Positions 1 to 64,000 of a stretch of 64,000 nt of DNA are shown here, piece after piece (the first letter of the stretch is position 1; each line of letters starts with the position of its first letter). This DNA is from a virus. Taxonomy: Duplodnaviria; Caudoviricetes. A program made the translations under genes and the position numbers. The notes under the pieces are model-generated. The model saw only the letters and a program-made list of their open reading frames with translations. It did not search any database and was not told the DNA's origin. The stretch is taken from the IMG/VR virus record IMGVR_UViG_3300033072_000306, positions 25,451 through 89,450 of that record. The stretch is one strand, 5' to 3'.

Positions 1-66
1 TGGTAATAAGATTCAACGACTACGTACTAAGATTTCTCAATTAAAGAAAATCTTAGTTTTAACAGT

Positions 67-95
67 TGACGAATGATTTAGTTTTTAGTATATTT
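67..95 (+). promoter_or_regulatory. sigma70-type promoter
   Basis: TTGACG-N17-TATATT upstream of the only convincing + strand gene. Confidence 0.7.
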
Positions 96-173
96 AGAGG
101 ACACCTAACAAGGGCATACTAACAAGTACACACCCTGACGGGTGTCCTTTTATTTCATTTGGAGAAACATTAA

Positions 174-398
174 ATGACAATCTTTCTAATTATTTTATGC
201 ATAGTCGTAGACGTTTTTATATTCATGAAGCTCAAAAAAGTTTTTAGAGTTCTTAAAGAAAAGGAAAAGCATGAAACACATATTTACGGAGAAGCTAAGC
301 TCACAACCTATATGGAGTTTGGCGCATTTTATGTATATTGCTCAAGTCTAATACTAATACCAATCACATTAATACAGGTTTATAAAATGATAAATTAA
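174..398 (+). CDS. small membrane protein (two hydrophobic segments), hypothetical
   Basis: GGAG RBS, own promoter, downstream terminator; hydrophobic N- and C-terminal stretches. Confidence 0.65.
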   Translation: MTIFLIILCIVVDVFIFMKLKKVFRVLKEKEKHETHIYGEAKLTTYMEFGAFYVYCSSLILIPITLIQVYKMIN

Positions 399-416
399 TA
401 AAAATCTCAGACAAAC

Positions 417-443
417 AAATGCCACCTTTACGGTGGCTTCTTT
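417..443. terminator. intrinsic terminator between convergent genes
   Basis: GCCACC-tttac-GGTGGC followed by TTCTTT and preceded by an A-rich run. Confidence 0.7.
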
Positions 444-512
444 ATGTCAATTAAAAAGGCGGTAGCAAGATTATTTGATTACTAGCATCATCTCCGCTGC
501 CATACATATTAA

Positions 513-884
513 TCATATTTTCTCTCGTATTTTAATTAAATCTTCAACTGTTTCCCATTTACGCGTGAAGTGTGCTAAACCATATTGATTTGGTAGATAT
601 TCAAGTTGAGCTGGTCTGTCATAAACGACTTCATAGTAACTTACCAAAACTTCGCCTTTTAATATAGTTAGCTTTCTTTCAAAACCATCTTCAACAAATA
701 GTTTATCATCATACCACTGACAAGATGCACTTAAAAGATTATCAGGGTTGTATGAACTTGCAGACTTTAAAGAATACGCTTTTGGGAATACTGTTTTAAT
801 TTCATCAATTTCCTCTTTAGAAAATTCTTTTGGAATAATCTTATCAAATAAGTTTTTATATCCTTCTAGTACTTCAAATCTCAT
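513..884 (-). CDS. hypothetical protein
   Basis: 123-aa ORF tiled with neighbours, phage-like codon usage. Confidence 0.7.
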   Translation of the reverse strand: MRFEVLEGYKNLFDKIIPKEFSKEEIDEIKTVFPKAYSLKSASSYNPDNLLSASCQWYDDKLFVEDGFERKLTILKGEVLVSYYEVVYDRPAQLEYLPNQYGLAHFTRKWETVEDLIKIREKI

Positions 885-1192
885 TACTTAAGCTCCTCTA
901 AAGTTTTTAATTCATATATCAATATCGTTTCAGACCTATCCAATTCAACATTCTCTTGGTTTGATATTGAACATTGTAATAGCATATCTTCGATCTGGCA
1001 CAGCTTACAATCAATTCTCATAGCTGCAATAGTATAACCACCACCGAATAATCCCAAAAGGTGTGCCCATAAACCTTCACCATCTTTCTCTAAAACAGCT
1101 TTACATTCCTCGTAATGCTTTTTAGCTTTAGTTAAATCTTCAATTAACTTTTCTTTACCAATAACAGTTTTCATATTCAAACTCTCCAACAA
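884..1192 (-). CDS. hypothetical protein
   Basis: 102-aa ORF overlapping both neighbours. Confidence 0.7.
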   Translation of the reverse strand: MLESLNMKTVIGKEKLIEDLTKAKKHYEECKAVLEKDGEGLWAHLLGLFGGGYTIAAMRIDCKLCQIEDMLLQCSISNQENVELDRSETILIYELKTLEELK

Positions 1193-1458
1193 AATTGTTT
1201 ATAGTGTATTCTATGTTTATACACGATCTCTCTTAACTCTTGTTCAACTTCAGTAATACTCATAGAATTATTACTAACACCAATATACTTAGTTAATACA
1301 TAGTCAACCTCATCACAAAAAGCATCGTATATCAAGCTATCAACAATATCCTTAGTGATATACTCAACAAAGTCATTATCAGCGTATACGGTGATCCCTG
1401 AGACATTAAATGATACATTCAAAGGGTATAACGTATAATCTTTTTCCATTCTTAACAT
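1177..1458 (-). CDS. hypothetical protein
   Basis: 93-aa ORF with AGAGG RBS. Confidence 0.7.
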   Translation of the reverse strand: MLRMEKDYTLYPLNVSFNVSGITVYADNDFVEYITKDIVDSLIYDAFCDEVDYVLTKYIGVSNNSMSITEVEQELREIVYKHRIHYKQFCWRV

Positions 1459-1490
1459 CCTCTTATATATTTATATATACCACCATGAAA

Positions 1491-1515
1491 TAGAAAAGCC
1501 CAAATTAAGGAGCTT
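1491..1515 (-). terminator. intrinsic terminator
   Basis: minus strand AAGCTC-loop-GGGCTT followed by TTCT. Confidence 0.5.
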
Positions 1516-1538
1516 AACTAATTAAGTTTAAAATTATA

Positions 1539-1802
1539 TTAAATGCTTTGGTATTGAACATCACCACATTTAAAACTTTTTAGTGTGTCTAAGTTAATTG
1601 TACGATAACCTTTAGCTGTAATATCATACACACATACAAGATTCTCTTTTTCCTCACGTACAAATCCATTGTTAACCAACCCCTTCTTAACACCTACACG
1701 AGCTGTCATCTTGCGTAGTGTTCCATCTTTCTTAACGAAGAAACAAGTAAAGAATTTACCATTAGTGTTCTTGATCATAGATTTTAAAAGATTGTTGTTC
1801 AT
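1539..1802 (-). CDS. SH3/Sm-like beta-barrel protein (WYL_2/DUF2693-like)
   Basis: FVKKDGTLRKM...VYDITAKGYRTINL matches the F.KKDG..R.M / vyD.e..gwRs pattern of the family (recalled, not searched). Confidence 0.6.
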   Translation of the reverse strand: MNNNLLKSMIKNTNGKFFTCFFVKKDGTLRKMTARVGVKKGLVNNGFVREEKENLVCVYDITAKGYRTINLDTLKSFKCGDVQYQSI

Positions 1803-1814
1803 TGAAAACTCTCC

Positions 1815-2051
1815 TTATGTCATATCTTTTAGTAATAAGTTAGTGAAATCTGATAGTGTTAGAACATTACCTTTTTCAGCATCTACTACTCGGTTAATAA
1901 AACAACCTAAGCCTAAGTACACTTCTACGTATACTGTTTGTAGATCGTTGTTCCAACATGTTTTTTGTAAACCAAGTTTAACCAATGTTTGAACAACTTC
2001 ACATTCAGGTTGTTCTTTATTAATCTCAATTTGAACGGGTTTTTTAATCAT
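1815..2051 (-). CDS. hypothetical protein
   Basis: 78-aa tiled ORF. Confidence 0.65.
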   Translation of the reverse strand: MIKKPVQIEINKEQPECEVVQTLVKLGLQKTCWNNDLQTVYVEVYLGLGCFINRVVDAEKGNVLTLSDFTNLLLKDMT

Positions 2052-2287
2052 TACAAACTCTCCTGTAAATAAGAAATATACCCATCGATCACTTTCAACA
2101 TCTTTGGTGAGGTTTTAACAAGTTCTTTATCAAAACATGCTATCACTCTCAATGATTCTAATTTATCAAATACATCTGAATCTGTCAACTCTGAATCCTC
2201 AAGATACTCATGTATTTTATTAAATATTGTTGAAAGTTTTAAATCAATTCGTTGATTATTCTCTGAAAGAATTTCTGAGATTTTCAT
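2051..2287 (-). CDS. hypothetical protein
   Basis: 78-aa tiled ORF with GGAG RBS. Confidence 0.65.
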   Translation of the reverse strand: MKISEILSENNQRIDLKLSTIFNKIHEYLEDSELTDSDVFDKLESLRVIACFDKELVKTSPKMLKVIDGYISYLQESL

Positions 2288-2303
2288 TTAGTTTCTTCTC
2301 CTT

Positions 2304-2507
2304 TTAATTACTATTAAGTATTAAATTCTTTAACTCTTCATAACTCTGTTTTGTGTGGGTACAGTTTTCATAATTACTACCACTTGAATTAAAAGAAATA
2401 TGACCAGTATCGTCAGACTTATATCTACCGACATTAACAATCTGATCAACATTCACAAGTGTTTTTGAATCAGTGTTGGCAACGTCAACCTCAATAAACT
2501 TACTCAT
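2304..2507 (-). CDS. hypothetical protein
   Basis: 67-aa tiled ORF. Confidence 0.65.
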   Translation of the reverse strand: MSKFIEVDVANTDSKTLVNVDQIVNVGRYKSDDTGHISFNSSGSNYENCTHTKQSYEELKNLILNSN

Positions 2508-2724
2508 AAATCTCTACCTCACTAAATTTAAAATAAGTCTCAAACTGATAAGAGTATAACCACTCATCACCAACACTATCAAACACTTTCTTAGTGAATA
2601 TACTTTCTTCTGTGAAGTAATGTGATCTAGGATTTACAATCTCACCAATAAAATAGTCATCAAAGATAATTTCTTCATTAAGAAACACTTTCACGGGTTT
2701 ACCATATTCGTTATAAGCTGTCAT
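2500..2724 (-). CDS. hypothetical protein
   Basis: 74-aa ORF with GAGGT RBS. Confidence 0.65.
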   Translation of the reverse strand: MTAYNEYGKPVKVFLNEEIIFDDYFIGEIVNPRSHYFTEESIFTKKVFDSVGDEWLYSYQFETYFKFSEVEIYE

Positions 2725-2743
2725 ATTACACCTCTAAAGTTTA

Positions 2744-3070
2744 TTAATTGAATGTATCGTACATCTCTTCTGGTGACATCTCTTTCATTTCTTCAAGGAC
2801 AATCTTTTTCAAACTTACTAAAACATCTTCAGCAAGAGTTGTTTCAACACCTTCAGAATCTTCTAAGTAAGTTAAGTATAGGTGGGCATCAAACTCATAA
2901 CCAAAAGCTTTCTCAACACCAAACTCGTGAGCAAAAGATTCATCGATCATTTCCAGAGTGTGACTACCGATTGATAGAGTAGCAAAGTGCTCAACACCAT
3001 TAAGGTCAAAATACACATTGATTGCATCTTCGTTAAAATCACCAATTGCAACATTAGTTAAAGTTTTCAT
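2744..3070 (-). CDS. hypothetical acidic protein
   Basis: 108-aa ORF directly downstream of a promoter, AGG RBS. Confidence 0.7.
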   Translation of the reverse strand: MKTLTNVAIGDFNEDAINVYFDLNGVEHFATLSIGSHTLEMIDESFAHEFGVEKAFGYEFDAHLYLTYLEDSEGVETTLAEDVLVSLKKIVLEEMKEMSPEEMYDTFN

Positions 3071-3117
3071 ATCTATATCCTACCTGTTAAGGGTTTGTTT
3101 CGTTTGTCTATGAAGCT

Positions 3118-3146
3118 AATATATCAAACAAATAAAAAGGAAGCAA
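3118..3146 (-). promoter_or_regulatory. sigma70-type promoter overlapping a terminator
   Basis: TTGCTT(3146-3141)-N17-TATATT(3123-3118). Confidence 0.7.
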
Positions 3147-3167
3147 CCCATTAGAGTCACTTCCTTT
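3131..3167 (-). terminator. intrinsic terminator
   Basis: AAAGGAAG...CTTCCTTT stem then T-run on minus strand. Confidence 0.65.
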
Positions 3168-3183
3168 AAAATATTTCTCGCAA

Positions 3184-3402
3184 TCACATTTCATTTAGTT
3201 CGACTAATGTTACTAGAGGATACTCCTCCATCCAATCGTGATCTTCCATGTAATCAGAAAACTCTCCTGACGATTCGGCTACGATATAGCCATAACCATA
3301 CCAACTCATTAGACAACTTTCATAGCCCATGTCACTTAACCGATCAACTATGTCATAAGTATTTTGCTCTGCTGTGACAGCTATTTTTATACTATTTTTC
3401 AT
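3184..3402 (-). CDS. hypothetical protein
   Basis: 72-aa acidic ORF with AAGGA RBS. Confidence 0.65.
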   Translation of the reverse strand: MKNSIKIAVTAEQNTYDIVDRLSDMGYESCLMSWYGYGYIVAESSGEFSDYMEDHDWMEEYPLVTLVELNEM

Positions 3403-3433
3403 ATAATCCTTTAAAATATTTAATTAATTTTGT

Positions 3434-3976
3434 TTAGAGCGGGATAGCTTGTTTACGAATCCACTTAGTAAAACGATATGTAAGTGTTTCTCCTAGAGGG
3501 TTTGTATGATCCATCCAATTTGTATGTTCAAACATTGTGAAATCCTCTTTAGGAATCTTATACCAAGTATCACAATTATCAACATCATTAGCAACCTCAG
3601 TAATCCAAAGTTCATCTGTGATATCAAATGTTGAACGATAAAGTTGAGAACCACCACCTACTAAGATTTTATCTGTTTTAAGTTGGTCTGATTGCCACCT
3701 CGAACATGACATAGCTAATTGCAAACTCATAGATTTTAATGCGTGCTTTGTTGATGGCTCTTTATATGAATCACTAACACAAAAAACAGCCCTACGATCT
3801 AATGGCTTAGGTAAACTCTCAACAGTGACACGCCCCATCAATAAGACATGTCCTAAAGTTTGTTCTCTAAAGAATTTCATATCTGGGGGTAGGTTGAATA
3901 ATAGTTTATTATCATATCCAATCTCACCATTCTTTCCAGTACATACGATGTGAATAACTTTCTTATCTTTATACAT
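3434..3976 (-). CDS. frd: dihydrofolate reductase
   Basis: IG.DNKL.F.LP.DMKFF, LMGRVT.ESLP.PL..R, GGSQLY, LWIT.V, DT motifs. Confidence 0.93.
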   Translation of the reverse strand: MYKDKKVIHIVCTGKNGEIGYDNKLLFNLPPDMKFFREQTLGHVLLMGRVTVESLPKPLDRRAVFCVSDSYKEPSTKHALKSMSLQLAMSCSRWQSDQLKTDKILVGGGSQLYRSTFDITDELWITEVANDVDNCDTWYKIPKEDFTMFEHTNWMDHTNPLGETLTYRFTKWIRKQAIPL

Positions 3977-4173
3977 TAGTATAGCTCCGACTCAACAACA
4001 TCATAAAGAATATTATCTTGTTTGTTTGCATTGTTCAAGTGCTCGCATTCAATATTAGCGTCTTGCTTATTTCCATAAGCTTGATGGATTTCTGTTTCAG
4101 TAACAAACTCTGTATCGCCACACATTCCAAATACTTCAACATCTGTATATTGAACAACAATATAAATTTTCAT
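3976..4173 (-). CDS. hypothetical protein
   Basis: 65-aa ORF coupled to DHFR start. Confidence 0.65.
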   Translation of the reverse strand: MKIYIVVQYTDVEVFGMCGDTEFVTETEIHQAYGNKQDANIECEHLNNANKQDNILYDVVESELY

Positions 4174-4278
4174 GTTTATACATCCTATTTTAATTTAAAA
4201 GGGTTTTAAAAACTTTAGGTATTCTTTGTTACTTTCCACTCTGCATCTCCAAATTAGGTAAAACACTTTAGTATGGAC

Positions 4279-4307
4279 ATAATAAAACACCTACCAACTT
4301 TCGTCAA
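4279..4307 (-). promoter_or_regulatory. sigma70-type promoter embedded in the thyA terminator
   Basis: TTGACG(4307-4302)-N17-TATTAT(4284-4279). Confidence 0.65.
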
Positions 4308-4315
4308 TAGGTGTT
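4281..4315 (-). terminator. intrinsic terminator after thyA
   Basis: AACACCTA...TAGGTGTT 8-bp stem followed by TTATT. Confidence 0.7.
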
Positions 4316-4321
4316 GTTAAA

Positions 4322-5209
4322 TTATTTAGCTACAGGAATAGAAATCTTATCACCAGAAACATAGTTTAAAATCTCAATGTCAGACCACTCGTAAGAATAT
4401 AAATCCTTAGCTTTGTTAATCTCGATTTGAGGAAAATCGTAAATTGGTCGAGTAAGGATTTCTTTAGCCATTTCTAATTGATCAGAATAAAGGTGAACAT
4501 CTCCAAATGTAATAATAAATTCACCAACTTCAAGATCACATTGTTGAGCCATTAAGTGTGTTAGTAAACTGTAAAACACGATGTTTAGAGGATTCCCAAC
4601 CACAAAATCCCCACTGCGTTGATACAATTGGCAACTTAGCTTACCATCTTCTACAAAGAATTGGAATAAAGTGTGACAACATGGAAGAACTGCGTTAGGA
4701 ATATCGTTAGGATTCCAACCTGAAACAATTAATCGAGAACTACTGGAGTTAACTTTAATTTCATTAAGAAGCCATTCGATTTGGTCAAAACCTTTTTGAA
4801 CTTTGATTCGGTTGTAGTAATCGTATCCACCAAGACCATGCCCCTCGTACTCTGAATACCAAGTTTCTCCAAATCTGCGCCATTGATATCCATAAATTTT
4901 GCCAAGCTCAGTAGGGTTATTTGGATCAATTTGCCCTTCCCATAAATCCCAGATGTGTACATTCTTATCTTTAAGGATTTGATTATCAGTTTGCCCGCGA
5001 AGCATCCACATTAATTCCTCAAAAGCTCCTCGAACAAAAACTTTTTTATGAGTCATTAAAGGAAATGATTCCTCTAGATTAAAGCGTAGTTGTCGTCCAA
5101 ATAAAGAACATCGCTTATGCCCATCACGAACATCACGAAAGCCTTTTGATTCAGCCTTATCAACCAACTCTTTAAGGATTTCTAAATACCCTTGTTCGCC
5201 TTTCAACAT
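4322..5209 (-). CDS. thyA: thymidylate synthase
   Basis: EELMWMLRG, GKIYGYQWR, SRLIVSGWNP, LPCCH (catalytic Cys), QLYQRSGD, GDVHLY. Confidence 0.97.
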   Translation of the reverse strand: MLKGEQGYLEILKELVDKAESKGFRDVRDGHKRCSLFGRQLRFNLEESFPLMTHKKVFVRGAFEELMWMLRGQTDNQILKDKNVHIWDLWEGQIDPNNPTELGKIYGYQWRRFGETWYSEYEGHGLGGYDYYNRIKVQKGFDQIEWLLNEIKVNSSSSRLIVSGWNPNDIPNAVLPCCHTLFQFFVEDGKLSCQLYQRSGDFVVGNPLNIVFYSLLTHLMAQQCDLEVGEFIITFGDVHLYSDQLEMAKEILTRPIYDFPQIEINKAKDLYSYEWSDIEILNYVSGDKISIPVAK

Positions 5210-5406
5210 TACAAATTCTCCTTACGAACCTTCTCTTTAAATGAAACAACACTATAGTAAGAACGTCTATGCTTTAAACTATCACAATAACTCTCAGCCT
5301 CCTGAAGAGAATTGCACTCATAGTATTCAGACTCTTGGTAAGAGTACGGGTAATCCATATCAGTATGTTGAATTTCCGCAATATATTTTACAGTATTATT
5401 AGACAC
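5209..5406 (-). CDS. hypothetical protein
   Basis: 65-aa ORF, GTG start with GGAG RBS. Confidence 0.6.
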   Translation of the reverse strand: MSNNTVKYIAEIQHTDMDYPYSYQESEYYECNSLQEAESYCDSLKHRRSYYSVVSFKEKVRKENL

Positions 5407-5559
5407 TCAATTTTCTCCAACAACATCAAAAGGAATATTATTCTTTAATACAGAAACAATAACCATAACTTCTTCATCAGAAATACTTGCACCATCATTA
5501 AAGTAGTACATAGACTCTTTAGCAAACTCTACAAGCTCCCCCCACCGTTGTTCATTCAT
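5407..5559 (-). CDS. hypothetical protein (50 aa, below the ORF-track cutoff)
   Basis: TAAGGAG RBS; MNEQRWGELVEFAKESMYYF...VVGEN*; fills the gap exactly. Confidence 0.65.
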   Translation of the reverse strand: MNEQRWGELVEFAKESMYYFNDGASISDEEVMVIVSVLKNNIPFDVVGEN

Positions 5560-5779
5560 AACAAAACTCCTTATTTAAGCTATAATACAAGCTATCCTGA
5601 ACACTTTCACTATCACCTGATACAACCATACCAGACACATCATAATCACGCTGTAAGCGCTTATTTCGAGCTTCTACAGCACCTTTCTTAATACGTTTCT
5701 TGGCTTGCTCATATTCATAATCATTTTTGAATTGATTAGCTAATAATTTCTTCACGTTAAAACTCCACACCATATTCAT
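5552..5779 (-). CDS. hypothetical basic protein
   Basis: 75-aa tiled ORF. Confidence 0.6.
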   Translation of the reverse strand: MNMVWSFNVKKLLANQFKNDYEYEQAKKRIKKGAVEARNKRLQRDYDVSGMVVSGDSESVQDSLYYSLNKEFCYE

Positions 5780-6161
5780 TTAGTAAATCTTTATTAACAA
5801 CTATTGTTTTAATGTGCTTCCCAGCTTGATAGAAAGTTGGTTGCAATGCGTTTTCATCAAACCATTTCTCAAGCAATAGGTTTAGTGATTTAATTTTTTC
5901 ATCATCAAATTCAACATCACTCAAGTAGTCTTCAGACCATTCAGAATGTTCTTCGTATGCCCTACCTTGCATCTCATTGATCAAGTCTTTAGCATTCAGG
6001 AAGTTATTATGTGTTGGTTTGATTTTCTCACACACATTGATACCCCAACCAATTGCATCTTCTTCATCGTTTGCAACATTTCCTACAAACTCTACAGCAT
6101 CCTGTATGTTATCATAAGCACACTCATCAGTCGGGCAGTAAACCAATTCTTTAATATTCAT
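5757..6161 (-). CDS. hypothetical protein
   Basis: 134-aa acidic ORF, ATGA coupling. Confidence 0.7.
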   Translation of the reverse strand: MNIKELVYCPTDECAYDNIQDAVEFVGNVANDEEDAIGWGINVCEKIKPTHNNFLNAKDLINEMQGRAYEEHSEWSEDYLSDVEFDDEKIKSLNLLLEKWFDENALQPTFYQAGKHIKTIVVNKDLLNEYGVEF

Positions 6162-6355
6162 TTCACTTTATCTCCACTAAAGATACTAGATACACTAACA
6201 TTATTAACATCCATAGTCCACACTTGATCATTAAAATCTTCTACAGAGATAATTTCATCACCATTAATAAAAGTGACAACACCTTTAACATCATTTCCAG
6301 TAAATCCATGTTCTTTGAATGTTACTACAGAGTATAATGATACTTCATTTATCAT
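6158..6355 (-). CDS. hypothetical protein
   Basis: 65-aa tiled ORF. Confidence 0.6.
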   Translation of the reverse strand: MINEVSLYSVVTFKEHGFTGNDVKGVVTFINGDEIISVEDFNDQVWTMDVNNVSVSSIFSGDKVK

Positions 6356-6743
6356 TGATTAAATACTCCAAGTCTGATTTTAGAAGTTTCTTTTGGTTGT
6401 ACTTCTTATTTGAGCAACCCAATTGTTCAATACCAAGCACATCACTAGAGGAGGAAATATGCTCTTTCTCTGATAAGACATAACAGTAATAGTCTTTAAT
6501 CTCATGTAGATCACTTACACCAAAGAAATCTAAAGTTTGTCGAATTAATTCACAACCATAAGCACTGCCGACACGATGTTTACGGGCTTCATCCCAACTA
6601 TCCAAAACATTTCCAAAGATGTTTAAGCAACCGCCTTGTTCAAGTGATACAAACACGTTTACAGTTAATATCTTACGGTCTTGATAGCCTAAAGATGCTT
6701 CTGTAACCTTACATAAATGTTTAAACATATTAAATACTCTCAC
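6345..6743 (-). CDS. hypothetical protein
   Basis: 132-aa tiled ORF. Confidence 0.7.
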   Translation of the reverse strand: MRVFNMFKHLCKVTEASLGYQDRKILTVNVFVSLEQGGCLNIFGNVLDSWDEARKHRVGSAYGCELIRQTLDFFGVSDLHEIKDYYCYVLSEKEHISSSSDVLGIEQLGCSNKKYNQKKLLKSDLEYLINDK

Positions 6744-6939
6744 CTAAAAATTCTAATTCATCATAGTTGAATAGCTCAGAAAATCCGACAAATTGAACTT
6801 CAACTGGAAACTTATCACTACCATCATCAGAGATTACAAAACCTACGATACCATCAACAACACCGTTACGATATTCTGTTGAACCATCTCGCTTAGTCAA
6901 TATTCTAACCTTATCACCAAACTCATATTTAGTTTTCAT
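6730..6939 (-). CDS. hypothetical protein, possible SH3/KOW-like fold
   Basis: KYEFGDKVRI...G.VG.V...VEVQF pattern. Confidence 0.6.
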   Translation of the reverse strand: MKTKYEFGDKVRILTKRDGSTEYRNGVVDGIVGFVISDDGSDKFPVEVQFVGFSELFNYDELEFLGESI

Positions 6940-7178
6940 TCACTGTACTCACTCTCAATAATATCACAAACATATGAAAAGACCTCGTAGCTGTCGTTAC
7001 TTTCATAATAGTACAGAGGAAGAACAAGTTTTGAAAACTCACTCTCAAGGAATTGTCCGAATCTTTGAGCTTTGTTTGTTTGATTCCACAAAATAAGTTT
7101 CATGTTTAAACCAAGATAAGCTTTGTAACTGTCACTATAAATATCTTTAAAAATATAATCTGACATAATAATTTCCAC
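6936..7178 (-). CDS. hypothetical protein
   Basis: 80-aa ORF with GAGGT RBS. Confidence 0.65.
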   Translation of the reverse strand: MEIIMSDYIFKDIYSDSYKAYLGLNMKLILWNQTNKAQRFGQFLESEFSKLVLPLYYYESNDSYEVFSYVCDIIESEYSE

Positions 7179-7184
7179 CTCACA

Positions 7185-7216
7185 AAATAAAAGGATACAT
7201 CCAGAAGGACATATCC
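7185..7216 (-). terminator. intrinsic terminator
   Basis: GGATATGTCC-ttct-GGATGTATCC followed by TTTTATTT. Confidence 0.7.
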
Positions 7217-7218
7217 GT

Positions 7219-7247
7219 AATATAATTAAAAATTAAACTTTAGTCAA
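7219..7247 (-). promoter_or_regulatory. sigma70-type promoter
   Basis: TTGACT(7247-7242)-N17-TATATT(7224-7219). Confidence 0.7.
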
Positions 7248-7288
7248 CACATTTTAGAAAATTATTTATGTGTTGGTTAAATATTGTT

Positions 7289-7513
7289 TCAAGTATTGTT
7301 TAAATACTCTTTTAAGTCTTGTAGAGTACCAATGTATTCATCATCTTTAGTGATTAAAGGGAAGCTACGATGCCCCTCTTTAATACTCATAAACTCAGAC
7401 AATTGGTAGTCTTTACCCAACGAAAGGTATTCATAAGAAACACCTTTAGATTCACATAAAGCTTTCGCTTGATCACACGAACTACATCCTTGTTTTCCGT
7501 AAATTTTAATCAT
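7289..7513 (-). CDS. glutaredoxin (RNR electron donor)
   Basis: IYGKQGCSSC (CxxC), SFPLI, YIG; adjacent to nrdAB. Confidence 0.9.
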   Translation of the reverse strand: MIKIYGKQGCSSCDQAKALCESKGVSYEYLSLGKDYQLSEFMSIKEGHRSFPLITKDDEYIGTLQDLKEYLNNT

Positions 7514-7536
7514 TTAACTCTTTAACTCCTATTAAT

Positions 7537-8097
7537 TTAATCTGTTATTTTAACTTCGTAATTCATCAAAGCATTATAAACTCTGAAATCTATTTGTTCA
7601 CGATACTTCTCAGCAAGACATTTAAGATATTTCTCTTTATCTTCTTTGTACGCATAAAAAGCTTCTATCTCGGTATCAAATAAGCCAGTATATCCTCTGT
7701 GCCTTGCTCTAAACTTGTTACTATTTTTGTGAAAATCAACACCTATTGCAAAGTTCCCACGAGCTGCTTTACTTGTAGTTAACGCAACGTTTATATCTCT
7801 CGGAACAAAACAGCAAGTGTCTTTGCTGTATATTTTTTCATCTCCACTGAGTATATCCTTGTCTAGTGCGAAGTTATCGCAATTGTAACCAATCCTCCCA
7901 ACAACATCTTCGTAGAAATTAGAGTAATCTAACCAATCCTCAGATACTTTCACGCCCGAATACTCTACACGTCCTCGCTCTCTTGTGTACCAACACCGCT
8001 TAACCATACCCCTCCAGATTTCATAAGCTGGAACTCTAATGTGGTTAATCTTTGTTGGAAACTTGCCACTATTAGTAGCTAACACACCTTTAAACAT
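7537..8097 (-). CDS. free-standing HNH-type homing endonuclease with AP2-like C-terminus
   Basis: YEIWRGMVKRC, EDWLDYSNFY, LDKDIL, YSKDTCCFVP..IN, GV.FHK..NKFRA, GLFDTEIEAFYAY. Confidence 0.8.
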   Translation of the reverse strand: MFKGVLATNSGKFPTKINHIRVPAYEIWRGMVKRCWYTRERGRVEYSGVKVSEDWLDYSNFYEDVVGRIGYNCDNFALDKDILSGDEKIYSKDTCCFVPRDINVALTTSKAARGNFAIGVDFHKNSNKFRARHRGYTGLFDTEIEAFYAYKEDKEKYLKCLAEKYREQIDFRVYNALMNYEVKITD

Positions 8098-8151
8098 ATA
8101 CCCCTCATAAGTGAGAAAGACACCAACAGATGTCTAACTCAAGTAAATAAA

Positions 8152-9906
8152 CTACTGACAAACTAAACAGTCTTTAATTCGAATGTGTGTAGCACCTCGA
8201 ACACCGTAGTTATAATATAAACCGTTAATTCCTTCGTCCAGTAAAGCTCTCTTGTGCATCTCCCCAATATATTCCTCAGAATCGTTTCCAGAGAATGCCA
8301 AGTTAATGCTTTGTTGTTGATCGAAATACTGTTGACGTTGTGAACATAAATCTAAGTGGTCTTCTACAGGAATCTCAAAAGCAATACGGAATAAGAACTT
8401 TTCTTCGTCTGTAAGCTCTTTAAGATGTTGACAAGAACCTTTAGCTTCAGCTACAGATTTTACAATCTCCTCTGTGTAAATACCTTTACGTTTTAGTAGT
8501 TGCAAAAACTCGTAGTTGATTCTAAATATGTCACCACCAACAGTTTCTTTAACCTTAACTAAAGCAGTCTCCATACTGATTCCCTCAGTAGGGGTGTTTC
8601 GAGATAACTCAACACTTCCTTTAGTTGGCGGAGCAAACATTGTCGTAGCGTTTCGATAAGTTTTTCCAGCCTTCTTAATACCTTCAGGAACTCCTAGAAC
8701 ATCACCCAGCCACTGAGAAGCTTCTCTTGTTTCATCTCGTTGACGCTTGAAGATTTCTTCGTTCAACACCATTGCATCGAATCCACCAACAGGATAACCA
8801 CGTTGCATTAACAATGAGTGGAAACCGCAAGTGCCCATACCAGTAGCTCGAAACTCACTCGTAAACTTCTCAATCTTACTCAGGAAAAGCTTTGAGATAC
8901 CTTTCTTTTTACCAAGTTGCTCTAAGTATCCACTAACATTACAGTCCTGCATAATTTGAATCAGTTGGAATAAATGTTTCGGGAAACTGTCATATAGAGA
9001 CAAGTTAGCATTAATAATAGGGCAACTAAAGGTATATTCATCGTTTGCAGGGAGGTTTAATTCGATGCAAAGGTTACTTCCTTTAGCCTCAAGCCCTAAA
9101 ATCTTAAATACTTCGGCACGATTACGCTTCATTGTATCTAGCTTACAAAAATAACCCTTACCAGTAGATGCTCGAAGCTTAATAACTTTTTTAAGTCGAT
9201 TCAACGCTTCAGGGTCTTCGGCTTTTAATTTACTAATAAAACTATCACGAATAATCCAACCAATATTAAGCTTATCACTCATATCTTCAAGAAGGTCTGC
9301 TACAGCATAAAAGTCACCATGTTCAATGTTAACATAGAAAGCTGTCTGCCCTCGTCTAATACCCTGATTAATCTCTTCCGTAACTTTTTGCAAGTCTTTA
9401 ATTACAGGAATAATACCCTCAGACATATTACCATCATCGTCATATACAACACCTTCTGCCAGCCAATCCTCAAGGGAAATGGCACAACCGTGTGCATTTT
9501 TAACAAGCTGTTCCAGTTCTCCACGAATAAACGATTTCGATGCAATAGAGTTACTTAGTGTTTGACCACTACAAGAGATTGTCAACCCACGTTGAGGTAG
9601 ACCACCATTAGCTTTAAGTGGTGTAGAGAATACAGCAAAACCATCTTTAAATACTAGATTTAAGAAAACCTCTCCCCAATCTTTCCCTTTAGTGTATTCA
9701 TCTTCTTCCCACCAATCAGGTTTAACACTTGGAGCATACTTAGCAAGCCAATAACACGTTGTTTTATCACGACTCAAAACACTTTCATTTTTATATGAGT
9801 AACTTTCCATGAAGAATTGTAAGCTATTTGTAGAGTACCAATCTGGGATTTCACCAGACGCTTTCCAATCTTCTTTCAATTGTTTGTAGTTAATAAACTC
9901 AGACAT
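8152..9906 (-). CDS. nrdA: class Ia ribonucleotide reductase alpha subunit, no ATP cone
   Basis: SNLCIE active-site motif, R..GMGTCG.H, T.FAPPT, QQSIN, YY, C-terminal CLVC; start at MSEF (9906) is more likely than 9930. Confidence 0.93.
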   Translation of the reverse strand: MSEFINYKQLKEDWKASGEIPDWYSTNSLQFFMESYSYKNESVLSRDKTTCYWLAKYAPSVKPDWWEEDEYTKGKDWGEVFLNLVFKDGFAVFSTPLKANGGLPQRGLTISCSGQTLSNSIASKSFIRGELEQLVKNAHGCAISLEDWLAEGVVYDDDGNMSEGIIPVIKDLQKVTEEINQGIRRGQTAFYVNIEHGDFYAVADLLEDMSDKLNIGWIIRDSFISKLKAEDPEALNRLKKVIKLRASTGKGYFCKLDTMKRNRAEVFKILGLEAKGSNLCIELNLPANDEYTFSCPIINANLSLYDSFPKHLFQLIQIMQDCNVSGYLEQLGKKKGISKLFLSKIEKFTSEFRATGMGTCGFHSLLMQRGYPVGGFDAMVLNEEIFKRQRDETREASQWLGDVLGVPEGIKKAGKTYRNATTMFAPPTKGSVELSRNTPTEGISMETALVKVKETVGGDIFRINYEFLQLLKRKGIYTEEIVKSVAEAKGSCQHLKELTDEEKFLFRIAFEIPVEDHLDLCSQRQQYFDQQQSINLAFSGNDSEEYIGEMHKRALLDEGINGLYYNYGVRGATHIRIKDCLVCQ

Positions 9907-9908
9907 AC

Positions 9909-10907
9909 TTAACCTTGTTCCTTCCAACATTTTACAAAACCATCTTCATCCCAACTATGCTCATATTCCTTGTTCTCACCTTTAGAGAAGAAGTCTGGTT
10001 CAGCATAGGCGATACTACTTGTTAAGAACCAATCGTACAACTTACATTTGATACCAAGCTCAGGGTAAGGCAGATTCTTACATCCATGACGTACAAAATA
10101 CACATTAGCCAACACTTTAACCAAATCAACGTAGTCACTTACAGGAACACCGTTAAACTCACCACTAGGTACTAATGAGTTAAGGATAAACTCTTCCATT
10201 GCCACTTGATTGCGTGTTGTTTCTAACAGACCGTTATAATACTCAACGTCTTCCTCAAGTGAACTATTAATCTCAGCATAATAGTAATTAAAAGATTTAG
10301 CTAGATACTCACTATGCAGCAACTCATCAATAGCAGACTGTTTTGTTCCCTTAACTGTGGTTGCAATCTTGTTAACACCATTAGCTTGAAACGATCTCAA
10401 TAGAGCAAACATGCTAAATAAAGAAACACCCTCAACAAGACCGAAGTTTAAACACACTTTCTTCTTATCTTTATCTTTAAGCACTTTACCAAGCCATTTT
10501 GCACGTTCTTTAAAAATTGGATCATTCAAGTAAGATAGATAGTGTTCATCATTGTCAGTACCAAAAACTTTGTTAATTTTATCGTAGAATCGAGCATGAA
10601 CAGCAAGTTCGATGGCATTGATTACCGCAGCACCTTCTTGGCATTCTGGAGCTTTAAAGAATTTTGGGTAAACATCTGTCCAAAACTTTGAAACATCAAT
10701 TTCGTACTTTCGGAAAGTTGGTAAAATTCTCTCCACAACAAATCGTTGTTCATCCGTTAATGAGTATAAAAGCTCCATTCGATCTTCTTCAACAACTCGA
10801 ATCTTACTAGCAAACCAAATTTGTTTCTCAAACTGCTTATTGGAAATATCCAAAAGATCAGGGTATTTTGTTTCATACCCATTGTACTCATCTGTAATCT
10901 TAATCAA
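9909..10907 (-). CDS. nrdB: class Ia ribonucleotide reductase beta subunit
   Basis: E.AVHARFY, VEGVSLFS.F, DELLH di-metal ligands, PDFF near C-terminus; TTG start. Confidence 0.93.
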   Translation of the reverse strand: MIKITDEYNGYETKYPDLLDISNKQFEKQIWFASKIRVVEEDRMELLYSLTDEQRFVVERILPTFRKYEIDVSKFWTDVYPKFFKAPECQEGAAVINAIELAVHARFYDKINKVFGTDNDEHYLSYLNDPIFKERAKWLGKVLKDKDKKKVCLNFGLVEGVSLFSMFALLRSFQANGVNKIATTVKGTKQSAIDELLHSEYLAKSFNYYYAEINSSLEEDVEYYNGLLETTRNQVAMEEFILNSLVPSGEFNGVPVSDYVDLVKVLANVYFVRHGCKNLPYPELGIKCKLYDWFLTSSIAYAEPDFFSKGENKEYEHSWDEDGFVKCWKEQG

Positions 10908-10910
10908 AAC

Positions 10911-11183
10911 CTATTTTTCCTTCTTAAAAATCTTTTTAAATAAACTTACAACAATCCATAAAAACAAGAACAATGGGTATAGTAAAACAATTCTACAGAA
11001 AGTCTTACTTGGACTGCTTTCCCATTTGCTCTTTAGGTCATTATATTCTTTTACATCTTCTGAATCAAGCTCATCAAAGTTATTTTTGATAAAATTATCA
11101 TCAGATAGTGAAGGGATTGCCATTATTCCTAACAACAACCCTACAGAGATGTAACAAATAGCAAATATTAGCAATGCTGTCAT
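10911..11183 (-). CDS. membrane protein (2 TM), hypothetical
   Basis: two hydrophobic helices flanking an acidic loop. Confidence 0.65.
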   Translation of the reverse strand: MTALLIFAICYISVGLLLGIMAIPSLSDDNFIKNNFDELDSEDVKEYNDLKSKWESSPSKTFCRIVLLYPLFLFLWIVVSLFKKIFKKEK

Positions 11184-11521
11184 TTGTTATCATCACCTCC
11201 GCTACTAATATTATACTTACCCTTTAAGCGAAATTTCTCTTCTTGTCCACCAACAACCTTGACAAAAATCTTCTCAATAACTTGTAAGGTCACTGACAAC
11301 ATCTTTGAAACAAAGTTGATAGGGAATACCAAAGCATTAAGAACAAACAATGTAATTGGTAAATACAGGAAAGCTGATCGAAGATTTAAGTAAGCATTGA
11401 AATGTGTATCTGTACCACGTTCTAATAATAGACAGAATACTTTATCTGATTTTAAAGCTAAATATAAAAGAATTGTATATGTAACACTAATACCAAAATA
11501 CCAACACAAGAATGTAATCAT
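11180..11521 (-). CDS. membrane protein (2 TM), hypothetical
   Basis: two hydrophobic helices; ATGA coupling. Confidence 0.65.
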   Translation of the reverse strand: MITFLCWYFGISVTYTILLYLALKSDKVFCLLLERGTDTHFNAYLNLRSAFLYLPITLFVLNALVFPINFVSKMLSVTLQVIEKIFVKVVGGQEEKFRLKGKYNISSGGDDNK

Positions 11522-11874
11522 AGAACATCTCCAAACTTAACAATCTGCTTCATTTCCTCAGAACACATCCCACTAGAGAGCCATGCTTTATCACTACGCT
11601 CAATACCAAAGTAACGGTGATGATTCTCTACCACCCCACAGAAACGGCTTTGTTGCTTCTCTATAATCTCCTGAGAGTAGTTTCCTTTGTAGAATCCAAA
11701 GATATTCTCTAACACTTGTGATACTTCATCAGAGGTGTATACAAACTCCTCATAAGAGGGATACTCTTTTAATCGTTCCTTTTTAATGATACCTACAGTG
11801 ATTGCCGTTAGTAAAATCTTCTTGTCGTACAAGTCAGCCGATGTTACCCATATTTGATTATTAGGTTTTGACAT
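11518..11874 (-). CDS. hypothetical protein
   Basis: 118-aa tiled ORF. Confidence 0.7.
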   Translation of the reverse strand: MSKPNNQIWVTSADLYDKKILLTAITVGIIKKERLKEYPSYEEFVYTSDEVSQVLENIFGFYKGNYSQEIIEKQQSRFCGVVENHHRYFGIERSDKAWLSSGMCSEEMKQIVKFGDVL

Positions 11875-12079
11875 TATTCACCTCAATCAATTTCCAGTAG
11901 CATAAACTATCGTAATCATCACATACTGTATTGCCTGAAACAATTTCTGAGATAACATCATCTTCTAAATCAAGCTTAACCAATTCTTTTTTAACATCGT
12001 CTAGAGTTTCATGTTCAGAATTGTCAATCTCCATCTTCATACCAGAGGCATAAGTTGAAACTAAAATATACTTAGGCAT
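11861..12079 (-). CDS. hypothetical protein
   Basis: 72-aa tiled ORF. Confidence 0.65.
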   Translation of the reverse strand: MPKYILVSTYASGMKMEIDNSEHETLDDVKKELVKLDLEDDVISEIVSGNTVCDDYDSLCYWKLIEVNNVKT

Positions 12080-12674
12080 TGTCCACCTCTACCATCTTCT
12101 CAACAAGGTCATCCAAAATCACTTTCTCGAAATCCTCTTTCTTTCTTACCTTCATGTTATTATCAGCTAAGAAGTAATAATACTTGCCATCAACCTCAAC
12201 AGTCTTACGATTGAATGTTGATTTCCAAGTAGCAAACTCTTCACTATCTTTTGTAAACTTTAGGCTGTTGTTATCAATAATACGGTCTGTCGCTTCAGCA
12301 ACAATCTCTGGATAATGTTGAATCTCTTTACAAACAAGATTACCAATATTTAAAGCATACCCTAAACGCTTCTTCTTGATAGCACCATTAACCTCATCAT
12401 CTTGAAGCTCACGAGAATTAAACTCATTAACCAGCTCATCTAAATAGGCAAGTGTATAGATAGAATCACCATAACCATCTAGTTCTTCTGTTAAGTCTTT
12501 CTCGGTATGAGTTACAGTTTCAATCAACTCTTCTAGAGTAATGTCAACTTGTAGGTTGATTGCATCAAAAAGCTCTTTGTTTGAATACTCTTTAATACTC
12601 TTACCATGTGCAATCTTATTGAACAACACAGCACTATCTTTTGCCTTATCATAGACTTGTTTTAAAACTTCCAT
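12072..12674 (-). CDS. MazG-like / PRA-PH family all-alpha nucleoside triphosphate pyrophosphohydrolase
   Basis: EELIE...EELDGYGDSIYT acidic metal motif and NNSLKF motif. Confidence 0.7.
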   Translation of the reverse strand: MEVLKQVYDKAKDSAVLFNKIAHGKSIKEYSNKELFDAINLQVDITLEELIETVTHTEKDLTEELDGYGDSIYTLAYLDELVNEFNSRELQDDEVNGAIKKKRLGYALNIGNLVCKEIQHYPEIVAEATDRIIDNNSLKFTKDSEEFATWKSTFNRKTVEVDGKYYYFLADNNMKVRKKEDFEKVILDDLVEKMVEVDNA

Positions 12675-12935
12675 TTATACACTTCCTTGTAACATCTCTA
12701 ATACTATTTGTAGGTTTTCAACATGACTTTTCGACATTGTGTCAATGCTAACTTTCACCTTGCCAAGATCATCATCAAACAGACAAAACTCTACAAGTAA
12801 AGACTCTGTATCACCATTGAAAAAACCTCGTTTATGATTGTGTGCAATCGTATATAATTGAACATTATCATTCTTTGATAACTTTAAAAACTCACTCTCA
12901 ATTGATTTAATCTTTCGTACTTGTTCAATCTTCAT
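12675..12935 (-). CDS. hypothetical protein
   Basis: 86-aa tiled ORF. Confidence 0.65.
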   Translation of the reverse strand: MKIEQVRKIKSIESEFLKLSKNDNVQLYTIAHNHKRGFFNGDTESLLVEFCLFDDDLGKVKVSIDTMSKSHVENLQIVLEMLQGSV

Positions 12936-12936
12936 A

Positions 12937-13836
12937 CTACACTCCTAACAATTTAGTTTCTTCTTTCACTTTATTAACCCACTTCCTCAAGGATTGCTCA
13001 TCAATACTATACACAGTGCAAACATCACGAATACTACCACATTTGAAGTACATATCTAAGGCGCAATAACAAGTGAATGGTGTTGCATCCTTAACAAATG
13101 TTTCAATCCAAACACCTCTAAAACAAAAAGTCAGCTTATTTTTCGTTTCATAGCCAAGCATTTTTAAAACTCTGTATACTCTGTCCCTATCGCATTTAAA
13201 ATATTCAGAAATAGAAAGACTTGATAATCCTTCTAAATACATACCGACAACACCGCTTACAAATGTCGGTGATAGATCTGAATAGTAGTAATCGATTCCA
13301 TTTATCTGACAAAAATCTTTATTCACCCTGTCTTCAAATTTGTCGCTCTTACTGGCTAAAATATCTTTACAGTAATATGGCATCTTCCTTTTCCTATTTT
13401 GTACAAGTGTTCTGCCAAAACCAAGAGCTTGCGATAAATCCCTATCCGACACCAATTCACCAAGAATAGAATAAACATCGGATGATCTCACATTAAGACC
13501 TCCAACAGCAATGTTCCATCCAATATTTTTATTGGGTCTTATCAAAGATTCTTTGTATAGCATTTCTTTTTCCGTACCACAATCAATTACAGAAATCACC
13601 AAGTCTTCCTCATTAAAGATTTTGTAAAAACTGTCCATGTACCTGCCACCTTTGTTACCGTTCAGTAAGTAGTTGTTGTGGTATGCTAAACGTTTCGTTA
13701 CATTCTTTGATACTCCAACGTACCCGAATTTAGATATATCTTTATCAGAAACCCTTCTTATCCAATATAAGTAATGATTCAAACCACCCAAAGAAGAATG
13801 CATTAAACTATCATCAGCTATTATCATATTCACCAC
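12937..13836 (-). CDS. free-standing GIY-YIG (Seg-like) homing endonuclease
   Basis: YLYWIR...GYVGVS...RLAYH, catalytic E in LYKE, RP..IGWNIAVGG; C-terminal HTH-like segments; exact start uncertain. Confidence 0.8.
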   Translation of the reverse strand: MVNMIIADDSLMHSSLGGLNHYLYWIRRVSDKDISKFGYVGVSKNVTKRLAYHNNYLLNGNKGGRYMDSFYKIFNEEDLVISVIDCGTEKEMLYKESLIRPNKNIGWNIAVGGLNVRSSDVYSILGELVSDRDLSQALGFGRTLVQNRKRKMPYYCKDILASKSDKFEDRVNKDFCQINGIDYYYSDLSPTFVSGVVGMYLEGLSSLSISEYFKCDRDRVYRVLKMLGYETKNKLTFCFRGVWIETFVKDATPFTCYCALDMYFKCGSIRDVCTVYSIDEQSLRKWVNKVKEETKLLGV

Positions 13837-14821
13837 TCATAATACTAGCTAAACTCACAAACATAGGAACTCCAAATCCATCACAAACATCATTCAGAAC
13901 CGTCAAACCTCTAAAGTGGTTATTACCTTGATACCCTTTGTATCTCTCATCAAATGGATAACAAGCTCCGTTAATAATACCGATCTGTTGTTTACCATCA
14001 ATTGTTGGGCGAATAGCAATATCTAAACACTGTTTATGACCTACAACAAAACTCTTACCAACAGTCTTAAGAATGTTCATAGCGTTACCACCATAAGGTT
14101 TCCCATTCATAGGGTTTGCTAGGTAATGCACAAAGAAAATCCCGTTAATCTCTACAGGTTTCAAGAAGTCATAAACCTCCCAACCATACTTCTCAAATGG
14201 TAACATCTCTGTTCCAAGAGTTCCAATCAGTTCTGGATTGTCGTCAACATAACGATCTAATCTATTTTCATGGTTTCCCATACAGAAAACTTTTCGCGGA
14301 TTATAACCTGAATCTTGATTTATGTACATATTTAAATATTCAAAACCTGTATTTCCAGCTTTAATATCATTCGACAATCTACGACCTTCTGATGTTGATT
14401 TACCTTTGTCGTATGAAGATAAGCTAGGGAAGTCGTAATGATCTCCAATATGAACAATAACGTCTGGTTTCTGTTCGTATATAAACTTACCAATATATTT
14501 CATGTATGATAAGTCTTCCTCACTTTTACACTGTGTATCAGCGATAACGATAATTTTCTGCTTTTCCTTTAACATGGAGATAGACTTGTTTACCATCAAT
14601 TCAACCTCATACTCGGAGAATTTCTTGATTTTCTTATCTTCACTTTGGTTTAAATAACCTCTAACATCTTCTCGTTCTAGAAATGTTCTAATGCGAGATT
14701 CAAAGCTATCATTTCCAAATAATGTCTTAGCAACCTGTCGATTACTTACTCCTGATTTCAGTAAGTCTAAACAAGGTTTGTGCCACTCTTTAGTGAATAG
14801 AACTTCTGATTTAATTGTCAT
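13814..14821 (-). CDS. calcineurin-like metallophosphoesterase with N-terminal HTH-like region
   Basis: IADTQ, HIGDHYD, GNHE, GH motifs. Confidence 0.85.
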   Translation of the reverse strand: MTIKSEVLFTKEWHKPCLDLLKSGVSNRQVAKTLFGNDSFESRIRTFLEREDVRGYLNQSEDKKIKKFSEYEVELMVNKSISMLKEKQKIIVIADTQCKSEEDLSYMKYIGKFIYEQKPDVIVHIGDHYDFPSLSSYDKGKSTSEGRRLSNDIKAGNTGFEYLNMYINQDSGYNPRKVFCMGNHENRLDRYVDDNPELIGTLGTEMLPFEKYGWEVYDFLKPVEINGIFFVHYLANPMNGKPYGGNAMNILKTVGKSFVVGHKQCLDIAIRPTIDGKQQIGIINGACYPFDERYKGYQGNNHFRGLTVLNDVCDGFGVPMFVSLASIMSGEYDNS

Positions 14822-14824
14822 TTA

Positions 14825-15028
14825 TTATTCAACCTTGCCTTTTAGAATAGTGATAAGACTCTTACACTTATCAATGATTGGTTTATCTTTACTCTTATCT
14901 AAGATGTTTGAGACATGCTCAACAAGTAATTCAGTGTCGGTTTTAGACATACTCGATGGTAGGACTAATGCGTTACTATTACCATCAATAAAATTATCAA
15001 TAATGTTATTGTATAAATAACTACTCAT
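14825..15028 (-). CDS. hypothetical protein
   Basis: 67-aa tiled ORF. Confidence 0.6.
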   Translation of the reverse strand: MSSYLYNNIIDNFIDGNSNALVLPSSMSKTDTELLVEHVSNILDKSKDKPIIDKCKSLITILKGKVE

Positions 15029-15031
15029 TAT

Positions 15032-15235
15032 TCAATCTCCTTCTACCCAAAACGATGCGTCCAAGACGTTGGTTAATTCTTCTTCCAATAAATTAGCAAG
15101 AAATTCGTCTTTCTCCGCTTGAGACATTTTCAACCAATCTTGTTCCGTGCAACCTAAATCCTCAAGAGTATACTCGTATTTATGGTTCGCACCATAATAA
15201 CCAATCCCGATATTACCTTTAACTACAATACTCAT
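15032..15235 (-). CDS. hypothetical protein
   Basis: 67-aa tiled ORF. Confidence 0.65.
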   Translation of the reverse strand: MSIVVKGNIGIGYYGANHKYEYTLEDLGCTEQDWLKMSQAEKDEFLANLLEEELTNVLDASFWVEGD

Positions 15236-15519
15236 TGTTCAATCTCCTCATTATCAATGATTTCATTATCAACAATCTCAATCTCTGCATTAGCTAAATA
15301 ATAAATACGAGCTAAAATCATAGAGTTTAATAACACTTCACCATCAATATCTAAAGCTTCACAAGCTTTGTAGTATTCCTCTAGGGCAACTTGATCTTCA
15401 GGTTTATCAATCTCAATCTCTAGGAGTGACTGTTGATTCTTCTGTAAGATATGGAAGTTAGATAACTCTAATGGTGATGGTAAGACATCGCCCAACTCAA
15501 TCTTTAGTTTATTTGTCAT
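15232..15519 (-). CDS. hypothetical protein
   Basis: 95-aa acidic ORF. Confidence 0.65.
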   Translation of the reverse strand: MTNKLKIELGDVLPSPLELSNFHILQKNQQSLLEIEIDKPEDQVALEEYYKACEALDIDGEVLLNSMILARIYYLANAEIEIVDNEIIDNEEIEQ

Positions 15520-15713
15520 TACTCATCAACCTCATAAGAATCATCTAAGTAGTCTTCAACTGAATTTTTTGAGATATCCCAATCAATCTCGTCTCCCTCT
15601 TTGTACTTATATGCATATTCTTTCAATAACTCAATAGCTTCTTCAATTGTCTCAGCTTTTACGCTGTAGTATTCAGTTCCAGTTACAGGAATAGAAAAAT
15701 TAAATACTTTCAT
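15519..15713 (-). CDS. hypothetical protein
   Basis: 64-aa acidic ORF with GGAG RBS. Confidence 0.65.
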   Translation of the reverse strand: MKVFNFSIPVTGTEYYSVKAETIEEAIELLKEYAYKYKEGDEIDWDISKNSVEDYLDDSYEVDE

Positions 15714-16305
15714 TATTCAAACTCTCCAATAATAATTCTCTTAGTAAAGATTCTTGATCTTTCTTTAGCTTTGGAATAGAGTGTACGCCATACTGCTTAA
15801 TGTTGTCAACAACTTTCTTATCTTTTTTAATCTGAATAAACTGTTTCTCGATTCTAGCTTGTTCAAAAGGGATATTCATTTTCTGAGAATAAGAAACAAT
15901 TTCATGGCAACCTTTACAAACCCATCGTAAATCATCTCTAGTGACAATAACAATATCCTCAATAAACTGCTGAATATCTGAGATGTCTTTTAGACTACTT
16001 CCCTGTTGGCGAATATGATCTACTTGAAGCTCCTTCTCTATAAAAAGATTATTGCATATCTCACACTCACCGCCCCAAACTGTAGGTTTCTTTCCGTTAG
16101 GATTAGGGTTTGGTATTTGGAATCTTTTATCTTTAATCAGCTTTGTTTTTGATGGATGTCTGTTCCAAAGAGACCTACGTACACCGCCCCTAATATAAGA
16201 CATTAAGGAAGCCTTAGACTTCCACACATCAGAGTTTTCTTCTAAAAGTTTTTCTACTTTGTCTTCAATCTGCATTACGGGTAAGTTCTCCAATAATCTT
16301 TGCAC
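15700..16305 (-). CDS. HNH/endonuclease VII-like nuclease (probable core recombination/resolution nuclease)
   Basis: CEIC...QVDHI...DLRWVCKGCH zinc-finger HNH; located in the exonuclease operon. Confidence 0.75.
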   Translation of the reverse strand: MQRLLENLPVMQIEDKVEKLLEENSDVWKSKASLMSYIRGGVRRSLWNRHPSKTKLIKDKRFQIPNPNPNGKKPTVWGGECEICNNLFIEKELQVDHIRQQGSSLKDISDIQQFIEDIVIVTRDDLRWVCKGCHEIVSYSQKMNIPFEQARIEKQFIQIKKDKKVVDNIKQYGVHSIPKLKKDQESLLRELLLESLNNESI

Positions 16306-16453
16306 AATCTAAGCAAAAGATAATATTCTGACCACGATTCCTAAAACTGTAAGTGTAGATGATATCATCACCTTTATTCAACTCAACATCACATCCTCGA
16401 CAAAATCCAGATCGCTCAATCTTGCGTTTTTCTATTTTATATCTATCACTCAT
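16265..16453 (-). CDS. small Cys4 zinc-finger protein
   Basis: CRGC-x25-CLDC. Confidence 0.6.
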   Translation of the reverse strand: MSDRYKIEKRKIERSGFCRGCDVELNKGDDIIYTYSFRNRGQNIIFCLDCAKIIGELTRNAD

Positions 16454-17636
16454 ATTTCACTCCTAAAGGTTTTAATCTGTCCTCAATAACATTTGGTACA
16501 TGTTCTGGGTACTCTCTCATTTTAGCACAACGATAGTAAAGATTGAGCATTGCTAGTGGCGTAGCTTTATGTGTCACACCAAAACAATCTTCATACTCAA
16601 AACTCTCAGGAAGATGTTTTTTAAAGAAGTCTAATACTCCTTGCCACAAATCTTTTCTTGTTTCAAACTTCATCAAGTATTTCTCACAACCTTTATAACC
16701 AAAAGACTTCAAATTCCCAAAACGCTTCATCATATCTTTAGCAGAATAATTATCGGCTGTATCTCCACAGATGCTCTGGTAACACAAAAACATGTCTCCA
16801 TGCCCTAACATCTTATCACTACCACCAGAAGTCTTTGTAGCCTTAATCCAACCAAGTCTATTCTTCTCTGTGTCCTCAAACCACTCTGGAGAGTCGTGAT
16901 GCCCAACGATATATAACCCACCGATTCCCTCACAATTATAGTCCTTATCAATTCCATGTATATAGGATACGATATTTCGTTTATCTAGAGAGTGTTTTGT
17001 TATTGTAATGCTATCATCAGCTTCCTCAAACACAGACCAATGTGACATCCAATTTTCGTGTAACCACTTCTTAATTTCAGGTAGGTCAGAAGGAATCCAC
17101 CCTTTCTCTCGTTGTCCTTTATAGTTAAAATGGTCTTTGTCGTTTAGTTTAGGTAAAGGTAATTCGTCCCTATGGTTTCCTGTGCTACCTAAAAAGATGA
17201 TAACTTTAGTGGCTTTTGTTTCAGAAATAGCTTTATAAATCTTTTTACGAATTGTCCCTTTTGCTTTCATCAACGAGCCTTCCAACATATAGTGTTTTTT
17301 AACACCGCAATTAGGAATATATTCGACACCTTTTTCTTGACAAAACTTCTTAACACCAGTGTAGCAATCTTCAAAACTGATGATTTCACCATTATACTCA
17401 AACTCAACACTACGTACCATTTCATTAGATGTTGCAGAGAATGCTAACCAATCACCATCAATAATTAAGACAATATCATCATCATTGATTACTGAAGTAT
17501 CAAAAGGTTTCCACTTAGTTGAATTTCTTTTTTCATTGAATTTCTTAACACATAGAACATCTTCATTCGTAATCTTTGCTTTTGGTTTTACATCTTTCCC
17601 AAACTTTGTTTCATAGAAGTTAAACGTCATTATCAC
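16446..17636 (-). CDS. 5'-3' exonuclease (T7 gp6/T5 D15-like flap nuclease)
   Basis: IIDGD, YKGQR, EEADD, IDKD, GDTADN motifs. Confidence 0.88.
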   Translation of the reverse strand: MIMTFNFYETKFGKDVKPKAKITNEDVLCVKKFNEKRNSTKWKPFDTSVINDDDIVLIIDGDWLAFSATSNEMVRSVEFEYNGEIISFEDCYTGVKKFCQEKGVEYIPNCGVKKHYMLEGSLMKAKGTIRKKIYKAISETKATKVIIFLGSTGNHRDELPLPKLNDKDHFNYKGQREKGWIPSDLPEIKKWLHENWMSHWSVFEEADDSITITKHSLDKRNIVSYIHGIDKDYNCEGIGGLYIVGHHDSPEWFEDTEKNRLGWIKATKTSGGSDKMLGHGDMFLCYQSICGDTADNYSAKDMMKRFGNLKSFGYKGCEKYLMKFETRKDLWQGVLDFFKKHLPESFEYEDCFGVTHKATPLAMLNLYYRCAKMREYPEHVPNVIEDRLKPLGVKYE

Positions 17637-17697
17637 TCTTCCTATTCATATACTACCCCTCTACATATACTCTTTAAAATTATCAAACCACTAAAAC

Positions 17698-17731
17698 GGA
17701 AAAAGGCGTACAACCCATAAGGTTGAACACC
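17698..17731 (-). terminator. intrinsic terminator
   Basis: GGTGT-TCAACC-ttat-GGGTTG-TACGCC followed by TTTTT. Confidence 0.65.
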
Positions 17732-17754
17732 GTTATTAATAGTAGCAGTGGTAT

Positions 17755-17949
17755 TTATAATTCAACCTTTTCTACTTTGTAATTCAAATACACCGTTAAG
17801 ATAGCAAAAATCACCCACAAGGTTGCATACACTGAAAACACCCAAATAGGTAGTCCAAAATAACCAACCATCATATACACTGCAGGCAACCACAAGATAT
17901 TCATTCGTGGAGGTAGATGCTTATTGTGCAAGTATTTAACTTTACTCAT
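17755..17949 (-). CDS. small membrane protein, hypothetical
   Basis: 64 aa, long hydrophobic core. Confidence 0.65.
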   Translation of the reverse strand: MSKVKYLHNKHLPPRMNILWLPAVYMMVGYFGLPIWVFSVYATLWVIFAILTVYLNYKVEKVEL

Positions 17950-18119
17950 TTCTTAATCAACTCCTCAACAACATTTCGTAAATACAACAACCCTTCAAAA
18001 TCTAAGTCATGTACAAGATTAACAATATAATCAATATCGACAAAATTACTGCTGGTATCGATTAAAGAAATATTCTTAGAAAGAGTTAAGATTTCTTCAG
18101 AAGATTTTTCAGATAACAT
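17946..18119 (-). CDS. hypothetical protein (57 aa, below cutoff)
   Basis: GGAG RBS, MLSEKSSEEILTLSK...ELIKK*, ATGA overlap with next gene. Confidence 0.6.
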   Translation of the reverse strand: MLSEKSSEEILTLSKNISLIDTSSNFVDIDYIVNLVHDLDFEGLLYLRNVVEELIKK

Positions 18120-18129
18120 ATCACTCTCC

Positions 18130-18381
18130 TTAATTAATAATAACTACTTTCTCTGCGTCAATCTCATATTCTGAAACAAAAGCTTCATCGTAAATCTGAT
18201 CAACATAATATTCAGAATCATCACGATCTATATAGAATACTTCTGCTGTATTTGACACAACTTGATAACCATTACCTTCATCACCTAGTGGATAGATGAT
18301 ACGGCAATCTAACAATGATTTATCTTTTTCAACTAACTTGTTTAAAGCTTCTAAATAATCTTTTAGTAACATATCAACCAC
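18130..18381 (-). CDS. hypothetical protein
   Basis: 83-aa tiled ORF. Confidence 0.65.
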   Translation of the reverse strand: MVDMLLKDYLEALNKLVEKDKSLLDCRIIYPLGDEGNGYQVVSNTAEVFYIDRDDSEYYVDQIYDEAFVSEYEIDAEKVVIIN

Positions 18382-18688
18382 CTTGTTCCTTAATAACCTC
18401 TAACATATCAACAGTAGAAGTGAGGGTATTAATAACACCATCAAAATCACCACTATCAACAACACTTACCAACTCTTTAAACTTCTTAGTAGATAATCCA
18501 AAAGTTTCCTTAGCAACAATCTTCAAGTCTTCATTGAGATTCTTAGCACGACTCTTCTGTTGTTCCAACTCAATTGAGAATCGCTTTAACTCCTTAACTA
18601 AAGCCTCACGTTTCTCTTTAGAAATCATAATCTCATCTAATGCAATACGATCTGATTCTGCTACTGGTTTACGTCCAGCGTTACTCAT
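18374..18688 (-). CDS. double-stranded DNA-binding protein, T4 DsbA/GapR-like
   Basis: short coiled-coil then K..AKE.FGL..K.F..LV pattern recalled from T4 DsbA. Confidence 0.5.
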   Translation of the reverse strand: MSNAGRKPVAESDRIALDEIMISKEKREALVKELKRFSIELEQQKSRAKNLNEDLKIVAKETFGLSTKKFKELVSVVDSGDFDGVINTLTSTVDMLEVIKEQGG

Positions 18689-18972
18689 AATTTATTCTCC
18701 AATTCTTTCATTTCAAGTTCTTTCCAAAGTTTATCTAAGTCCAACACTGGAGCATCTTTCTTAGCATCCTTTAACATCATTTCAAGGTTCTCAATAAGCT
18801 CCTCTTTAGTTTCACCAGAGGGTTCTATAAATCTTTCTGTTGTTAACCACAAGTCACCTTTATCGTTGTAGTAGGCTTCTGTCAACCCATACTCAATTTC
18901 CTCAACACCGTTGAATACATGTCGTTTAAATCCAATGCGATAATTCCAATGTGACATTAAACATACTCCCAA
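18685..18972 (-). CDS. conserved phage hypothetical protein
   Basis: HWNYRI...E.YY...G...T...GET.EEL..LEMM..D pattern; start probably at MSHW. Confidence 0.65.
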   Translation of the reverse strand: MGVCLMSHWNYRIGFKRHVFNGVEEIEYGLTEAYYNDKGDLWLTTERFIEPSGETKEELIENLEMMLKDAKKDAPVLDLDKLWKELEMKELENKL

Positions 18973-19256
18973 GACTTAACTACAACTGTTTTCTCAACTG
19001 GTCTCACCTCTGACAATTCAACACCTTTATCATCTTCGATGTGAGGGTAGTAGTAATCAGAGTAATAACTTCCAGAACGAGAGATTTCATACTTATAGTA
19101 TTTACCAGACTCATTGTTCATCACCACACAGGCTTGATATTCATATTTACCAGATGAAACCCAATCTCCTTCCTCAATCATTGTCCAAAGATAATCTTCA
19201 GAGAACTTTTCAGGTGATTCTTCAACCTCTTCAAAATCTTCTAAATTTAAAAACAT
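18957..19256 (-). CDS. hypothetical acidic protein
   Basis: 99-aa ORF with GGAG RBS. Confidence 0.7.
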   Translation of the reverse strand: MFLNLEDFEEVEESPEKFSEDYLWTMIEEGDWVSSGKYEYQACVVMNNESGKYYKYEISRSGSYYSDYYYPHIEDDKGVELSEVRPVEKTVVVKSWEYV

Positions 19257-19272
19257 AATACATCTTCTCCAA

Positions 19273-19599
19273 TTATTTACGTTTAGTTTGTTTGTTACGT
19301 TCTCGATAATACCTTTCTACTTTAGGACGTATCTTATCATACATCTTACCAAAACATTGTGGATACTGTCTATCCATAACATCAATTAAAGACCTATAAA
19401 TCGCCATAAGCTCCTCTTCAGAAGCATCGTCATGCTCACCTAACCACAACCCCTTACGGAACGCTGAACGCACTTGAGAGGCTAATGGAGTGAATGTAAA
19501 TCTACGATGGTCTAAGTCTTTTTCTTCTGGTTTAGGTGTGCCATGACTTTGATCCCATTTCGTAAAGGGTAAGATATTACCATACTCATCTGTTGCCAT
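19273..19599 (-). CDS. hypothetical protein with basic C-terminus
   Basis: start MATDE at 19599 follows AAGGAG; track start 19635 lies inside the inverted-repeat array. Confidence 0.7.
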   Translation of the reverse strand: MATDEYGNILPFTKWDQSHGTPKPEEKDLDHRRFTFTPLASQVRSAFRKGLWLGEHDDASEEELMAIYRSLIDVMDRQYPQCFGKMYDKIRPKVERYYRERNKQTKRK

Positions 19600-19617
19600 A
19601 TTTTCTCTCCTTAAATT

Positions 19618-19736
19618 TAAAATTAACAATGACAACGTGCGAATAGTTGCATTCAGTGGCTCTGCTTCTCTTGTACTTCGATACTACCTGTGTCGCCCAC
19701 AGACGTATTATGAATAATACAACATTGTTAATTTTA
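19618..19736. repeat. perfect 14-bp inverted repeat enclosing 91 nt with internal hairpins
   Basis: TAAAATTAACAATG (19618-19631) / CATTGTTAATTTTA (19723-19736). Confidence 0.9.
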
Positions 19737-19860
19737 GATAGTGTTCACCCTGTAACGACATTGCAAATAGTTACACAAACAGTCTATGCATATACTCACT
19801 GGATATACTTTCAACAACTGAATGAACCAAATTGAAGTAATGAACACTATCTAAAATTAA
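19728..19860. repeat. perfect 20-bp inverted repeat enclosing 93 nt with three hairpins
   Basis: TTAATTTTAGATAGTGTTCA (19728-19747) / TGAACACTATCTAAAATTAA (19841-19860). Confidence 0.92.
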
Positions 19861-20041
19861 TATCGCCTTTTACCGACACAGATAAGGCTGATCTGCTTTT
19901 TATTATGTCTGAATGATTATTTTCAACCTTAGCAGAGGTTGCCCATGAAGAATGTACTCTACTTTTATATATGACTAAGGAGGTAGCAGTGATACACACT
20001 ACAAAGTCTTCGAGTATTTAACATGTAATTGGCGTTACACA

Positions 20042-20081
20042 TTAAACCAAGCCTAAGCTCTTTAAACTAAACCTAAGCTCT
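20042..20081. repeat. 20-bp tandem direct repeat x2 (18/20 identical)
   Basis: TTAAACCAAGCCTAAGCTCT / TTAAACTAAACCTAAGCTCT. Confidence 0.85.
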
Positions 20082-20114
20082 GTACAAACGCCATCATTCT
20101 AATGGCATACTTAA

Positions 20115-20204
20115 AATTAACTTTAGTAGAATGTTTGTGAGTTGGACTTGGTATCCTTAGCGAAATCTATTCACACAGCGACAAACATTCTACTAAAGTT
20201 AATT
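20115..20204. repeat. perfect 24-bp inverted repeat enclosing 42 nt
   Basis: AATTAACTTTAGTAGAATGTTTGT (20115-20138) / ACAAACATTCTACTAAAGTTAATT (20181-20204). Confidence 0.93.
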
Positions 20205-20280
20205 GGTGAGCCGTGAGGAACTTGAATCCCCATACCTCGAAGTAGAATTTCGATGCATTATCCAATTATGCTAACGACCC
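20204..20280 (-). tRNA. trnR: tRNA-Arg, anticodon UCU, encoded CCA
   Basis: GGGTCGT/ACGGCTC acceptor, GCAT/ATGC D stem, TCGAA-ATTCTAC-TTCGA anticodon arm, GGGGA-TTCAAGT-TCCTC T arm, ACCA end; 77 nt. Confidence 0.93.
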
Positions 20281-20365
20281 ATTTAACAATGAGAGCACCC
20301 TAGAACACTCTCACGAATTTTTATTTAACTAAATGCATACTTGTATGTCACTGTCTATTTATAGA

Positions 20366-20989
20366 CTACCACTGATCATCTTCATTCTCTTGAGAATCTT
20401 CTGCAACTACAGCAGTCTCTTGAGCTTTAGCATTAGGATTTTCAGCTAATGATTTAACTTTACCTAAAGCACTAAACTTCTCAGTTACATCCCCACCTTT
20501 AGAGACATATTCATCAAGCTCTTCAACTTTGATAGCAACAAGATTAGCAAACTTACCGTACTTGTTTTCGTTGATCTCATATTGAGCAACACCTTTACTA
20601 CCATTACCAACAAGCTTAGTGAAAGTAATATCTTCAAGCTCACCATCAACTTCTTGCAATACTCGTGGGCGGTATTTATCAGCGATTGGAACACGAACAC
20701 CATCTTTCTCGTAAGATTCATTTTTCTTCAATTTAATGAAGAACTGCTCATCTGTACCGATTGCATTTGTTTCACCGAACTTCTCAACGAAATCATCGTA
20801 ATCCATTTCTTTAGGTTTGTTCTTAGGAAATTCCTTACCCCAAGCTTTAGCTGTTGCTTTATCGACATGAAGATCAACAACATACTCATTACCATCTTCA
20901 GGGTTAAACTTTGGTGACGGGTTTTGAATCTTTGTGTAATAAAAACCAACACCTTCGATTACTTGAGCTTCTGTATTTAACTTTGACAT
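20366..20989 (-). CDS. ssb: single-stranded DNA-binding protein (T7 gp2.5-like)
   Basis: Y.KIQNP..KF, VGNGSKG, L.AIKV.EL.EY, acidic tail ending in an aromatic residue (EDDQW). Confidence 0.8.
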   Translation of the reverse strand: MSKLNTEAQVIEGVGFYYTKIQNPSPKFNPEDGNEYVVDLHVDKATAKAWGKEFPKNKPKEMDYDDFVEKFGETNAIGTDEQFFIKLKKNESYEKDGVRVPIADKYRPRVLQEVDGELEDITFTKLVGNGSKGVAQYEINENKYGKFANLVAIKVEELDEYVSKGGDVTEKFSALGKVKSLAENPNAKAQETAVVAEDSQENEDDQW

Positions 20990-21142
20990 ATTTAAATTGT
21001 TTCCTTATTTAGTTTGTATAATGAATGTCATTAACATTCTTGCATTTGCTACAATAGTTGGAAGTAACTTACATCTCCAAATATTAATGTGTATCTAAAC
21101 ATTAATTAAAAATTAAATTTAATTGCTGTCTTGATGTTGTGT

Positions 21143-21171
21143 ATTCTATTAAAACCTAAAGGTCTAAGCAA
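21143..21171 (-). promoter_or_regulatory. sigma70-type promoter for ssb/tRNA operon, inside a terminator-like hairpin
   Basis: TTGCTT(21171-21166)-N17-TAGAAT(21148-21143). Confidence 0.7.
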
Positions 21172-21240
21172 TAGGTTTTTTAAGAATGTTTGTATCTCGT
21201 TTGTAACTGTTAAGTTACACCTTTGTAAACGCTATTTATA

Positions 21241-21453
21241 TTAGCTCTTACTCTCAGAATCAGTTTCAAAATACTCTATAGGGTTATCTTGAATATCCTT
21301 CTTCAAAGTGCTAATAAACTCCGATAAAGCATAGTCACAAAGTTTTGATGCATATTCACCAAGAATAGCACTAAACTCCTCATGCTTCTCCTCTGCAACG
21401 TATGACAACAAACGCTTAATATCTGAAATTAATACTTCACTTTCTTTTGACAT
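21241..21453 (-). CDS. hypothetical protein
   Basis: 70-aa ORF with GGAG RBS. Confidence 0.65.
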   Translation of the reverse strand: MSKESEVLISDIKRLLSYVAEEKHEEFSAILGEYASKLCDYALSEFISTLKKDIQDNPIEYFETDSESKS

Positions 21454-21454
21454 T

Positions 21455-22192
21455 CTAACTCTCCTGATTACTCTTTAGCTCTTCAATCATAAGCTCAATA
21501 GCTTTCTTCATAGTTTCTTGATTACCCCAATAGACAGCATCAATGAACATATACTTGTTACCAACCCAATGAGATTTAACTTTCTCAACTAAAGATTGAA
21601 ACTCTAAAGAATCTGACAACTGATCTACAAAAGATGGTAAATCATTATCAATAGAGTAGTTAATATACCATAAAGCTTTCTTCAACTCTTGCAAATCTTC
21701 ATCTTTCTTTCCACAACGCCAAACATACTTAACAGCATTACTAATACAAGCTGGTAGTAAAGATGTAACCTCAATAGCTTCAACACTACAATCATCGGAT
21801 GTATAGTGCTTAGGGTGATTAACAGTGTCCGCTACAATGTGTACAGCATCATCTAGATTATTCACATTTCGTTTCCACACAAGTTTCCCATACTCCTTAA
21901 CATATTTTTTAATTTCTTGATATGTTGGAAAATCGCTATTTACATTATCACTCCAATAAGCGTATGACCATGTATCTTCTAAATCCTTTGTATAGAAAAT
22001 CAAATCCTTTGTTCCCTCTGGATCACTTCCATCAAAGTAGTAACACTCGTCAGCTTCCTCTGGAATTTTAATCCAATCAATTCCTCGTGGTTGTCCGCCA
22101 TCTAAACACTTAAAAGTTTTCTTGTTAATGTATAAATCGTTATTCAAAGTCGTACTCCCATCCATTCTGATTATGAACACTATATTCACCAA
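21455..22192 (-). CDS. DUF3310-domain protein
   Basis: DTVNHPKHY...EAIE...NAVKYVWRCGKK...ELKKALWYI. Confidence 0.75.
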   Translation of the reverse strand: MVNIVFIIRMDGSTTLNNDLYINKKTFKCLDGGQPRGIDWIKIPEEADECYYFDGSDPEGTKDLIFYTKDLEDTWSYAYWSDNVNSDFPTYQEIKKYVKEYGKLVWKRNVNNLDDAVHIVADTVNHPKHYTSDDCSVEAIEVTSLLPACISNAVKYVWRCGKKDEDLQELKKALWYINYSIDNDLPSFVDQLSDSLEFQSLVEKVKSHWVGNKYMFIDAVYWGNQETMKKAIELMIEELKSNQES

Positions 22193-22301
22193 GTTTTACA
22201 GATAATCTATGCAACTCACAAACCTCTTGATAACTCAAAGGCTCTTCTGAATCCAATAAATCACGAATACGACATTCAACATCTTCTACAGTTTTACTCA
22301 T
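22140..22301 (-). CDS. hypothetical protein
   Basis: start MSKTV follows AGGAG. Confidence 0.6.
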   Translation of the reverse strand: MSKTVEDVECRIRDLLDSEEPLSYQEVCELHRLSVKLGEYSVHNQNGWEYDFE

Positions 22302-22317
22302 TAGTAATCTCCTAAAA

Positions 22318-22566
22318 TTAATACTCACCAATTTGTTGCTTAAACAACCTTAGTGCTTGTTGGTATGATAACTCACCCTTATCACTTAAACAATACCCTT
22401 TGACAATATTTAGTGAAGTTTCTTTATCACCAACCTCACAACTCCATATTAAAGAGTATTTCTTAGATAACTTCTTAGCAAGAGTTAATGATAATCCCTC
22501 ATCAACAATGAAAGCTTCCTTGCTCTCAGAGTTGATTACGAATATGTTGTATAGTATCTTAGTTAT
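22318..22566 (-). CDS. 82-codon ORF with non-canonical ATA start (or start-lost gene)
   Basis: AAGGAG 7 nt before ATA, which overlaps the upstream TAA; open frame fills the whole gap; in-frame TAA just upstream. Confidence 0.5.
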   Translation of the reverse strand: MTKILYNIFVINSESKEAFIVDEGLSLTLAKKLSKKYSLIWSCEVGDKETSLNIVKGYCLSDKGELSYQQALRLFKQQIGEY

Positions 22567-23567
22567 AAATTGTCTCCTTTAGTGGCATAGTTAAACAATT
22601 GCACAAACTCCTCTTTGTCGATATAAGAAAAACATTCAGTATATCCTTGAAAGTCGTTCTTTGGAGAATATTTGAAATCTAAGAATAAGTTGTGCATAAG
22701 TCTTTCCATATTATAAATAACCTTTGCAGATTTATGAAAACAATACTCCAGTAATTCAACTTTGTATCCAGATGTCCTTGAAATCTCACGCACCCTATCT
22801 GCTATGTCTTTAGATATTCCTATTTTATAAAACATTTCATCTCTGCTAGATAGTTTCAATAAGTATAAATTACTACCATTTGGGCATACCTTTTCATAAT
22901 CACTCGCACTATATCCACCACTGATTTTGCCACATTCAGGACAACCATTTCCAGCTAAATGATAATAAGGAATCTGCTCGAAATTTCCATGTTCCTTGCA
23001 ACCAATTTTAATAGGATTCCTACATCCAGTATATTCTACATTAGAGTAATTATACGTGTTACCATGTTTTAGTGTCGCCTTAGAAATGAAATCTTCCAGA
23101 CAATCTCTACCTCTAAGATTCCTATTCTCGTCTGAACACCTCTCACAATGATGCCCTCTGCTCAGAATCCAGTTGGGTTTAGTTTTGTATTTGCCATGTT
23201 TTACGCATTCTACTTCTGTATAATCCAACGACTTAGTATACTTAAAATCACAGAAAGAAAACAGGTTAGACTGTTCTCCATGCTTTTCTTCAAACACTCT
23301 TTTAAAGTATTCTGTCTTATCACCACAAACACTTTTGAAACCAACTTTACATCCTTTAGCGAGATTTGTTCGTGTAATCTTATGTGTAAATCCGAATGAA
23401 TCCTCGACAAATATGTAAGGATTCTTCTCTAAGATATATCTGTACCCCATAGAAGCACAGATACCCTTATAATCATATTTAATCTTATTAGCCAATTTAT
23501 CTCCTTTATTAGTGAATTTCGCTATATTTTGTTCCGAACTGTGTATCACAACCAAATTGAATATCAA
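22563..23567 (-). CDS. free-standing GIY-YIG (T5orf172-like) homing endonuclease with Cys/His zinc-finger repeats (DUF723-like)
   Basis: C..HG...P..L.G..C..C twice; LYLLK...FYKIGIS...R...E..H...GYTECF; true start probably near LANKIK. Confidence 0.8.
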   Translation of the reverse strand: MIFNLVVIHSSEQNIAKFTNKGDKLANKIKYDYKGICASMGYRYILEKNPYIFVEDSFGFTHKITRTNLAKGCKVGFKSVCGDKTEYFKRVFEEKHGEQSNLFSFCDFKYTKSLDYTEVECVKHGKYKTKPNWILSRGHHCERCSDENRNLRGRDCLEDFISKATLKHGNTYNYSNVEYTGCRNPIKIGCKEHGNFEQIPYYHLAGNGCPECGKISGGYSASDYEKVCPNGSNLYLLKLSSRDEMFYKIGISKDIADRVREISRTSGYKVELLEYCFHKSAKVIYNMERLMHNLFLDFKYSPKNDFQGYTECFSYIDKEEFVQLFNYATKGDNL

Positions 23568-25530
23568 CTTTCAATGTTTTATTTACCATATCTAATGCCT
23601 CCTGAAAAATATCTTTCACATATTCATCTGTAAGTGATTGATATTCTTGAAGATTTTCGTCATGCATTGACATGCACAATTTAAGTTCATCCTTAATTCC
23701 ATCTCTAACCTTAATGTTGTCGATACATTTCAGCCATAAATCCAGCAAGTATGAGCCAGAACCCTGCACAAGCGTTGAGTAGGCATCATGCTCTTTCTTT
23801 AAGTAGTACCACATTTTACTATATGGATTCCATTGGTACATGCCATGTGAAACAGTCTTACGAATCTGATCGTCAGCAATAGCCTTGATACTCCAGTTAA
23901 GTTTTTTATAAGCCTTAAAAATTACCCTCGCTTCCTTTTCAGAAATCTTAGCAGTACGGGCTAGAGTTGGAACACCACAATTATATTGTAGAGCATATCC
24001 ACAGTTTTTACCTATGCCACGCTTTTTGCTGATTACTTTAATCAAGGCATTCTTTTCTTCATCAGACATATTAAGCATCTTACTTAGTCCATCAGTAAGA
24101 GGGTAGTCTTCTTTAGGAAACCCTTTGCTTTCAATCTTAAAGAAATTCAATTCGTCTTGTGTAATCAAGCCACCGACTTTAGCCAAAGCAAGGTGTGGGT
24201 CATAGTCTTTACTTTGTTGTGAGTACACATAATCTGGATCATACGGCATCTGATAATTGAAGCTCCACAAGTTCTCCATAGAGCTTAAATCACTACAAAC
24301 GAATCGCTTACCTTCACGAGCAATAATACATCCACGAACATCCTCACCATAGGCTACACGAGATGATGGCAGGTTCACACAAGGTTTACGATGCTTTAGG
24401 CGTAGTGTATTTGTAAACCCTTTAGCACCAGCTTCAATGTATTCACCAAAAATTAGGCTGTCTAAGAAACCTTGAATACTTCCTTTACGATGCTTAACTA
24501 CACCTAATCCAACAAGAGCTTGAACCTCCTCTGTCTCATCAGCCAGTTTTTCAATACTTGGACACAACATTCCACCACTTTGAGGAATATAGATTTGAGG
24601 AATCTTTCTCTCACTTCCATCCTCGTTTTTGTCATACTTGAATGTTTCAGGAATCCACCCTAAAGAGAATAGCCAATCTTTAATCTGTTGTGGTGATTGA
24701 GGATTTGGTTCATCATAAGACTTGACAGTTTTAATCTCACCATCGAAATCAAAATCCACTTTAGCCTTTTCAGTAAGCTCTTTCCACTTGATTCCTGTTG
24801 CAGATAAACTTCCATCTTTCTTAAATGGTTTTGCTGGTTTAGTGCTTTTACTGTAAACAGGAACTTTCGGCATGACACTTTTAAGAAGCTCTGTTTTCTC
24901 ATCAATAAGAATACTAAACTCTTCAATAAGCTCTTTTGCTCTTGGAACATCAATACGTAATCGAGTGTTTTGTTGTTCAGCAAGTTGCTCCATCTTAAAG
25001 TTTAAATATTTAACAACTCGATGTGTGCAAAATTCATAGTCCGACATTTCACCATAAAGCTCTTCAAATCTTGCCTTGAGTTTTTTATATGTGTACTCTT
25101 GGATTTTTACATCTTCTTGAACACGGTTATCGTAATCATCTTGTGTTAAATTTTCCCAATCATTAATAACAGGTTTAGGTACACCAGCTTCAATACCATA
25201 GTCTTCAAGACCATGCTTTGCACGATTTAAGTCTAAGTACCAAGATAATGCTAATGTATCTACAAAATGAATCTTACTTACATCATATCCAAAATGAATC
25301 AAGGCATTCTTGTCGTAGCAAATACCATTGTGCATAATCAATATGATTTCACGATTTAGAAATTTACCAAGCGTCTCTTTTTCTTTTTCAGTGTTAGCGT
25401 GTAGAGTCCACATTTCTCCTGTTTCAACAGATTTAGCACAAAAGTTGTGTAGCTTTGCTTTGTCTCCCTGCTCAATTAGGTGGTGAAGCAAACCACTCGA
25501 TTCTAAGTCAGCATTGTATATTTTACACAA
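23509..25530 (-). CDS. polA: DNA polymerase, family A, with 3'-5' exonuclease
   Basis: DLES (ExoI), HNG..YD (ExoII), HGL..YG, EDV (ExoIII), motif A SDLSSME, motif B RGIGKNCGY..QY, motif C MHDE. Confidence 0.95.
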   Translation of the reverse strand: MCKIYNADLESSGLLHHLIEQGDKAKLHNFCAKSVETGEMWTLHANTEKEKETLGKFLNREIILIMHNGICYDKNALIHFGYDVSKIHFVDTLALSWYLDLNRAKHGLEDYGIEAGVPKPVINDWENLTQDDYDNRVQEDVKIQEYTYKKLKARFEELYGEMSDYEFCTHRVVKYLNFKMEQLAEQQNTRLRIDVPRAKELIEEFSILIDEKTELLKSVMPKVPVYSKSTKPAKPFKKDGSLSATGIKWKELTEKAKVDFDFDGEIKTVKSYDEPNPQSPQQIKDWLFSLGWIPETFKYDKNEDGSERKIPQIYIPQSGGMLCPSIEKLADETEEVQALVGLGVVKHRKGSIQGFLDSLIFGEYIEAGAKGFTNTLRLKHRKPCVNLPSSRVAYGEDVRGCIIAREGKRFVCSDLSSMENLWSFNYQMPYDPDYVYSQQSKDYDPHLALAKVGGLITQDELNFFKIESKGFPKEDYPLTDGLSKMLNMSDEEKNALIKVISKKRGIGKNCGYALQYNCGVPTLARTAKISEKEARVIFKAYKKLNWSIKAIADDQIRKTVSHGMYQWNPYSKMWYYLKKEHDAYSTLVQGSGSYLLDLWLKCIDNIKVRDGIKDELKLCMSMHDENLQEYQSLTDEYVKDIFQEALDMVNKTLKVDIQFGCDTQFGTKYSEIH

Positions 25531-25599
25531 ACCCTATATCTCCATAAAAATTTAAAACATTATACAAAAGATAAAGGGTCTACACAAGACCCTCACCAA

Positions 25600-27354
25600 T
25601 TAAAAAGGAATTTCATCCTCATCGTCATCCACGATCACAACACTTTTCTTAATACTGGCTGTGTTAGCAACCTCTGTTGTTTCATCATCGTAAAGTTGAA
25701 TAGACCAATCCACATCATTTAAAGAGAATACATCAGCAATTCCTAAATCACCAAACTCACGATTCTTTAAGATACCCCAACGTACACGCCCACGTTTCTT
25801 ATTAGGAAGATACTCTCGTTCCAAACTTAAAACATTCCATGAAAGTTGCTCTAAACCACCTGAACCACGTAGATGCGATAAAGAGATACTGTTCCAGAAT
25901 GGCTCATCTTCCTTGCCTTTTGGCGGTGTTACACTGCTTCCTTGACGATTTAAATGTACAACAAGAATAATTCCAATATCATTAGCTGCACAGAATGCTG
26001 CAAGCTCAGTCATAACAATATCAATCTCTTTACGTTCATCTTTAATATCACTTCCAGAGATAACCATAGATAAATGATCTAGGACGATATAATCACACTT
26101 CTCAATAAAGTACATGTGCTTAACTTTCGCCATTAACTCTTTAATAGGCATTGAGCCAAAGTGATCTAAGAAGATAATATTGTCACGCTTACACAAGTCA
26201 TTATACACTCTAGTAATATCTTCTTGTGAAGCCACAGCTAAAGGATTTCGCTTATACTCTCGGTAAGACACTTTCAACTCTGCTGCGATACTACGCTGTA
26301 GAGTCTTAGTTGCTGTTTCCTCAAGATAGATTGTCCCAGCTTTATAACCTTGATCACGAATATCATCGCAAATCTTTGATACTGCTGTAGTTTTTCCTGC
26401 ACCACTGCTCGCACTGATGATAGTTAATTCACGTTTACGAAATCCTCCAAGCATTTCATTAAGTTTAGGGAAGCAATCTACTTGAACACCAAGCTCAAGA
26501 GGTCGCATAACATCCTCTAAAGAAATATCGCTAACATGAAGAATCTTCTCAGTCACTAAAGGCTTACGCTCAAACTGTACTAACTTTGCAAGCGAGTTTG
26601 ATGCTTCGGCTAAATCCTTGAAAACACCTTTATGATCTTGCAGATAATCGCTTGCATCCTTATACCCATGCAAAGGCTGAATACTGAATAACTCAATACT
26701 GCCAATGAAAGCTCCAGAGACCTCCTCACGAGCTTCCTTACCTTTTAGAACGCCTTTCTTTAACTCTGCTGGTGTAGCGTAATCATCATCAAAGAAGATC
26801 GTCATACTGTCGAATGATTGGACAAATTCTTTATTGTGCAACAAAGCCTCTGTAGCATTCTTAGTGCCTAAAGGGATTGAAACAACAAATGGCTCTTGAC
26901 CTTCGTATTTAGTCCCCTCTAAACTGTCCAATTGGGCTTGATAAACAGATAAGCAATCCCATTGACCTTCTGTAACAGTGAAGTTTGTGTGCTTACGATT
27001 AATAGTCTCAGCAACGTCTTGACCAAAAAGCTTATTGCCAATCCCAACCTTACCAACAGCAGTCCAATGAAAATCTTCATCTTTACGCTTAGTTAGGTCT
27101 TGCTTCATAAATCCTGTAACTTCACCTTTATTGTTATAGGATGGAAAATAAAATGCTGTTGGTGTTTTCCCATCTAGCTCTGATACAGATGAACGAACAC
27201 CGAATTTCTCTAAAGTATCCTTTCGGATTCCACGTTCACGAAAACCTTTGAATGGATACTTTAGAACATCTTCGATAGTTTCTTTTGGTGTATTCATTTC
27301 ACCATCTTTACTTGTTGACACGTAATCTCCTTTAATCTTTTTGAAGTAACCCAC
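25600..27354 (-). CDS. primase-helicase (T7 gp4-like TOPRIM + DnaB-like helicase), no N-terminal zinc-binding domain
   Basis: TEGQWD and FFDDD (TOPRIM); SGAGKT Walker A, VLDHL Walker B, HLNR, LRGSGGLEQ, KNREFG; GTG start, in-frame TGA 6 nt upstream. Confidence 0.92.
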   Translation of the reverse strand: MGYFKKIKGDYVSTSKDGEMNTPKETIEDVLKYPFKGFRERGIRKDTLEKFGVRSSVSELDGKTPTAFYFPSYNNKGEVTGFMKQDLTKRKDEDFHWTAVGKVGIGNKLFGQDVAETINRKHTNFTVTEGQWDCLSVYQAQLDSLEGTKYEGQEPFVVSIPLGTKNATEALLHNKEFVQSFDSMTIFFDDDYATPAELKKGVLKGKEAREEVSGAFIGSIELFSIQPLHGYKDASDYLQDHKGVFKDLAEASNSLAKLVQFERKPLVTEKILHVSDISLEDVMRPLELGVQVDCFPKLNEMLGGFRKRELTIISASSGAGKTTAVSKICDDIRDQGYKAGTIYLEETATKTLQRSIAAELKVSYREYKRNPLAVASQEDITRVYNDLCKRDNIIFLDHFGSMPIKELMAKVKHMYFIEKCDYIVLDHLSMVISGSDIKDERKEIDIVMTELAAFCAANDIGIILVVHLNRQGSSVTPPKGKEDEPFWNSISLSHLRGSGGLEQLSWNVLSLEREYLPNKKRGRVRWGILKNREFGDLGIADVFSLNDVDWSIQLYDDETTEVANTASIKKSVVIVDDDEDEIPF

Positions 27355-27369
27355 AAATCAAACCCCTAT

Positions 27370-27516
27370 TCAAACCCCATCTTCCCAAATCTCATAAGTT
27401 TCTTCTACAGTGTAACCTCGCTCCCAATACTTCTTAACAACACTTACATCGTCAATATCCATATTGTTAAAATCACACAACTCTAAAAACTTCTTTTTAA
27501 ACTCTGTCCATTTCAT
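27370..27516 (-). CDS. hypothetical protein (48 aa, below cutoff)
   Basis: MKWTEFKKKFLELC...EIWEDGV*, GGAG/GGTG RBS. Confidence 0.6.
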   Translation of the reverse strand: MKWTEFKKKFLELCDFNNMDIDDVSVVKKYWERGYTVEETYEIWEDGV

Positions 27517-27540
27517 TAGTATTCACCACTCCCAAAAATA

Positions 27541-27951
27541 TTAATCTATAAAAACTGTACCATACACACATGAATCAAAATTGTCAATAATTCGATTACG
27601 CATATCATCACCAATAAACTTTAACCCATACTCAGGTGAATCGTTATTAAATCGCTTCCAAAAATAAGGGTGTACAAAGAACTTCAAAGGAACATCTTCA
27701 CCATTCGTCAACATTACATCATTAACTACGAAATGATTATTTACTATATTACCAAAGGGTAGTTTACAAACAGCCTTATCATTAAAAACATCAACTTTAT
27801 GTAACTTACCTTCAAACAAAATGTAAGCTGAACTTGGGAAAACCTCAATATCTTCGTAGAATAAATCCATGCAATTCTTAACACCATTTATAAATTTACC
27901 GTTAAGAATATTACTAAATTCATTAACATCCTCAATAATCATTAATAACAC
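27541..27951 (-). CDS. hypothetical protein
   Basis: 136-aa tiled ORF. Confidence 0.65.
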   Translation of the reverse strand: MLLMIIEDVNEFSNILNGKFINGVKNCMDLFYEDIEVFPSSAYILFEGKLHKVDVFNDKAVCKLPFGNIVNNHFVVNDVMLTNGEDVPLKFFVHPYFWKRFNNDSPEYGLKFIGDDMRNRIIDNFDSCVYGTVFID

Positions 27952-28295
27952 CCTCTCCCAAAAATATACGGTTGAAAATCTTCACTCTTGTTAAGCATAT
28001 TATACAACTCAGAATACATAGTCAAGCTTAAATGTATATCACGGTCAACACATTTATCATCTTTTAACTTATTCTCAGCAATATTAATGTATTGTAAGAG
28101 TTGTGTTTGAATACCTACGCCTGTATATGTCCAACAAGGAGACATCTTATACGTTGATTTCTTTTTCCACCAGAACATGCCTTTGTAACATTCATACTCT
28201 TTATCATCTTCACCATTATAGTTTTGATGTTGCTCTAGACAAATAACAGAAACACGTAGAAGTTCTTCTGGTGATATATTTACAAATCCATTCAC
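27942..28295 (-). CDS. hypothetical protein
   Basis: 117-aa ORF with GGAG RBS. Confidence 0.65.
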   Translation of the reverse strand: MNGFVNISPEELLRVSVICLEQHQNYNGEDDKEYECYKGMFWWKKKSTYKMSPCWTYTGVGIQTQLLQYINIAENKLKDDKCVDRDIHLSLTMYSELYNMLNKSEDFQPYIFGRGCY

Positions 28296-28347
28296 TTAAT
28301 CAATCTCCCGTTCATTTCATAGATATCCTAATATAAGTTACACATTG

Positions 28348-28683
28348 TTAATATAAGTTTTCTGAATACAACGTACCACCATCTGAATCATCACCACCAA
28401 CTCTTCGAACAATTTGTTTCTGCTCTACAGCTATTTTCCAAGCTTCTTGACGGTCTACAAATTTACCTTTAGACGTTACGAAGCCCTGTTTCATGTATTT
28501 ATCATGTAGACGAACATTATAACTGTTTGTAGAAAAATCATACATAGAATACATATCGTCTGATCCATGTCGGATTCCACAAATAATTACATTATCTGCT
28601 TGATAATAAATTGCAGCAGATACAATCCGTTCTGGTGGGTCATAATCACTACCACTTGGTAAGTTATCTATATATTCACTCAT
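28348..28683 (-). CDS. conserved phage hypothetical protein
   Basis: IV.AAI...G.RH...QGF.TS.G.FVDR.EA..IA...Q...LYSE.LY pattern. Confidence 0.7.
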   Translation of the reverse strand: MSEYIDNLPSGSDYDPPERIVSAAIYYQADNVIICGIRHGSDDMYSMYDFSTNSYNVRLHDKYMKQGFVTSKGKFVDRQEAWKIAVEQKQIVRRVGGDDSDGGTLYSENLY

Positions 28684-28707
28684 TAGTTGCTCCTATATCT
28701 TCAACAC

Positions 28708-29010
28708 TTAACTTGTAAAAATCCAAATACACCCTATCTCATCACCAGCTCGTAATTCAATTGGTGCTACATCATCATTCTTAACAACAATTAAAGGTTT
28801 ACCTTTCCAGTTTGCAGGGAATGGAGTAAACACCTTCTGTTGCAACCCTTTCTTAGCTAAACACTTACGAAGATAAAACTTCCCATAGCATTGCTTACCA
28901 AGATCACTATGAATGTGTACATCTTCATTAACCTCAACTTCAACTACACTCCCAACAGGAATCTCACAACGATTCTTTACAGTTAGTTTTTCAATTTTAT
29001 ACATCTCCAA
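28708..29010 (-). CDS. degenerate trimeric dUTPase/dCTP-deaminase-fold protein
   Basis: IP.G..V.V..NE, R.CLAKKGL, P.NWKG..LI...N...I.L.AGDEIG; catalytic Asp and motif 5 absent. Confidence 0.55.
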   Translation of the reverse strand: MEMYKIEKLTVKNRCEIPVGSVVEVEVNEDVHIHSDLGKQCYGKFYLRKCLAKKGLQQKVFTPFPANWKGKPLIVVKNDDVAPIELRAGDEIGCIWIFTS

Positions 29011-29257
29011 CTCCTCTAGAAATAACCTTAATGTTATTGATCAATATTAAATCATTGGAAACTATTTTGCAATACTTAGAACAACTCCAATTAGGATTAT
29101 TTGAAATCACTCTTGAGAAATACTCGTGATCAACTTTAGGAATATAAATTTTAATTTTATTCGCATCAACACCTAGTCGTGTAGCACTACCACTAATTTG
29201 TAGTATTGCTTCTTGAATGTTCTTCATCTCAACTTCTTCTGAAATATTAATTTCCAT
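28997..29257 (-). CDS. hypothetical protein
   Basis: 86-aa tiled ORF. Confidence 0.6.
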   Translation of the reverse strand: MEINISEEVEMKNIQEAILQISGSATRLGVDANKIKIYIPKVDHEYFSRVISNNPNWSCSKYCKIVSNDLILINNIKVISRGVGDV

Positions 29258-29451
29258 TATTTATTCTCCAATACCAAGCACCACAAATATCCATAGTGAT
29301 CATCAACAAAATCCGAGAAAGCTTTTAGTCCACCTCGATCATCATAGAATACATAATGGTCATATCGTTTAACAACTTCATATTCTTTGTTTAAACTTAT
29401 CCACCTATCTGTTTTAAGTGAATTAAAAATCTTAAAAGGTTTTATTTTCAT
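29257..29451 (-). CDS. hypothetical protein
   Basis: 64-aa ORF with GGAG RBS. Confidence 0.65.
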   Translation of the reverse strand: MKIKPFKIFNSLKTDRWISLNKEYEVVKRYDHYVFYDDRGGLKAFSDFVDDHYGYLWCLVLENK

Positions 29452-29465
29452 TTATACATCTCCAA

Positions 29466-29786
29466 TTAAACATGCAAAGATTCTAACTCTTTCTTAACAT
29501 TGTTGTCAACACATCCCCACAACATAATAAACATGTAACTAGAAGCTCTCATACGCTCTATAGCACCATCTTTAGTAGTTTCCTTAGTGAATGTACCTAG
29601 TGTCTCAATAACAGCCCAGAATAAGCTCTCAGGGGCATTTATGAGCATGTTTAGTTGCATGTTATAAGCAACCTTAATATCTTCTGTATGCATCCCCATA
29701 GCCATTTGTGCTTGTCCTGATAATAATTGCTGTCGCATCATTTTGAATTGCTCAACAATGTTTGACTCTAATACTGGTAAATTCAT
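29466..29786 (-). CDS. hypothetical protein
   Basis: 106-aa ORF with AGGA RBS and an upstream TTGCTT-N17-TAAGCT promoter-like site. Confidence 0.7.
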   Translation of the reverse strand: MNLPVLESNIVEQFKMMRQQLLSGQAQMAMGMHTEDIKVAYNMQLNMLINAPESLFWAVIETLGTFTKETTKDGAIERMRASSYMFIMLWGCVDNNVKKELESLHV

Positions 29787-29892
29787 ATTTCCTATTCCTC
29801 GTGTTTATGCAATGATAAGCTTATACCAAATCTTAACTTAAAGCAATTATACCGAATATAGGAGAATACCCCTCCCCGTACTTTCTAATTTA

Positions 29893-30633
29893 CTAAACAC
29901 TATCATGCACTTTATCAGGGTAGAAAAAGTTTTTGTGGTACTCACTCATATCAGACTTAGTCAACACTCGAAACATTTCAGGGGTTAGATCAACCATGTT
30001 CTCAAACTTTTGTGTAAACGAAATATATGATGGTGTATAACCAGTGCCAGTTACAATTTCAATAAAACCCAAATCACCAAGAAACTTTGTCCATTTAACC
30101 AAAATACTATGTGATGTAAATTTAACAATGTCTTCACCACCTGTACCAAGTATAAACTTAAGATGACTGCAATTTTGAGATTTTAAGTAGATATAGTTGT
30201 AAAGCCAAAAACCCACAATCTTATAAGAAATGTCAAAGTCTTTTTTCTTTAAGGTAATATCTTCTTGTATCTTATTTACTGTCTTTTTAAGAGTGCTAGA
30301 AACACCTTTAAAATCTTTACTTACCAACCCTGCACAAATCATAGAATTTTTATTGGTCTCTATAAACAATGCTATATCGTCTACACCTGAGTAAAATTCT
30401 GTTTTACCACATATATTCTCTGGGAAAACCACTGAAATGTGCTTGAACTTTTCATGGACGAGAAGTTCTAAGTACAAACAAATTTCATCATCTAGCTCCC
30501 AAACCTTCACTATTTCGTAGTTATACTTTTTGAACCTTTTAAATCTGTTTGTAATCTTGTCTAATCCTGTTTGCCCAACCTTGTAGTAGGTTTTTCCATT
30601 TAGACTTAACTTAACAATATAAATATTTTTCAT
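29893..30633 (-). CDS. free-standing GIY-YIG (T5orf172-like) endonuclease with C-terminal winged-helix
   Basis: IYIVK...YYKVGQT...R...LE..VH...GKTEF; C-terminal L.DLGFIE..G motif. Confidence 0.75.
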   Translation of the reverse strand: MKNIYIVKLSLNGKTYYKVGQTGLDKITNRFKRFKKYNYEIVKVWELDDEICLYLELLVHEKFKHISVVFPENICGKTEFYSGVDDIALFIETNKNSMICAGLVSKDFKGVSSTLKKTVNKIQEDITLKKKDFDISYKIVGFWLYNYIYLKSQNCSHLKFILGTGGEDIVKFTSHSILVKWTKFLGDLGFIEIVTGTGYTPSYISFTQKFENMVDLTPEMFRVLTKSDMSEYHKNFFYPDKVHDSV

Positions 30634-30670
30634 TCTTTAACAACCTCCATTTCAAATTCTTTAAAATTTA

Positions 30671-30699
30671 AACTTACCACAAACATCGAGAAAGTACAA
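30671..30699 (-). promoter_or_regulatory. sigma70-type promoter for the endonuclease
   Basis: TTGTAC-N17-TAAGTT. Confidence 0.5.
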
Positions 30700-30793
30700 C
30701 ACAATAATAAATCTTCGTAAACTCAACAAACAACTAAATCTATAATTTACAAAACTATTTTTCATCATTTTACTCCTATTTACAAATATAAAC

Positions 30794-30832
30794 AAAATAT
30801 TTCTTGCATTAAGACTTGACAAGATGTATAGT
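30794..30832. promoter_or_regulatory. overlapping opposite-strand sigma70-type promoters
   Basis: minus: TTGTCA(30822-30817)-N17-TATTTT(30799-30794); plus: TTGCAT(30804-30809)-N17-TATAGT(30827-30832). Confidence 0.5.
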
Positions 30833-30978
30833 ACACCTTTCTTTTTACTCTTTTTCTTTTAAACGATAATGTGTTAGCATTAATATCAATCTTTAGATTG
30901 TTACGAATAACTGTTAAGTTATTTGGGATTATAAATAATACTATAAAATAAATTTATAAACAATACTTAAACACATAT

Positions 30979-31188
30979 TCATACTACTCTTACTGTCATA
31001 ATACTGATGTAGCAGATTAATATATAAGATAAACAATCTTCTAAATATCCTTCCAATATGTCATCAGACAATTCTTTAAGTGTATTAGATTCTTCGTTAG
31101 CATAGAAATCTGTACACTCCTCAATCTTCTTCAAGACAAACTCTTCGTTCACTGTTACTTGTAATCTAGCTTTCATTACATTTCTCAA
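30979..31188 (-). CDS. hypothetical protein
   Basis: 69-aa tiled ORF. Confidence 0.55.
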   Translation of the reverse strand: MRNVMKARLQVTVNEEFVLKKIEECTDFYANEESNTLKELSDDILEGYLEDCLSYILICYISIMTVRVV

Positions 31189-31513
31189 CCAACTCTATAG
31201 CTTGTTTCAAAACATCATCTTCAATCAACCGATCTCCACACTCAATGCCTCCAGTAAAACCTTCTTTATAAAGTGCTACCCTTGCTTGAAATAAACCTTC
31301 AAAACTTTCAACTAACTCAAACGCTTCAATGATTTGTTTTAGGTCTTCACTATCTACACACTCGTATTTATCATTTTTTGAATCATAAAATAAGACTTCA
31401 CTTAATTTACACCCTTGTGACTTGTTGTGTAAGTTCACAGCAACAGCCTTACCATACTTCTTCACAAACTCGATTGCATCCATCTTAAAACCCTCTCTAT
31501 CAATAATCTTCAA
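31166..31513 (-). CDS. hypothetical protein
   Basis: start probably MDAIEF after GAGAGG. Confidence 0.65.
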   Translation of the reverse strand: MKIIDREGFKMDAIEFVKKYGKAVAVNLHNKSQGCKLSEVLFYDSKNDKYECVDSEDLKQIIEAFELVESFEGLFQARVALYKEGFTGGIECGDRLIEDDVLKQAIELVEKCNES

Positions 31514-31597
31514 CGAAATGTTGTTGATTCATTTTCATACTATACAACTTCTCTTGATCGTCTGTAAACCCCTCTCAAAAAATTTATCTTCATTAAA

Positions 31598-32350
31598 TCA
31601 GACATTATTGTTTCTGTTATTACCCTTCATTCTTAGTATCTTAGCAAGAGATGGGTTGCTTAACAAGTGTTCAGGAATACCTTTTGTTGCATTGGGGTTT
31701 CCTGTCATACCATCTTCCCAACCTTTAATCATACTCTTAGGGATGAATGGTTCTTTATTCAGTTGCTCATCAAGACGTTTCTGTTTCATGTGTTCAGCGT
31801 ATTGATTTCTTGGAATCCAAGCTTGTCTCTTAGGTTGCCGTATAACACTCTCATTGCTCTTTACAGCGTTGTTTTGTTGTTCAGGTACATACGTACCACC
31901 TACATCTGTATTCGAGCTATTAGGTGATGTTTTTAAGCTATCACGTACATGTTCAATATTACTTTTAACTTCTTTTACTGTTTCATTAATTGTTTCTTTT
32001 GTTTCAGAAGAAATTTGTTTACCTTTAACAGCTACAGACAACAACATCTTCTTACCTTTACTTGTTAAAGAGTAGTGTGTTGTACGATCAAACTTATTGA
32101 AAGGGTTGCGAGATAAAGTAATTAACCCCTTGTCCAACAACTTCTGTTTAGCACGTTGTACTTGTGATATAGATACAGCTTCATCTAAGTCTAAAGATAA
32201 CTCTTTATTTGAACGATAAACAACATCTACAGATTGTGTCTGCATCCAATAGCAAATATGTTGAAAAACCATTGCTGCCATAGCACCAACTTCTTTAGCA
32301 ACGACAGGGTTTACAAGTTTAAGCATCACTTTTGATGTTTCTTTTAACAT
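31598..32350 (-). CDS. winged-helix DNA-binding protein, replication-initiator (DnaD-N/replisome organizer)-like
   Basis: VA..VG..AA..F..I.YW, YRS..EL, S.SQVQRA..KL..GLI, DRT.HYSL; low-complexity C-terminal half. Confidence 0.65.
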   Translation of the reverse strand: MLKETSKVMLKLVNPVVAKEVGAMAAMVFQHICYWMQTQSVDVVYRSNKELSLDLDEAVSISQVQRAKQKLLDKGLITLSRNPFNKFDRTTHYSLTSKGKKMLLSVAVKGKQISSETKETINETVKEVKSNIEHVRDSLKTSPNSSNTDVGGTYVPEQQNNAVKSNESVIRQPKRQAWIPRNQYAEHMKQKRLDEQLNKEPFIPKSMIKGWEDGMTGNPNATKGIPEHLLSNPSLAKILRMKGNNRNNNV

Positions 32351-32387
32351 GACTGAGATTTTCTCCTAGAATCAAAACAACGTAGAC

Positions 32388-32416
32388 ATGGTAAGTGAAA
32401 AACAATTTCTTTTCAA
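32388..32416 (-). promoter_or_regulatory. sigma70-type promoter for the initiator-like gene
   Basis: TTGAAA(32416-32411)-N17-TACCAT(32393-32388). Confidence 0.6.
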
Positions 32417-32917
32417 CATAGTTTTAAAATTAATATTTAATTAATCTATTATTTTAATTTTATTATAGAAGAAAAATCACTTTTATACACTCGATAGATT
32501 TATACCGTTCTAGATAAATTCAATATCGAAAAATGCGTAGTTGTTGGTATTCTAGAAAGTTATACACAACATGAGTTATGAATCCATAATGAAGAAAAAC
32601 TTGTTTATTTAAATTAAAGGAAATAAAAAAAAACTTTCTCATAGGTGAAGAAAAAACTTTCTTGCAGACATAAGAAAACCCACTCCATCCTGAGACGAAG
32701 TGGGTTTAAATGGTTTTTAGGTTTTAATCAAGATGTAAATACAAAGATCATCACAAAGACCTCTATATTTTTCTCTATAGATTCTAGTAGTGATTTCAAT
32801 TTAAACACCTGTATCAGTTTTAATGATGATAGTATTTTATAATGAATAATAAAAACCCAAGCCGAAGATCATGATGTTGTAAATCTAATTAAAGATCAGG
32901 GCTCGTGGTTTGTTGTG
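32417..32917. other. AT-rich non-coding gap, candidate replication origin
   Basis: no credible ORF; TTATACACA (32560-32568, DnaA-box consensus) and TTATACACT (32483-32491); GAAGAAAAA x3; adjacent initiator-like gene. Confidence 0.45.
32676..32707. terminator. hairpin, probable terminator of the late operon
   Basis: AAACCCACT...AGTGGGTTT 9-bp stem. Confidence 0.55.
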
Positions 32918-35900
32918 TTATCTCATACGCAATCGACCTATTACCCAACAAGTACCGCTTGAGAATCGTGGATCAACACGTTTCTGCAACAAGAAACGCT
33001 CTTTTGGTAAAGCATAGGCATAGCTCGATGTTCTGCCTGATGTGTTGCTATATTCATTCTTATCTGACCAAATACGTGAGAAGTTCACCCCATCATAAGT
33101 AATGAGAACACCATCTGGGTTATCACCGTAGCTACCAAGTAAATCTGAACCTAAAAATATGGTTACAGGTAGATTATCGTTATGTCGCCAAAACTGAGCA
33201 GGATAATACGCCAAGCCTGCATGCAAATATAAAGCCATGTCGGTTAATGTTGCCTGATCTTTTGAGACCCTTGCACGTCTTGCGATGTAGCTTGGATTAC
33301 AATCAGAACCGAACAAAATACAGTCTTGCATTGGGTAAACAGAGATATGCTGCTCGTTGTGCTTATTTGGTTGAATCAAGTCACGTGGCTCAATGTGCCA
33401 GACTGGGTTAGCATCCTGTGGGTTGTCGCACCACAAGATTTTACCAACAGCTTGACTATCAAACGGGTAATCACCCATTACCACCCATACACGATTCCAC
33501 CACTTATCCCAAGCGCAACCATGAATGTGTGAACTTGCTGTAGCTGTAGCACCAAAGATCGTCTGATTTTCAAGATCAAGAATTGTCTTGTATGTTCGCC
33601 CATGATCGTTAGAGAAGTTAATTTTACCTTGACCATAGTTCGGTGCAGCAGAATAACCACCTGCAAGCACAATATTATCCTGAACATCGAACAGCCAACC
33701 TGAAAGCAACCCACCTACTGTATTCACATAACCAGTTGCAGCAACCAAAGCAGACCCATTAACAGGAAGATATTTAGCTTCACTACTACTTGCACAGATT
33801 AACGAACCATCCCCTGCAACACGACCATACATATTTGAAGCAAATCCAGATGCGATTGGGACTAGATCAGAACCATCGAAAGTACCTCGATATTCCCCTG
33901 AACCTGCATCAAGCGTAACCGCTGAGATACGAGAATATAAATCATCTACAGTTGTTTTATAGATGTTTGTGTTCGCAGTATTTCGCAAGTAGACGCTATC
34001 GTCTGAATCAATCGTGATGATTTCAAAACCACTTGCATCAATGTACTTCGTTCCTATCAACTTGTTCGGCAGACTATCACGACCACCAATAAGCTTAAAA
34101 TCATTGATAGTTGCAGGAGAATCAACATCAGGAACAAATACTTGACGACCAGTTGTAAATGCACCGCTTACAGGGTTTTGCAACGCATCATATACACGAT
34201 CTCGGCTCGGCATACCTGTTTCAGCAACCGTATCTACAGCATAAACAATGTGCTTGATGTTTTGATATGGAAGCTTTGCAGTAAGTACAGGGCGTTCAAT
34301 TTTTAAAGAACCTGTTGCGGTGTTGGCTTGATGAAATGTAATAGAAACGCCAGTAATATCAACATTTGATGGGTTTTTAGCACTTAATGGAATTAAATAC
34401 TCGGTAAAATCACCGTTGTTCTTCATCGGCACAGGGGATGATAATTCCTGTGTAACCGTTCCACCGATTTTATAAACAAGATAAGCAGTAACAGTGTCAA
34501 TTGATGGACTGGAAAGCATTACACTTAAATACCCACCTTTACCCAAAAAACTATCTGGATAATCAAAATTGAAAGTAGCTCCTTGACCACGAGTAGCAGT
34601 AGTATCTGTCGCTGGAACCTCCAACACCCAGTCACCGTTTTCATTGAGATAACGGCTGTACGCAACTGCATTACCAACCGTATCGTAACCGTTGAGTTTT
34701 GGATAAGGGAATAAACTAACCTGCGTACCTGTAGCGTCTAGCGCATTTACAGTAGTGATTTTTGAGTAGCTATAAACTTTCTGCTTACTGATAATTAGAT
34801 CAGTGATACTTAGCGTTGCATCCACTGTTGTGCTAAATGAGATAACAATTCGATCCGCATCTGTAGCAACGGTGGCTGGTATATTGGTATATAGGTTTGA
34901 GCCATCAGTCAGTGTTGTTGTGAATCCACTACTAGATATGACTGAACCATTAGCTCTGACTTGTGATGTTGTGACTGTTGCAGCACCTCCACCCTTTAAT
35001 ACATTCCCCTTAAAGTTTATGTAAACAACATCACCAGTAACCAACCCCATTTCAGAAACGTATTGTCGCAATAGTGCGGATGCAGCACCACTTAATGCAA
35101 CACTATTATCAGTCCAAACTGCATTTGTTTTTAAAGATAAAAGGTTTAATTTTGGATGTGTCGCAAGGTTGGTGACACTATCATCCACCAAATCTGAAAC
35201 AGTGGTTGGTAATTTAATCGGTGCAGCTCGTTTGCTCTGCATTACAGGATCGTAACTCAATACAAGCCGATCAATAGAAATTGCATCTGTACGAATTGCA
35301 GAGATACTGACTTGCACTTGCTTAATTGCTTTTCCGAAGTCAACACTGGAACTAAATTCCAAACCATTGGTTGCAGTTGTATATACATCACGTGTAATTC
35401 CAGAAGTACCATCTGTTGGCGTACCAACCAAGCGGATACGCATATCACGATTCGCCAGTTGATTTACAAGCATTGAGAAATATAACACCTGTTTATCGGC
35501 AATCGGTAATATGTGACTAAAGGTTGATCCAGCGTTAATAGTTATGCGTTCGCCTGAGTAAGTCACACCACTTAAAGTAGGAAGATGCTCAAAACGAGGG
35601 AATATATTTGTTTTAACTGCTGAACGCAAAATCTCATCTTCTATACGCTCAAAACGTGTAAATCCGCTTGTCGGCTCAAAATCACCAACATACACATCAG
35701 AAATAGTTAAAACTGCACCACCAGTAGCTTCTGGATTTACTATGATTGCATCAATATCATTAGGGTTTACTGCTGATATATTTACATCCACAAGCTTAAA
35801 CCAACCTGTAGTACCATTTGGGATGTTGTAGTAGTTAGAATGTACATTTGTTGTATCTTTCTTGCGAACTTGAACCAACGCACGCATCACACCTGAGTTA

Positions 35901-37060
35901 AGCACTGCACTGGTAACATTCACCCATACAGAGCATGTATTAGAAAGCTTACCTTTTGTCGGCATTGTCAACTGCAAACGCCCACCGTCCATTGTTACAG
36001 CAACATTTGTTTGATTTAGTGTGTAAGTCAACAAGGATGTGGAGACAGCATTTTGATCAAAACCCTTGAAAAAGTTTAGATTGGTTTTTGTATTGGTGTA
36101 GTTTTTAGCTGTAACTAGATTTGCATCAGAATATGATTTCGCTTGGATCAGAGGATCATAAGGACTCTTGGTTAAACTTGTCGCTCCTGCTGTAGATTTG
36201 TACCACAATCCACCATTAACAACCTCACCAATATTCACAACCTGATTTACAGCTATATTAACAATGTCTGCATTTGCTTGTGCTAGTGTTGGGTAGAACT
36301 TACTAGCTACTGTACTAAGATTGGACAAAGTTGTATTTACAGTATTAGTTTGTTGAGTCAAAGCGTTATCAAGATATTCTGCTGTAGCTTTTTGATTGAT
36401 TTGTGATTGCAAAGATGAATCTTGAGAATCAACATAAGTTTTATCTACTTTAAGAGCCAATTGACTATCAGTATAAGTTTTATCCGCCTTAGTTAGTAAG
36501 GTAGAGTCTACATAAGTTTTATCTACTTTAAGAGCCAATTGACTATCAGTATAAGTTTTATCTGTTTTAAGCGCTAACTGATCATCAACATAAGTTTTAT
36601 CAGATTTAGTTAATAAAGATGAATCTACGTCAACTTGACTAGCCTTGAGTGCAAGTTGACTATCAACATAGGTTTTATCAGATTTAAGTGTAAGCTGATT
36701 ATCAACATAAGTTTTATCAGCTTTTGTAGCAACCGCACCAATGATTGCAGATTGTGTAGAGTTACTTACAGGCTTATCAGCATCAGCAGTGTTATCAACA
36801 TTACCTAAACCGATTTGACCCTTAGTAACTTGGTGAGGGTTTAATAAATCTTCAATGTGGGTTTCTAATTCTTGACGTACACCATTGACTTTCCCATCTA
36901 CAGTGGTGGTATCGACTAAATCTTTCGTTGTTTTTGTGTAATCAGCTACAGAATCTAAGGTAATGGAATAATTACCACTTCCGCCTGTAGGGATTTTTTC
37001 TTGACCCGTAATATTTTCTGTAGGGATTTCTGGGGCATCTACAATTCGTAAATCTGCCAT
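32918..37060 (-). CDS. large tail fibre / receptor-binding protein with C-terminal Asp-box (sialidase-like) propeller
   Basis: KADKTYVD repeats, FYPTLAQANADI...GGLWYK...LTKSPYDP module, beta-rich middle, SNDHGRTY and TYDGVNF Asp-box-like motifs. Confidence 0.85.
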   Translation of the reverse strand: MADLRIVDAPEIPTENITGQEKIPTGGSGNYSITLDSVADYTKTTKDLVDTTTVDGKVNGVRQELETHIEDLLNPHQVTKGQIGLGNVDNTADADKPVSNSTQSAIIGAVATKADKTYVDNQLTLKSDKTYVDSQLALKASQVDVDSSLLTKSDKTYVDDQLALKTDKTYTDSQLALKVDKTYVDSTLLTKADKTYTDSQLALKVDKTYVDSQDSSLQSQINQKATAEYLDNALTQQTNTVNTTLSNLSTVASKFYPTLAQANADIVNIAVNQVVNIGEVVNGGLWYKSTAGATSLTKSPYDPLIQAKSYSDANLVTAKNYTNTKTNLNFFKGFDQNAVSTSLLTYTLNQTNVAVTMDGGRLQLTMPTKGKLSNTCSVWVNVTSAVLNSGVMRALVQVRKKDTTNVHSNYYNIPNGTTGWFKLVDVNISAVNPNDIDAIIVNPEATGGAVLTISDVYVGDFEPTSGFTRFERIEDEILRSAVKTNIFPRFEHLPTLSGVTYSGERITINAGSTFSHILPIADKQVLYFSMLVNQLANRDMRIRLVGTPTDGTSGITRDVYTTATNGLEFSSSVDFGKAIKQVQVSISAIRTDAISIDRLVLSYDPVMQSKRAAPIKLPTTVSDLVDDSVTNLATHPKLNLLSLKTNAVWTDNSVALSGAASALLRQYVSEMGLVTGDVVYINFKGNVLKGGGAATVTTSQVRANGSVISSSGFTTTLTDGSNLYTNIPATVATDADRIVISFSTTVDATLSITDLIISKQKVYSYSKITTVNALDATGTQVSLFPYPKLNGYDTVGNAVAYSRYLNENGDWVLEVPATDTTATRGQGATFNFDYPDSFLGKGGYLSVMLSSPSIDTVTAYLVYKIGGTVTQELSSPVPMKNNGDFTEYLIPLSAKNPSNVDITGVSITFHQANTATGSLKIERPVLTAKLPYQNIKHIVYAVDTVAETGMPSRDRVYDALQNPVSGAFTTGRQVFVPDVDSPATINDFKLIGGRDSLPNKLIGTKYIDASGFEIITIDSDDSVYLRNTANTNIYKTTVDDLYSRISAVTLDAGSGEYRGTFDGSDLVPIASGFASNMYGRVAGDGSLICASSSEAKYLPVNGSALVAATGYVNTVGGLLSGWLFDVQDNIVLAGGYSAAPNYGQGKINFSNDHGRTYKTILDLENQTIFGATATASSHIHGCAWDKWWNRVWVVMGDYPFDSQAVGKILWCDNPQDANPVWHIEPRDLIQPNKHNEQHISVYPMQDCILFGSDCNPSYIARRARVSKDQATLTDMALYLHAGLAYYPAQFWRHNDNLPVTIFLGSDLLGSYGDNPDGVLITYDGVNFSRIWSDKNEYSNTSGRTSSYAYALPKERFLLQKRVDPRFSSGTCWVIGRLRMR
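36413..36724 (-). repeat. 8 x 39-bp (13-aa) coding tandem repeat in the tail fibre shaft
   Basis: K[ASTV]DKTY[VT]D.QL.L units; a 53-bp block is exactly duplicated at 36432-36484 and 36510-36562 (78-bp offset). Confidence 0.9.
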
Positions 37061-37087
37061 TACTTTAATTCTCCGTAATATTTGTTT

Positions 37088-37630
37088 TTAATAACTTCTT
37101 AATGCTTTCTCAAAGATAGTAGCTTCGTTGGCAATCTTTTGAGCTTTATCCAGAATGTTAATTACTCGTCTAGCATTCTTGTAATCTTTAGTTGTTTTCG
37201 TGATATAGTCTGAAAGTTTCTTTTTTGTAAACCAACCCTCTTTACTGCCTAACACAAGTATCTCTGCTGCATATTTTGGCACTTGAGCTAATCTTGGATT
37301 CTTTAACATCTCACCATTTAAACCAAGTTTCTTGTCAGCAAGTTTGTAATTATCTTCCCATGTTAATTGCACGAACCCACGCCCATACCACGGATAATAT
37401 CGAAGATTCTTTTTACGCCAATCCTCAGATAACCAATAGGCTTCAATAACGGGTAACATTGTTTGATTTGTTTCATGCCAAGCTGTAGCTAAAACGTAAG
37501 CAGCTTGATTGTATTCAAGAGAGTGTTTGTTACAGTATTCAATAATGAGGTTGATATTATCTACTTGGTCTTGGTTTAGAGAACCAAAGGACTTTCTTAA
37601 AATAGAAAACCCTCCTGAAGTCATCTTCAT
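37088..37630 (-). CDS. endolysin, glycoside hydrolase family 19
   Basis: AY.LATA.HET, YGRGFVQLTW..NY, ARRVIN. Confidence 0.9.
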   Translation of the reverse strand: MKMTSGGFSILRKSFGSLNQDQVDNINLIIEYCNKHSLEYNQAAYVLATAWHETNQTMLPVIEAYWLSEDWRKKNLRYYPWYGRGFVQLTWEDNYKLADKKLGLNGEMLKNPRLAQVPKYAAEILVLGSKEGWFTKKKLSDYITKTTKDYKNARRVINILDKAQKIANEATIFEKALRSY

Positions 37631-37935
37631 TTTTCTTCCTTAATATTTTTTCTATAATTTAGAATGTGAACACGTTTATCATGTTCGTGTATAAGAAGTT
37701 TTATAAACAATACTGTAAAACAAACACAAACAGTAAATGCAGCAAAGATTACAAGGTATGGTGCAAGGAGTAAGAATTTTGCATAAAAGCCTAAAACTAT
37801 GAAAGATACAGCTAATGTAAATCTAACAATAGAGCTTTTAAATGTATCTGAGAAAGCCCTGCTAATCTCGCACCATCCTATAAGGCAAGTCCAAATTAAT
37901 AAACAAACCTGAATAATAACAATATATAATTCCAT
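37627..37935 (-). CDS. holin/antiholin candidate (3 TM, charged C-terminus)
   Basis: hydrophobic helices, basic tail, directly upstream of endolysin. Confidence 0.55.
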   Translation of the reverse strand: MELYIVIIQVCLLIWTCLIGWCEISRAFSDTFKSSIVRFTLAVSFIVLGFYAKFLLLAPYLVIFAAFTVCVCFTVLFIKLLIHEHDKRVHILNYRKNIKEEK

Positions 37936-37936
37936 A

Positions 37937-38326
37937 TTATTTACCTATCAGTTTATCAATAATGTTGTCTATAACTCTTAGTACACCACCTACAGCTTTC
38001 GATATAACTTGGTCAGTATTCTTTACAACAGCATCTAGAATCTTTAATGAGGATAATCCACATAGGATATATAAACCAAATTGATACCAAAACTCTAATA
38101 ATCCTGTGTATACGATAATGGAATTAGCTATAGCCATTCCAATAACAACACCAATAATAATAGCTCCTAGAGCAATAAAACTTATTAGGAACTTCTCTAA
38201 AGGTGTTTTATTTTTCCAATCAATATCATTTCTCTTATACCAAACAGCGAGGAGACTTCCGATCAGTGATGGGAATAACCATTTAGCAATACTAATAATT
38301 GAAATGGTTGTTGTATTTGCTTCCAA
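37937..38326 (-). CDS. holin candidate (3 TM)
   Basis: hydrophobic helices; TTG start at 38326 after AAGGAG is more likely than 38359. Confidence 0.55.
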   Translation of the reverse strand: MEANTTTISIISIAKWLFPSLIGSLLAVWYKRNDIDWKNKTPLEKFLISFIALGAIIIGVVIGMAIANSIIVYTGLLEFWYQFGLYILCGLSSLKILDAVVKNTDQVISKAVGGVLRVIDNIIDKLIGK

Positions 38327-38340
38327 TGGAATTTCTCCTT

Positions 38341-39309
38341 TTAAGATGTACGAAGCCAAATAAACACCACAATAGATGGTTGGACGTTGTTGTGAGGTTG
38401 ATCTCCACCAGCGTCACTAGTTTTAAACTTAGCACCAATATCATTTGTGTTGGTGACAGCAGAGCTTGCATAATTATCAGCTTGTTGCGATGGAAATTCA
38501 TGGGAGTGTTTAGGCATTTCTTCAACTGTTAACTTATGAGTATATTCACCAAACTCTGAGGCTGGTGTTTTAACCCATTCTGGTATGTCATTTGATACAT
38601 TACCAGAAAAACCAACAAGGGTTCTCCCTTCAGCAAATCTTGACCAAGTACCATAGCCAAGTCTTGTAGATGGATTCTCATTCACTGTTGTTGTGTAAAG
38701 ATCACCAACCTTAATCTTTAATAATTCTTGTAAATCTTCATAAGTGACAACATCTTTTCCAGATTTATCACCACTAAATTCAGCAATGATTTCATCATCT
38801 TTCTTAATAGATGGGTTTCCATTGATGAAGTTAAAGCTTGAGGTTAAATCTGAATTACCGTAACCAACACCTTTAGTTTCAACCGTAAATTCTGGGTTGG
38901 CTTTAGATACATAGAAATCTAAATACTCATCAACAGTCTTTATGTTATTGACATCAGTAGATAGAGCATAAAAATCAGAATAGGTTGCCCAAGAGATTTC
39001 CCAAATGTCCTGATTTAATGTTGGGTCTTTATCAATGTTTTGTGATTTAGCTTTATAAACAGTACCACTTCGATTAACAAAAGATACATTAGCTTTATAT
39101 GTTGTTTTAGAATCCCACTCAGCAATACCAACTTGATTAAGATAAGCCATGAATTGGTCTTGACGATTCTCAATCCAATTCACAATCTCTTTCTTTGGTT
39201 TTTCTACGATATGACCAATTTCAACTTTCTCTGATGATGGTACTGCAACATCACCATTACTAGCCCAAATTCCATAATTAATATCTGGCTTATTTACAAT
39301 ACCAACCAT
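38341..39309 (-). CDS. short tail fibre / baseplate wedge protein (T4 gp10 C-terminal-like domain)
   Basis: WA..G...P...K...G N-terminus; VGDLY...NP...G.GTW..FA.GR.LVG; H.LT..E.P.H.H; H.N.QP...V..W.R. Confidence 0.8.
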   Translation of the reverse strand: MVGIVNKPDINYGIWASNGDVAVPSSEKVEIGHIVEKPKKEIVNWIENRQDQFMAYLNQVGIAEWDSKTTYKANVSFVNRSGTVYKAKSQNIDKDPTLNQDIWEISWATYSDFYALSTDVNNIKTVDEYLDFYVSKANPEFTVETKGVGYGNSDLTSSFNFINGNPSIKKDDEIIAEFSGDKSGKDVVTYEDLQELLKIKVGDLYTTTVNENPSTRLGYGTWSRFAEGRTLVGFSGNVSNDIPEWVKTPASEFGEYTHKLTVEEMPKHSHEFPSQQADNYASSAVTNTNDIGAKFKTSDAGGDQPHNNVQPSIVVFIWLRTS

Positions 39310-39327
39310 TTAAATTTTATCCTTATT

Positions 39328-39945
39328 TTATTCTAGAGAAACTGAAACACCGTATGTTATAGGGAGAATGTTATCTTCAAGCTCTAATCTATCAAAGAAA
39401 TACGTTAGTAAACCAGATTCATCCATAGATTGAATAACGAGTTGTCCATGTTTAACTAAAGAGATTCTATTGTCTGTTCTATTTGTTACTAGGTTTACAA
39501 CATTAACTAAATCATTCATTAAGCAATTAGAGTTGTTATAGATAATTCTTGCTTTGATGATACGTTTGTATTCTTCATCATTTAAACGTCTTGCTGATGA
39601 TGATATGAAGTTATCAACACTATTCCAATAACCCCCAACACTTTCATCAGACAATGTGCCTAGAGTTTCAGATTGGTAACTTCCAAGAAATCCAAAGTAT
39701 TTCTCTTGGTTGAAGTTTACAAGGAATCTATCTTGACCTACTAACTGTCCAATAAAGTCTAAGTGGTATTTTTCAGCAACCTCTAAGTTTAGAATATTGT
39801 CAATCAACCACAAGTATTTCTCTTGATCAATTTGATATTGATTAAGAATTACTTCAATAACTTTTTTTAGATTCTCACTCTCAACAAACAATGATGGAGA
39901 GTAGGTAAGAAAGTCACTGTAGTAATTTATCGTTGTATTATTCAT
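39328..39945 (-). CDS. baseplate protein (DUF2612-like)
   Basis: LD.A...LDFIG..VG..R, L.D.EY...IKARI..N. Confidence 0.75.
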   Translation of the reverse strand: MNNTTINYYSDFLTYSPSLFVESENLKKVIEVILNQYQIDQEKYLWLIDNILNLEVAEKYHLDFIGQLVGQDRFLVNFNQEKYFGFLGSYQSETLGTLSDESVGGYWNSVDNFISSSARRLNDEEYKRIIKARIIYNNSNCLMNDLVNVVNLVTNRTDNRISLVKHGQLVIQSMDESGLLTYFFDRLELEDNILPITYGVSVSLE

Positions 39946-41402
39946 TAGCTACTACCACCAATAATAATATCTTCAGCACTCAATGTTGCAAGTTCATTGT
40001 GGTTAAGGACAATATCATCTGTACCTAAAGTGCCACCTACATAACCAATCTTGAGATTCCTAAATGCAAAACCTTTAACAGAGTTGATAGGGTCTGATAG
40101 GCGAGAGTAATAAATATCCTCACCAACATTTAGGTTGTTGAAGTAATCTACAAGTGCTTGTCTAATTAAGCTCTTACCGTTTGATGGGAAATCAGGGAAT
40201 ACAACCAAAGACATAGAGATTTGTAATGCTCTAGTTTTAGGTCTTGAGAATCTTACTAAATGAGGGAATCCATTAATATCAGAAACTTGTTTAACAATAT
40301 CGCCAACCATTCCAATACCATCCCCAACACTGTTAAACAACGCTAGAGCGATTTCATCTTCGTTACCACCTAATACAGTAACACTCAACCCATTATTGGT
40401 TATGCCACTTCCTGTGGTGTTGCTAGAGGTGTTTGCAACGACATTCTCATAAGTAACCCCCCTAACTGATTTGAGAGCCATTATGATAGAATTATACTTA
40501 CCTGACGCACTACCCTTTTGCAATTTAGCACGATACCTATAATCTTCATCCGATTCTGTCCCTACGGATGGGAAAATGTAGAAAGGGTTTGTTACGCTAT
40601 CCCAACCAGAAGTAGATGTCTTAATACTTGTTACTTGATCAGCTTTAGATTCTTTAGCATTGAATGTTACTGATGTAGCATAAGCTTGAGAGTAGCTTTT
40701 GATGATTGATAAATTAGGTGTTGTTGTAAATGTTCCAACATTTGATTGATCTGTAATTACAACCTTAACAGTGTTATCGTTGTTTCTTGTAGCCGTTAAA
40801 TATGCAGATTGAGAGTTGATTGCATCTACAATTCTATCAGCAACTAATCTTAAAGTTGTATCTGTAACAGTTGTTTGGATATCAATAGGAGCACTTTCAG
40901 ATAACAACCCATCAATAGAGTAATTGATTCTGTATGTGTTAGCACCTGTTAGAGTGTTTTCAATAACGACACCATTTACCGACACATTACCAAAAGTGAC
41001 ATCACTATCAATAGAGTATGAATCACCAGTGATATAGTTTGTAACTTCACTACCCTTAGCAACTAATGTTCCAATATCACCTGATAGGATTAACAACCCT
41101 GTAGCTTGAGATGGAGATAAGCGAGGAATACCCCAAAGTTGTCCGAAAAGGTTATCCGCTTGTTGATCTTCAACTTGGTTAGCATCAAATGCAGCAAGGA
41201 TTTGTGGGAGTAATTCAGATGTCTCTACTTTAGGTTTTGCTGTAATTGCAAACAATCTACCAAGAATAGAGCTGTCATCAGCACGTAAAGGTTTACCATC
41301 AAGGATATCCGCAAATTTAACTTCTGCATCTGCTTTCATGTTACTACGGACTTCATCTAATCCTTCTACAATGATTCCGCTATCATTAAAAATGTCTGCC
41401 AT
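39945..41402 (-). CDS. baseplate J-like wedge protein
   Basis: G.PR..P..ATG, G...ESD..YR.R, V.GG...EIA, F..P, l.vG..+..SRL. Confidence 0.85.
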   Translation of the reverse strand: MADIFNDSGIIVEGLDEVRSNMKADAEVKFADILDGKPLRADDSSILGRLFAITAKPKVETSELLPQILAAFDANQVEDQQADNLFGQLWGIPRLSPSQATGLLILSGDIGTLVAKGSEVTNYITGDSYSIDSDVTFGNVSVNGVVIENTLTGANTYRINYSIDGLLSESAPIDIQTTVTDTTLRLVADRIVDAINSQSAYLTATRNNDNTVKVVITDQSNVGTFTTTPNLSIIKSYSQAYATSVTFNAKESKADQVTSIKTSTSGWDSVTNPFYIFPSVGTESDEDYRYRAKLQKGSASGKYNSIIMALKSVRGVTYENVVANTSSNTTGSGITNNGLSVTVLGGNEDEIALALFNSVGDGIGMVGDIVKQVSDINGFPHLVRFSRPKTRALQISMSLVVFPDFPSNGKSLIRQALVDYFNNLNVGEDIYYSRLSDPINSVKGFAFRNLKIGYVGGTLGTDDIVLNHNELATLSAEDIIIGGSS

Positions 41403-41414
41403 TAAATTTTATCC

Positions 41415-41831
41415 TTAAATTGCTATGAGTATTGATTTGTTATTTTCATCTGTAATTTTGATTCCTTTCTCATTCAATAGAAGATAGAATCTTTCAATGG
41501 CTACATCTTCTGCAATCTTTACATTAAAGAAACATGAGTATGTATAGTTTTCTAGAGTTGATGTGTAATCTGTTATCTCTAATACCATTTGTTCTTTTTG
41601 TATTTCATTTTGAAATAGAAGATCAATTGTATTTTTAGGTCTTGATTTACCAAACACATCATTGATGAAGTCAATACCGTAACTCTCATTCCAAATCAAA
41701 TCTCTAGCGAATGTTTTAAATCTAATGTAAAGACGTTGTGTTGCTTCTGATACTGAATCATCTGTGATGTTTAAATCGAAGTCATCGGTGAATGAAATAT
41801 CTTTTGTTAATTGGTTGAATAGAATATCCAT
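41415..41831 (-). CDS. baseplate wedge / sheath-initiator-like protein
   Basis: QRL..R..TF..D..WN..YG; position in baseplate operon. Confidence 0.65.
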   Translation of the reverse strand: MDILFNQLTKDISFTDDFDLNITDDSVSEATQRLYIRFKTFARDLIWNESYGIDFINDVFGKSRPKNTIDLLFQNEIQKEQMVLEITDYTSTLENYTYSCFFNVKIAEDVAIERFYLLLNEKGIKITDENNKSILIAI

Positions 41832-41846
41832 ATATTAAACACCCTT

Positions 41847-42551
41847 TTAGATTGAGTTTGGAGGAGCAGTAACCATAGGGCTTCCGTCATCGGTATAGTT
41901 ATGAGTGTGTGAACGGATAAACTGGATCAAAGATACACCTTGAATAACAATATCATTATCAACATTAATTACAGCGTTGTTTGTATTCACTGTTTCAGAT
42001 TTAATATTTACAACACTAGATTTCATTTCAATGTTTGAGTTTGAGCTTACAAAAACACCCCCAGATTCTTTAATCTCAATTTTAGATTCTTGAGGGGTGT
42101 TTTTGTTGTGAACAATATTCAAGCTTGTATTGTCAAACTCATTAGCGTAGTTGTTAGCATCAAAGCAACTTTCTTGTGTTGTTTGGAAGCCTACTTCTGC
42201 TGTAACATCATTAAGATTTAAGAAAGCATTTGTTACTGGGTCATGTGGTTGAGTGTTACCATCTAGGAAACTTTGGATGCTACAATTCTGAAAGACTAAT
42301 CTAACCTGATCACCTTGTTTAACAGGAAAGCAAATAGTTGAGGATTTGTTGGATGGAAAGATTAAACGAACATTCTTAATTGTTGTTCTTTCAAATGTAT
42401 CGCCTGTTTGTGGGTTAATGCGATTGACAATAGGTTTAACATCGACATAGCCTTCTTTCAATCTTTGAACACCAACAACAACAGCAGGGATTGAGAAGTT
42501 TAAATCTCTGATTTGATTCTTTACTAAGAAATTAATAAGCTTTTCACTCAT
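41847..42551 (-). CDS. baseplate central spike (Gp138-N / gp45-like)
   Basis: VDVKP..N, FPVK.GD...L.F, L.D, C-terminal HTH metal motif (SHTH) and T..P tip. Confidence 0.85.
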   Translation of the reverse strand: MSEKLINFLVKNQIRDLNFSIPAVVVGVQRLKEGYVDVKPIVNRINPQTGDTFERTTIKNVRLIFPSNKSSTICFPVKQGDQVRLVFQNCSIQSFLDGNTQPHDPVTNAFLNLNDVTAEVGFQTTQESCFDANNYANEFDNTSLNIVHNKNTPQESKIEIKESGGVFVSSNSNIEMKSSVVNIKSETVNTNNAVINVDNDIVIQGVSLIQFIRSHTHNYTDDGSPMVTAPPNSI

Positions 42552-43857
42552 CAGAAATCACCTCTTCGCTACCACTATCATCCTGAGATTGATTACCAAG
42601 CTCACCGTACATAACACCATCTTGTTGTTCTGATTCAGCAATCTCTTGGTCTGTTGCTACTTTTCCGTATCTGTCACCAGAATCTTCGCAATACAAGACC
42701 ATCTCCCAATCACCTTTTCTATTATTACCTTTGTATGTAGCTTCTCTGACACGATAAACATTGTCATACTCATCTAATAGTGATGAAACTATAACGTGCC
42801 CTTGAGGCGTTACAGAGGGATTTAGTAATGCTGTAACTTTTGCATATTTACGATTGATCTTGATTGTTCTGTTATTTCTTACACGATCTTTGACATTCTT
42901 ACCATCTGCTTTACGTTTAGCATCTTTTTCATCTTGCTCTCTACGTTTAGCGTTCGATTGGGCGATAGCAGTTTTCGACTTATCTGTTTGAACTTCATTT
43001 GTAGCGAGTTCAACAGTTTCATAAGCGGTTGCAATCTTATACTCTTCTTCTACCTTTCTTAAACCAGTGTTTCTAGATAGGATGTACACATCTTTATATC
43101 TATCTTCTTGTGTTACAAATAGCGATTTAAAAGCAGACCTATCTTTCTTGTGTTTACTTAGGTTTGGAACTTTAGCATACCCTTCTGTGATTTTCTTTAA
43201 TGCGAAATTTACACCAGCTTGAGTAAACGAATAAACAAATGCAATAGAACCGTCTTCTTGTTGTTCTGTTTTTCTAGTAAGCATGAATGCATCACACATT
43301 ACTTTAATTATATCTCTGATAATGCCTTCAAAATCTGTATTGACAGCTAAACTTAAAACATACTCAGTGACTTTTTCAACATTCTGTTTTGGGACGTTAC
43401 TAAAATCAAATATCATTGATTTTGCCCCAGCTAGTTTAGACACATCGAGTAAGACTTCAGAAAGAGTTCTTACACCAGTACCTCCACCATCGTATGAGTT
43501 GTAGAAGTATTCTAGAGAGTTTGCTGAACAGTTAATGTTGGTAGTTGTCGTACCGTTCTCTCTAACTTGCCACATTCTTGTAATCATGGCAATGAATAAT
43601 GGTTTAATCTCTGAGTTTGTGTATCCGCATCTTAGAGTTACACTACCACCCTCACTGTTCATTCGTTTATAGGTTTCTTGAGTTAAACCTTTAATTGATA
43701 TTGTTCCAACTGAAGAATTTTCATTTTCATCAATGGTTTTGAAAAACTCAAAATCAATTTCAAACTGGTTAGGGATTGTGATGATCTCACCTGTTGTGTA
43801 GTTTTTTACTTCTACTTCAGCGTATCTACCAAACTGAATACCTTTACTAATAGCCAA
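42544..43857 (-). CDS. baseplate hub protein
   Basis: F.R...V.V, I.F...K, L.CGY, LLNP...P.G.V; position after tape measure. Confidence 0.7.
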   Translation of the reverse strand: MAISKGIQFGRYAEVEVKNYTTGEIITIPNQFEIDFEFFKTIDENENSSVGTISIKGLTQETYKRMNSEGGSVTLRCGYTNSEIKPLFIAMITRMWQVRENGTTTTNINCSANSLEYFYNSYDGGGTGVRTLSEVLLDVSKLAGAKSMIFDFSNVPKQNVEKVTEYVLSLAVNTDFEGIIRDIIKVMCDAFMLTRKTEQQEDGSIAFVYSFTQAGVNFALKKITEGYAKVPNLSKHKKDRSAFKSLFVTQEDRYKDVYILSRNTGLRKVEEEYKIATAYETVELATNEVQTDKSKTAIAQSNAKRREQDEKDAKRKADGKNVKDRVRNNRTIKINRKYAKVTALLNPSVTPQGHVIVSSLLDEYDNVYRVREATYKGNNRKGDWEMVLYCEDSGDRYGKVATDQEIAESEQQDGVMYGELGNQSQDDSGSEEVISDE

Positions 43858-43882
43858 TTACAATCCCTTCTTCTATTTTATT

Positions 43883-44305
43883 CTAGTTACCAACCAACTT
43901 GATTCTTATGTTTTTATCAAGTCTTTCCTTTAGGTCAAAAGAGTTACCAACGAAACACATATCAAAATCATCAGACCAATTTGAGAAGTCGTATGATTTG
44001 TCATAGACAAAACTTTTACTCTTTGGTAATAATGTAACGTAATACTTTAAGTCTATTTGAGTAGCGTTGAAGTTTAACTCACAACGTCTACCGTAGTCTA
44101 AGAATGTGTACGGTAATAGCACATCACCATCAACACTAGAGATAGATAAACTTCTTTTCTTATTTCTTAGATTGTATTTAACATCCAAAACTAATAAGTT
44201 GTTCTCAAGTCTGATTCTTGTTTTGTAATTGTAGTTATCTGATACAGGAACAATCACGTAGTTTGTGACAAAATCATCAAAAAGACTGTCGTCAAAATCG
44301 CTCAT
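43883..44305 (-). CDS. baseplate-associated virion protein
   Basis: 140-aa ORF in baseplate operon. Confidence 0.6.
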   Translation of the reverse strand: MSDFDDSLFDDFVTNYVIVPVSDNYNYKTRIRLENNLLVLDVKYNLRNKKRSLSISSVDGDVLLPYTFLDYGRRCELNFNATQIDLKYYVTLLPKSKSFVYDKSYDFSNWSDDFDMCFVGNSFDLKERLDKNIRIKLVGN

Positions 44306-44307
44306 AA

Positions 44308-45159
44308 TTATCTTCCTACTTCTCTTACAACTCTTGTTGCATCACCAACTTGTTCAAAATACCACTTCGAGTTAGCCCCAGTAGCCTCTAAGCCAATCGC
44401 CATTTTCCTAGCTTCAACAGCATTTTTTAGAATCCTTTCTTCTGATAAAATACCGCTAGGAACTTGTTTTTTAACAGACTGTGGATCAGTGTTTTTCTCT
44501 GCGACAGTTGTTGCATCAGGCTTAGTTGTAGAGTTATCGTCTGTAGTCGATGTTTTTGTAGTACCTAAATCTGTCACAACTTTTGAGTGTGCTTTCAATG
44601 GAGGTTGCATTTGATCTTCTTGCAACTGCCCAAAGCTAACGTAAGCAACATCAACTTGTTCAATCGTCATCTTTAGGAAGATAACACCATTAGAGCTTTC
44701 GCCTGTATCAATCTCAAGAGAGGTTATCGCACAATTCTCATATTCTTTGTAATACTTTGAGGTAAGCTGATCATATCTCTCACTCACTGTATTTGCAAAA
44801 GATGCTTTGTCACCTTCTAGAATAGAAACAATCTGACGATCCTTCCATAGAGCTTTCAAAGCATCTCTCATCTTTATGTGATAATTGTTGTCACCTTGAG
44901 CAGAGCTTTGACTAACAAAATCCTCCCCATTCCAGTAAATCTCATTTTCCTGATTAAACAGTGAATATGCAGAAACAACCGTGTTTAGAGAGTATGTTGG
45001 GTTTTCGGTTGAAATATTGTCAGATATCGGAAAACCAAATTCTACAGTGCTTGAGGACACACTAGCTCTCAAGCTCTCTGTAAAAGATTGTACTGATTCA
45101 AAAGAAAATATCTGTTTTACATTACCATCTTTGTCTCGATTTAATAAAGTGTAAATCAA
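44308..45159 (-). CDS. tail tube initiator / Dit-like protein
   Basis: F...S...S..S..VE.G..ISDN...EN pattern; follows tape measure. Confidence 0.6.
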   Translation of the reverse strand: MIYTLLNRDKDGNVKQIFSFESVQSFTESLRASVSSSTVEFGFPISDNISTENPTYSLNTVVSAYSLFNQENEIYWNGEDFVSQSSAQGDNNYHIKMRDALKALWKDRQIVSILEGDKASFANTVSERYDQLTSKYYKEYENCAITSLEIDTGESSNGVIFLKMTIEQVDVAYVSFGQLQEDQMQPPLKAHSKVVTDLGTTKTSTTDDNSTTKPDATTVAEKNTDPQSVKKQVPSGILSEERILKNAVEARKMAIGLEATGANSKWYFEQVGDATRVVREVGR

Positions 45160-45174
45160 AAAGTTTTCCTCCGA

Positions 45175-47214
45175 TTATGGCATTACGTCAGCCGTTGCTT
45201 CTTGTCTTTTAACATTTCCATCTTTATCAATATGGACATTTGTCATTGAGTTAATGGTTATTTTAGGTATTGACTTTCCAAACGCATTAGGTGATGCATA
45301 AGGTATCGGAGAGTTGTTTCCGCCACGTGATGCTTCTGCATTCTTAATGGCTTGTTGGGTCTGTTTTTTCAGTGCTTGTTGCCCTGCATTCTTAGATAGT
45401 ATGTCTGACGAAGAAAGTTTTTTAGCGTTTACATCACCAAAATATCTAAACGTCTCTTTCTTGCCAGAAGACCACCAAGTAGGGTCTAGAGCGTGTTTCA
45501 GGTTTATCCAATTTACTTGCATATCAAGAGTCATCAACTCCCAACGTAATTTGAAGTTCTCTAACTTAGCTCCTAGTGTGTCAATCCATGTCCACTTACC
45601 AAGCTTCTGATCTTGCATTGTTTTACCGAATTGTTGAAGTAATGTCAATGCCCCTGATATTGCTAAACCAACCCAACCGAATCTTCTGGTGATTGTGATT
45701 AATGCTTGTCCCATTCTACCATTAAGGAAGCCTGTTACTATTCTTGCAATACCAGAGAAGCTTTTTAGATTCTTTGTTACGGAGGATACTGCTTTTCTTT
45801 TCTTGAACAGCAACCCAAGTACGATAGTTAGAGCAATTGATAGTAAACCGTTTCCACCAGTTAAGTCGTCTATAGATTTTTTAAACGCTTTAGCACCAGT
45901 TGTAATCTCACTTAATATATCAACAAGAGCTGAGAGTTTGTCAAAGATTTCACCCAACATTGCATCTAAACCACCAGTCATAATACTTTCAGCAAAGTCA
46001 TTCAGGCGGTTCATAAATTGTTGTTGCTTTACTACAGACTGATTCAATGCTTTGTCTAATGCGCTATTCTTATTAGCCATTTCAGACATAAGCTCTGCAA
46101 CACGAGGAAGAACATCCTCTGCTTTTACAGCACCAGCCTTACGCATTTTCTCGTAGCCTTTTTGGTCTACCTTATAAACCTCCATCGCAGCTTTTTTGAT
46201 AAGCTCTTTCATTGGAAGTCCACGTTCAGCCATTTGTCCTTCTTCTTCTGCCTCAATCTTCCCTTTAGAGAACATTTGAGTCATTGCACGGTAAACGCCT
46301 TTTTGATCATCAGCACTGTTGCCCATCACTGTCATTAACTCACCAAAACCTGTAAAGATTTTCTGTGTCTTTTCTAGTGATAGTTTACCTTGTACGGATT
46401 GCATTACCTTAGCAAAACCTAAGCCCATTTCTGTAGTGCTTTGACCTAGACGATTAGATTCTTTTCTAACATATTCCATTGCCTTAGCATATTCTTCAGC
46501 ATCCTTTGTAGAAGCTGTCATAATGTTAGACATTTTAATACGTTCACGACCAGCTTGTACTGTTTCTTTGACAGCAAAACCAGCACTAGGTAATCCACCA
46601 GCTAATGCAACTGCTGGAAGCATTGACCTAAAGAAACCTCCTGAGAAGTCTCCACCTCCACCACGACCAAACATTCCACCAAACATATTATTATTGGTTT
46701 GTCTTGTGTTAGATTGATTACCTGAGCTGTTACCAACACGACCTTGATTAACTCTTAGAGATACTGTAGAGTTTGCTCTAAGTTCTTTCATCTTACCGTT
46801 GACAGCAACTAAATCCTCTTTAGTAGCACGTACAGTGGCTCTATATTTCTCCCATAAAGGCTCACCAGCTCTTACTGAGGCATGGATTCTACCTAATGCT
46901 TTAGTAATACCTTTTTGGTTGTTTTGAATAGATGTAAGAGCTTTTTCAACTAGGTTTACATTAGTAGCAACACTCTTGTAGCTATCTGCAATATTTTGGT
47001 TAGCTTTCTTTAAAGATACTTTATCTAACTTTGTGGTAACGCCATCTAATGCTGATGAAGCACTACGTAGTTTTTCAGCTAATACGCCAATGTTTCTTGA
47101 TGCAGCTACTGTATTACCACGTACCTCTCTAAGCTTACTATTGAATGCGTCTAAACCTGTTGTATCAACTTTAAATCCAAGACTAGCAAACATACTAGCA
47201 ATTTGATTAGACAT
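45175..47214 (-). CDS. tape measure protein
   Basis: IA..FA.LGFKVD start, Ala/Lys-rich helical, tape-measure domain (A..QM.SKGKI.AEE..Q..ERG). Confidence 0.9.
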   Translation of the reverse strand: MSNQIASMFASLGFKVDTTGLDAFNSKLREVRGNTVAASRNIGVLAEKLRSASSALDGVTTKLDKVSLKKANQNIADSYKSVATNVNLVEKALTSIQNNQKGITKALGRIHASVRAGEPLWEKYRATVRATKEDLVAVNGKMKELRANSTVSLRVNQGRVGNSSGNQSNTRQTNNNMFGGMFGRGGGGDFSGGFFRSMLPAVALAGGLPSAGFAVKETVQAGRERIKMSNIMTASTKDAEEYAKAMEYVRKESNRLGQSTTEMGLGFAKVMQSVQGKLSLEKTQKIFTGFGELMTVMGNSADDQKGVYRAMTQMFSKGKIEAEEEGQMAERGLPMKELIKKAAMEVYKVDQKGYEKMRKAGAVKAEDVLPRVAELMSEMANKNSALDKALNQSVVKQQQFMNRLNDFAESIMTGGLDAMLGEIFDKLSALVDILSEITTGAKAFKKSIDDLTGGNGLLSIALTIVLGLLFKKRKAVSSVTKNLKSFSGIARIVTGFLNGRMGQALITITRRFGWVGLAISGALTLLQQFGKTMQDQKLGKWTWIDTLGAKLENFKLRWELMTLDMQVNWINLKHALDPTWWSSGKKETFRYFGDVNAKKLSSSDILSKNAGQQALKKQTQQAIKNAEASRGGNNSPIPYASPNAFGKSIPKITINSMTNVHIDKDGNVKRQEATADVMP

Positions 47215-47235
47215 ACATACCTTTCCTTGTCTTGG

Positions 47236-47526
47236 TTATCTACTGTTTGAACTTTCTTTTTGTCTTAAATAATCTTCGTATGAAATTAAGTTTTCATATT
47301 CGTAGTATTCTTTTAGATCAAGAACATCATCTACTGTCATTTCGTATTTTAATTTTAATAGTAGAGATGGTTTATCTTTTGTTTTTGGATGACATAATAC
47401 TTCCATCCATTCAACAGGAAGTGAGAGGTTATTCTCAAGTCTGTCATATTCTCGTTTATTTACCCTCGTTACTTGGTTTTCCTCTTTAGGAATTACTTCG
47501 CATTTGTAACGAGTCTTTGAAAAGAT
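47236..47526 (-). CDS. -1 frame extension of the tail assembly chaperone (gpGT-like)
   Basis: 97-codon open -1 frame overlapping the chaperone 3' end; ends MTVDDVLDLKEYYE...R*. Confidence 0.65.
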   Translation of the reverse strand: MFSKTRYKCEVIPKEENQVTRVNKREYDRLENNLSLPVEWMEVLCHPKTKDKPSLLLKLKYEMTVDDVLDLKEYYEYENLISYEDYLRQKESSNSR

Positions 47527-47864
47527 TCAAGATAGTTTAATTTTAAAACTTCGTAAGTGAGCTTTAATAATGTATCGTAGTTTTGTTCAAACTCAACATC
47601 GAAGTTAACCTTTGAGCCATTAACTGTTACAGCATCCATAAGCTCAACAATAATGTCGAACACTTCTGAAGCATTTTCACCAGCAAGTAATGAAGATAAT
47701 TCTGAAACAACTGTTTCATCTTCTACATCAGGATTTCCCCAAAACTTTAAGAATGGGAATACGTATTTAGTAACACGAGTAAGTAGCATAAAACCTTGCT
47801 TACCACGAAAAGCATCAATGATGTAAGTTTTATCGTTTAATTGAGTAATTTGTTGCTTTGACAT
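47493..47864 (-). CDS. tail assembly chaperone (gpG-like)
   Basis: 123 aa between tube genes and tape measure; ends with NY..SF at the putative slip site. Confidence 0.75.
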   Translation of the reverse strand: MSKQQITQLNDKTYIIDAFRGKQGFMLLTRVTKYVFPFLKFWGNPDVEDETVVSELSSLLAGENASEVFDIIVELMDAVTVNGSKVNFDVEFEQNYDTLLKLTYEVLKLNYLESFQRLVTNAK

Positions 47865-47878
47865 TTAATTTATATCTC

Positions 47879-48484
47879 CTAAAAATTTGGATCGCCTTTC
47901 TCTGGTTGATGTGGCGTAGTTTGTACAGGTGTGTTTTCACTAACACCTTTAGATTCTAGTTGAGCATTGGCTTCACTTTGTTTTGAGCCTGTTGCTGTTT
48001 GTGCTGTGCTATCAGAAGCAAATACATTAGTTGTTAGTGTTGATTTAACACCAAATACATAAACCTTGTTAGGTGCTTGCATTGATAAAGTTATCTCAGG
48101 CATACTAATAATATGTGATCTAAAGATATCTACAATATCCCCATTCTCATATACACTAATATAGAACCAACCTTTTAACTCTTGTTGTTTTCTTGCAAGA
48201 GCTTGTAGGATAGAATTTGACTTTGCTGTTGGGAGGATGTTCAAAGTAAGTGTCATCATCTCCTCTTTGTCATAATAAGTATAGTAGCTTGGGTCAATAC
48301 CAAACTCTGCAACACTTATTGTTCTAGCACTAATGGTTGCTTCCTCAATACCATCAATTTCCATACGAGCAATGGTGATCTTATTTCTTGATGCATCATA
48401 AACTTTAGTTGATCTTTCTAAGAGGTTTCCACCATCCCATAAGGATTTTGCTTTCTCTGCTAACCCTGTTAATATTGAAGCCAT
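47879..48484 (-). CDS. tail tube-like protein (paralog 3)
   Basis: YDAS...ITI...IDG, G+D motif aligned with the two upstream tube-like genes. Confidence 0.6.
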   Translation of the reverse strand: MASILTGLAEKAKSLWDGGNLLERSTKVYDASRNKITIARMEIDGIEEATISARTISVAEFGIDPSYYTYYDKEEMMTLTLNILPTAKSNSILQALARKQQELKGWFYISVYENGDIVDIFRSHIISMPEITLSMQAPNKVYVFGVKSTLTTNVFASDSTAQTATGSKQSEANAQLESKGVSENTPVQTTPHQPEKGDPNF

Positions 48485-48512
48485 TTAATATCCTATGCTT
48501 TGTATTTTTGTC

Positions 48513-49094
48513 TTAGAAAAGATTTTTAAGTTTATCCATTGTCGATGAGAATACTTCAACACCTTTACTTTCAATTGATGAGAGGTCAATACCTACCATA
48601 TCAGCAAGCTCTACAACTTTAACTAAAGATTGAATCTTAGAGTAAAGCTCATTGCTTTCGTAAGTACCTTGTTGTGTGTATCTACCGTTGTGACAAATGA
48701 ATGTCCACGTTTTAACACCAACATCAGATGCAAAGTTTGTGCTTGCTTCGTTCTCGAAGAAACAATCTAGAGCAAAGAATCTAGTACCACCTTCACTCAT
48801 CTTTTCCTCAACTTCAATCGGCATTTTAAATTCAACATTAGTCTTTTGATACAGCTTAAATAATAGGTGTAACCACGTATTAGCTTCGCTAGTTTGATTA
48901 ACATGGAAAGTTAACCTATAACTACCATACTTGTCCTTAAACGCTGTTCTTGAGCCATCCATAGCCTTTCTGAACGTGGTTACATCATTCTCTCTTTCAA
49001 TGTCAACAATGTTGCTTTCAGAGAACCCTTCAATTGGTATTCCAAAAATCTTACATCTAACTTGAGACGGTACATAAGAGTTTAAATATTTCAT
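48513..49094 (-). CDS. tail tube-like protein (paralog 2, DUF3277-like)
   Basis: LNSYVP...IEGF...V.IE....DG...L.F.V.QTS.AN..L. Confidence 0.7.
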   Translation of the reverse strand: MKYLNSYVPSQVRCKIFGIPIEGFSESNIVDIERENDVTTFRKAMDGSRTAFKDKYGSYRLTFHVNQTSEANTWLHLLFKLYQKTNVEFKMPIEVEEKMSEGGTRFFALDCFFENEASTNFASDVGVKTWTFICHNGRYTQQGTYESNELYSKIQSLVKVVELADMVGIDLSSIESKGVEVFSSTMDKLKNLF

Positions 49095-49116
49095 TGAAGA
49101 GTTTATCCTTTATTTG

Positions 49117-49653
49117 TTAAACAACACTTTTCCATTCGTCATCAATGTTAACGCCAAGTGCTTCCAATACTTGAACAGTATCAGGGTCAATTAAACCGTT
49201 ACCACCAATCCATTGATCAGCCCAAGCGAAAGTAATCATCCAATCACGAGTACCTGTTGCACTACCAAACTCTTGTGAAGTTGGGCGTGATACATAGCAT
49301 TGAGATGAGTAGACATAAGAACGACCACTCTTATCAGCAAATGTACAAGTAAAGATACCATCACGACCTGAAATATCATTCTCATCGTAACGTAGTAAAG
49401 CGCTAAGAACATCATTTGATCGAGATGTTTGTTCTAAATGAATAGTCATCTGAACCGTCTTATCTAAACGATGTGTACGAGTAGTGTGACCATCGATACC
49501 TACAGTGTTAGTCCATGTTTGATCAGGGAACTCAATACTCACTGTAGAATCTGCTGTAAAACCTGTAACAGCGTGACTTACATTTGTTTTAGGATGACTA
49601 ATAACAATTGTTGTAGAATGTGGGATATAACTATTTAAAGTACGTCCAGCCAT
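49117..49653 (-). CDS. major tail tube protein (DUF3277-like)
   Basis: LNSYIP...TGF..DS...E...G.DG...T.HL.QTS.SN.VL...R.W.I. Confidence 0.8.
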   Translation of the reverse strand: MAGRTLNSYIPHSTTIVISHPKTNVSHAVTGFTADSTVSIEFPDQTWTNTVGIDGHTTRTHRLDKTVQMTIHLEQTSRSNDVLSALLRYDENDISGRDGIFTCTFADKSGRSYVYSSQCYVSRPTSQEFGSATGTRDWMITFAWADQWIGGNGLIDPDTVQVLEALGVNIDDEWKSVV

Positions 49654-49668
49654 TTATAATTCTCCTTA

Positions 49669-50706
49669 TTAAGCGTAAACAGTGCCTTCAACAGCATCTA
49701 CGTAAATGATTGCACCAGCTAATCTAGCTCGGAAAGTCAACCGTGAAAGAACACCAGAAGCTCGTTCTTGTGAAGTTAATTTGTTAGCATCTGGAACAGA
49801 GATTTGGAATCCATCATCTTGTGTAAGAATGTTGTTTGTAACAGCTTCATTTAATACTGTAACCAACTCTGCTTTAAATAAATCAATACCACCGTTTGTA
49901 TATAGGATACGTTCTTTGGTATATAGAAGATTCCATAAGCGTTCACCAATACGAATCTTAAGCCAGATAGCGCCTAAGATAACGTGAATCTTTTCACCAC
50001 TAGGTACATTACCGTTACCAACAATAACACTATCTTGACCTACTTTAGTGTAGAAGTGAGCTTCTTTGTCTCGTAAGTAATTTACTTCTGTTGATGTATA
50101 ACCTTCAGCAACTAACCCAGCTAAAGTTTTATATAGCCAAAGATTTGAACCAATAACTGCTGATGCAAAACGACCTACCCAAGCAGCCTCACCCATTGAT
50201 ACAGCAGTATCTTTAAAGTGGATACCGAAAGACTTAACAAAGTTTAATTCTTTTAGTTTAGAGAAGATGTCTGTAGTAGCATTTGTAATAGTAGCAGCGT
50301 TAGTATCGCTGAACACATAGATAATGTCTTGTGTTTCTACATAAGTAGCGATAGCAAGTTTATCTGTATCAGAAGATGCATCTGTTACCAAGAAGAACCA
50401 TTCATTAGTTTGACCTTGTAAGTCTTGAATAGCTGTTACATAGCTTGTTTGTGTTGCAACATCAAATTGACCTACAACAATCTCTTTAACTTGGGGGTTT
50501 TGAGAGAAGATTCGTTGTGCTGCAATATATGCTTTGTCTGTTGCTTCAAATCCATCAGATAACATTGCTGTTACGCTAGTGAATTTACGATAACCTGTAT
50601 ATCGGTTCTCACCTGTCAATACTGCAATCGTTTGAAGGTCTCGTACTGTTTTGGATACAACCTCTCGGTTGATAATCACATTAACAATATCTTTAATTTC
50701 TAACAT
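49669..50706 (-). CDS. tail sheath protein (DUF3383-like), paralog A
   Basis: AA..IFSQ.P..., EAAW.G, W.YKTL.G, GE.I....G..WL, T..G, RA.L.GAI..V. Confidence 0.88.
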   Translation of the reverse strand: MLEIKDIVNVIINREVVSKTVRDLQTIAVLTGENRYTGYRKFTSVTAMLSDGFEATDKAYIAAQRIFSQNPQVKEIVVGQFDVATQTSYVTAIQDLQGQTNEWFFLVTDASSDTDKLAIATYVETQDIIYVFSDTNAATITNATTDIFSKLKELNFVKSFGIHFKDTAVSMGEAAWVGRFASAVIGSNLWLYKTLAGLVAEGYTSTEVNYLRDKEAHFYTKVGQDSVIVGNGNVPSGEKIHVILGAIWLKIRIGERLWNLLYTKERILYTNGGIDLFKAELVTVLNEAVTNNILTQDDGFQISVPDANKLTSQERASGVLSRLTFRARLAGAIIYVDAVEGTVYA

Positions 50707-50720
50707 TTTTCATTCCTGTG

Positions 50721-51809
50721 TTAGTTGTATATTGTTCCTTCAACCTTATCCACACCTAAGATAGTATGTACGAGTGTTGCAGAAAACTTCATTGATAATT
50801 TATTTGTTCTTCTATCTTGTGTTACTTCTGTTATTCTGTAGTCAGAGAAATGATTTTCTGTTACAGCAACATCTAATACCTCTTTAAGACCATTCTCCAT
50901 AAGAATGCTTCCAGAGTTTGTTTGAGGAACTTTCTCTTTTGTGTATAAGATTTTCCATAAGTTTCTTTGAATAGCCCAAATGAGCCAATCATTCATAACT
51001 TTATATTCAATCTTTGTTCCATCAGCCGTTGTACCACTACCTACTGTTGCTTTATCTCTACCGTAGATTAATACTGATGAAGTAGATAAGTTTGGAAGGT
51101 TTGTTCTTTTTGTTGTTGCTACTTTAGCTAAGAACTTATGCAACCATTGAATCCTGCTAGGGAAATAGAAACCACAATTCCCAATCCAAGATGCTTCTGG
51201 ATAGTTAGATAATCTTGATTGAGCAACCTCTACAGGCATGTCGTAAGTTTCAAACTGAATAAGACTATTATCATCCCATGATACACCGTTTGTATTGCCC
51301 CATTGCCAAACACCTTTACCGTCAGAGTAAGGGAGATCAACTAAGAAGAAATCATCTTGGAAGTAATAAACAAGTTTCGATCTACCTTGAATTAATGTAG
51401 ATACATCTGCTGTTGATGAAAAGAATTGTAATTTGAATTGTTCTTCAACTATTGAGTTATTGAAAGATAAAACATCATCTATATCTTTACTATCAATCAC
51501 AACATAGTAGTAAGTTGAATTATCATCAGCCTTGTAAGCTTCTTCAAATGTCTCTGTTGATCTCTTAGCTCTTACGACTACCTTTCCCATCTTTCCTTGA
51601 GCAAATACACTGTGTACGAAGTTATATACGTTCTCTACCCTCATGTAACCAGCATCTAAGAGTTGGCTTAGTTGAGTAACTTCAAGTGTTCTTGGAGCAG
51701 TATCACTTTCGGAGATAAACCCTACAGTATAGAAAGCATCACTTTGTATCTGAAAATCTTCAACTTGTATATCAACTTTAATAGGTGAAAAATCTATGTC
51801 AATTGTCAT
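50721..51809 (-). CDS. tail sheath-like protein, paralog B
   Basis: EASWIG, WL.., LW..LYTKE...TN.G..L...L..VL..AV, VD.VEGT.Y shared with paralog A. Confidence 0.75.
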   Translation of the reverse strand: MTIDIDFSPIKVDIQVEDFQIQSDAFYTVGFISESDTAPRTLEVTQLSQLLDAGYMRVENVYNFVHSVFAQGKMGKVVVRAKRSTETFEEAYKADDNSTYYYVVIDSKDIDDVLSFNNSIVEEQFKLQFFSSTADVSTLIQGRSKLVYYFQDDFFLVDLPYSDGKGVWQWGNTNGVSWDDNSLIQFETYDMPVEVAQSRLSNYPEASWIGNCGFYFPSRIQWLHKFLAKVATTKRTNLPNLSTSSVLIYGRDKATVGSGTTADGTKIEYKVMNDWLIWAIQRNLWKILYTKEKVPQTNSGSILMENGLKEVLDVAVTENHFSDYRITEVTQDRRTNKLSMKFSATLVHTILGVDKVEGTIYN

Positions 51810-51823
51810 ATTTCACACCTTTG

Positions 51824-52942
51824 TTAATTTATCTTGGAAATCGTAAACTCGATGTTATAAATACTTACAGCTCTTGAATATGTTTTTAAACTGATTGTCA
51901 TACCATTACTAGATAAAGGTGTATCACCATAGACAACTGTACTAAAGCTCATGTCTTGTACTAAATTGTCACCTCGAAGTGTTCTATCTTCAATGTAAGG
52001 GTTTTCTGTAGTATTCTTACTAAATACAATTTGTATACGATCAGCACTATTTGAAGCAGCAACTTTAAATCTTACACGGACAGCATAAAAACCATTTACA
52101 TCCGTCATTAAGCATTTTTGTGTTGTGCCATCATAGAATGTTGTAACATTGATAGGCATACCATTTGAGATAGTAGTTCCTGAGTTGTTAGGGATAATTA
52201 CTGTAGTGTTAGCTTCGATATTGAAAGGTGATGTATCTGTATATTGACCATCTTTATAACTTCCCCAACCTAAAAGTCTAGGTGGTACATTTGATTGTAA
52301 GGTTGTCGAATTGTTGTATGTAACAATTACTGAGTGATCGTCTTGAATAACAATATTTGTTGCTTGAGCAGCGTCTTGACCGTCTTGACCAGCTACGCCT
52401 TGTAAACCTTGCTCACCCTGAACACCTTGTAAACCTTGTGTACCTCTAATGTTTGTAGCATTACTGATATTTGCCACAAGACCTGTTGAGGATAGATAAC
52501 CTACTGCTGGCTTTGTACCTGAACCACCTGTCCAATCAATAACACGTAGAACAAGCTCATCAGTACCTCTAACTTCTGTTCTAAGAGATGGTGTCCAACC
52601 ATTATTGCCAGTAGCACCAGTCGCTCCTGTAGCACCTTTTAGAGATACAATCCATTGTTGTTCTGTACCAATAAAACCATTGCTAACCGCAATTTGATAC
52701 GCTGATAAACCATTTGCACCATTAATACCGTCTTTACCATTAGTGCCATTCTGCCCTGTTGCTCCTGTAGCACCTGTGTCACCTTTCTCACCCTGAACAT
52801 TATCTAGCATCCAAGCTTGGAATGTTGATCTACGTAATAGTCTAGCTTCACCATCATCTACGATAAGAAACAAATCGTTGTCTGTAAAACTGGCAGATGT
52901 TGCTACTGGAATATCATTAATCTTAACTTCATTTTCTGCCAT
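51824..52942 (-). CDS. collagen-like fibre (whisker/neck fibre) protein
   Basis: three Gly-X-Y tracts (GEKGDTGATGATGQNG..., GATGATGATGNNG, GTQGLQGVQGEQGLQG...) and a beta-rich C-terminal head. Confidence 0.85.
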   Translation of the reverse strand: MAENEVKINDIPVATSASFTDNDLFLIVDDGEARLLRRSTFQAWMLDNVQGEKGDTGATGATGQNGTNGKDGINGANGLSAYQIAVSNGFIGTEQQWIVSLKGATGATGATGNNGWTPSLRTEVRGTDELVLRVIDWTGGSGTKPAVGYLSSTGLVANISNATNIRGTQGLQGVQGEQGLQGVAGQDGQDAAQATNIVIQDDHSVIVTYNNSTTLQSNVPPRLLGWGSYKDGQYTDTSPFNIEANTTVIIPNNSGTTISNGMPINVTTFYDGTTQKCLMTDVNGFYAVRVRFKVAASNSADRIQIVFSKNTTENPYIEDRTLRGDNLVQDMSFSTVVYGDTPLSSNGMTISLKTYSRAVSIYNIEFTISKIN

Positions 52943-53571
52943 TACGCACCTTTCTCTTTGTTGTTTTCTGTATCATAAACATAGTCAAAATCTGTTGACT
53001 CTAAGTCACCATGAAATACAGCTTCTTTAATTATTGGTGTCTCTGATGTAACTGTTCTTTCAATGCGTAGGAGTAAATCTATTGTTGCTCTACGATAGGA
53101 GGTTGTGTTGTCAATCGGTGTAAACATGTAAAGGATATCTTGATAAGATACTAAGCCGATATTGTTACTACCGAACAACCATGCACTATTGGAGAACCCT
53201 AAACCAGTGTGAAAGTCCTCTACATATTCTTGGAATGTTTCATCTTTGGGGTCATACTGAAATGTCAAACTGATATTAACTTCTTTAACTTGAGAAATAC
53301 TTTCAATTAAATTGAAGAATTTCCTGTCAGTGAAGATATGATTGCCGTTATCATCAACGACATAATCATTATTATCCCATTGTAACTTCTCTTCGTATGT
53401 TGGTAGTACATTTACAGTCTTACTAGGCATACCAATATTTCTACTGTCAATAAAACTAACCATACAGTAGGGAGGTTTTGGTTCAGGATATCCTTTATCA
53501 GCAAAGAATAATTTAAACTTTGGCTCAATCATTGGAGATAGAGCTTTATAGATATTCGTTTCAAAGATCAC
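52942..53571 (-). CDS. neck / tail terminator protein
   Basis: P.P..PY..V, RATIDL motif, position after head-closure gene. Confidence 0.65.
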   Translation of the reverse strand: MIFETNIYKALSPMIEPKFKLFFADKGYPEPKPPYCMVSFIDSRNIGMPSKTVNVLPTYEEKLQWDNNDYVVDDNGNHIFTDRKFFNLIESISQVKEVNISLTFQYDPKDETFQEYVEDFHTGLGFSNSAWLFGSNNIGLVSYQDILYMFTPIDNTTSYRRATIDLLLRIERTVTSETPIIKEAVFHGDLESTDFDYVYDTENNKEKGA

Positions 53572-53975
53572 TAATAAATCCTCTCAACTTTACCTGTAAC
53601 TCTATTAGTATCATCTTTGTCTAGTTTTACTGCAACACATTCACAGTGAGTGCCAAAGTTGCCAAAAGGTCTCACAACTAAAACTTCCCAAAGAGCATCC
53701 CTATATTTTAATAAATCAGCTTCTAAAGGAGTATCACCTGTTCTTGTTGTATACAACCAACTATCACTAGAGAACCAAACAGCCTCTTTTTCTCGTTTAC
53801 CTTCAGGTAATAGTTTTGTTAAGTATTGTGGGAAGTTTGGTTGAACATTTGCAGCAATTGTAATTTCTTGTTTTTGTGCTGGAACGTAATTCCCTTCAAC
53901 CCAATCACCACCACCAACATCTCTTATAATTGTGTAAGGTCTTTTACCAAGTCTTACTCGACTATTTGTTGACAA
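53571..53975 (-). CDS. head closure / head-tail connector protein
   Basis: G.WVEG.Y.P...I.A.VQP...LPEG.R...., D.L.Y....WEV. Confidence 0.7.
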   Translation of the reverse strand: MSTNSRVRLGKRPYTIIRDVGGGDWVEGNYVPAQKQEITIAANVQPNFPQYLTKLLPEGKREKEAVWFSSDSWLYTTRTGDTPLEADLLKYRDALWEVLVVRPFGNFGTHCECVAVKLDKDDTNRVTGKVERIY

Positions 53976-53977
53976 GG

Positions 53978-54532
53978 TTATTTACTCCCTTTAATGTTTT
54001 CAAAACTTTGTTGAAATACTTTAGCTTTAAATGAAGTAAGCATTACACCTGTATCATCTAGTTGGTAAGTATGCCCTTTAATTCTAATTGTAATTGGAGA
54101 AAGTTTCTTATTAGATTGCGACAGAACAACTTCGTTATAATCTTTCTTAATTTCTGTGGCTAAAGATATGAGTGTAATGTTATCTACCAATCCTGTACAA
54201 AGACTTTGGAAATACTTTTTAATTTCTTCGTTGTAGCTGAATTTAACTTTGTTTACAAGCTGTCTAAAGTAAGGGCGGGGAGGAATATGAACACCATTCT
54301 CTCCCATTGTTCCAAACTCTTGCCAATACGCTACAGAAGCAATGTATGTGCCTTCATTCTTATGTCCTGATGGATATTTCTTTTTATCAATCCAGCCAAA
54401 CCTAATATGTCTTACGTTGCCTTTCTTACAAGCTCTCTTAATATTCTTTAAGTATGAATCATCGAAGTCGATATCAAGATTAACAAAAACACCTTGAGCT
54501 TGTTGTCTTAATACTTTCTTAGATGTTGCCAT
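53978..54532 (-). CDS. neck / tail completion protein (HK97 gp10-like)
   Basis: A.VA..QEFGT...IPPRPYFR, L.P.TI..KG...L.DTG.M..S. Confidence 0.75.
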   Translation of the reverse strand: MATSKKVLRQQAQGVFVNLDIDFDDSYLKNIKRACKKGNVRHIRFGWIDKKKYPSGHKNEGTYIASVAYWQEFGTMGENGVHIPPRPYFRQLVNKVKFSYNEEIKKYFQSLCTGLVDNITLISLATEIKKDYNEVVLSQSNKKLSPITIRIKGHTYQLDDTGVMLTSFKAKVFQQSFENIKGSK

Positions 54533-54549
54533 TTACACTTGTCTCTATA

Positions 54550-55125
54550 TTAGGGTGAATTACTATTCTGAATTTCATTTTCAGGTAAGTAGAAATCAAC
54601 AACACCTGTAGCACATAAGTCATTACCTAAACCTTGTTTATCTTCATAAGGCTCTACAATGTCTTGACCATTCACTTTATAAATTCTTCTACCTTTCCAC
54701 ATAGGGACATTAGTTTCAGAACCTCTGTAGAATGGTTGCCAAGTAAATTCATTTGATTTAGCGTAGTATTCACTTTCACAACGATACGTACCACCGAAGT
54801 AAGCTAGTGGAGCTAACATACCAAAAGCAGGGTCTTTAAGCTTTTTAGTAAGTAATGACATGAATGCATCGAATGCTTCTTTACCATATCGTTCTTCTTG
54901 CCCTACACGCTCTCTCAGAGCCGTATGTGACATCTTCATTGCGATAGCCATACCAACAGTCCTACTCATTGTAGAATAGCCAATACAGTGGTATTTTTGG
55001 ACTATACGAGCATAATCACTATCTTGCAGAATATAGAAATATTCATCTGTGTCGCCATACTCTAAACGTAGGTCTAAGATTGCTTCTGCTAAGTCTACAG
55101 TATTAAGTGGTGAACACTGTTTCAT
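54550..55125 (-). CDS. head-tail adaptor
   Basis: LRL..GD....Y...D..Y, RE.VG.E; follows MCP. Confidence 0.65.
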   Translation of the reverse strand: MKQCSPLNTVDLAEAILDLRLEYGDTDEYFYILQDSDYARIVQKYHCIGYSTMSRTVGMAIAMKMSHTALRERVGQEERYGKEAFDAFMSLLTKKLKDPAFGMLAPLAYFGGTYRCESEYYAKSNEFTWQPFYRGSETNVPMWKGRRIYKVNGQDIVEPYEDKQGLGNDLCATGVVDFYLPENEIQNSNSP

Positions 55126-55171
55126 ATTTTATCCTTTCATAATTAAATAATCGTGTACCAATTACTTGAGT

Positions 55172-55197
55172 ATGAAAGGAGGGCTTTCACACCCTCC
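55172..55197 (-). terminator. intrinsic terminator after major capsid gene
   Basis: GGAGGG-tgtgaaag-CCCTCC followed by TTTC. Confidence 0.7.
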
Positions 55198-55212
55198 AAA
55201 CATTAGCCACTA

Positions 55213-56304
55213 TTATTTAGTAATAGTAACATCTACAGATAACTCTGGTTGAGTCATGTAGAAAGCAACGCTTGATTCTAAACCAACTTCAAAGTGTTGG
55301 TCGTGTTGAATCGGAGTACGCCAAGCGTAAGTTTCAGAACCTTTAGCGCCCAACTGAGAGAAGTAAGGAGCTGGTGCTGCAACAGCTTTGTACAAACCAC
55401 GAACACCACGTAATACTGTGAAGCCTTTACCATCTACAGTAACTTCTACATTAGTACCATCTTGACGAGTGAATACGTTAGGGTAAGTGATGAAACGAAC
55501 ACCGTTACCAAGATCGAATACTTGAGAAACACCATGAGCTGTCAATGAAGCTTCGCTGTAAAGTAAGTCTTGAGCAAGAGCTAAACCAGCACGACCTGTA
55601 CCTGTAATCAAGTTAGCACGTAAAGGAGCGATTGAAGCGTGAGTAGAGATTGCTTGTAAGTCAGCGTTAGTAACAACGATATCAACTACTGGAACTACTG
55701 GAGATACTTTGTTAGCGCGTTGAATCTTAGTTTTAAGAGCCACAGCCCAAGCTAAGATATCTAGAGTGGAGCTAGTAAGATCAAGAGTTTCAGTTAAGCG
55801 TACAACACCTAAGTTAGCTACCATGTCTAAGTATGCAGTACCATCACGAGGGTCACGTAGAACACCTTTAGCAGCTTCTACAGCCATGTACTCATGGTTT
55901 TGAGTCATAGTTAGAGACATACGCTCTAAACGATCAAGAGTTTCATCATTGATTGTGATAGCACGTTCAGCATCAGTCAAACCGTTGAAGTTTGCTACAC
56001 GACCTTCAAAGTTTTCGTAAGTGATAGACTCTACGAGTTTCATGTGAGGGATAGCAAAAGTAACAGCTTTTTGAACTGTCTTAGCTGTACGGTCAGCATC
56101 ACGCTCACGAACAGAGTTGAAGCCTGACATTTTACCGTAGTCAGTCATTGTTACATCTGCAATTACAGTACGTTGAGTAACAGGTTCTACTGTATATAAA
56201 CCAGTTTTAGAGAAAGCACCGTAAGGGTATGCTACTGTCTCAAATGATTCTGTTACGTCAATAAAGCGTGAACTGTTTAATGGGTTTACAATTGTTTGTG
56301 CCAT
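55213..56304 (-). CDS. major capsid protein (lambda gpE / Phage_cap_E-like)
   Basis: F.IPH, T.E.MA..A.KG...DP, APA; high-expression codon usage. Confidence 0.92.
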   Translation of the reverse strand: MAQTIVNPLNSSRFIDVTESFETVAYPYGAFSKTGLYTVEPVTQRTVIADVTMTDYGKMSGFNSVRERDADRTAKTVQKAVTFAIPHMKLVESITYENFEGRVANFNGLTDAERAITINDETLDRLERMSLTMTQNHEYMAVEAAKGVLRDPRDGTAYLDMVANLGVVRLTETLDLTSSTLDILAWAVALKTKIQRANKVSPVVPVVDIVVTNADLQAISTHASIAPLRANLITGTGRAGLALAQDLLYSEASLTAHGVSQVFDLGNGVRFITYPNVFTRQDGTNVEVTVDGKGFTVLRGVRGLYKAVAAPAPYFSQLGAKGSETYAWRTPIQHDQHFEVGLESSVAFYMTQPELSVDVTITK

Positions 56305-56359
56305 GTTATATAAATTCCTTTCTATTTATTCTTTAATAATAGGGATTAGCGTTAGCTAA

Positions 56360-56836
56360 TTACCCTTTAACTGCTTGTTTAAGAACTTTGAAACCATTCT
56401 CTACTTTTAAACGAGTAAAGATTGCTTCTTTGTTTGCAGCGTTTGAATCAGAAGGGAATTTAATTTCCGCATCACCAATTGCACCGCCATTACGAGCATC
56501 AAAAACTACAATAGCTTTAGGCTCTGTTAAGTAACCAGTTTTAAGCTCTACAATATTTGGGTCAAAACCATTTGAGCAATCGCCTTTGATTTCTTTACCA
56601 GCAAGGATTGCAATTTTACCTGATGCGGCAGCAGCAAGAGTTGCTTGATCAGCAGGAACAGTAATTGATTTATTGTCAGCACTTAGAATAACTAAAGTAC
56701 CGATTTGGTAGATACCAGCAGTACCAGTAAATGATACAGTTTCACGTGCCCAACCAACTTGTTGACCATTCTCTGATTGGAAAACTTCATCCCAAGTTGT
56801 GTAGTTATATTGATGAGGTAGGTTTGTAACTAACAT
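56360..56836 (-). CDS. head decoration protein (gpD-like)
   Basis: 158 aa between protease and MCP; RE.V......Y..GT.V, AILA motifs. Confidence 0.75.
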   Translation of the reverse strand: MLVTNLPHQYNYTTWDEVFQSENGQQVGWARETVSFTGTAGIYQIGTLVILSADNKSITVPADQATLAAAASGKIAILAGKEIKGDCSNGFDPNIVELKTGYLTEPKAIVVFDARNGGAIGDAEIKFPSDSNAANKEAIFTRLKVENGFKVLKQAVKG

Positions 56837-56856
56837 ATTATTTTATTCCTTCTGTC

Positions 56857-57324
56857 TTATGCTTTTTGTTTTGCTTTACGAGCTTGAGCTTGTTTAAGAA
56901 GCATTTCTTCTGGTGTCTCAGCAATTGCTGATGCAGAAGCAGAATGACCTACCTCTTCCATAGATTGTTCTTGAGTTTTTACTGATGCTTGAAAATCTGC
57001 TACAACTTTACCAAAAGCATCTTCATCTAATGATGCAAACATTGTTGCGTACATTTGAGGTTTTTCTGATTCAGTTCCAAATACAGCAGCTAACTTTTCT
57101 ACACGAGCATTGTGAGCAGCATCAGCTTTAAATTTAGTTAACTCAGCTTCAGCATGTTCTTTAGCTAAAACAGAAGCAGATAAATCAGATTGAACTTTAG
57201 ATAAGTCACCTTGTAGTTTAGCTACTTGAGCTTCTAGTGATTGCTTATCAATTGTGGCTGTTGCCAGTTGAGCTGTTAATTCTTCAACAGAAGCAACTTG
57301 CTCTTGAACATTTTGTTCAGACAT
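56857..57324 (-). CDS. scaffolding protein translated from an internal start in the protease gene (Nu3-like)
   Basis: in-frame MSEQNVQEQ preceded by AAGGA; coiled-coil composition. Confidence 0.55.
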   Translation of the reverse strand: MSEQNVQEQVASVEELTAQLATATIDKQSLEAQVAKLQGDLSKVQSDLSASVLAKEHAEAELTKFKADAAHNARVEKLAAVFGTESEKPQMYATMFASLDEDAFGKVVADFQASVKTQEQSMEEVGHSASASAIAETPEEMLLKQAQARKAKQKA

Positions 57325-58281
57325 TGTTTGTGTTTCCTTGTTGTGTTTCAATGTGGTCGATTGTTCAACCGTATTATTAAAATAAACAGTGTTGTTTGAT
57401 GATTTCATTGATAGATAATTTTCAAAATCTTCAACTTCCATTAGCTTATCAACAAAACCAATTGTTAATGCTACGTCAGCATCATATACACTTGCTTGAG
57501 TGTCCTTGACCGCTTGTACAGACATGTTTCGATGTGTTGCAACATGATTAACAAACTTCTCATAAGATTTATTAACACTTTCTTGTAAGTCATTAATAAA
57601 CTTCTCTGTGAAGTCTCCATCTGCATTAAATGGAATCTTATTTCCACCAGCAAATACAAATGAACGATCAATACCAATCTCTTTAAGCATTCGACTATTG
57701 TTATAGAGTTGTACAACTACACCAACAGAACCAATTTGAGACATTGGATTTGCAATAACTTCGTCTGCAATAGCAGTCCACGCAAAAGCAGCAGAAGCCG
57801 ATAACCCATCTACATAAGCTGTCAACTTAACACTGTTTTCTTTTGCTAATTTTTGAACATAGTTCGCAGCTTCGAAGCAACCGTAGGCTTCACCCCCTGA
57901 ACTATCTACCATCAAAACACAGTGAGAAATTCCTTCATCAACTTGTGCTTTAAATGTCTTTTTAAGTCCCTCGTAAGACGTTAGCTCCATGCAATCAGCA
58001 TTTAACTGTCCTTCACGATTGACTAATGTATCTTTAATTTCTAATGTTGCTACCATTGTGTTTGGGTTAATCCCAATACTTGATAATCTACGTTTCTGGT
58101 AGGCTTCATCACTATTAAAATCTGCTCTTAGAAGTGGTTTTGATTCTTCTTGTTTTGCTAACTTTAATAATGCAGACCGTTGTGGGTCTGCTAAGTAATC
58201 TACAATAGGTTGTAAACCTTCTAATGTAATTAGCTGAGGTTTGTTAAAAACCTTACTAACAATATTCTGAGCTCTAGCCAT
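56857..58281 (-). CDS. prohead protease, S49 (lambda gpC-like), with C-terminal scaffold
   Basis: VDS.GGE..G, YVDGL.ASAA, GSVGV, GGNK, F..HVA..R, A...G.VD. Confidence 0.92.
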   Translation of the reverse strand: MARAQNIVSKVFNKPQLITLEGLQPIVDYLADPQRSALLKLAKQEESKPLLRADFNSDEAYQKRRLSSIGINPNTMVATLEIKDTLVNREGQLNADCMELTSYEGLKKTFKAQVDEGISHCVLMVDSSGGEAYGCFEAANYVQKLAKENSVKLTAYVDGLSASAAFAWTAIADEVIANPMSQIGSVGVVVQLYNNSRMLKEIGIDRSFVFAGGNKIPFNADGDFTEKFINDLQESVNKSYEKFVNHVATHRNMSVQAVKDTQASVYDADVALTIGFVDKLMEVEDFENYLSMKSSNNTVYFNNTVEQSTTLKHNKETQTMSEQNVQEQVASVEELTAQLATATIDKQSLEAQVAKLQGDLSKVQSDLSASVLAKEHAEAELTKFKADAAHNARVEKLAAVFGTESEKPQMYATMFASLDEDAFGKVVADFQASVKTQEQSMEEVGHSASASAIAETPEEMLLKQAQARKAKQKA

Positions 58282-58293
58282 TATTTCTCCATA

Positions 58294-59772
58294 TTAAGCA
58301 TTTTCTAAATTACTCGCACTCTTATCATCTTCAGAAACAGTGTTAGCTGTACCTTGACCTGATGGTGAAGCAGCTCCGTCTCCAGATCGGCTGGCATCTT
58401 CTTGATCAACAGTTAATAGTTCATCCATTTCTTCTTTCGTTGCATCATGTGGTACACGATAAGGAAGCCCCATAACTTCAGCGATATAATTAATATTATC
58501 TGGTGTTACAGCGATAAGTTTAGTTGCTTTAAGTTGTTGCATTGCTTTAGCGAATGCTGCAAAATCCATATTGAAGATATCACCACGTTTAAGTTTTGGT
58601 GTCTTCGTATCATCCCATCCATTACGTCTAAATAGATCGGGAATTAAATCTTTATTCACTTGAGCGAAGATGCTATCTAACAAACTCTCAACAACCATGC
58701 TCAACATGTCTCGTTTATTGGCTACACTCGATGATGTACCTTGAGCCATAATGAGAGCATCTGCAAATAATGCTTGCAAGATTTGATCTGAACGTGTTTT
58801 AACAACACTTGAGATAGCTGATATATTTGAAGCAGAAGATTGAACAATACTAAAATCAAAGTAAGGTTTACCGTTCTCATCAACATCTGATGGGAGGATA
58901 ACAGATTGTTGCTCACCAATACCTAATTTAGTAACACCATCTTTCATAACCTTATATGTCATTTTCTGCTCATCTGTAGCAGTCTCAGTCATATAGATAG
59001 ATGGAATCTTAACTACTGGAACACCATTAAGGTTTTTAACAGTAGCAATTTCTTCTGTCTCTAAAAGGTTTTGAAGTTTACGCCAATGGTTGTAGCAGTA
59101 GGATAGTTTTGATTTACCCTCTGGATTACCATTCGTAGCATTGTCTCTAATCAATAAGAAACGATCACGAGGAATGAATGTATCATCACTGAAAGTAGTT
59201 TTTAATGTAATCAATCCATTTTGAAGATCAACTAAATCAATTTCCTTTTGATAACATCCCAACACTGTTCTTACTTTTTCATCGAACTTCCACTTAGCAA
59301 TACTTCCTTGAGAACGGATAGGTAGGCGTTTAATACCAATCTTACCATCATCGTATTTACTACCATTCTTCTTACGTCTAAAATAGAATACTTTTTCGTG
59401 AATAGAGAATCCGTATTTATTAACAGACATAGCTTCACGAATAAACTCATCAAGAGTTTGATCAACCATATCGTTGAATACTTGTTCTACAAAGTCTTTA
59501 CGTTTCTTGTGTCTATCACTTTCATCGTAAGATTCAAAGTAGTAAGGTGTACGAGAAGCAATTACGTTTACAATGGATAGGGCAGAAGCAATAACGATGT
59601 TCTGTTCCATTTGATCGTATGTAGCAACACAATAAGGGAATTGTAAATCCTTTCGTGTTTCTGATACTACTAAACCACCATTAATCTTTAAACCTAAGTT
59701 ACCAATCTCTGATTTAACTTCGCCATAAGTGGCACTTTTCTTATCATTCGTTGCTTCAGAATTTTGTGCCAT
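58294..59772 (-). CDS. portal protein
   Basis: GFS..EKV, P.G...L..CY..W..., G.P; 492 aa between terL and protease. Confidence 0.88.
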   Translation of the reverse strand: MAQNSEATNDKKSATYGEVKSEIGNLGLKINGGLVVSETRKDLQFPYCVATYDQMEQNIVIASALSIVNVIASRTPYYFESYDESDRHKKRKDFVEQVFNDMVDQTLDEFIREAMSVNKYGFSIHEKVFYFRRKKNGSKYDDGKIGIKRLPIRSQGSIAKWKFDEKVRTVLGCYQKEIDLVDLQNGLITLKTTFSDDTFIPRDRFLLIRDNATNGNPEGKSKLSYCYNHWRKLQNLLETEEIATVKNLNGVPVVKIPSIYMTETATDEQKMTYKVMKDGVTKLGIGEQQSVILPSDVDENGKPYFDFSIVQSSASNISAISSVVKTRSDQILQALFADALIMAQGTSSSVANKRDMLSMVVESLLDSIFAQVNKDLIPDLFRRNGWDDTKTPKLKRGDIFNMDFAAFAKAMQQLKATKLIAVTPDNINYIAEVMGLPYRVPHDATKEEMDELLTVDQEDASRSGDGAASPSGQGTANTVSEDDKSASNLENA

Positions 59773-59807
59773 TTCTTATAGTTTTCCTTGTTTAAATAAA
59801 AAGAGCA

Positions 59808-59894
59808 TCACAATCTTAGTAATGCCCCATTAAAGTTTGGTAGTTCTTTATTTGTTGCTAATTTCTGTTGACAAGCAGAAACGCAGTCTACTAG
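59808..59894 (-). CDS. terL: terminase large subunit, exon 2 (LVDCVSAC...LLRL*)
   Basis: joins exon 1 ...KKDD to give DDLVDCVSA, the DD.VD..S nuclease motif; spliced product 493 aa. Confidence 0.9.
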   Translation of the reverse strand, partial: LVDCVSACQQKLATNKELPNFNGALLRL

Positions 59895-60656
59895 CTTTTT
59901 TTGTTAATGAGTATTCGTTAATTACTCACCAAGAGAATCATTTAGATTTCTTGCTATATGTCACCATATAGATCAGACCATATCTTCTATAGAGATTATT
60001 CTATAGCCTACCGCTTCGGAATCACTTGATCCCTACTCCCTTACATTCATCAGGGATGGTCGTTACACTTGATAATGATTTTTCTTGTGATGTCCCACAC
60101 CTCTGTGTTCTTCAAAAGTTAAAACCTCTAAATTTGAAACACAGTTGTTAGTTCTATCGTTGTCTTTATGGTGAACTTCTTTACCAGTTACATCACATAT
60201 GAATGTGTTAGCAACAAGTCGTGAAACATAGAATTTTTTCTCAACATTCTGAATGTCGAAGAGTCCCAAGAGAACACTCCCACATTCTCGAAGTTGTGTT
60301 TTTAAAACACGTAGAACCGTACCGTCTTTTAAGACAATACATTTCAAACCCCAATCTTTAAAAGGTACTGAAAAAGGTTCATCATTCGATTTTGCAGTAT
60401 CAAGCATATGGCGAGTAATTGTTCTTTGCTCACCGTTAAACATAACCTTCTTACTGTAAACTGTCGTATAAACTACGCCACTACAGGTAATGTAGTATTT
60501 ATCCTTGATACTTCTCATGTAGGTTGAAATGTTTCTAATTTCCATAAAATCCTCATATTTGCAATATATTTTCAGTATGTTTATCAAGCACGGCATTGTC
60601 TATATTGCTACAGGTGTCCACCGTTTTCAATAGGTTTAGAGACGACCTAGTTGTTA
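59895..60656 (-). mobile_element. self-splicing group I intron (IA2-like), 762 nt, with HNH gene
   Basis: P1 GACGAU/GUCGUC with U-G at splice site, P10 ACUAG/CUAGU, P4 ACGGU/GCCGU, P3 CCUAUU/GGUAGG, P7 GACCA/UGGUC, P8 CUAUAGA/UCUAUAG, AAGAUAUGGUC element, P9 CUAUAUG-GUGA-CAUAUAG, terminal G. Confidence 0.93.
60063..60545 (-). CDS. intron-encoded HNH homing endonuclease (I-HmuI-like HNH_3)
   Basis: V.RLVA..F...VHHKD.DR.NN.VSNLE; start MEIRN after GAGG (track start 60596 lies in the ribozyme core). Confidence 0.85.
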   Translation of the reverse strand: MEIRNISTYMRSIKDKYYITCSGVVYTTVYSKKVMFNGEQRTITRHMLDTAKSNDEPFSVPFKDWGLKCIVLKDGTVLRVLKTQLRECGSVLLGLFDIQNVEKKFYVSRLVANTFICDVTGKEVHHKDNDRTNNCVSNLEVLTFEEHRGVGHHKKNHYQV

Positions 60657-62051
60657 ATCGTCTTTTTTGTAAGCTGTTGATCGTTTCCCATCAAAACCCT
60701 CAAGTTCATCTAGGAAATAATCATTCCACTCACCTTTAACAATTCTTACTAATCCTGTTTCAGCTAATGCTGAGAATGGTAGGAACTGAGATAGTTTAGA
60801 GTTATGTGGAGAGTGTTTTAATAATCTAACAGCAACACCTTTCTTAGCACACTCATTAACCCATTGTTGAGAAGCCCATCGAGCTTGTGCGTTAGGGTCT
60901 TGAGGGATAAAGGTGTTTACGATAGTATCGCAATACTGCTGATCTTCAATCCCAGTGTCAATAATCCAATCAACAACATCTAGAATTGATATTCGATTTC
61001 TTCTGGCATCTTCAATATAGTAGTATCCATCTTCACCATAAGACATCATAACTGATGCTGTATAGTCAGGATGTGGACTAGATTCAGAAGGCTTTGTTGC
61101 TGCAATATCCCAACACCGAACTCTGCGTTTAACTTTACAAGGAATAGAATCGACAAACTCAACCCAATCTCTCTTGAAGTAACCTGAGTTTTCTTCCCTA
61201 GCATACCAGTTGCCTTTTAACAGTCTCTCCATTTTAATTCTAGGGGAGTTTGCTAACTGAGCAACATAGTTAGGGTTTTTCTTAAGCATTAGTGGATTGT
61301 CTAAGCAAGTTGCACCAATGAATGAGAACGACTGTGGAATACAGGTTGATTTACCTTCCATGTCAAGTGGAAACTTCTCTTTATGCTCCTCAAACAGCTC
61401 TTCATAGCTACTTGACCAGAACATCTTACTACCAATTCTTAAGTAGTAGCGAGTGTCACCATTTCTTTCTGGAATCGGTCTACCTTCAACTAACTCACTC
61501 TCAACATAAGAGCCTCTAGGGTATAAGTAATAGTCGGAAAGCCAATCACACAAGAAGCTGTCTGGGTCTGGATTGCATGTTAACCAAATGCAAGGTGTAA
61601 TGTGATCTGATGTGGCACGAAGTCGAGTAATTAGCCAAGAAATTTCTTCCTCGCTTAAATGAGTCGCCTCGTCAACCATTGCGCAAGTAACCTGAATACC
61701 TTGAATGGAATCCATACCAGCTTCACCATCAAGACCGATGAAGTTAATTGTTGCACCGCTTGAGAAAGTGATCTGCATAGGTTGTTTTGTATATCGCATA
61801 CCTTTATCGTATGCCTTGAACATCCTGATAGCTTCCTCGAAAGCACCACCACCTTTCTTAAAGTCTGTTGCATTCTTACGAACAACATAACCAGAGAACA
61901 ATGGGTCATCAACGTACCACAAGAACCTCATCAATCCTTGATAAGTCTTACCACTCATTGCAGCGCCGCCAAATACAGTAATAAAAGCTTTTGAGTTGAT
62001 GAATTGCTCTTGTCTTTTGGAGGATGGTTGAAATAATACGTCTTCCTTCAA
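60657..62051 (-). CDS. terL: terminase large subunit, exon 1
   Basis: GGAAMSGKT Walker A, VDEAT Walker B, TCNP coupling motif, WDIAA nuclease Asp; truncated at KKDD by the intron TAA. Confidence 0.95.
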
Positions 62052-62064
62052 TACTTCCTCCTAA

Positions 62065-62418
62065 TTAACTAGCCATGTTTGGATTAAACTTACTCTGATT
62101 TACAGGTTTAAATTCATCTTGGTTATCTGAACCAACACCCTCTTTCTCATTTAAATCGTGACGCTTAATTTGCTCATTAAGAGCTTTAAGTTTCTTCTCA
62201 GCTCGATGATTCTCTTCTTTCATAATATGATTATCAACAGAGATAAACATAGCAATGTAATCTTGAGCCATTTTAAATTTAGTTGTAGGTTTTGCATCAG
62301 AATCTTGAGAAACTGCTTCTAAGGCATCCCCTGCCATTTTAATAGCTAACTCCATGCTACTGTTCATCTTAGCTTTGATTTGAGCAGTAGTGATTGGCAA
62401 GCGTTTAACTTCAGCCAT
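62065..62418 (-). CDS. putative terminase small subunit
   Basis: 117-aa helical protein immediately upstream of terL; positional only. Confidence 0.4.
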   Translation of the reverse strand: MAEVKRLPITTAQIKAKMNSSMELAIKMAGDALEAVSQDSDAKPTTKFKMAQDYIAMFISVDNHIMKEENHRAEKKLKALNEQIKRHDLNEKEGVGSDNQDEFKPVNQSKFNPNMAS

Positions 62419-62429
62419 ATTGAATATCC

Positions 62430-62819
62430 TTAATAAAATACATGACCATCAATTCTACGAGGTTTTACATTTGTCTTAAACCTAACACCAAGCTTAGTGG
62501 TGTTAAAGTATAGAGCGTTACCTACATGATTCTGAGTAGTGCATGAAATAGAATCATAAGCAACTTTTCTAATCTGTTGCCATTGTTCTTTATGTTGAGC
62601 GTCTTTGTAAGAAAGCTTTGGTGGTTTGCTTAGAGAGACGTTCTTATTGTAGAAAGAGAATTGACCTTTCTGTTTGATTACACCACAAATACTGTTAGGG
62701 TAGTTTGGATGCTTACTTCGGTTAATAATTGTTTGAGCTACTGCTTCTTGACCTTTCTTTGATTCACCCCTAGCTTCAAACCATAAGGCGACAGAAAGAC
62801 ACATTGCTTCAATAGACAT
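62430..62819 (-). CDS. cell wall hydrolase, SleB/Hydrolase_2 family
   Basis: CL..A.WFEARGE..GQ.AVA...INR...YP.SIC.VI.Q..QFS, ALYF, I.GH.FY. Confidence 0.9.
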   Translation of the reverse strand: MSIEAMCLSVALWFEARGESKKGQEAVAQTIINRSKHPNYPNSICGVIKQKGQFSFYNKNVSLSKPPKLSYKDAQHKEQWQQIRKVAYDSISCTTQNHVGNALYFNTTKLGVRFKTNVKPRRIDGHVFY

Positions 62820-62891
62820 TAAAAAAAGTTCCTATCAATAAAAGAAAGGAACGTATTATACAGAAACTTGTGTATTTATACAAACATGTGT

Positions 62892-63224
62892 TTATTTATA
62901 CAATTCATCAACAGCATCCACTAAAGCAGATTGTTTGATGATACATTTATTATGTTGCACCACTTCTTCATTAATCCAGATAGCGATATCTTTAGATTTA
63001 TTAGAAGGGATTTCCTTAATCTCTGAACACTTTGTTCGTAGAGATTTATCAATTACTGGAATTGGAATTACTGTTGGCTGATCTAATGGTTTCGTTTTGG
63101 ACTGACAACCACTCAGCAGAAAAACACTCGCTAGAATCAGAAATGTTGTTGATAATAGGTTGGAGTTTTTCTTTAATGATAGTTTCTGTTTTAGTGTCGT
63201 TAAGTTGTTTTTCATATCGTTCAC
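62892..63224 (-). CDS. o-spanin (outer-membrane lipoprotein)
   Basis: lipobox FLLSGC after a hydrophobic stretch, Pro-rich, C-terminal Cys; overlaps the i-spanin in another frame; exact start uncertain. Confidence 0.75.
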   Translation of the reverse strand: MNDMKNNLTTLKQKLSLKKNSNLLSTTFLILASVFLLSGCQSKTKPLDQPTVIPIPVIDKSLRTKCSEIKEIPSNKSKDIAIWINEEVVQHNKCIIKQSALVDAVDELYK

Positions 63225-63456
63225 TCACTTCACTAATACGTTTCTCTGTTTCATTTTGTTTTTTTAGAAATTCAATTGTTTTAGCTTGACTTGTAATAAC
63301 AATAGTGCTTAGTTGTAATTCATGTTCTTTCTTTAGAGATGCATTACGTTCATCTAAGATATTACAACGTATTAAAAGAGCTACAATGACAATTGAACAT
63401 AAGGCAATAACAATATACTGCCAATACTTTAAGATTAAAGTTAGATACAGAAGCAT
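63049..63456 (-). CDS. i-spanin (inner-membrane, N-terminal TM, coiled coil)
   Basis: TM at residues ~12-30, coiled-coil, Cys near C-terminus, overlapped o-spanin. Confidence 0.75.
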   Translation of the reverse strand: MLLYLTLILKYWQYIVIALCSIVIVALLIRCNILDERNASLKKEHELQLSTIVITSQAKTIEFLKKQNETEKRISEVSERYEKQLNDTKTETIIKEKLQPIINNISDSSECFSAEWLSVQNETIRSANSNSNSSN

Positions 63457-63459
63457 GTT

Positions 63460-63975
63460 AATACCTTTGAGATAATATTTGGAACGGAATTATAAGATAT
63501 GCTATGACTCTCGATTCACAAGTTTACTTAAGCACTTGCTTCACTACACCTTCTTGGTTTCCGCAATAAATTCCTCATTCGCTTACATGGTAGAGGGCTA
63601 CACGATATTCTCTTGCCGTAATATTTATTACTGATCACAAGAGGTATTTGAAATATAAAACCCAACAGTTTGAGCATCTACAGTCTAATCATAATTCGTC
63701 AATTACTTTCTGTACAGCACTTTCGGAATCCGAAGTTCTAGGCTTGTCGGGTAAACTTTAAAATTCATTGGTGAGGTTAGTGTCGATCACCACGACATTC
63801 TCTCTCTGCTGTTTTAAGGCTTTGAGATACCGCAACTTCTGGGAGAAAGTTGATCTTGGAGTATTTGAATTAAATTAAAAATTAAATTATATGAAGTGTT
63901 CCCATTGGATACGCTTAAGGTGTGTTAATTCACATATTTTGATTAGTACCCGATATTAACACTTCTATAATTTAA
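63460..63975 (-). ncRNA. candidate structured ncRNA / leader upstream of the late operon
   Basis: no ORF of 60 aa or more; many nested hairpins and an 18-bp inverted repeat. Confidence 0.45.
63882..63975. repeat. 18-bp inverted repeat with a 1-nt bulge enclosing 57 nt
   Basis: TTAAATTATA(T)GAAGTGTT (63882-63900) / AACACTTCTATAATTTAA (63958-63975). Confidence 0.85.
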
Positions 63976-64000
63976 CTGAGATAAAAAGAAACCATCCAAT

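What the first reader, a model, noticed from the sequence alone, without database searches (positions are those of the whole stretch)
19618..20204. Array of long-stem, multi-hairpin RNA modules fused to the 3' end of tRNA-Arg: candidate undescribed large phage ncRNA system
Seen: ~590 non-coding nt hold three perfect inverted repeats (14, 20 and 24 bp). Each encloses a branched interior: unit 19618-19736 has GTATTA/TAATAC, CTGTG/CACAG and TGC/GCA hairpins; unit 19728-19860 has three hairpins forming a four-way junction; unit 20115-20204 has two. A 250-nt hairpin-rich linker lies between them (CAACCT/AGGTTG, GCCAT/ATGGC, TGTAAT/GTTACA). Modules are punctuated by TTAATTTTA on the tRNA strand. Established: large ornate phage ncRNAs (GOLLD, ROOL) and the T4 band C/D RNAs sit in tRNA clusters. 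Inference: these are one or more stable RNAs cut from the ssb-tRNA transcript (RNase P/E/III), of a class I do not recognise.
Basis: partly seen in the sequence, partly recalled or inferred. Interest (0 to 1): 0.85.

Follow-up and report, generated by a model that had tools for sequence, protein, structure and literature searches.

The report
Swappable folded-RNA cassettes beside phage tRNA
The gene-free 590 bases after the tRNA-Arg gene of this Acinetobacter-type phage are a row of separate folded RNA modules, each closed by a long helix and swapped between close relatives; one belongs to an uncatalogued RNA family found in about ninety Acinetobacter phage genomes, and its function is unknown.

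Summary
Three of the only five long inverted repeats in 64 kb lie at 19615-20204. The region has no credible ORF, and Rfam finds only tRNA-Arg.

It is not one large ornate RNA. It is a row of cassettes on the minus strand: tRNA-Arg, unit 3, a 254-nt hairpin linker, unit 2, unit 1, then an ORF.

Two close relatives keep the linker at about 96% identity. The same slots hold unrelated interiors, another tRNA-Arg plus tRNA-Met, or nothing. Every junction is a TTAA.

Unit 1 belongs to an RNA family absent from Rfam. It occurs in 91 Acinetobacter phage records (Friunavirus, Obolenskvirus, BS46-like) and 42 IMG/VR contigs. It has a closing helix, a GCGA-loop hairpin, a hypervariable insert and an invariant 19-nt hairpin. 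The two variable helices covary. Many members start about 7 nt after a sigma-70 promoter and precede tRNA genes.

Unit 3 recurs in AM24-type tRNA clusters, with its stems rewritten but still paired.

Best reading: small RNAs excised from the transcript at the long helices, probably by host RNase III. The function is inferred only; I favour a tRNA-shaped decoy or ligand. Expression was not shown. Earlier follow-ups of this scan described the same kind of locus in other Acinetobacter phages.

The parts
20204..20280 (-). tRNA-Arg(TCT) with encoded CCA. It occupies the first cassette slot.
   Evidence: ARAGORN. cmscan RF00005 gives 53.2 bits. In L007 the slot holds a non-homologous tRNA-Arg(TCT) plus tRNA-Met. 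In L063 it is empty.
20115..20204 (-). Unit 3: a 24-bp perfect closing helix (20115-20138/20181-20204) around a 42-nt interior with two hairpins (GUGAA/UUCGC and GGAU/GUCC).
   Evidence: z -8.7. The interior is conserved in the tRNA clusters of phages Mithridates, Bestia and AM24, with GUGAA/UUCGC changed to GUGCC/GGCGC or GUGCC/GGUGC and the closing helix rewritten but paired. The interior is replaced by 143 nt in L007/L063 and by 221 nt in a metatranscriptome contig.
19861..20114 (-). Linker with about six hairpins: about 20088-20108, 20049-20080, 20016-20047, 19973-20008, 19924-19941 and 19875-19909.
   Evidence: About 96% identical in L007 and also kept in L063. In the three-sequence consensus fold, about 10 substitutions fall in stems and 9 keep the pair, several only as G-U on the minus strand, plus one stepwise AU>GU>GC change. 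No relative in 50,697 phage records.
19728..19860 (-). Unit 2: a 20-bp perfect closing helix around a 93-nt interior with 2-3 predicted hairpins.
   Evidence: z -5.5. L007 keeps the stem (with one G-U) around an unrelated 71-nt interior. The unit is absent from L063. The stem resembles the UUAGAGAAGUGAA/UUCACUUCAUCUAAG stems of other Acinetobacter phages.
19615..19739 (-). Unit 1, a member of the widespread family. Parts: P1 19615-19631/19723-19739; extra hairpin 19705-19720; P2 (CUGUG-GGCGA-CACAG) 19688-19702; variable insert 19651-19687; P3 (GCAAC-UAUUCGCAC-GUUGU) 19632-19650.
   Evidence: Model R1 gives 66.7 bits, E 1e-14. Family alignment A2 and pair counts. The variable insert is replaced by 82 nt in a close relative.
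19273..19599 (-). Downstream ORF of 108 aa with no known family. Its ribosome-binding site directly follows the 3' arm of unit 1.
   Evidence: 93% identical protein in L007. Present in L063 without units 1 and 2.
20366..20989 (-). It has an acidic C-terminus.
   Evidence: 38-47% identical to proteins of AM24- and B9-type Acinetobacter phages, one of them annotated as 'ssDNA binding and annealing protein'. No Pfam, NCBIfam or PDB match.

Best explanation
Window 19615-20280 is a cassette array of small RNA genes on the minus strand. It is transcribed with the flanking genes. In order: tRNA-Arg, unit 3, a multi-hairpin linker RNA, unit 2, unit 1.

Each unit pairs its own 5' and 3' ends into a long helix of 17-24 bp. 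I infer that host RNase III cuts these helices. That would free the 3' side of the tRNA for trimming back to its encoded CCA, release each interior as a small stable RNA, and give the downstream mRNA a new 5' end.

Unit 1 is the functional core. It belongs to a family specific to Acinetobacter phages and folds as a four- or five-way junction. The closing helix P1 is followed by a 2-nt joint and then a 5-bp hairpin (P2) with an NGCGA loop. Next comes a hypervariable insert. A 5-bp hairpin (P3) with the invariant loop UAUUCGCAC then runs straight back into P1. The GCGA and UCGC loops can pair with each other. The layout is tRNA-like, with the variable insert where the anticodon arm would be.

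I infer that it acts in trans on a host factor that recognises tRNA shape, as a decoy or ligand. One candidate target is a host nuclease that attacks tRNAs.

Shown: the anatomy, the conservation, the covariation, the strand, the promoter and tRNA context of the family, and the cassette swapping at TTAA junctions. Inferred: transcription in this phage, cutting by RNase III, and the decoy function.
For: Structure under selection:
- Unit-1 family, 36 distinct sequences: 96.3% of cells paired. Ten pairs show changes on both sides. 62 such cells are seen against 14.7 in shuffles (0 of 500 reach it) and 4-12 in slid controls. P2 occurs as CUGUG/CACAG, CCGUA/UACGG and CCAUG/CAUGG. P1 occurs as GAUCG, GAUUG, GGUUG, GAAUG and, in the window, CAAUG.
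- Linker: 9 of about 10 stem substitutions keep pairing.
- Unit 3: compensatory changes in its hairpin, and a closing helix completely rewritten yet still paired.

Strand and transcription of the family:
- In about 22 of 35 members a -10 hexamer (TATTAT or TAATAT, often with TTGACA 17-18 nt upstream) ends at a fixed distance, about 7 nt before P1. Nine of 35 match at least 10 of 12 consensus positions, against 2% of shuffles.
- One member (L036) is followed directly by an intrinsic terminator.
- tRNA genes lie downstream on the same strand in at least six lineages.
- In the window, all neighbouring genes and the tRNA are on the minus strand.

Excision by the long helix:
- P1 is 22 bp in Friunavirus and 17 nt in the window lineage, where the element lies inside a longer transcript.
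- P1 is 7-12 bp in most members where the RNA starts at a promoter.
- The 24-bp helix of unit 3 begins at the A of the tRNA's CCA.
- That perfect RNA helices of 20 bp or more are RNase III substrates is established knowledge from T7 early RNA and rRNA operon stems.

Widespread and host-bound: 91 of 91 phage records with the motif are Acinetobacter phages of unrelated families. Each genome checked has at most one copy.

tRNA theme: sister cassettes with the conserved UUAGAGAAGUGAA/UUCACUUCAUCUAAG stems enclose tRNA-like RNAs with crippled anticodon loops or T-arm-like hairpins.
Against: - There is no expression evidence for this phage. The metatranscriptome material consists of contigs of relatives and may be DNA carry-over.
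- No sigma-70 promoter above chance lies in 19200-21300.
- P3 and the proposed loop-loop pairing never vary, partly because members were collected through an exact P3 18-mer. A search that left the P2 loop free found no new member. The kissing interaction is therefore untested.
- G-U pairs exceed A-C pairs in the helices only 19 to 10, which is weak strand evidence on its own.
- tRNA likeness is topological only. The tRNA model and ARAGORN reject all three units, and no CCA follows P1.
- The variable insert folds into one or two hairpins, not a single arm.
- Some members with a short P1 have no recognisable promoter.
- The full helices of units 1 and 2 compete for 12 nt.
- Nothing identifies the host partner.
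Confidence: 0.5

Rival explanations
1. Processing spacers only. The long helices are RNase III or insulator sites that separate the tRNA and the flanking mRNAs. The interiors are neutral filler with no function of their own.
For: The interiors of units 2 and 3 are replaced wholesale between relatives whose flanks are about 96% identical, while the stems are kept. The helix starts exactly at the CCA of the tRNA. An earlier follow-up of this scan reached this reading for a similar tRNA spacer.
Against: The unit-1 core is nearly invariant across unrelated phage families. It also occurs as the first or only RNA of promoter-driven units. The unit-3 interior is conserved in AM24-type phages while its stems are rewritten. 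The linker, which is not a long helix, is the best-kept part, with pair-preserving changes.
Confidence: 0.17
2. Selfish DNA. The units are small non-autonomous mobile elements (MITE-like) with terminal inverted repeats. They insert at TTAA, and any RNA folding is incidental.
For: Every module is bounded by TTAA on both sides. Empty slots in L063 carry a single TTAA (CACTGTTAAC|TTTAGAG; ATATTAATTAAGG). The arms are inverted repeats with a shared outer motif. The modules occur in unrelated phages at different genome positions. A free-standing endonuclease-like gene lies 2.4 kb away.
Against: Each unit is single-copy in the 89-kb genome. The tRNA slot behaves the same way, although tRNAs have no inverted repeats. 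TTAA is a palindrome in AT-rich DNA, so a target duplication cannot be told apart from stem extension or microhomology. Helices inside the elements covary and use G-U pairs. Many family members are placed precisely behind promoters. No transposase is known for these lytic phages. Mobility and RNA function can both be true.
Confidence: 0.12
3. Cis-acting leader. The unit-1 family is a riboswitch-like or antitermination element that controls the RNA or tRNA operon or the gene downstream of it.
For: It has aptamer-like architecture, with a closing helix, a junction and complementary loops. Many members lie directly after a promoter and ahead of tRNAs. In the window and in Friunavirus the 3' arm of P1 abuts a ribosome-binding site.
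Against: Its position in transcripts is not constant: at the head in Obolenskvirus, inside the late operon in Friunavirus, and at the tail of the array here. There is no conserved expression platform. One member is followed directly by a terminator, as a stand-alone gene would be. The hypervariable insert would be unusual for an aptamer.
Confidence: 0.1
4. The conserved unit-1 core is a new self-cleaving ribozyme that trims the RNA array.
For: The core is small, with invariant joints and loops, covarying stems and a tolerated variable stem. It sits in a phage tRNA context where processing is needed. An earlier follow-up of this scan reported a hammerhead beside such modules in another Acinetobacter phage (not verified here).
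Against: No match to any known ribozyme class in any locus tested. No cleavage site can be inferred. The long helices already offer a processing route.
Confidence: 0.06
5. Decayed tRNA genes. The units are pseudogenes left from a larger tRNA cluster.
For: They lie next to a tRNA. Relatives carry more tRNAs or tRNA-like RNAs in the same slots.
Against: cmscan at E up to 10 and ARAGORN find no tRNA remnant in any unit. Perfect 20-24-bp helices, covariation and near-invariance across 90 genomes do not fit decay.
Confidence: 0.04

Closest known systems
Stable small RNAs of phage tRNA clusters: T4 species 1 and 2 RNAs (rnaC, rnaD) and the T5 tRNA-region RNAs
   Same: Non-coding structured RNAs of about 100-140 nt, encoded beside and on the same strand as phage tRNA genes. 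They are presumed to be cut from the same precursor, and their function is unknown (established knowledge; the comparison itself rests on memory and on earlier scan notes).
   Different: No sequence or model match could be tested. The modules here are closed by 17-24-bp helices and are swapped as cassettes. One of them is shared by podoviruses that have no tRNA cluster.
RNase III processing helices: T7 early-region sites and the stems that flank 16S and 23S rRNA
   Same: The 5' and 3' flanks of the excised RNA pair into a helix of about two turns inside a polycistronic transcript.
   Different: The helices here are perfect and AT-rich, and part of their sequence is conserved across phages (UUUAGA...UCUAAA). 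Cleavage is not shown.
GOLLD and ROOL, large ornate phage and prophage RNAs (Rfam families)
   Same: Structured phage RNAs, often next to tRNA genes, with unknown function.
   Different: No model match. GOLLD and ROOL are single RNAs of about 600-800 nt with a fixed architecture. This is an array of independent modules of 90-250 nt that vary in presence.
YrlA / bacterial Y RNAs (tRNA-like RNAs bound by Ro/Rsr)
   Same: A stem formed by the two RNA ends, plus a head that can mimic tRNA.
   Different: No Rfam match. In the sister cassettes the T-arm-like hairpin lies at the 3' side of the head, so the closing stem corresponds to the acceptor stem, not the anticodon stem. The phage has no TROVE (Ro) gene.
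MITEs and other TIR-bounded miniature mobile elements
   Same: Terminal inverted repeats, variable interiors, TTAA on both sides, and presence/absence between close relatives.
   Different: Single copy per genome, internal covarying RNA helices, exact placement behind promoters, and no transposase in view.

Membership tests
Any Rfam 15 family, including GOLLD, ROOL, YrlA, tmRNA, riboswitches and self-cleaving ribozymes | Match to the family covariance model | tested here: not met
   Window at gathering score: none. Window 19200-20500 at E up to 10: only tRNA-Arg plus two chance hits outside the units. Compact Friunavirus member: only spurious long-stem miRNA hits. Obolenskvirus locus: none. 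141 kb of family loci: tRNAs only.
tRNA or degenerate tRNA | Cloverleaf recognised by RF00005 or ARAGORN, with a T-loop and an anticodon loop | tested here: not met
   Only 20204-20280 is called. Unit 1 has a tRNA-like helix order (P1, 2-nt joint, P2, insert, P3 flush with P1) but a 9-nt P3 loop and no CCA.
Phage tRNA-cluster stable RNAs (T4 rnaC/rnaD, T5 RNAs) | Encoded beside tRNA genes on the same strand | tested here: met
   Unit 3 abuts tRNA-Arg. Its homologue lies between tRNA-Tyr and tRNA-Ile in Mithridates and AM24. The unit-1 family precedes tRNAs in at least six lineages.
Phage tRNA-cluster stable RNAs (T4 rnaC/rnaD, T5 RNAs) | Accumulates as a discrete stable RNA processed from the tRNA precursor | not testable with these tools
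   Only metatranscriptome contigs of relatives were available, with no ends or strand.
RNase III processing site | RNA helix of about 20 bp or more formed by the flanks of the excised RNA | tested here: met
   Helices of 24, 20 and 17 bp. 22 bp in Friunavirus members.
RNase III processing site | Staggered cleavage dependent on RNase III | not testable with these tools
   The phage has no RNase III gene, so a host enzyme would be required.
MITE / TIR mobile element | Terminal inverted repeats and a target-site duplication | tested here: inconclusive
   Inverted repeats are present. TTAA lies on both sides of each unit, and once at the empty slots of L063. TTAA is palindromic, and the tRNA slot, which has no inverted repeats, shows the same junctions.
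MITE / TIR mobile element | Several copies per genome | tested here: not met
   Each unit is single-copy in the 89,450-bp genome.
Unit-1 RNA family of Acinetobacter phages (defined here, model R1) | P1, AA joint, P2 with NGCGA loop, insert, and P3 GCAAC-UAUUCGCAC-GUUGC flush with P1 | tested here: met
   Window 19619-19717 scores 66.7 bits, E 1e-14. It differs by its own P1 sequence, an extra hairpin between P1 and P2, and a G-U closing pair in P3.

The most novel reading that the evidence does not exclude
Acinetobacter phages may share a horizontally exchanged toolkit of small RNA genes kept in TTAA-delimited slots: tRNAs, tRNA mimics and other folded RNAs. Its most conserved member would be a tRNA-shaped RNA whose 'anticodon arm' position is hypervariable because it is in an arms race with host tRNA-targeting defences. 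That would be an RNA-based anti-defence decoy system with its own cassette-exchange mechanism.
Probability: 0.15. Interest if true: 0.85.

Novelty: new variant of a known kind. Interest (0 to 1): 0.62.

Why it matters
Friunavirus and Obolenskvirus phages are widely isolated and characterised as candidates for therapy against drug-resistant Acinetobacter baumannii. Yet this RNA, kept nearly invariant in about ninety of their genomes, is unannotated, absent from Rfam, and not mentioned in the one infection transcriptome paper I could check. This window adds the clearest view of how such RNAs are organised. They sit as interchangeable cassettes closed by long helices, next to tRNA genes, with slots that are filled, swapped or empty in near-identical relatives. 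If the RNAs counter a host defence or take over a host tRNA-binding factor, they bear on host range and on engineering of therapeutic phages. If not, they are still a well-supported new structured RNA family with a rare feature, a hypervariable insert in an invariant scaffold. They also make the old question of what stable RNAs in phage tRNA clusters do testable in a tractable host.

Tried and rejected
- Rfam at gathering and permissive thresholds on the window and on relatives: nothing but tRNAs. The whole-window gathering run also missed the real tRNA-Arg.
- Hammerhead lead from an earlier scan note: none found in the Obolenskvirus locus or in 141 kb of family loci.
- Related loci through the upstream 207-aa protein: no relative.
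- P2 motif GTCTGTGGGCGACACAG in IMG/VR: besides L007's own contig, the other two hits lie in coding-looking sequence and are read as chance.
- Genome collection scan for the P3 18-mer: 8 hits. Seven are in unrelated bacteria, which is about chance level by my own estimate for 596 Gb. One (L058) is a 41.6-kb contig filed under a Streptococcus MAG that carries a full family member. None is labelled Acinetobacter, so there is no sign of a host or prophage copy.
- Search with the P2 loop left free, to look for loop covariation: 68 loci, no new family member. The weak model hits that were read lie in coding sequence.
- Linker and unit-2 interior against 50,697 phage records: no relative.
- Antisense targets in the phage's own genome: no match longer than 14-16 nt. 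The two places inspected (10536-10549 and 10570-10581) lie inside a 332-aa ORF.
- Sigma-70 promoters and terminators within the array: no more than chance.
- Sequencing runs: four metatranscriptomes hold 8-11% of the words. When laid, they are contigs of relatives at 90-95% identity, without strand, ends or proof of RNA origin. They are used only as further alleles of the cassettes.
- Literature: no paper holds the motif as text, and the phiAbp1 (Friunavirus) infection transcriptome paper does not mention non-coding or intergenic RNA.
- Phage-encoded Ro (TROVE) or RNase III: absent.
Full report
**What is in the sequence**

Genes around the finding all run on the minus strand. In order they are:
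- a 207-aa ORF (20989-20366);
- tRNA-Arg(TCT) (20280-20204, with CCA encoded);
- about 590 nt without a credible ORF;
- a 108-aa ORF (19599-19273) whose ribosome-binding site follows directly.

The three inverted repeats exist as described: 24 nt perfect, 20 nt perfect, and 17 nt at 94%. A scan of the whole window for repeats of this size finds five, and three are here. The minus-strand RNA folds far better than shuffled sequence. The z-score is -6.1 overall, -8.7 for unit 3 and -5.5 for unit 2. TTAATTTTA is over-represented in the window (12 against 4.1 expected), and four copies mark the module borders.

**Not a catalogued RNA**

cmscan finds nothing but the tRNA, even at E up to 10 on a 1.3-kb slice. 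ARAGORN finds one tRNA in the whole 89,450-bp genome. The window is part of an IMG/VR virus record estimated 96% complete. Its proteins are 38-47% identical to those of the roughly 95-kb Acinetobacter myophages AM24, Mithridates, B9 and TaPaz.

**A cassette array, not one large RNA**

Two close relatives were recovered: L007 from IMG/VR and L063 from a metagenome. Aligned with the window they show the following.
- The 254-nt linker is about 96% identical to L007's. The aligned columns show unit 1 about as well kept.
- The interior of unit 2 (93 nt) is replaced in L007 by an unrelated 71 nt.
- The interior of unit 3 (42 nt) is replaced by an unrelated 143 nt. The outer stems are kept in both cases.
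- L007 carries a tRNA-Arg(TCT) of quite different sequence, plus a tRNA-Met, where the window has its tRNA-Arg.
- L063 has no tRNA at all, and no units 2 and 1.

The junctions are exact. L063 reads CACTGTTAAC|TTTAGAG. The window reads ...TTAA-A-[tRNA-Arg]-A-TTAA-C|TTTAG. L063 also reads GGCGATATTAATTAAGGAG where the window has TTAA-[unit 2]-TTAA-[unit 1]-TTAA. Every module in the window is bounded by TTAA.

Metatranscriptome contigs of further relatives add a third allele of the unit-3 interior (221 nt) and a second allele of the variable part of unit 1 (82 nt). So the locus is a row of slots holding interchangeable RNA genes.

**Unit 1 belongs to a widespread family**

A BLAST of unit 1 against 50,697 phage records finds 91 records, all Acinetobacter phages. 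Among those listed are:
- Friunavirus podoviruses, between the capsid region and the tail tubular protein A gene;
- 45-kb Obolenskvirus myoviruses, in an unannotated gap of 0.5-0.8 kb;
- BS46, after a DUF3310 gene. The same gene family lies upstream of the array in the window.

The exact 18-mer GCAACTATTCGCACGTTG retrieves 42 IMG/VR contigs. In 596 Gb of bacterial genomes it finds only a chance-level number of hits, plus one 41.6-kb contig (L058) that carries a full family member.

The family consensus, in RNA sense, is:
- P1 5' arm, then AA-U;
- P2 hairpin of 5 bp with an NGCGA loop;
- an insert of 30-81 nt that is unrelated between many members;
- P3 = GCAAC-UAUUCGCAC-GUUGC, followed at once by the P1 3' arm.

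On 36 distinct sequences, 96.3% of cells pair. Ten pairs show changes on both sides. There are 62 such cells against 14.7 in shuffles (0 of 500 reach it) and 4-12 when partners are slid. P3 and the possible GCGA:UCGC loop-loop pairing never vary. This is partly because I collected members through P3. A search that left the P2 loop free found no additional member.

A covariance model built from the alignment scores the window copy at 66.7 bits. It finds one copy in this genome and in BS46, and none in Mithridates or AM24. The window copy has its own P1 sequence, an extra hairpin between P1 and P2, and a G-U closing pair in P3.

**It is an RNA gene, and the sense strand is the tRNA strand**

In about 22 of 35 members a -10 hexamer ends at one fixed distance, about 7 nt before P1. 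It is often paired with TTGACA at 17-18 nt. Nine members match at least 10 of 12 consensus positions, against 2% of shuffles. One member (L036) is followed directly by an intrinsic terminator. tRNA genes follow on the same strand in at least six lineages, and no other Rfam family occurs in 141 kb of such loci.

P1 length tracks context. It is 22 bp in Friunavirus and 17 nt in the window lineage, where the element lies inside a longer transcript. It is 7-12 bp in most members where the RNA begins at a promoter. This fits excision through the long helix, although a few short-P1 members lack a recognisable promoter.

**The other parts also look like selected RNA**

- Linker: among three sequences, about ten substitutions fall in predicted stems and nine keep the pair. 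Several do so only as G-U on the minus strand, and one pair goes AU>GU>GC. Loops vary freely.
- Unit 3: its interior recurs right after tRNA-Tyr in Mithridates, Bestia and AM24. The hairpin changes from GUGAA/UUCGC to GUGCC/GGCGC or GUGCC/GGUGC. The closing helix is wholly rewritten but paired. The 3' part GGAUACCAAGUCCAACUC is invariant.
- Stems of units 2 and 3: they are variants of a stem family (UUAGAGAAGUGAA...UUCACUUCAUCUAAG, often with a bulged A). In Obolenskvirus, BS46-like and AM24-like phages these stems enclose heads of very different sequence. Some heads are tRNA-like RNAs with crippled anticodon loops or T-arm-like hairpins.

**How it most likely works**

Shown: the anatomy, conservation, covariation, strand, context and cassette exchange.

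Inferred: the array is transcribed with its neighbours. No promoter above chance lies inside it. Host RNase III cuts the 17-24-bp helices; the phage has no RNase III gene. The cuts would free the 3' side of the tRNA, the small RNAs and the downstream mRNA.

Units 1 and 2 share 12 nt of arm. Unit 2's helix should therefore form first, and unit 1's full P1 could form only after unit 2 is cut or remodelled. This step is speculative.

For the unit-1 RNA I favour a trans-acting, tRNA-shaped ligand or decoy for a host factor, for these reasons:
- The helix order mimics tRNA.
- The hypervariable insert sits at the anticodon-arm position.
- The RNA travels with tRNAs and tRNA mimics.
- It is confined to phages of one host genus.

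This reading is a hypothesis. The tRNA model rejects the element, no CCA follows P1, and the insert often forms two hairpins.

**Rivals**

- Pure processing spacers fit units 2 and 3 better than unit 1, the unit-3 interior or the linker.
- A MITE-like mobile DNA reading is encouraged by the TTAA junctions and inverted repeats. Against it: each unit is single-copy, the tRNA slot shows the same junctions, and the internal helices covary. Mobility and RNA function may coexist.
- A cis-acting leader, a new ribozyme and decayed tRNAs are less likely (see the rival entries).

**What is known and what is new**

The nearest known things are:
- the stable RNAs of the T4 and T5 tRNA clusters, which share location, size and unknown function;
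- RNase III processing helices, which share the excision logic;
- GOLLD and ROOL, which share only the phage-plus-tRNA context and fail the model test.

No paper in the searchable library holds the motif. The one Friunavirus infection transcriptome paper does not mention non-coding RNA.

Earlier follow-ups of this same scan described modular RNA loci, a cloverleaf-shaped shared module and self-pairing tRNA spacers in other Acinetobacter phages. I used these as leads, re-derived the family independently, and did not find their hammerhead in the loci I tested.

**Verdict**

This is a real, conserved and uncatalogued RNA locus. It is a new variant of the phage stable-RNA kind. Its cassette organisation is unusually clear, and its function is open.

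Noticed in passing
window 22563-23567 (-): A free-standing endonuclease-like ORF of 334 aa lies 2.4 kb upstream of the RNA array. It matches T5orf172/MUG113 and DUF723 domains and PHROG 'endonuclease' and 'HNH endonuclease' families. It might promote exchange of neighbouring cassettes.
   Followed up: no
window 21455-22192 (-); L012 338-1363: A DUF3310 protein (PHROG 'nucleotide kinase') lies upstream of the RNA array here. In phage BS46 a DUF3310 gene directly precedes a 725-nt unannotated gap that holds the unit-1 family member and a stem-closed cassette.
   Followed up: partly
window 19623-19632 and 20283-20292: A 10-nt direct repeat (TTAACAATGA on the plus strand, TCATTGTTAA in RNA sense) brackets the whole block from the tRNA to unit 1. 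On its own it may be chance.
   Followed up: no
L002 2170-2242 (-) (phage IME-Ap7): An unannotated tRNA-like gene (RF00005 45 bits; ARAGORN 'tRNA-???' with a two-base anticodon) is enclosed by the conserved UUAGAGAAGUGAA/UUCACUUCAUCUAAG stems. L021 holds a similar tRNA-like RNA that appears to have a 3-nt 'anticodon' loop.
   Followed up: partly
L011 1120-1250 (Friunavirus vB_AbaP_B5): The outer 6 nt of the 22-bp P1 (GUUUAC) are also the 3' half of the preceding GAAA-tetraloop hairpin (GUAAACUCGAAAGGGUUUAC). That hairpin and the full P1 therefore exclude each other, much like the shared arm of units 1 and 2 in the window.
   Followed up: no
L007 3346-3514; L012 about 1620-1776: The 143-nt unit-3 interior of L007/L063 shares GGCGGTGG.A.TGATCA.CCATTGTAAAATAC with a BS46 cassette. 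It ends in a T-arm-like hairpin (GAGUG-UUCAACU-CACUC). The same slot therefore holds a tRNA-like head in relatives and a small three-way junction in the window.
   Followed up: partly
window 19751-19786: A 36-nt piece of the unit-2 interior occurs in short metatranscriptome contigs with other flanks. Its depth there is higher than that of neighbouring contigs (15.9 and 20.2 against 2-8). It may be part of another abundant RNA elsewhere.
   Followed up: no
window 1-64000: The whole-window Rfam run at gathering score missed tRNA-Arg (53 bits against a cut-off of 29). The 1.3-kb run and ARAGORN both found it, so this is a filter effect to bear in mind for negative results.
   Followed up: yes
window 27209-27265: Another inverted repeat (16 nt, 94%, 25-nt loop: TCTAAAGTATCC.../...GGATACTTTAGA) carries the CTTTAGA/TCTAAAG words of the cassette stems in the reverse arrangement.
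   Followed up: no

Follow-up and report, generated by a model that had tools for sequence, protein, structure and literature searches.

The tRNA region of phage T4 encodes two non-coding RNAs, RNAC and RNAD (species 1 and 2), which are transcribed from that region and whose biological roles are unknown (PMC3014915). They are the closest described precedent for the RNA genes reported here, which likewise lie in or at the end of tRNA arrays; the likeness is one of genomic setting. The tRNA clusters of phages are usually annotated only for the matches that tRNA finders return, and in the locus described below the best-conserved element is invisible to both ARAGORN and Rfam.

The window analysed here is a stretch of 64,000 nt from a viral contig. 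An earlier note on this DNA had described a densely structured non-coding tract at the end of the window, upstream of the lysis and packaging genes, and had taken it for a stable ncRNA or for a structured leader or antiterminator of the ~30-kb late operon. Our preferred reading, to which we give a probability of about 0.7, is that the tract is the distal part of a ~750-nt untranslated, cassette-built array of small stable RNAs, of the processed tRNA-operon type, which includes an 85-nt tRNA mimic.

Genomic setting of the non-coding tract

Position 64000 of the window is the end of the contig (the window covers positions 25451-89450 of an 89,450-bp record). Since L007, a sister contig with 93% identity, bridges window position 64000 to contig position 1 without a break, the genome is circular or circularly permuted. 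The earlier note had advised looking beyond position 64000, and when this was done the non-coding gap was found to extend past the window end and across the circular junction to the best sigma-70 match of the region (TTGACA-17-TATATT, 11/12 positions, contig positions 243-215, minus strand), which sits ~750 nt upstream, just past the window end. A scan found no terminator-like site between this match and the spanin ATG. Given the position of the putative promoter and the terminator-free interval behind it, the tract would be the 3′ two-thirds of a ~750-nt untranslated leader, and the "structured leader" proposed before was borne out as far as position is concerned. The neighbouring genes and the features of the tract are collected in Table 1.

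Table 1. Features of the tract and its downstream genes. Pairs of five-digit numbers are window coordinates; smaller numbers are positions in the 85-nt RNA, where position p is window coordinate 63565-p.
Feature	Coordinates or positions	Strand	Basis
Small terminase-like protein and large terminase (packaging genes)	downstream of endolysin	-	Pfam/PHROG hits
Endolysin, Hydrolase_2	62430-62819	-	Pfam/PHROG hits
Rz1/LysC-like ORF	62892-63224	-	Pfam/PHROG hits
i-spanin, Rz-like; first gene downstream of the array	63049-63456	-	Pfam/PHROG hits; spanin assignment from PHROG
Spacer, 23 nt, between encoded CCA end and spanin ATG, with AAAGG ribosome-binding site	63457-63479	-	sequence reading
tRNA-shaped gene, 85 nt, with encoded CCA end	63480-63564	-	17-copy alignment, covariance model
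85-nt RNA, acceptor-like stem, then U82 and C83-C84-A85	1-6 with 76-81	-	alignment
85-nt RNA, mini hairpin	7-9 with 15-17	-	alignment
85-nt RNA, long arm	19-31 with 42-54	-	alignment
85-nt RNA, 10-nt loop: G, palindrome CUUAAG (63527-63532), UAA	32-41	-	alignment
85-nt RNA, T-like arm	57-61 with 69-73	-	alignment
Compensatory pair, acceptor stem	6:76 (A-U / G-C)		17 copies
Compensatory pair, mini hairpin	8:16 (C-G / U-A)		17 copies
Compensatory pairs, long arm	21:52, 27:46, 30:43, 31:42		17 copies
Compensatory pairs, T-like stem	59:71, 60:70		17 copies
Compensatory pairs, loop hexamer	its three symmetric positions		17 copies
Module ii	63573-63643	-	alignment A4, model R2 matches
Module ii, hairpin B, stem CCUC/GAGG, invariant 16-nt loop UACCAUGUAAGCGAAU	63573-63596	-	alignment A4
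Module ii, conserved CGUGUAG	63598-63604	-	alignment A4
Module ii, hairpin A, stem CUCUUG/CAAGAG, loop UGAUCAG..AUUACGG	63610-63643	-	alignment A4
TTCAAATAC junction motif, immediately 5′ of module ii	63644-63652	-	sequence search
Module iii, multi-hairpin, closing helix 63745-63752 with 63660-63667	63660-63752	-	RNAalifold, variant folds
Module iii, compound hairpin TACAG..TAATT/AATTA..CTGTA	63674-63718	-	RNAalifold
Module iii, hairpin TTCGG/CCGAA	63719-63736	-	RNAalifold
Module iv, orphan cassette, with AGAT-CAACTT/AAGTTG-ATCT and TGTCG/CGACA	63763-63863	-	no support from relatives or folding
TTCAAATAC, second copy, ahead of module iv	63861-63869	-	sequence search

No ORF longer than 51 aa is present on either strand in 63457-63880, in agreement with the earlier description of the tract as free of any sizeable ORF. 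Short conserved proteins (ORFs of 25-51 aa) might still be encoded, and a 49-aa ORF (63528-63677, minus strand) and a 51-aa ORF (63479-63634, plus strand) do exist. However, both span the tRNA-like gene and module ii, and part of each, together with the stop codon of the 49-aa ORF, falls in a cassette that L007 lacks. Moreover, the substitutions between relatives are paired stem changes and the indels are cassette-sized, and a short frame in module ii of phage B9 is altered in Ab3-TPeters and lacks a start codon in the window. We regard the chance that the tract encodes such proteins as close to negligible.

The tract had been called GC-richer than the neighbouring spacers, which holds only marginally: its GC content is 0.345-0.37, compared with 0.28-0.33 in the flanking 200-nt windows, and is about the mean of the whole genome (0.343). 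An unusual stability of the tract as a whole was not recovered. The minimum free energy of the minus strand is -82.5 kcal/mol against a mean of -84.7 for shuffled sequences (z +0.42), and the plus-strand fold gave z +0.46. With z at +0.4 on both strands, whole-tract thermodynamic structure was dropped as evidence, and because the tract folds no better than shuffled sequence, only comparison with relatives can reveal real structure in it. ARAGORN with default settings returned a sole tRNA in the window, a tRNA-Arg at 20204-20280. Rfam 15 gave no match in the whole window at gathering thresholds, and the Rfam search that had been suggested for the tract returned no known family in 63300-64000 at E-values up to 10.

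When 63400-64000 was searched with blastn against GenBank phages, a stretch of ~115 nt was the sole match, apart from a 38-nt match (97% identity) in Ab3-TPeters. The ~115-nt match falls in unannotated gaps of the Acinetobacter phages B9, phiAB441, Ab5, Ab7 and MD-2021a, between a 221-aa hypothetical gene and the endolysin gene, and the neighbouring small terminase-like protein of the window is ~40% identical to its counterparts in those phages. The gap at the equivalent position carries tRNA genes in several relatives: tRNA-Ser, Pro and Asn in Ab3-TPeters, tRNA-Tyr and Leu in BS46, tRNA-Arg in Edwardsiella phage ET-ABTNL-9, tRNA-Met and Arg in Vibrio phage VH-8, and 21 tRNAs in the uncultured contig L039. 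Judged by these arrangements, we read the tract as the local version of a tRNA locus that lies just upstream of the lysis/packaging genes in related phages.

Four cassettes make up the tract, and they have been gained, lost and reordered among close relatives, which shows how such RNA islands evolve. The tRNA-like gene, module iv and an 80-nt hairpin (63893-63972) are cassettes that the window has in addition to those of L007, each of the three bounded by A/T-rich linkers; no homologue of the 80-nt hairpin was found in this genome or in the GenBank phage collection. In L022, a different insert of 417 nt separates module ii from the tRNA-like gene. The motif TTCAAATAC had been proposed to open two successive sub-modules. 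Both of its copies in the tract do fall at cassette junctions, but with three occurrences in the window, against 1.9 expected, the 9-mer shows no over-representation.

The 85-nt tRNA-shaped gene

At the downstream end of the tract lies a tRNA-shaped gene of 85 nt, which the earlier reading had missed. Copies were gathered by pattern scans and blastn among GenBank phages and metagenomic/IMG/VR contigs, and they fall into three sequence types (A, B and C) across B9-type, AM24-type and window-type phages. Every one of the 17 distinct copies is exactly 85 nt long and the alignment is free of gaps, with a conserved stretch that starts with GCGGA and ends with CCG-N-UCCA. The structure was read off this alignment and its pairs were then counted, registers slid by 1-3 columns serving as controls. 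Paired cells amount to 95.3% in the alignment, compared with 35-46% in the slid registers, and compensatory change is seen at 11 pairs (Table 1). The acceptor pairs are 98% paired, pair 3:79 is G-C in 17/17 copies, and the U82 and C83-C84-A85 that follow the stem are invariant. Since the invariant G26-U47 and the frequent G57-U73 would be A-C on the other strand, the RNA corresponds to the minus strand of the window. By sequence comparison, this gene comes out as the best-conserved element of the tract.

The RNA has an acceptor-type end (G1-C, C2-G, G3-C, U discriminator and CCA), and T occupies position -1 of the gene in every copy; bacterial RNase P prefers U at this position. The D arm is replaced by a hairpin of 3 bp with a 5-nt loop that abuts the acceptor stem, and the "anticodon" arm is ~13 layers long with a purine-rich 4x4 internal loop. 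Type B copies possess a 7-nt T loop (TTTGAAT, TTTGATT or TTCGATT) on four standard stem pairs, as in the GG-TTCGATT-CC of Ab15. Type C and the window copy have a 5-bp T-like stem with the loop AGCATAT, two stem pairs being broken or re-registered in the window.

Models of a decoding tRNA (suppressor, intron-containing, with an 8- or 9-nt loop, or of mitochondrial type) were rejected, as the anticodons called by relaxed ARAGORN were mutually inconsistent and the window copy was never called; inspection by eye found no register that yields U33 and R37 in all loop variants. A tRNA-Sec-like 8/5 or 9/4 geometry was rejected as well: the pairing 8:74 is possible in types A and B, not in type C or the window copy, whereas 8:16 fits 17/17 copies. 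Given the tRNA-like acceptor end, the T arm in relatives, the mini hairpin and the lack of a consistent anticodon, we infer that the 85-nt RNA is a non-decoding tRNA mimic, most likely acting as a decoy or ligand for a tRNA-binding factor.

The 10-nt loop consists of G, six variable bases and UAA in all 17 copies, with no consistent anticodon. Most copies, from all three types, have ACUAGU as the hexamer; the window and L022 share CUUAAG, and phiAB441 has CUAUAG. These are perfect palindromes, in which the three symmetric pairs change together. Each of the two palindrome replacements altered 4-6 adjacent bases in an otherwise near-identical RNA, and L026 and L029 carry AAUAGU, one base off a palindrome. 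The simplest reading of the palindrome would be loop-loop pairing of two copies or recognition by a dimeric factor. A second copy of the loop palindrome that might serve as a partner in cis was not consistently present within 1 kb. The RNA may thus possibly dimerise through its palindromic loop; the fuller proposal, a tRNA mimic that works as a homodimer with the loop palindromes pairing between copies, is tentative and on balance unlikely. Such a dimer could titrate or bridge a host factor that binds tRNAs and is itself dimeric; examples would be a defence nuclease or an enzyme that processes or charges tRNAs. Should the 85-nt RNA prove to be a decoy or a dimeric mimic, it would bring a new type of player into the contest between phages and host tRNA-targeting systems. 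Many 6-nt palindromes are strongly avoided in this genome (for ACTAGT, 2 found vs 10.7 expected), and restriction avoidance could be the reason that the palindrome was replaced and not simply lost, its DNA form being a candidate restriction target.

At least 15 GenBank genomes of Acinetobacter phages and 11 metagenomic contigs carry the gene, either within a tRNA array or at the end of one. B9-type phages carry types A and B, both of which are present in MD-2021a, and the AM24-type carriers are AM24, Mithridates, Herod, Bestia and Ab15. In AM24, Mithridates and Ab15 the gene lies inside large tRNA arrays, between tRNA-Tyr and tRNA-Ile and on the same strand as the tRNAs; it directly follows tRNA-Ser in L020, and tRNA-Arg in L028 after a 6-nt spacer. 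The GenBank records that contain it leave it unannotated, or overlap it only with hypothetical ORFs or the adjacent lysis gene. The genome papers of TaPaz (ARAGORN) and Phab24 (ARAGORN and tRNAscan-SE) report only tRNA-finder runs and do not mention the element. Rfam returned no match for the window, B9 and Phab24 copies at E-values up to 10. A looser pattern of the 5′ half retrieved the same five contigs from IMG/VR and no more distant members, and neither the core pattern of the tRNA-like gene nor that of module ii occurred in 185,579 bacterial/archaeal species genomes. A literature search yielded nothing relevant on a tRNA-like RNA with a kissing loop, and expression data for these phages were not found.

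With a covariance model, the window copy scored 92 bits, as the one copy in the genome, and no copy was detected in TaPaz, ET-ABTNL-9, VH-8 or D'Alembert. L007 lacks the gene by a clean cassette-sized difference. Given that TaPaz and L007 are viable without the gene, any function it has should be dispensable under laboratory conditions. Four positions set the window copy apart from its nearest relative, L022: two G-to-T changes disrupt pairs 59:71 and 61:69 in the T-like stem or move the stem into a register of 4 bp, one change falls in the T-like loop, and one makes G1-C81 into G-U. This weakened copy and the absence from the sister contig suggest that the gene is accessory and possibly decaying in this lineage.

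The same helix-weakening substitutions would suit an account in which the whole tract is what remains of a tRNA cluster in decay, made up of pseudogenes and recombination scars and no longer functional, as would the lack of the gene in TaPaz and L007, the presence or absence of whole cassettes between 93%-identical genomes, and the orphan module iv without a significant fold. However, neutral sequence would not keep helices through two-sided changes, and the gene retains its exact length of 85 nt everywhere, with 11 compensatory pairs, across types A, B and C. Its nucleotide identity is 75-97%, compared with ~40% for the neighbouring small terminase-like protein, and in phages whose neighbour protein is ~40% identical it is the sole part of the region that blastn detects. 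Modules ii and iii covary too. We consider it very unlikely that the tract is debris.

Modules ii, iii and iv

Module ii, of ~70-85 nt, is common to B9, phiAB441, TaPaz, BS46, Phab24, MD-2021a, Ab3-TPeters, ET-ABTNL-9, L007, L022, L038 and L039, and was not found in VH-8, D'Alembert, AM24 and the L027/L030 group. In its alignment (A4, 11 sequences), 96.4% of the cells are paired, compared with 22-52% in slid controls, and nine pairs are compensatory. The stem of hairpin A is wholly exchanged between lineages (ACCCA/UGGGU vs CUCUUG/CAAGAG), and its loop is kept in the window group and the B9-type phages. The stem of hairpin B covaries through at least six variants, among them CCUC/GAGG, GUGUC../..GACAC, GUAUCAC/GUGAUAC, CACUU/AAGUG and GGUUUU/AAAACC; further stem variants of the module were read directly in L038 and L039. 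The conserved CGUGUAG and the CUAC(C)AUG in the loop of hairpin B could hypothetically form an H-type pseudoknot with sensible loop lengths, the stem of which is near-invariant, with a C-A mismatch in three sequences and no compensatory change. A role of module ii as a sigma-70 or repeated late promoter was rejected, as relatives differ in the spacing of the hexamers and a single instance of the 15-mer is present in the window, even with three mismatches allowed.

Module ii is single-copy, and in every genome where the gene behind it could be identified it sits 5′ of the lysis genes, a tie that fits a cis-regulatory role better than that of a free stable RNA. A module that governs late transcription would be a new kind of cis-regulatory RNA for phage late operons. 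By analogy with HK022 put and lambda nut, the tract might act as a cis-acting leader or processive antiterminator for the ~30-kb late operon, the nascent RNA, and module ii above all, modifying RNA polymerase so that terminators are read through. Its single copy, its two stem-loops, one with a large invariant loop, and its place between the upstream promoter/tRNAs and the lysis genes in the window group, the B9-type phages, ET-ABTNL-9 and L039 are all consistent with this, and in L039 a terminator-like hairpin with a T-run comes directly after module ii, ahead of an ORF read as endolysin. However, module ii is not followed by a terminator in the window, nor in the sequence that was read behind it in B9, ET-ABTNL-9 and L038, and in the window the module is ~560 nt from the promoter, with the tRNA-like gene between it and the operon. 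VH-8, D'Alembert and AM24 are relatives without module ii. Two of the other modules occur elsewhere in relatives, in tRNA/ncRNA arrays away from the late genes and in other orders, and the viable TaPaz and L007 do without the tRNA-like cassette, which speaks against the antiterminator of the earlier note as a function of the tract as a whole; we judge this explanation improbable, module ii being the one part to which it might apply.

The closing helix of module iii is ACCCGACA/UGUUGGGU in the window and ACCAAACA/UGUUUGGU in relatives, and its conserved boxes are CAAGCCUAGA and GUAGAUGCUCAAACUGUU. The interior varies from a single UUCG-capped stem (L019, L020 and L028) to two compound hairpins. 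RNAalifold predicted 30 pairs from five variants of the module, six of them with compensatory change, and the variants showed the same architecture when folded independently, the minimal UUCG-capped forms included. Module iii lies downstream of the tRNA-like gene in L017, L020, L027, L028 and L030 and upstream of it in the window; it was not found in GenBank phages. Module iv, which L007 lacks, matched nothing else in this genome and nothing in the GenBank phage collection, and its folding energy is within the range of chance (z -0.7 for the minus and -0.2 for the plus strand).

The five sets of helices that had been named before are all present on the minus strand. Three of them (CTCTTG/CAAGAG with GTAAT/ATTAC, TTCGG/CCGAA, and TACAG..TAATT/AATTA..CTGTA) show compensatory change, but the AGAT-CAACTT/AAGTTG-ATCT and TGTCG/CGACA sets lie in the unsupported module iv. 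Covariation across relatives, which had been proposed as a check, was found at 11, nine and six compensatory pairs in the tRNA-shaped gene, module ii and module iii, respectively. The comparison supports a tract that is not a single RNA and holds at least three independently conserved structured modules, each backed by covariation. The idea of a stable ncRNA thus survives in the plural, as an array of modules and not as one RNA, and three RNA families with covariation-supported folds are defined.

Proposed RNA array and known systems

In the array that we propose, transcription would start at the near-consensus sigma-70 promoter across the contig junction and would run through module iv, module iii, module ii and the 85-nt tRNA-shaped gene, in this order, and then into the spanin/endolysin/terminase operon. 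The modules, separated by A/U-rich linkers, would be cut out like tRNAs by the tRNA-processing machinery. RNase P is predicted to cleave after the invariant U at -1, ahead of G1 of the tRNA-shaped RNA, and the 3′ end would be trimmed to the encoded UCCA. The lysis mRNA would then begin just behind the 3′ end of the tRNA-like RNA, ~23 nt ahead of the spanin ATG. Cultured A. baumannii phages of therapeutic interest (B9, Phab24, BS46, AM24 and phiAB441) are among the carriers, which makes these predictions testable at the bench.

Among known systems, module ii resembles HK022 put and lambda nut in having two stem-loops in the leader of a long operon. Unlike these, it has no sequence or family match to them, is not promoter-proximal and has no consistent downstream terminator.

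The 85-nt RNA shares with canonical tRNAs the acceptor-type stem, the U discriminator, the encoded CCA and the U at -1, and its type B copies share the 7-nt T loop. The identity set of E. coli tRNA-Gly is G1-C72, C2-G71, G3-C70 and U73, and the genuine tRNA-Gly of AM24 has the same G1, C2, G3 and U73 as the 85-nt RNA. In contrast to canonical tRNAs, the 85-nt RNA has a 10-nt loop with no consistent anticodon and no D arm with G18-G19; one or two extra nucleotides stand between its T and acceptor stems, the acceptor-like stem consists of six pairs and an A-A mismatch, and neither Rfam RF00005 (E of 10) nor default ARAGORN detects it.

The tRNA-like domain of tmRNA combines a CCA acceptor end, a reduced D-arm analogue, a long helix at the site of the anticodon stem and a T arm, and the topology of the 85-nt RNA matches it. 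Unlike tmRNA, however, the 85-nt RNA has G3-C70 instead of the G3-U70 alanine identity pair, carries no tag reading frame, is only 85 nt long and gives no Rfam tmRNA match.

The HIV-1 DIS dimerises by loop-loop "kissing" through a 6-nt palindrome in a purine-flanked 9-nt loop. The 85-nt RNA differs from it in its context, a tRNA-shaped phage RNA, in that dimerisation is here only predicted, and in the imperfect AAUAGU variant. As in the DIS, conserved unpaired bases border its loop palindrome (5′ G and 3′ UAA), and the hexamer changes between lineages yet stays palindromic. With respect to T4 RNAC and RNAD, the family described here is distinguished by its length of 85 nt, its cloverleaf-like shape, its palindromic 10-nt loop and its confinement to Acinetobacter-type phages and their uncultured relatives.

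Contig ends and the sister contig

The two ends of the virus record (window position 64000 and contig position 1, the latter in L005 1-85) are joined without a break in L007, a sister contig 93% identical to the genome of the window. Since L007 spans both record ends, the assembly is circular or circularly permuted; the contig break cuts the intergenic region in two. The record itself is classed as linear. Comparison of the two genomes showed that the segment bearing the promoter described below is replaced in L007 by an insert of about 850 nt, whose 227-aa ORF on the opposite strand had no match in Pfam or PHROG. A hairpin cassette close to the junction is also missing from L007; it folds far better than expected by chance, with a z-score of -6.05 for the plus strand and a weaker -3.4 for the minus strand.

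Coordinates of features near the junction and in related contigs
Feature	Sequence	Position	Strand	Remark
Near-consensus sigma-70 promoter	contig start (L005)	215-243	minus	11/12 positions
Short hairpin	contig start (L005)	~207-185	minus	followed by T-run
52-aa ORF	contig start (L005)	297-455	minus	hydrophobic by eye
Hairpin cassette	window	63893-63972		80 nt
Insert	L007	2152-2999		227-aa ORF
Non-coding array and ORF region	L027, uncultured relative	122-1177 and 1790-2700	minus
Perfect inverted repeat	L002, phage B9	3105-3164		13-14 bp

Surroundings of the tRNA-like gene in relatives

In L027, the 85-nt tRNA-like gene shares a non-coding array, about 900 nt long, with the covarying multi-hairpin module iii and with an oversized tRNA-shaped element whose 3' end is GGTTCAAATCC..CCACCA. 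The array adjoins a 351-aa ORF whose product looks by eye like a TnpB/OrfB-type protein. The inverted repeat of Acinetobacter phage B9 (ACATCACTCTCTTA.. / ..TAAGAGAGTGATGT) is placed between a promoter-like TTGACT-17-TATTCT and the tRNA-like gene, and may form a processing or terminator hairpin. In three further contigs (L019, L026 and L029), the 40-nt flank immediately 5' of the tRNA-like gene terminates in a tRNA-type 3' end; this flank is the same sequence as the end of the L028 tRNA-Arg in L026 and L029, and differs from it by 1 base in L019. ARAGORN called no tRNA in any of these three contigs. Another non-canonical tRNA may lie there, 5' of the gene.

Depletion of 6-nt palindromes

Across the whole genome, comprising window 1-64000 and the preceding 25,450 nt, many 6-nt palindromes are strongly avoided, as given by observed versus expected counts: GAATTC (0 vs 18), AACGTT (3 vs 20), AGATCT (1 vs 12), GAGCTC (1 vs 13), ACTAGT (2 vs 10.7) and CTTAAG (13 vs 28). 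This pattern looks like restriction-site avoidance.

Promoter region beyond the junction

The 52-aa ORF, which had no match in a PHROG search, ends just upstream of the sigma-70 promoter; it could encode a small membrane protein, of the holin type or of another kind. Directly downstream of the promoter lie the short hairpin and its T-run, and the transcription start site is likely to fall within the 5' arm of this hairpin. Such a predicted layout fits the geometry of a terminator-promoter fusion.
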